A stretch of DNA of 14,617 nt from Nitrospirota bacterium (GTDB lineage Bacteria; Nitrospirota; UBA9217), in the NCBI GenBank assembly GCA_035623825.1, contig DASPSR010000035.1:1-14617 (forward strand). The letters are read 5' to 3'. Shown here piece by piece: positions 1 to 14,617 of this stretch. Under the pieces are notes generated by a model. It saw nothing but the letters and a program-made list of their open reading frames with translations, searched no databases and was not told where the DNA came from. Position numbers and translations under genes: made by a program. Every line of letters begins with the position of its first letter. Position 1 is the stretch's first letter.

Positions 1-2
1 CG

Positions 3-989
3 TCGAATCTGCCGAAGGATCCCTATGTTGCACGCCTGTATTTGAGGTACTTCGTGCCTCTTTCCTCTGAAACCGAGAAGGTGGAGCGGGGGATGGATCA
101 ACTCCCGGGGTACCAACCAGTCGCGAGATGGGAAATAAAAGTCGGGAAGTTTACCCTCACGGACGATTTTGACCAGAACCGCTACGCCAATAATAACAGG
201 ACACAGTTCCTCAATTACGATTTTTTGTATAACACTGCCTGGGATTATGCATCGGATACCCGGGGCTACAGCTACGGATTTGTCACAGCCCTCGTACAGC
301 AGAGATGGAAAGTGGCCTTCGGCGTCTTCATGGAACCGAATACCGCCAACGGCGCCGATTATGATTTCTTCAATACGCGTGAACTGGGTTACAATCTGGA
401 ACTCACCCTGAAGCCAAACAATGCGGGGACCGTAGTCCGTCTGCTCCGCTATTTCAATGAGGCTCGGATGGGAAACTACGATGATGCCCTGGAGCTCGGC
501 CGTGCCACCTCCTCAACACCCAATCTCCTGCTCGTTGAGAAGCCCGGCGGTACAAAGTACGGTTTTGGACTCAATTTCGAGCAACCGCTTGCGGACGAAG
601 GTGAAACAGGCATGTTCGGGCGCCTTGGCTGGAATGACGGTTACTACGAGACCTGGTCCTACACGGAGTCCGACCGTCATGCAAGCCTTGGAGCTCAGCT
701 GAGCGGAGTGCACTGGGGGAGGAATCAAGACCGTATCGGCATCGCATACGGAATAAATGGTCTGGCACCTAGGCATAAAGACTATCTGGCAGCAGGCGGC
801 ATCGGCATGCTTCTGGGGGACGGCAAGCTCAATTACAAACCCGAGCAGGTTTTTGAAATATATTATCTCGTTCAGATCGGCCGATACGCACAATTGTCAC
901 CCGATTTTCAATACTTACAGAATCCTGGATACAACCAAGATCGGGGCCCTGTGGAAGTGTATTCTTTGCGTTTGCACCTGAGCTATTAG
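3..989 (+). CDS. Carbohydrate-selective (OprB-like) outer membrane porin, 5'-truncated by the window edge
   Basis: The frame is open from position 3 (SNLPKDPYVARLYLRY...), so the start lies outside the window. It contains motifs I associate with this porin group (GKF..D.FD.NRY, AWDYASDTRGYSYG, SPDFQY..NPGYN.DRGP) and ends in an amphipathic beta-strand with a terminal aromatic residue (RLHLSY). Confidence 0.85.
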   Translation, partial: SNLPKDPYVARLYLRYFVPLSSETEKVERGMDQLPGYQPVARWEIKVGKFTLTDDFDQNRYANNNRTQFLNYDFLYNTAWDYASDTRGYSYGFVTALVQQRWKVAFGVFMEPNTANGADYDFFNTRELGYNLELTLKPNNAGTVVRLLRYFNEARMGNYDDALELGRATSSTPNLLLVEKPGGTKYGFGLNFEQPLADEGETGMFGRLGWNDGYYETWSYTESDRHASLGAQLSGVHWGRNQDRIGIAYGINGLAPRHKDYLAAGGIGMLLGDGKLNYKPEQVFEIYYLVQIGRYAQLSPDFQYLQNPGYNQDRGPVEVYSLRLHLSY

Positions 990-1071
990 CCATCAGTGGT
1001 TGAGCTTGAGGGATCTCAATTGCAAGATGAACAGTCCCATGGTTAATGCATGGGATATAGATGGATGTATC

Positions 1072-1110
1072 AATCCGAAGGTCAGAGTTTCAAATCCTCT
1101 CCTACGACCA
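1072..1110 (+). pseudogene. Degenerate 3' half of a tRNA, most like initiator tRNA-Met; possible att-site relic
   Basis: AATCCGAAGGTCAGAGTTTCAAATCCTCTCCTACGACCA shows an AGGTC variable loop, a T-arm AGAG(T)-TTCAAAT-CCTCT with one mismatch, and an ACCA end. No D-arm or 5' acceptor strand is visible upstream. Confidence 0.65.
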
Positions 1111-1172
1111 AACTTATCACGGTGTTACGGTTTTTAAGGCCGTTGAAAAACTCCCAGCGTAATTTACTATAT

Positions 1173-1475
1173 TCATGGCCACAGCTTGCGGAGAGTCTTC
1201 AGCCCCTTGAGATAATCTTCGTATTCCAAGTTTGATTCCACTCCGTATTCGGCAAGGATGTCAATCATCTTAGAAAGCGATACCCCCGCCAATCGCGACG
1301 CTTTTTCAAGGGATGCTTCGGATTTTTTGTACTTTTCAACGGCAAGCATGATCCTTCCGAGATCGACAAGTTCGCGCACAGCCGTAGACATGTCTTCCTG
1401 TTCTTCCTTAGCCAAAGAAGAAAGAAACTTATAATCTTTATCATCGATTCGTATGCTCAAAGTTTTTGTGGCCAT
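1173..1475 (-). CDS. Putative antitoxin: N-terminal ribbon-helix-helix-like region plus UPF0175-like C-terminal domain
   Basis: TKTLSIRID fits an RHH beta-strand. The C-terminal part reads ASLEKASRLAGVSL..MIDIL..YGV. The gene starts 3 nt after the PIN gene stop, with GGAGGG just upstream. Confidence 0.75.
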   Translation of the reverse strand: MATKTLSIRIDDKDYKFLSSLAKEEQEDMSTAVRELVDLGRIMLAVEKYKKSEASLEKASRLAGVSLSKMIDILAEYGVESNLEYEDYLKGLKTLRKLWP

Positions 1476-1478
1476 CCC

Positions 1479-1976
1479 TTACCCTCCCTCGATGAGCCGT
1501 GCGGCATCATCCATGATCTGTTTGCTGTATCTGCCGATCAATTGCAGCTTCTCTAGTTTAATGACACCTTCATCTTTTGACAAAACACCTTTTTCGACGG
1601 ATCGTATCAAAAAAGAAACTGCCGTGACAAATTCCAACTTTAATAGCTTGCATGCCCGAATTGCATTTCTATCATCGGTTGCTACGATATTCGTCTTTTT
1701 TTCACTAGCCAACGTTAATGCCTCTGCCTCTCCTGCATCAATACTAAAATCATCCATGAGTCTTTTTACGAGAGCTGCATTCTTGACTTTTACAACGCTG
1801 ATCTTTTTGTCTTCGATGTATCGGTTGATTGATTCAGCGCCCTCTTTGCCTGACCCTGTTACTTCTACTCTTACTTTTTCAGGAATAATAACAGTTCCTT
1901 CAAAATTCGACAAAAACAGGTCAAGAACATCAATTCGCTGAAGGAGAATCAGTGCAGATGAATCAAATATGATCAT
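1479..1976 (-). CDS. PIN-domain (VapC/DUF3368-like) putative ribonuclease toxin
   Basis: Acidic PIN motifs IIFDSSALI, PEKVRVE, IDAGEAEAL and VATDD in a 165 aa protein. Confidence 0.85.
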   Translation of the reverse strand: MIIFDSSALILLQRIDVLDLFLSNFEGTVIIPEKVRVEVTGSGKEGAESINRYIEDKKISVVKVKNAALVKRLMDDFSIDAGEAEALTLASEKKTNIVATDDRNAIRACKLLKLEFVTAVSFLIRSVEKGVLSKDEGVIKLEKLQLIGRYSKQIMDDAARLIEGG

Positions 1977-1981
1977 ACTTT

Positions 1982-2010
1982 ATTATATGACATTGTATGA
2001 CAAATGTCAA
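1982..2010 (-). promoter_or_regulatory. Consensus sigma70 promoter of the TA operon with overlapping TGTCA/TGACA operator repeats
   Basis: The minus strand reads TTGACA (2010-2005), a 17 nt spacer, TATAAT (1987-1982), AAAGT, then ATG. Three TGACA/TGTCA pentamers overlap the -35 box and spacer. Confidence 0.85.
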
Positions 2011-2032
2011 GAGCTTAATATTCGGGGGATGT

Positions 2033-2108
2033 AATGGTAATAGACCGCGATGTGCTCAAACCTGAATTACAAAATGGCATTCTGGCTGAACACCCGAAGG
2101 TCATGTGA
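2033..2108 (+). repeat. Dispersed ~77 bp direct repeat, copy 1
   Basis: Aligns by eye to 6609-6685 with 7 mismatches and 1 gap. Confidence 0.9.
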
Positions 2109-2397
2109 CGATGTGTGAGCAATAAAGCGCGTCCTTAAAATTATTTCTGATTGTAATCCTGATTTTTTTACCATTATAAAAGTGCACTTCATCCTGAAGC
2201 TATTGTTGACTGATACAACGGTACGCATGTTTCATGCCGAATTTTAGCCATTAATTATTTTGTTAATAATTTTAGTCGCAGCCCTCACATAATAAAATTC
2301 TATGTTATATTTGATTTAGGAACGTACCTGCAGCAGATCTGTATCTATCTTCCAATATAGCCAAAAAAATTCAACTTAAAATAAGGAGGGACAACGC

Positions 2398-3858
2398 ATG
2401 AGGATTTATTCCATGAAGTATGGTTCAATGATTGTCTTACTGATAATGGCTATTATATCAGGACTACTTCTATTACAAGGGGCGCCTGCACTGGCCGCAA
2501 CGTCAGCGAAGATAAGCGAGCAGGAGGCGCGAGAGATCGGCATTGATGCGTATATCTATTTCTATCCGCTCATCTCCATGGACATTACGCGCAAACAGTT
2601 TACGAATATCGAGCCTGGAAAGGAATTCGGCAAGGGGCCGATGAACATGTTCGTCAGCGTGCCTGAATATCCGCCCGCTAATTTCAAGGGCGTCGTGAGG
2701 TCTAATTTTGATACGCTGTATTCAATAGCGTGGCTCGACCTCACCAAGGAACCAATGGTCGTTTCGGCACCGGACACTGGAGGCCGGTTCTATCTCCTGC
2801 CGATGCTCGACATGTGGACAGATGTGTTCGCTTCACCGGGCTGGCGCACAACGGGAACGCAGGCAGGTAATTTCCTCATAACCCCGCCGGGCTGGACCGG
2901 CAAAGTTCCGGACGGTTTCGCCCGAATTGATGCTCCCACCGCGCATGTATGGGTGATCGGCCGAACTAAGACCGATGGGCCTCCTGATTATGATGCCGTG
3001 CACAAGATTCAGGCGGGCTACAAGGTCACGCCGCTTTCGCGCTGGGGCAAATCGGCTGAACCAGTAACCGTGAAGATAGATCCTTCTATCGACATGAAGA
3101 CACCGCCGAAGATCCAGGTGGACACCATGACTGCAGACAAATTCTTTACGTATGCTGCCGAACTGCTGAAGGTGAATCCTCCACACATCACGGACCAACC
3201 GATCATTGCCGTCATGAAGCGGATTGGCATCGAGCCAGGAAAGAGCTTTGCTTTCGACAAGCTCGATCCTGTCGTTCAAAACGCCCTCTCCACTGTGCCG
3301 GCTGAAGCACAGAAGCTCATGAAGTGGAAAATGGCCACGCTTGCGCGGGTCGTGAATGGCTGGTCGATGAACACCGACACAATGGGTGTTTATGGAAATT
3401 ATTATCTTAAACGGGCCATCGTTGCCCAGTTCGGCCTCGGCGCCAACCTTCCGGAGGATGCAATCTACCCGGTAAATCTGGCTGACGAGACTGGAAAGCC
3501 GCTCGACGGCACGAACAAGTATACGATCCATTTCGACAAGGCATCTCTGCCCCCCGTCAATGCTTTCTGGTCAATCACGCTTTACGATTCGGATGGCTTC
3601 CAGGTAGCGAATGTGCTAAACCGATTTGCTGTCAGTAGCTGGATGCCGTTCAAGTACAATTCAGACGGTTCCCTGGACCTCTATTTCCAGAACGAAAGTC
3701 CGGGCAAGAACATAGAAGCTAACTGGTTGCCTGCTCCGAAGGGCGCGTTCAATCTGACCATGCGCCTCTATTCTCCAAAGTCCGAGGCGCTCACCGGCAA
3801 GTGGAATCCGCCGCCAGTCGTGAAAACTCAGGAGTCTTCACAAATGCAAGTACAGTGA
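2398..3858 (+). CDS. DUF1254/DUF1214 family exported protein
   Basis: RBS AAGGAGG and a signal peptide ending ALA-A. Family-typical motifs: AYIYFYPL, VVRSNFDTLYSIAWLDL, GLGANLPEDAIYP, PPVNAFWSITLY and NWLPAP..F.LTMRLY.P. Confidence 0.9.
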   Translation: MRIYSMKYGSMIVLLIMAIISGLLLLQGAPALAATSAKISEQEAREIGIDAYIYFYPLISMDITRKQFTNIEPGKEFGKGPMNMFVSVPEYPPANFKGVVRSNFDTLYSIAWLDLTKEPMVVSAPDTGGRFYLLPMLDMWTDVFASPGWRTTGTQAGNFLITPPGWTGKVPDGFARIDAPTAHVWVIGRTKTDGPPDYDAVHKIQAGYKVTPLSRWGKSAEPVTVKIDPSIDMKTPPKIQVDTMTADKFFTYAAELLKVNPPHITDQPIIAVMKRIGIEPGKSFAFDKLDPVVQNALSTVPAEAQKLMKWKMATLARVVNGWSMNTDTMGVYGNYYLKRAIVAQFGLGANLPEDAIYPVNLADETGKPLDGTNKYTIHFDKASLPPVNAFWSITLYDSDGFQVANVLNRFAVSSWMPFKYNSDGSLDLYFQNESPGKNIEANWLPAPKGAFNLTMRLYSPKSEALTGKWNPPPVVKTQESSQMQVQ

Positions 3859-3870
3859 CGTCATTGATAG

Positions 3871-3908
3871 GCAGGAAGGGAAGAGCTTAGGTGCTCTTTC
3901 CTTCTTGC
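3871..3908 (+). terminator. 16-bp hairpin after the DUF1254 gene; probable terminator or mRNA-stabilising stem
   Basis: GCAGGAAGGGAAGAGC-TTAGGT-GCTCTTTCCTTCTTGC, with G-U pairs, lies 12 nt after the stop. The U-tail is weak (TCTGTT). Confidence 0.55.
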
Positions 3909-4559
3909 TCTGTTCCAGGAACGTAGCTTCTGTTCGCTATTGAATCCATCCTGCAACATTGGAGCACTCATCTTTGGAAAAATCAATAGTCCATCTCGAA
4001 TTAGTTACTTTATCGCCCTCATGTATCTGCCCCGCATGCCAGACCTCTATCTAGCGTGACAATTTGAGTTTCTGATATACTATCAAAAGGGAGGTGTCAG
4101 GTTTGCTATCAATCATGCTCCAACCTCACTTGTAATCAAAAAAGTGCATACAGGACTGTGTCATCGCCCAATGGTCCCGCCTGAAGGCCGGGTATTCGGA
4201 CGACCTGGGAACCGGCAGGCGCTGAGCCTGTCCGTCCACAACAGCAACTGGACCAGCGCTTCTCGCCCCCTTGAGGTTATTACCCATCGCTCGACCGCGC
4301 CTCGAAGGACCGTAACGAGACGGGCGTATAGCTTTCGCCGCGCACTCCTTCCTTAAATAGTGGAGATACCATTACTATAAACAATCAATACTTCATATGG
4401 ATATTTTATAGCCTACTGATTCTGAAAACGTCCTTTCACAAAGACAACCATGGTGATTGACATCGCGCTGAATCAGGCATATATTCATTGCAAATAAATT
4501 CCTTGTTGCTTACCTTATTTCTTATCAACAAAAAACGATATATTAAAGGAGACAGCTCA

Positions 4560-4988
4560 ATGAAAACAAAATTATTTGCAACTTTAATAGTGTTATTTTT
4601 CACCGCAGTGACCTCCTATGCTGATGACGTCCCCAGAATAGTTCTTGATGGACTCAATGCTTACAAATCGGCCGGCTTCACAGAGGCCTTCAACGTGTGG
4701 CTAAAAGGATCACCGATGGAGAGTGACAAGACAACAACTATGAATCTAAAAGGTGGCTTTACACAGATTGAATCGATATTCGGGAAAATGATTGGTTATG
4801 ACGTTTTGAAAACTACGAATATATCACCGGTAACAAATCGAACATATATAGAAATAAATTATGAAAAAGGCCCGCTCTTTTTGTATTTCGACAACTACAA
4901 ATCTCCATCTGGCTGGATAATTCCCACGATGAAATTTCATACCGAGGCAGATAAAATATTGCCCTCAGATATGATAAATGGAAAATAG
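4560..4988 (+). CDS. Secreted hypothetical protein (142 aa)
   Basis: Start moved from 4488 to the ATG at 4560 because AAAGGAG lies just upstream and MKTKLFATLIVLFFTAVTSYA-DD is a clear signal peptide. Confidence 0.75.
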   Translation: MKTKLFATLIVLFFTAVTSYADDVPRIVLDGLNAYKSAGFTEAFNVWLKGSPMESDKTTTMNLKGGFTQIESIFGKMIGYDVLKTTNISPVTNRTYIEINYEKGPLFLYFDNYKSPSGWIIPTMKFHTEADKILPSDMINGK

Positions 4989-5076
4989 TAGCAATAATTA
5001 ACACTACTGAGAAGACTATATAACATATGCAATATGCACTCATTTTGAGGTGCTCAGTAGGGGGTCTACTCAATAT

Positions 5077-6591
5077 ATGGTTAGAGAGCATAACAATAGA
5101 ATCATGACATTCCTGTGTCTGTCTCTCTTGCTTGTCGTGCTGATTGTTACGGCGCTGGTTCTGTGGGGCGGCTCTGCGGTTCGTCCAGTCAATCCTCCGC
5201 TCGCGAAATCCCTTGCGAACACGGAGCAGCTGCAGTTCGAGCGGCTAGAACACAATCGCGGCGACCAGCGGGATCTTGTCGTCCTTGCGTTCTCTGGTGG
5301 TGGCACACGAGCGGCAGCCTTCTCTTATGGTGTGCTTGAGGCGCTACGGCGTATCGAAGCGTTGACCAGCACTGGGCATAGGATTCGATTGCTTGACGAG
5401 GTCGACGTGATTACGGGCATATCCGGAGGCAGTTTCACCGCTCTCGCATACGGACTATATGGCGATAAACTGTTTGATGAAGATAAATACGAAAAGGCCT
5501 TCCTCAAGCGCGACGTGCAGGGCGAATTGCTCAAACGAGCCATGAATCCTCTTTACTGGCGCGCCCTGGCATCCACAGGCTGGAATCGATCCGAACTTGC
5601 CGCGCAGCTATACGACGAAATCCTTTTCCATGGCGCGACGTTCGCCGATTTGAAACGAGAGGGTAAACCAGCGATTGCCGTGAGCGCGACAGAACTATCG
5701 ACCGGATCGCGAGTGAACTTCACACAGCAGAACTTCGATGTGATGTGTACGGATTTGGATTCGTTCAGGCTTTCGCGCGCTGCAGCCGCATCCTCTGCTG
5801 TGCCGGTCGTGCTGTCAACATTGACGATCAACAATTATGGCGGCACCTGCGGTTACCAGTACCCTGACTGGCTTCGGATGTTTTGGGCATCCGCCAAACC
5901 ACCGCGTCCGGCCGGCCGCATCCTCAAGCGCCTGCAGGAATTGAGTGAACTCGATGATGCCGTTAAAAATCCGTATTTCCATCTGGTGGATGGAGGTGTA
6001 TCAGACAACCTGGGACTACGAAGCGTATTGGATTACATTGAAACGTTCGAGGCGTTGCGGGCTGCTGGAAAAGCGACGCCGCTCGATCACGTAAGCAGGA
6101 TCCTCATCTTCGTCGTCAATTCGGTGTCGTCGCCCTCAAGCGTCTCGAATACCTCCGAGAACTCACCCGGCACCGCCGCTATCCTGCTGAAGGCGGCCGG
6201 TATACCCATCGACCGCTATGCCAACGAATCTGTCGAATTACTGAGGGATATCGATGCACGATGGGCGTCGATGCGTGAGATACGCGACTCGGTAGCATTC
6301 ACGAAGAGCAAGGACCCGAAGCTGGGTTATATGGTGAATGCGCCCAACGCCGATATCTATGTGATCGACGTTTCCTTCCGAGCGTTAAAGGACAAGACGG
6401 AGCGCGATTACCTGAATCAGTTGCCCACATCCTTTGTTTTGCCCGAAGCAGCGATCGATCGCCTACGCGCGGCCGCGGCGTCGATCATTCTCGACTCGCC
6501 GGACCTTCGGGAGGCGCTGAACAAATCGGGGGCCCGCATAGTCGATCCGCATAAGACGGCTCCTTTTCCGACGCCGGCTGCGCGAGAGTAA
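5077..6591 (+). CDS. Patatin-like phospholipase, N-terminally anchored or exported
   Basis: Oxyanion loop FSGGGTRAAA, nucleophile elbow GISGG, ASSAVP, and catalytic DGG (LVDGGVSDN). The start is uncertain (5050, 5077 or 5104). Confidence 0.9.
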   Translation: MVREHNNRIMTFLCLSLLLVVLIVTALVLWGGSAVRPVNPPLAKSLANTEQLQFERLEHNRGDQRDLVVLAFSGGGTRAAAFSYGVLEALRRIEALTSTGHRIRLLDEVDVITGISGGSFTALAYGLYGDKLFDEDKYEKAFLKRDVQGELLKRAMNPLYWRALASTGWNRSELAAQLYDEILFHGATFADLKREGKPAIAVSATELSTGSRVNFTQQNFDVMCTDLDSFRLSRAAAASSAVPVVLSTLTINNYGGTCGYQYPDWLRMFWASAKPPRPAGRILKRLQELSELDDAVKNPYFHLVDGGVSDNLGLRSVLDYIETFEALRAAGKATPLDHVSRILIFVVNSVSSPSSVSNTSENSPGTAAILLKAAGIPIDRYANESVELLRDIDARWASMREIRDSVAFTKSKDPKLGYMVNAPNADIYVIDVSFRALKDKTERDYLNQLPTSFVLPEAAIDRLRAAAASIILDSPDLREALNKSGARIVDPHKTAPFPTPAARE

Positions 6592-6608
6592 TCGATGCCG
6601 ACGGATAC

Positions 6609-6685
6609 AATGATAATAGACCGCGAAGTGCTAAAAGCCTGAATTATAAAATGGCATTCGGGCTGAAAACTCGAAGGTCATGTGA
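6609..6685 (+). repeat. Dispersed ~77 bp direct repeat, copy 2
   Basis: About 90% identical to 2033-2108 and begins 17 nt after the patatin stop codon. Confidence 0.9.
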
Positions 6686-6801
6686 AGACTATATGCACGG
6701 TTAAAAAGGGGGTTCTCAAGCCGAGCAAAGAACTTCATTGCGCACAGCATGGCGGAACCAGGGCCCGAGCCTACATCGAGGATCCTTGACCAACAAGGAA
6801 T

Positions 6802-7515
6802 TTATTTTTTATATTCTAACTTCAACTTTGTTGCTTTTCCGCTTTCAACTATAACCTTATAGGCTTTTATTTTATTAAACATTTCATGCCATGCTACTAT
6901 GGTATAAGTACCGGGAGGAACGTCCTTCAAGAAAAATTCACCGTCGTCATTGGTAACTGTGGCGTAGGGATGGTCGGTAACATAGATATATCCGTGCATC
7001 CAATGATGGGTGTCACACTCGACTTCAATGAGTCCCGCTTTTGTCAAGGGCTTTATGATTTCCTTGCCTTCTCCCGCGATGTCGACGTTGTACATTGTCA
7101 TGCCACCCCGGTATGTGTGGATATTATGAGGAATGGGATCATCGTTCCGCTCGATGAAGTTGTTGCCCTTAAACCCAATGGCTACATGCGGGACAAAGGC
7201 ACATTTAAGATTTGTCAGGGTGACGGACTCATTGGGGATCGGCTTACCCGCCCTGATGTCTTCAATGTACACGACTACGTTTTTGATCTTTCTATCCTTA
7301 ATTAAATATCTTCCTGCGAGAAGCTTGTTGCCGCAGAATGTGTTTTTTGGTATCACTTCGACCACCTGATCATTCGGCACATTTCCCCCCGAAAACTCAA
7401 CCGTACCTTCGATGCTGCCAGCATTCTTAATTTCCATAATTTCATAGGCTAAGGCAGTTGATGAGAAAGAAAACAGCACCGCAAATGCGCCGGTAATAAA
7501 ACATTTCTTTTTCAT
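6802..7515 (-). CDS. Secreted cupredoxin-like protein with a carboxypeptidase-regulatory-like C-terminal domain
   Basis: RBS AGGAGG and a signal peptide (ALA-Y). Motifs C.FVPHV, N.D...HNIH and CDTHHWM resemble type-1 Cu ligands. The C-terminal part reads T..DGEF.L.DVPPGTYTIVAWHE. Confidence 0.7.
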   Translation of the reverse strand: MKKKCFITGAFAVLFSFSSTALAYEIMEIKNAGSIEGTVEFSGGNVPNDQVVEVIPKNTFCGNKLLAGRYLIKDRKIKNVVVYIEDIRAGKPIPNESVTLTNLKCAFVPHVAIGFKGNNFIERNDDPIPHNIHTYRGGMTMYNVDIAGEGKEIIKPLTKAGLIEVECDTHHWMHGYIYVTDHPYATVTNDDGEFFLKDVPPGTYTIVAWHEMFNKIKAYKVIVESGKATKLKLEYKK

Positions 7516-7767
7516 GATGCTCCTCCTTTCTCATATTGTTTCTTTCATGCACTCCTACATGAGAGGAATAATATCATTACGCTCTGATTTTGTAGCAGCG
7601 AATTTCTTCGTTTCCAATTCATCTTTTTATCAATTATAAGATAAAAGCCTACGTTTACACGTTGTAGGCTACTCTAGTGGTGACTCAAGATCTTGAGGCG
7701 TCGAGGCGGTTAGACCATCAAGATTGTTTAAAAGGGTCCGTCATTAGTAAAGCTCACCTCCTGTGGT

Positions 7768-8045
7768 CTAAGTATATCTCATGAATTTTCTGATATCAAT
7801 CGAAGAATCATTGAGAAGAATAATGACAAAATTGCGTGCCAGCATATTCATCAGAGTATTGAAAATACAATTACGTTTTATTTCATTTTCAAGAAGCTTG
7901 ACAATAAACCGCATCTCGTGGATAATCACTTCTAGACACAGAAAAGCATATCCATCCTTTATAACACGCAAGCATTCAGGTTCTGCATTTAGAACTGCTG
8001 CCAGGAATTGGGCATTTTTTCATAAAATGCTTTACCGAAGTGCAT
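7768..8045 (-). pseudogene. Possible frameshifted hypothetical gene (~92 aa if one A is added to an A6 run)
   Basis: GGAGGAG-5 nt-ATG at 8045 opens an 18-codon ORF. A -1 shift in the A6 run (plus strand 8015-8020) would join it to the 7768..7971 ORF. I recognise no homology. Confidence 0.25.
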
Positions 8046-8259
8046 CGCGTCTCCTCCATCATCGAGTAGGCGTTCAAAAGATCACACTGAAATAAAATCG
8101 GCTCAAGCTGTTTTATAGGGCTTTTTTAACCTCTTATTTATCCTTTTCCCGATCAGTTTTTTACCAAGCGGATGAGGGTATCGATACCCAAAGAAACAGC
8201 TCATCGCTTGCACTGCTCAGGACGTTTATGATTCTCAACGGTCAATTTTCCGACATTCC

Positions 8260-9012
8260 ATGATGATCGATAAGCACACGCTTGCGATGGTCAGCATAGT
8301 CGGCAGTTCACTTGACGTGATCGGCGCGCTGTACCTCGCCTACGATCTCTTGGGTGGGGAACACGGGCCACTGCGGACTCTTACCAGAGGAGTCACCTAC
8401 GGCGTCCTCTTCGGAGGCGGGTACGGCTTCGTTCTCGGTCCGGTATTTGGACTCGTGAGCGGCGTGGCGCACGGTATCACATTCGCCTTGGAGTTTTCCC
8501 GCGCTTCGATGCATAGACCGAAGCCGGGATTCTGGTATGACACGGCGATGAGCGCCATTCGCGGAGGCGGCTTCGCTCTGGGAGCTGCCTATTTATATGG
8601 AGCCACATTTGGTGCCACGTTCGGCGCACTGAGCACGGTGGGACAAGTAATTGGTTACGAAGCCAGCATGCGACCGACCATCGACTATCAACCTGCCACC
8701 CGTCCGCGTCTGACCAAACGCCAATTTCTCGGGGCATTGAACCGAACAGCTGGCTACGCCGTTGCCGGTTATATCAGTGCCTTAACTATCCATCAGCGCG
8801 CGAACGCGCTGAGCATCGGGTTGAAAACCGGACTGATCATTGGGGCGGTCACGGCAATCTTCGGTGCATGCACGCCTTTCATTGAATGGTTTGCAGATCA
8901 TGTACCCGAGAAGCGCATGGCTGTCTTTGGAGTTGGCCTGATCCTGCTTGGTTTCGCGCTTCAATCCTTCCAGTACTGGCTGATGTTGCTCGACGTGAGT
9001 ATTCGTTATTAG
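8260..9012 (+). CDS. Hypothetical multi-pass, glycine-rich membrane protein
   Basis: A 250 aa ORF with several hydrophobic Gly-rich segments. No family recognised. Confidence 0.75.
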   Translation: MMIDKHTLAMVSIVGSSLDVIGALYLAYDLLGGEHGPLRTLTRGVTYGVLFGGGYGFVLGPVFGLVSGVAHGITFALEFSRASMHRPKPGFWYDTAMSAIRGGGFALGAAYLYGATFGATFGALSTVGQVIGYEASMRPTIDYQPATRPRLTKRQFLGALNRTAGYAVAGYISALTIHQRANALSIGLKTGLIIGAVTAIFGACTPFIEWFADHVPEKRMAVFGVGLILLGFALQSFQYWLMLLDVSIRY

Positions 9013-9162
9013 GCTTCTCGATGGCGGATAGGGAGAGACTCCAGTGATTGATTTCTTCCTAAAGATGTGACGAAATCGAAAATATCACAGATTGTAGTAT
9101 TCATCTAGGATTAACAAGTCAGTTAGTTGAATTTAATTACGGGGGGATAGCGAGGAAACTGA

Positions 9163-10656
9163 GTGTATCGTAGAATATGGAGAGCCATCTTAGATCTGCT
9201 GACAGTCAATCCCTTGAAGCTGTTCTTCCGCGGGTTGTTCATCGTTGTCATTGCCCTGCCGGCATTGATGATGATGCTTATCAATATCAGTCACTATACT
9301 GGAGACTCGACACAGACGGTACTGAAAGAAAAGGAAACCCAAAGCCTTCTTGCCGCTACCATTGTTACTGAAAAGTTGAACGGATATTTTGACCTGACCA
9401 GGTCGTTCGCAACAAGGCCACTCTTGATTCGCAATGTCGAGAAAGCAGACTGGGAAGCAGCCCTGCACGTTCTTGATGGTTTATTGGATCATTATCCGAA
9501 CATTGTCCGGATCGTACTCTACGACACTCATGCCGTAATTAAGGCTGATATGCCCCCTGCCGGAGTTGTAAGCCAAAGCCGCGCGGACAAGGAATGGTAC
9601 AGGGAATATTCCAAGGTTCAGGGGCCGTATTTATCGGGAGTCTATCAGCGGACGGCGAAGCCGCGATATTTTGTCGTCAGTATCAACATGCCGGTCTACC
9701 CATTGCGAAGCGAGAAAGACGCCCTCGAGAAGGATATAAGGCCTATCGCTATTCTTCAAACGCAGTTAAATTTGGATTTCTTCCATAACTTTACCCACAC
9801 TGATGTCGGCATCCCAGGCCTGATTTATATTTTTGACCAACACGGACACATAGTTTACCATCCTAATTATCCGAATAGCGATAAGATCATCGATTTTTCC
9901 TCGGTCGAAATAGTGCAGAAGACATTGAGCGGCAAGAGTGGCGCAGAACTCAACTTCAATCCGGTTGATCGGGAAACGAGAGTCGCCGGTTACCGGACAA
10001 TTCCGAAATACGGGTGGGGCGTTGTGGTAACCCAGGCGGTGAAAGATGCATTTGCCGCACGCGATGAGATGGTTCGGTCTCTTTATATTGTGTATATCTC
10101 GATTACCGGCTTAGCTGTTCTGCTAGGTCTCGCGATTTTGTACATCTTTATAAGCCAGAAGGAATCAGAGGAAAAACTTAAGGACTTGGCGTTGCTGGAT
10201 GAATTGACCGGCCTGCACAACCGACGCGGGTTTCTGCTGCTGTCTCAACAGCAGATGAAAGAGGCTGACAGGATGAGACAAAGTTTATTCCTTGCCTATG
10301 TAGATATCAACAAGCTGAAATTAATTAACGACCGCTTTGGTCATGAGGAAGGAGACCGGGCGATTATCGACACCGCGACTATTATCAGACAAGTCTTTCG
10401 CGATGTTGACATCAAAGCGAGGATAGGCGGGGATGAATTCGTGGCACTCGGCATGATCACAGATAGTTTCAATATCGAAACCATCCAAAACAGATTTCAG
10501 AGTTATTCCGCGGAGAACATCGGCGAGAGCAATCGTCCTTATACCTTGTCACTCAGTACTGGAATCACGCTCTATGATCCAAGCGAGCCATGCCGGATCG
10601 AGGATCTGATGGTACGAGGAGATCAAGCGATGTATGAAATCAAGTCTCGACTCTAA
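9163..10656 (+). CDS. Membrane-bound Cache-sensor diguanylate cyclase
   Basis: Two TM segments flank a Cache-like region (IYIFDQHGHIVYHP, YGWGVVVTQ). It has DELTGLHNRR, KLINDRFGHEEGD and RIGGDEF, and an intact RxxD I-site (RDVD) five residues before GGDEF. GTG start with GAGGA upstream. Confidence 0.92.
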   Translation: MYRRIWRAILDLLTVNPLKLFFRGLFIVVIALPALMMMLINISHYTGDSTQTVLKEKETQSLLAATIVTEKLNGYFDLTRSFATRPLLIRNVEKADWEAALHVLDGLLDHYPNIVRIVLYDTHAVIKADMPPAGVVSQSRADKEWYREYSKVQGPYLSGVYQRTAKPRYFVVSINMPVYPLRSEKDALEKDIRPIAILQTQLNLDFFHNFTHTDVGIPGLIYIFDQHGHIVYHPNYPNSDKIIDFSSVEIVQKTLSGKSGAELNFNPVDRETRVAGYRTIPKYGWGVVVTQAVKDAFAARDEMVRSLYIVYISITGLAVLLGLAILYIFISQKESEEKLKDLALLDELTGLHNRRGFLLLSQQQMKEADRMRQSLFLAYVDINKLKLINDRFGHEEGDRAIIDTATIIRQVFRDVDIKARIGGDEFVALGMITDSFNIETIQNRFQSYSAENIGESNRPYTLSLSTGITLYDPSEPCRIEDLMVRGDQAMYEIKSRL

Positions 10657-10938
10657 GGAGCGTCTACAGTTCGAGAATCTATACTTCGTACACAGTTTGC
10701 TTCAATCAGAACGAGCTAAGACTCTTCCCCCTGGAAACTTTCTGTTGTGTTGACAAATTGGGGCTCAAAGGAAGACTGTTCACTAACTAGTTATAGTTGC
10801 CATGCGCATTCTGTCGGAAATACCACTTGTAAATGTCACAATGGATTGGGGCACAGTCAAGTTGAATTAGACAAAATTTCTTTCACAATCGTGTTTTCCT
10901 GAAGATAACTATCATGATTTAACCGGAGGTTATTTATT

Positions 10939-11766
10939 ATGAGCTTATTTTCAATAGATGAAGCAAAATGTAAACGTGACGGGATTTGCGCCGCCGAATG
11001 TCCAAGAAGGCTCATCGAAATGAAGGTTGGGTCATCGATACCGACACCTGTTGAGGATGCAGAAGATCGGTGTATAAAGTGTGGTCATTGCGTAGCCGTA
11101 TGTCCGAACGGAGCTCTTACTCATTCTGCCTTAAAAACCACCGATTTCTCACCGGTAAGAAAAGAAATGGCACTGACAACCGAACAGGCAGAGCATTTTC
11201 TAAGATCACGCCGATCTATCCGTACGTACCAAGAGAGAACGATTGAACCCGATAAGATTGAAAAACTCATCCAGATTGCACGATACGCACCGACAGGGAC
11301 CAACAGCCAGCAGGTGAAATGGCTGGTCGTGAACTCGCGTGAGAAAGTAAAAAATATGGCAGCTATGACCGTCGATCTGATGCGTCATATGATCAAGAAT
11401 AAGAATCCCCTTTCGGATAGGTATCGCCTTGCCAATATCGTAGCAGCGTGGGATTCGGGCACCGACCTCGTTTCCCGCAACGCGCCCGCGCTCGTCATCG
11501 CCTATGCGCCGAAAGAATACGGTTTGGCGCAGGTCGATTGCACATCTGCGCTTTGCTATCTGGATCTGACAGCGCCGACCTTGGGCTTAGGAAGCTGCTG
11601 GGCTGGCTTCCTCATGATTGGGGCACTCCATTGGCCGCCATTTCAGCAAGCGCTTGCACTTCCCGAAGGCCACGCAAGTTATGGGATCATGATGATTGGA
11701 TACCCAAAATATCATTACTATCTATTGCCTCCTCGGAACAAGGCAAACATCGGATGGCAAAAGTAA
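10939..11766 (+). CDS. Nitroreductase family protein with an N-terminal 2x[4Fe-4S] ferredoxin domain
   Basis: RBS GGAGG. Cluster motifs CKRDGICAAECP and CIKCGHCVAVCP. FMN-binding motifs RRSIRTY, APTGTNSQ, LGLGSCWAG and IGYP. Confidence 0.92.
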   Translation: MSLFSIDEAKCKRDGICAAECPRRLIEMKVGSSIPTPVEDAEDRCIKCGHCVAVCPNGALTHSALKTTDFSPVRKEMALTTEQAEHFLRSRRSIRTYQERTIEPDKIEKLIQIARYAPTGTNSQQVKWLVVNSREKVKNMAAMTVDLMRHMIKNKNPLSDRYRLANIVAAWDSGTDLVSRNAPALVIAYAPKEYGLAQVDCTSALCYLDLTAPTLGLGSCWAGFLMIGALHWPPFQQALALPEGHASYGIMMIGYPKYHYYLLPPRNKANIGWQK

Positions 11767-12096
11767 GACATCTTTTACTATAGGAAAGGAACATTTGGGA
11801 CATCAGTTCTCAACAATCAAATTTTACTGTTTTCATCTTGAATGTTGGAGTTCTCATCTTTCGTAACAATCTTTGTTTTATTCCAAAATTAGTTTCCTCT
11901 TTCCCTCTTGTTTCAGTTGAAAATGCAATAAAGTGTAAAGTTGCAAATTCTGGAAATTGACAAGGTCTTGTACCAGTGATTGACTTTTTAATCAGTTTCC
12001 AAAAAAACACCTTATATTAATAAAGTTATGTAAGGCACGTTGAAGAAATCCTTTTTTATTTTTTACCTTGGCGGACAATGATGAAAGGAGGATGTT

Positions 12097-12930
12097 ATGG
12101 GAAAGCAAAGGGAAGAAAGTAGGTTGTATACCCGCCGGAGCATTCTGAGAGGATCTGCTATGCTCCTTGTTGGAGGGATCGCAGGTCGTATCAGCAGCGC
12201 CTATGGTGCACCAACGCCTGCTACAGTTGCAGCACCACCTCTGCCGTGGAAGTGGGTCAAGCTTGATCCCTTGGAGGCTGGCAGGCGCGCATATCGTGCT
12301 TATCTAAAAGAGGGCGGCTGAGGCAACGGAGCCTGGCTGGGGGTCCTCAGCCTCTTAAGAGAACAAGTCGGTTATCCCTGGACTACGTTGCCGGACTACA
12401 TGTTCGCTCATGCTGCGGCAGGGTATGGAGGACAGGGCACTCTTTGCGGTGCTCTCGGAGTTTGCAGTGCCCTTATCAATATGGTCGAATATGACAAGGA
12501 TAAGACATATGCGGTAATGGTGGACAATCTATTGGACTGGTATGCAAGGTCCTCATTCCCGACGGACCGGTTCGATGATATCTCTACGATGCCGAAACAG
12601 ATCCAGACCCAAGCGTTGTCGCCGCTCTGCCACACGTCAGTTTCGAAGTGGACCATAGCTGCCGGTGTACAGGTCACTTCCAAGGAAAAGAAGGAGCGTT
12701 GCGCTAAGGTAACGGGCGAAGTTGTTTATACGACGGTCCACTATTTCAATCTCTATACAGAAGGCAAGTGGCAACCCACAAAATGGACACCAAAAAAGGA
12801 GTTTGCCCATTGCATTGATTGCCATGGACCTGATGACATGTGGCATACCAAGGACGGCATGAACCACCAGCAGGGGCATATGGACTGTATGCTATGCCAC
12901 CAGGACCATACGAAGACGTCTGCAAAATAA
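12097..12930 (+). CDS. Tat-exported split-Soret cytochrome c-like (C-GCAxxG-C-C family) diheme protein; probable selenoprotein, 277 aa, Sec at codon 75
   Basis: ORFs 12097..12321 and 12388..12930 share one frame, and the only stop between them is TGA 12319-12321 (YLKEGG-U-GNGAWLG). RBS AAAGGAGG, Tat motif TRRSILR, motifs TLCGA, PLCHTSV and ERCA, and C-terminal CIDCH and CMLCH. Confidence 0.85.
12335..12352 (+). promoter_or_regulatory. Candidate bacterial SECIS hairpin
   Basis: GGCTGGG-GGTC-CTCAGCC forms a 7-bp stem with one G-U pair. The GGUC loop starts 20 nt after the UGA and resembles the GGUC in the E. coli fdhF SECIS loop. Confidence 0.7.
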
Positions 12931-12969
12931 AGTTATAAAGAAAAAGAAGAGGACTATAAATAAGAGAAG

Positions 12970-13006
12970 AGTGGGCTACCCCCTTTGGAGAACGGAGTAG
13001 TCCACT
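12970..13006. terminator. Hairpin downstream of the cytochrome gene; possible terminator
   Basis: AGTGGGCTAC...GTAGTCCACT inverted repeat. There is no strong U-tract on the plus strand; the minus side is followed by T-rich sequence. Confidence 0.35.
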
Positions 13007-13141
13007 TGTACTCCAGGTCATGATCTTTCGTCATCTCCACGACAGATCTTCGACAGATCGCATTGACAGCTTAATCCACAAACGAAATGGTGAATGTCGC
13101 GTGCGAAATGTGCTGTTGAATTCATCCTCTTTTAAGGAGGT

Positions 13142-13147
13142 TGTCAA
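13142..13147 (-). promoter_or_regulatory. Outward-facing -35 box of the IS circle-junction promoter
   Basis: A perfect TTGACA lies 16 nt from the inferred element end. IS110/IS1111 elements are known to form a promoter at the circle junction. Confidence 0.65.
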
Positions 13148-13177
13148 GTTTTTTTAAGAATCATCTGTTAAAGTTTT

Positions 13178-13352
13178 GTGGTTGTGGTGATGCTTCACCC
13201 TGTGTTCCCTTTACCTAACCTCTTTTGTTTTTCGAGCCTTATGCTCAACTTACTTTATTCAGGTCAAAGGGGTGGTGGAAGCAGACCAAGCTGAATCGTG
13301 CAAGCCACTATGTGCCTACGATGATGTACGGTCCTCCTTCCACCACAACCAC
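13178..13352 (-). ncRNA. Predicted bridge/seek RNA of the IS element
   Basis: Two consecutive stem/internal-loop/stem hairpins (13346-13272 and 13271-13207) sit inside a perfect 12-bp inverted repeat (13178-13189 with 13341-13352). One loop strand matches the element end over 8 nt. Confidence 0.75.
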
Positions 13353-13366
13353 GCTGTCATTTTTAT

Positions 13367-14617
13367 TTATGCCGCCAGAGAAAAACTCACCGTATCTTGA
13401 AATTCCCGCTTGTCTCTCAAAAGGGCAAAGATCACTTTGATCATCTTTATAGCAACGGCACACAAGGCCTCTTTTTTCTTGAGCAACTGGCCGAATCGGT
13501 TCTTTGTCTCCAGCCTTCGTTGGTAATACGCATGAAAGAACTTGCTGTGAACAACCGCTCTCAAACTCATGAGGTACAGGAATTTTCTTAACAGCCAGCG
13601 GCCCTTCTTCGAGATAACCTTCCTGCCTATCTTTTTTCCGGAATCCGACTCCTGAGGGTCATACCCCGCATACTTGATTATCTGTTTGGCATGGTGAAAG
13701 TACACGGGATTCCCTAGCTCACCCAAAAAGACGGCTGCCGAGAGATGTCCCATACCCGGGATGGAGAGCAGGTATCGGGAAGAGGGGAGCTGGTTCAATA
13801 AAGCCTTTAGTTCCTTTTGAATCTCCTTTAGCATCCTCTCGGTCCGTCTTACCTCTTTAAGGCATACCATCAAGCGGTAGCGGTCAGCGGCACCAATCAT
13901 CTTCAACCCGATGCTCGTTTGGGCCGCCAAATACAGGGCCGAGGCCTTCTGAACAGCCTCTGCCTTCCTCCGTGAAGCTTTTGCAATGATGTTTGCCAAG
14001 GCCGATTGCTTAAATTTCAGTACATCCTCCGGGAAGGGGCAGGTATCCAGAATCGCCCATAACCCTTTCGAGTTCATCGCCCAGAAGATCTTCTTCAGTT
14101 CGGGGAAGTAATCGTCGAGCACCGCGTGAAGCATGCTCTTTGCCCCAGTGTTGTGTTTTTGGATCTTCTCCCGCACCTTCGATAATGTCCGCAGCTGCCT
14201 GGCGACGCCATCCTCAATGATGGTATCGATGTATTTCCCTTCCCGCGTAAGATTCGTTAACGTCAAGGCATCTTTGATGTCGCTTTTCGCCGATGAGCTC
14301 TCGTTGAGCTCACGTTCATGCTTTAAAGAGGTCGTCCGTATGAACCGGACAGCATATCCCTGGTCCTTGGCAAAATAGGCGATCTTTCTCCAATAATGGC
14401 CGGTTGGCTCCAGCCCGATAAGAACGTCCTTGAACCCATGCTTCGCTTTTAGCTCTTCCGTCGTTCGCACGAACTTATCGAACCCTTCCCGGGAGTTATA
14501 CACCTTTGGAAGCCTGCCAAGGATGTTGCCGTCCTTGTTCATGAACCCAATCGCATTAAAATCTGCGCCTATGTCTATCCCCATAACCAGCGTTGTCCTC
14601 TTTATCCTTTGACGCCT
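13367..14617 (-). CDS. IS110-family DEDD transposase/recombinase, N-terminus truncated by the window edge
   Basis: The frame is open to 14617 (RRQRIKRTTLVMGIDIG). RuvC-like DEDD residues occur in GIDIG, LEPTG and KSDIKDA. The C-terminal domain has SIPGMG, YAGYDP..SDSG (catalytic Ser), ISKKG...LR and A..AVA.K. Confidence 0.95.
   Translation of the reverse strand, partial: RRQRIKRTTLVMGIDIGADFNAIGFMNKDGNILGRLPKVYNSREGFDKFVRTTEELKAKHGFKDVLIGLEPTGHYWRKIAYFAKDQGYAVRFIRTTSLKHERELNESSSAKSDIKDALTLTNLTREGKYIDTIIEDGVARQLRTLSKVREKIQKHNTGAKSMLHAVLDDYFPELKKIFWAMNSKGLWAILDTCPFPEDVLKFKQSALANIIAKASRRKAEAVQKASALYLAAQTSIGLKMIGAADRYRLMVCLKEVRRTERMLKEIQKELKALLNQLPSSRYLLSIPGMGHLSAAVFLGELGNPVYFHHAKQIIKYAGYDPQESDSGKKIGRKVISKKGRWLLRKFLYLMSLRAVVHSKFFHAYYQRRLETKNRFGQLLKKKEALCAVAIKMIKVIFALLRDKREFQDTVSFSLAA

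What the first reader, a model, noticed from the sequence alone, without database searches (positions are those of the whole stretch)
13178..13352. Bridge-RNA-like ncRNA in the IS 3' end, with readable donor and target guide loops
Seen on the minus strand. Hairpin 1 has an outer stem GTGGTGGAAG..GACC / GGTC..CTTCCACCAC, an inner stem ATCGT.. / ..ACGAT, and internal loop strands GTACATC and TCAGCTT(GG). Hairpin 2 has an outer stem CCCTTTGACCTGA / TTAGGTAAAGGG, an inner stem TTGAGC / GCTCGA, and loop strands ATAAAGTAAG and AAAACAAAAGAGG. The AAAAGAGG in loop 2 (13226-13219) is identical to the inferred element end (13133-13126). GTACATC in loop 1 pairs with the adjacent flank GATGAAT at 5 of 7 positions plus one wobble. 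Established: IS110/IS1111 recombinases use a non-coding RNA with target- and donor-binding loops, and in IS1111-type elements it lies 3' of the gene. Inference: loop 1 binds the target, loop 2 binds the donor, and the core is G or GG. The identity-matching guide is on the 3' strand of the loop, the reverse of the order I recall for IS621. This is a candidate new programmable recombinase/RNA pair.
Basis: partly seen in the sequence, partly recalled or inferred. Interest (0 to 1): 0.8.

Follow-up and report, generated by a model that had tools for sequence, protein, structure and literature searches.

The report
Bridge RNA of an IS110-family element
The structured stretch behind this transposase gene is very probably the guide ("bridge" or "seeker") RNA that tells an IS110-family jumping gene where to insert, a kind of system described in 2024, so it is a new example and not a new principle.

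Summary
It lies 3' of an IS110-family DEDD transposase gene, inside an element that is split over two contigs of the assembly and intact in an identical metagenome contig.

The loop 1 strands vary between copies and track the flanks. The loop 2 strands match the two element ends. The predicted left end was found (CTTACTATAA against the predicted CTTACTTTAT).

Three details need correcting:
- The crossover core is AG (window 13128-13127), not G or GG. An empty site of a five-copy relative carries a single AG.
- The last element base is 13129, not 13126.

The "reversed" guide order is the published IS1111-type order.

No RNA, circle junction or activity was seen, and the window copy's guide fits its own site only moderately. 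Verdict: a new member of a known kind, of moderate interest.

The parts
13367..14617 (-). Transposase gene, cut at its 5' end by the contig end. The window holds 416 codons. The full protein has 427 aa and starts MLNNDYNKQY... at an ATG 66 nt upstream of the in-window ATG at 14584.
   Evidence: PF01548 (9.8e-25) and PF02371 (2.6e-19). The 427-aa form is P0001 and stands in L024. Residues aligned with IS621 D, E, D, D and SG.
13178..13353 (-). Bridge (seek) RNA: a closing stem plus two hairpins, each with an internal loop.
   Evidence: Fold z = -4.72. Covariance-model hit of 207.8 bits. Pair counts.
13318..13329 (-). Target loop, 5' strand (right target guide) GUACAUCAUCGU. [quoted passage not shown]
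   Evidence: The six central bases differ among copies. Cognate guide/flank matches exceed shuffled pairings.
13288..13295 (-). Target loop, 3' strand UUC-AG-CUU: left target guide (UUC), core (AG), then three bases identical to the first three bases of the element. The last three look like a handshake guide.
   Evidence: Left junction ...TTTC-AG-CTTACT. Copies with UAC in this strand (L005, L026) have TAC in the flank.
13249..13259 (-). Donor loop, 5' strand AAUAAAGUAAG (right donor guide). Its reverse complement CTTACTTTATT matches the left end CTTACTATAAG at 9 of 11 positions.
   Evidence: Inverted repeat I20.
13219..13226 (-). Donor loop, 3' strand AAAAG-AG-G: left donor guide, core, and one base equal to the first base of the right flank.
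   Evidence: Identical to the right end at 13133-13126. Invariant in 24 of 25 aligned copies except for one G/A position.
13164..13175 (-). Inner inverted repeat, right arm AACTTTAACAGA. It is perfectly complementary to the left-end stretch TCTGTTAAAGTT (outside the window, L024 46-57).
   Evidence: I11: 12 nt, 100%. Conserved.
13133..13148 (-). Sub-terminal inverted repeat, right arm CTTGACAACCTCCTTA. It contains TTGACA (13147-13142), the candidate -35 of a junction promoter.
   Evidence: I7: 16 nt, 81% with L024 11-26. Spacing to TACTAT across the predicted junction.
13127..13132 (-). Right terminus AAAG (last element base 13129) and the core dinucleotide AG (13128-13127).
   Evidence: Homology with relatives ends here. 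AG stands at both junctions of every copy examined. There is a single AG in the empty site of a relative.
13117..13126 (-). Right target flank GATGAATTCA. It pairs with the guide over GATGA (5 contiguous; 7 of 12 counting the core).

Best explanation
This is the guide RNA of a site-specific insertion sequence of the IS110 family with the IS1111-type layout.

Layout of the element:
- a short left end;
- a 427-aa DEDD/Ser transposase gene;
- a 240-nt 3' non-coding region that encodes the RNA;
- sub-terminal inverted repeats.
The element is 1618 bp plus a 2-bp core, AG.

The RNA has four guide strands:
[quoted passage not shown] Its last three bases match the incoming left end.
- Hairpin 2 (donor loop), 5' strand: reverse complement CTTACTTTA, pairs with the left end.
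- Hairpin 2, 3' strand: AAAAG-AG-G pairs with the right end plus core.

Inferred mechanism:
1. The element excises as a circle with junction ...CCTTAAAAG-AG-CTTACTATAAGG...
2. This junction puts TTGACA 17 nt from TACTAT, forming a promoter that drives the transposase and, further on, the RNA.
3. A transposase tetramer holds circle and target on the two loops and exchanges strands at AG.

Seen from the opposite DNA strand, the geometry and the core (CT) are those of IS621.

Shown here: the structure, its conservation, guide-flank covariation, the element ends, and a single AG in an empty site of a relative. Inferred: that the RNA is made, the circle, the promoter and the activity.
For: Family: PF01548 and PF02371. 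The protein aligns with the IS621 and ISCro4 transposases in the PDB (E about 2e-14), with D, E, D, D and SG opposite the residues named catalytic in the IS621 paper.

Structure:
- z = -4.72.
- On 21 distinct sequences, 97.6% of cells are paired, against 32-48% when partners are slid.
- 7 pairs change on both sides, against 3.0 +/- 0.9 in shuffles (0 of 500 reach it).

Ends:
- Homology among copies stops at the AG on both sides. This holds at the left junctions (window/C10, L003, L027, L031/L029, L025, L032, L004, L026, L005, L034, L036-L039, L043, L046, C14, C23 and five in G036) and at the right junctions.
- L024 is 100% identical and joins the two contigs.
- Empty site: G108 GATAC-AG-GAGGTC, against occupied G036 GATAT-AG-[CTTACT...GAAG-AG]-GAGGTC between atpG and atpD.

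Target guide:
- Right flank: cognate 4.38 against non-cognate 3.64 matches of 8, permutation p = 0.0008 (n = 16).
- With the five G036 sites added: 89 against 65.7 matches, 0 of 20000 shuffles reach it (n = 21).
- Position +3 of the flank covaries in three Watson-Crick states: T with A (window), A with U (15 loci), G with C (G036).
- L028 and L040 pair at 8 of 8 if G-U pairs are allowed. L037 has 6 of 6 variable bases.
- Left flank: 53 against 45.1 matches, p = 0.0009 (n = 17).

Promoter: TTGACA-17 nt-TACTAT across the predicted junction in 17 of 19 copies, and 18 nt in the other 2.

Literature:
- Bridge RNAs were predicted in the right end of 93% of IS1111 elements (Durrant 2024, passages).
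- The order of top-strand and bottom-strand matches is that reported for IS1111 (Siddiquee 2024, sections 9 and 12).
Against: - No expression evidence. The one RNA run that held part of the element gave three contigs, over the transposase gene and the flank only, all with differences, so they come from relatives.
- No circle junction or excision joint appeared in four runs.
- The window copy's guide fits its own right flank at only 7 of 12 positions. It fits the flank of a right-end fragment on C45 better (9 of 12, 8 contiguous).
- Many copies match at only 3-4 of 8 positions.
- Within the window's own clade the left-flank signal is not significant (p = 0.15).
- The donor-loop assignment rests on matches alone. 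Where the donor guide varies (L036-L039, G036...AAGGUAAG), the left end does not change, so there is no donor covariation and 2-3 mismatches remain.
- The empty site belongs to a relative in another genome, not to the window's copy. For the window there is only a 70-80% look-alike on C15.
- No Rfam family matches.
- No sigma-70-like promoter was found upstream of the RNA.
Confidence: 0.85

Rival explanations
1. Seeker-RNA-only reading. Only hairpin 1 (about 80-100 nt after processing) is the working RNA and picks the target. The ends are recognised by the protein through the sub-terminal repeats and by the target halves that flank the donor. Hairpin 2 is a scaffold or protein-binding module, not a donor guide.
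For: Siddiquee 2024 recovered short 82-96-nt RNAs carrying only target matches and showed that flanking target halves matter for circle formation (sections 9 and 12). Here the donor guide varies without any matching change in the left end. Two sets of conserved inverted repeats could serve protein recognition.
Against: Both strands of loop 2 match the two ends in the same register and polarity as the loop 1 strands match the flanks, with the AG in the same place. Hairpin 2 is as conserved as hairpin 1, and both are enclosed by one closing stem. IS621 uses its second loop for the donor (Durrant 2024 passages).
Confidence: 0.1
2. A relic. The RNA gene and element are real, but this copy no longer moves. 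It sits at a site its guide fits poorly, in a genome that otherwise holds only fragments of the family.
For: The guide fits its own flank at 7 of 12 positions. The genome has one full copy plus four fragments (C39, C45, C14, C23). No joints and no RNA cover were seen.
Against: The reading frame is open, and the catalytic residues align with those of IS621. The RNA scores 207.8 bits, among the best of the family. Both ends are intact in L024. An identical copy with the same right flank occurs in several DNA runs, although three of those may be the source sample.
Confidence: 0.25
3. Not a guide RNA at all. The structure would be a 3' UTR stability or terminator element, or a DNA-level feature of the right end, and the loop matches would be chance in A-rich sequence.
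For: AAAAGAGG also occurs by chance in the transposase gene. No Rfam hit. No expression data.
Against: The stems keep pairing through compensatory changes, while the loop strands are the most variable columns and track the flanks. There is no terminator-like run on the RNA's strand.
Confidence: 0.03

Closest known systems
IS1111-group elements with a 3' seeker/bridge RNA (ISEc11, ISPa11, ISKpn4; Siddiquee et al. 2024, PMC11187229; Durrant et al. 2024, PMC11208160)
   Same: - A long non-coding region downstream of the transposase gene.
- Sub-terminal inverted repeats.
- The RNA strand complementary to the top strand lies 5' of the strand complementary to the bottom strand.
- A junction promoter is expected on circle formation.
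- Each lineage has its own target.
   Different: - The transposase has 427 aa, against 330-350 aa reported for IS1111 transposases.
- The C-terminal motif reads GY-P----SG, not GL-P----S/TG.
- There is a second, perfect 12-nt inverted repeat.
- The nearest annotated plasmid-borne relatives are at most 32.5% identical.
- No named ISfinder relative could be looked up with the tools at hand.
IS621 / ISCro4 bridge recombinases (IS110 group; Durrant 2024, Hiraizumi 2024, PDB 8wt6 and 9t56)
   Same: - A DEDD RuvC-like domain plus a Tnp domain with the catalytic Ser.
- An RNA with two internal loops, first for the target and second for the donor.
[quoted passage not shown]
- The 3' strands of the loops carry extra bases that match the other DNA (handshake-like).
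- The core AG reads CT on the other strand, which is the IS621 core.
   Different: - The RNA lies in the right end, 3' of the gene, not in the left end.
- Left and right guides are swapped within each loop. This is the same geometry seen from the opposite DNA strand.
- A long closing stem encloses both hairpins.
- Long sub-terminal repeats.
- The protein is about 100 aa longer, and phmmer aligns it with significance only over the C-terminal domain (E 1.9e-14).
ISPpu9 with its Ssr9 small RNA (Pseudomonas putida; PMC12288879, abstract seen in the search listing only)
   Same: An IS110-family element with a small RNA gene downstream of the transposase gene and site-specific insertion.
   Different: A different host phylum and a different target (REP sequences). 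No sequence comparison was made here.

Membership tests
IS110 family (DEDD transposases) | N-terminal DEDD RuvC-like domain (PF01548) and C-terminal Transposase_20 domain (PF02371) | tested here: met
   87.6 bits (cut-off 29) and 69.8 bits (cut-off 21.3).
IS110 family (DEDD transposases) | Catalytic D, E, D, D and the Ser of the SG motif | tested here: met
   GIDIG/GIDTA, LEPTG/IEATG, SDIKDA/TDTVDA and DSG/ESG stand opposite each other in the alignment with IS621. The residue names (D11, E60, D102, D105, S241) come from Hiraizumi 2024 passages. The N-terminal alignment is weak on its own (domain i-Evalue 1.7).
Bridge / seek RNA | A structured non-coding RNA in the long non-coding end, with two internal loops | tested here: met
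Bridge / seek RNA | Loop strands complementary to the two strands of the target on either side of the crossover, covarying with the flanks | tested here: met
   The right flank signal is strong. The left flank signal is significant only when the G036 clade is included.
Bridge / seek RNA | The second loop is complementary to both element ends (the donor) | tested here: inconclusive
   Matches are present: CTTACT.TA, and AAAAGAG or GAAGAG. There is no covariation, because the ends are invariant while the guide varies at 1-2 positions.
Bridge / seek RNA | The RNA is made and bound by the transposase and is required for recombination | not testable with these tools
   The only RNA run with any share gave no cover of the RNA. 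That says nothing either way.
IS1111 group | Sub-terminal inverted repeats of 7-17 bp | tested here: met
   I7: 16 nt, 81% complementary, starting 7 nt from the left end and ending 4 nt before the right terminus.
IS1111 group | The long non-coding region lies downstream of the transposase gene | tested here: met
   There are 240 nt from the stop codon (13367-13369) to the core, and about 96 nt from the left end to the start codon.
IS1111 group | Transposase of 330-350 aa related over its full length to that of IS1111; motif GL-P----S/TG | tested here: not met
   The length is 427 aa. The motif reads GYDPQESDSG. The criteria are from Siddiquee 2024, section 6. No tree with named IS1111 and IS110 members was made, so the clade is not settled.

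The most novel reading that the evidence does not exclude
This is a separate, so far uncharacterised lineage of long (about 427 aa) IS110-type recombinases, with 953 relatives in metagenomes at E <= 1e-20. It has independently adopted, or retained, the IS1111-type layout.

Its RNA is closed by one long stem. Both loops carry built-in handshake bases (CUU and G), and only about 5-6 contiguous guide pairs next to a fixed AG core seem to be needed in nature. At least ten natural guide variants exist.

One relative has retargeted to AGGAGG ribosome-binding sites and rebuilds them on insertion.

If the pair is active, it would be a compact, naturally diversified scaffold for programmable recombination, with rules that differ in detail from IS621.
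Probability: 0.3. Interest if true: 0.5.

Novelty: new member of a known kind. Interest (0 to 1): 0.32.

Why it matters
Bridge and seeker RNAs are a recent discovery of practical interest as programmable recombinases. Experimental work has centred on IS621, ISCro4 and a few IS1111 members from Proteobacteria.

This element adds a fully delimited example from uncultured Nitrospirota:
- both ends, the core and all four guide strands are placed;
- an empty site is known for a relative;
- a natural series of retargeted guides exists.

It also shows, on natural data, that the IS1111-type 'reversed' order is the IS621 geometry read from the other DNA strand, with the same CT/AG core. It does not change the picture of how these systems work.

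Tried and rejected
- Rfam scan of 12900-14617 at E <= 10: three chance-level hits only (CRISPR-DR35, SNORD57, a thermometer), all far below their gathering scores.
- I first considered CTT or TT as the core, and AAAAGAGG as part of the target. The C15 look-alike site and the G108 empty site contain neither, so I rejected both.
- I first considered C45:8736-8757 as an empty site. It lacks the left half of the target, and its upstream 30 nt look like a diverged right end, so I rejected this.
- I tested whether a repeat (GGAGTTTCC) shared by the C10 and C15 left flanks is a family of target repeats. It occurs 26 times against about 25 expected, so it is not enriched.
- Searches of 40 relatives with the window's left and right flanks gave only gene-level matches away from the junction, so no empty site was found for the window's own copy.
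- Sequencing runs: contigs of X1, X4, X5 and X24 laid on L024 gave no joints. The RNA run gave no cover of the ncRNA. Contigs cannot show starts, ends or rare forms.
- Promoter scan of 13000-13600: 0 promoter-like sites, and one terminator-like site on the opposite strand.

Full report
**What is in the window.** The minus strand carries an open frame, 14617-13367, that runs off the contig end. Its product has the two domains of IS110-family transposases: PF01548 (9.8e-25) and PF02371 (2.6e-19). The window is a whole contig (C59) of a 67-contig assembly.

Between the stop codon and about 13127 lie 240 non-coding bases.
- a closing stem, GUGGUUGUGG/CCACAACCAC;
- inside it, two hairpins, each with an outer stem, an internal loop and an inner stem.

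The MFE is -74 kcal/mol, against -53.1 +/- 4.4 for shuffles (z = -4.72, 0 of 200 shuffles as good). No Rfam family matches.

**The whole element.**
- The left end is not in the window. The 3' end of contig C10 (28027-28167) carries it and overlaps the window's end by 9 nt.
- A metagenome contig (L024) is 100% identical to both over 2448 and 141 bases and joins them. The element is therefore intact.
- It has 1618 bp plus a 2-bp core. Its transposase has 427 aa and starts at an ATG behind a GGAGA.
- The genome has this one full copy (tblastn).
- It also has four fragments of related elements: right ends on C39 and at the end of C45, and left ends on C14 and C23.

**Relatives.**
- Scans found 4 loci in genome contigs, all in MAGs labelled Nitrospirota or Thermodesulfovibrionales, and 26 loci in metagenome contigs, at 66-100% protein identity.
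- A covariance model built from 18 RNA sequences was searched in 151 genomes of the phylum. It found G000, three copies in G113 and five identical copies in the closed genome G036. That is 3 of 151 genomes with a match.
- The protein family is large: 953 proteins at E <= 1e-20, nearly all 425-428 aa. One of them is named by NCBI 'IS110 family RNA-guided transposase'.
- Annotated plasmid-borne relatives are at most 32.5% identical.

**Structure conservation.**
- RNAalifold on 18 sequences returns the same architecture with 44 pairs.
- On the model-fitted alignment of 25 matches (21 distinct), 97.6% of cells form standard pairs, against 32-48% with partners slid by 1-3 columns.
- 7 pairs change on both sides, against 3.0 +/- 0.9 in shuffles (0 of 500 reach it). 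The covariation score is 0.135, against 0.108 in shuffles.
- Two caveats apply. The alignment is fitted to the model, which favours it. The family is close-knit, so most pairs never vary.
- The most variable columns are the six bases in the 5' strand of loop 1.

**Ends and core.**
- At every left junction examined, homology begins at AG-CTTACTATAAGG, and the base before AG varies (C, T or A).
- At every right junction examined, homology ends at (A/G)AAG-AG, followed by GA(A/T)G or GAGG and then unrelated sequence.
- One G036 copy lies between atpG and atpD, as GATAT-AG-[CTTACT...GAAG-AG]-GAGGTC.
- The same intergenic region in the same-genus genome G108 reads GATAC-AG-GAGGTC, with a single AG.
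- The element therefore runs from CTT to AAG, and AG is the shared core.
- By homology, the window's last element base is 13129, the core is 13128-13127 and the right flank starts at 13126.
- For the window's own site I found only a look-alike. C15:16021-16070 is 82% like the left flank and continues ...CTTTGCAGGACGAACTC, which resembles TTTC-AG-GATGAATTC and contains neither CTT nor AAAAGAG.

**Guides.** Loop 1:
- The 5' strand is GU-NNNNNN-UCGU.
- Its reverse complement, laid from the core A onwards, matches the right flank. The constant UC pairs with the constant GA at +1 and +2.
- Position +3 covaries in three states: T with A in the window, A with U in 15 loci, G with C in G036.
- Over positions +3 to +10, cognate pairs match at 4.38 of 8, against 3.64 for non-cognate pairs (permutation p = 0.0008). 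This used 16 sites, after dropping L045 and L029 as repeats of a site and L025 for a flank of only 5 nt.
- With the five G036 sites added, the counts are 89 against 65.7 matches, reached by 0 of 20000 shuffles (n = 21).
- L028 and L040 pair at 8 of 8 with G-U allowed. L037 matches all six variable bases. L005, L032 and L038 match only 3 of 8.
- The 3' strand, (G)AUUC-AG-CUU, repeats the left flank plus core. TTC precedes AG in 8 of the 10 flanks paired with a UUC guide. The two UAC guides (L005, L026) have TAC flanks. G036 has AAAC with A-rich flanks.
- Over five positions the match is 53 against 45.1 (p = 0.0009, n = 17). Inside the window's clade alone it is not significant (p = 0.15, n = 12).
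- The CUU after the core equals the first three bases of the element.

Loop 2:
- The 5' strand is the complement of the left end: CTTACTTTA against CTTACTATA.
- The 3' strand, AAAAG-AG-G, equals the right end plus core plus the first flank base.
- Where the 5' strand differs (..AAGGUAAG in L036-L039 and G036), the left end is unchanged. The donor assignment therefore has no covariation behind it.

**Comparison with the literature.**
- In IS621 the 5' strand of each loop pairs with the bottom strand on the left, and the 3' strand pairs with the top strand on the right. The core is included in all four guides (Durrant 2024, passages). Two bases at the end of the 3' strands pair with the other DNA after strand exchange; these are the handshake guides (Hiraizumi 2024, passages).
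- Here left and right are swapped. This is the order Siddiquee 2024 report for IS1111-type seeker RNAs (abstract and sections 9 and 12).
- Read from the opposite DNA strand, the arrangement is identical to that of IS621. The core AG then reads CT, the IS621 core. This is my inference from the sequences and those passages.
- The CUU and G extensions sit where handshake guides would sit.
- Durrant 2024 predicted bridge RNAs in the right end of 93% of IS1111 elements, so the kind is known.

**Subgroup.**
- The element has the IS1111 hallmarks of layout. It has 16-nt sub-terminal repeats at 81% complementarity and, in addition, a perfect 12-nt inner repeat. It has a 3' non-coding region, and it has the IS1111 guide order.
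- Its transposase, at 427 aa, is outside the 330-350 aa given for IS1111 transposases and inside the 395-455 aa given for the IS110-proper clade. Its motif is GY-P----SG.
- Siddiquee 2024 note that some IS110-type elements have a 3' non-coding region.
- I made no tree with named members, so I file it under the IS110 family with IS1111-type layout, not as a proven IS1111 member.

**Junction promoter (inferred).** Joining ...AAG-AG to CTTACTAT puts the invariant TTGACA of the right repeat 17 nt from TACTAT in 17 of 19 copies, and 18 nt in the other 2. This is the arrangement known for ISEc11 and ISEc21 circles (Siddiquee 2024, section 12; the Prosseda 2006 title was seen in a reference list only). 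No promoter-like site precedes the RNA in the linear element.

**What is missing.**
- No RNA, circle or excised site was observed. Contigs of three DNA runs and one RNA run gave no joints, and the RNA run did not cover the ncRNA.
- Three of the DNA runs found may be the source of this DNA, so they give no independent support.
- The window copy's guide fits its own flank at 7 of 12 positions (GATGA contiguous). It fits the flank of the C45 right-end fragment at 9 of 12 (GATGATGT contiguous). This suggests that the lineage was tuned to that kind of site and that the present site is a relaxed hit, or that this copy is idle.

**Verdict.** The element is a new member of a known kind. Confidence that it is a bridge/seeker RNA is about 0.85. 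Confidence that AG is the core is about 0.8.

Noticed in passing
G000 contig C45:8736-8786 (locus L008): The contig ends in a 21-nt stretch identical to the window's right terminus (AACCTCCTTAAAAGAGGATGA). The 30 nt before it are only about 57% like the right end. The flank that follows (GATGATGT...) fits the window copy's target guide better than the window's own flank does. It is probably a remnant of an earlier copy of the same lineage.
   Followed up: partly
G000 C39:1404-1538 (L002); C14:2960-3086 (L009); C23:6194-6226 (L010): Three more fragments of related elements: a 136-nt right end at 78% identity, starting inside hairpin 2, and left ends of about 127 nt and 33 nt. Each still abuts an AG.
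   Followed up: partly
G036 loci L052, L053, L055, L057, L058: Five identical copies of a relative in a closed genome all lie at AG-GAG(G/T), that is, on AGGAGG-like Shine-Dalgarno sequences 7-14 nt before an ATG. In 3 of the 5 the ATG opens a long frame (76 aa, 257 aa, and more than 471 aa for atpD). The element's end (..GAAGAG) plus the flank rebuilds AGGAGG. In the window's clade, none of the 16 sites has a frame longer than 39 aa starting within 40 nt.
   Followed up: partly
L024 28-43 with 90-105 (left end, outside the window): A 16-nt inverted repeat (88% complementary) in the 5' leader pairs the start codon region of the transposase gene (GAAATTGCCATG) with upstream sequence. It could be a translational block for read-through transcripts.
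   Followed up: no
L024 37-51 with 1519-1533 (window 13231-13217): The 3' strand of the donor loop (AAAACAAAAGAGGTT) is 80% complementary to a stretch of the transposase leader. The RNA might also pair with the mRNA leader, or this may be chance in A/T-rich sequence.
   Followed up: no
L029 and L005 (also L030, L035): These loci share the element, about 1.4 kb of right flank and 30 nt of left flank at 97% identity, then diverge. The shared right flank contains a 146-nt fragment of a related transposase gene (about 90% identity). The short shared left piece resembles a right-end repeat. Copies seem to nest beside older remnants.
   Followed up: partly
Run X4, loose end behind L024 position 273: One contig follows the transposase gene up to position 273 and then continues with sequence like the C45 flank (GATGTTAATATGGTTTCGAAGAATCGCGAT). 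It may be a deletion derivative, or an assembly chimera at a GAT microhomology.
   Followed up: no
G000 C15:16021-16070: The 50 nt left of the insertion site on C10 have an 82% paralogue on C15. It continues into a sequence resembling the unoccupied target. The shared motif GGAGTTTCC is not enriched genome-wide (26 found, about 25 expected).
   Followed up: yes
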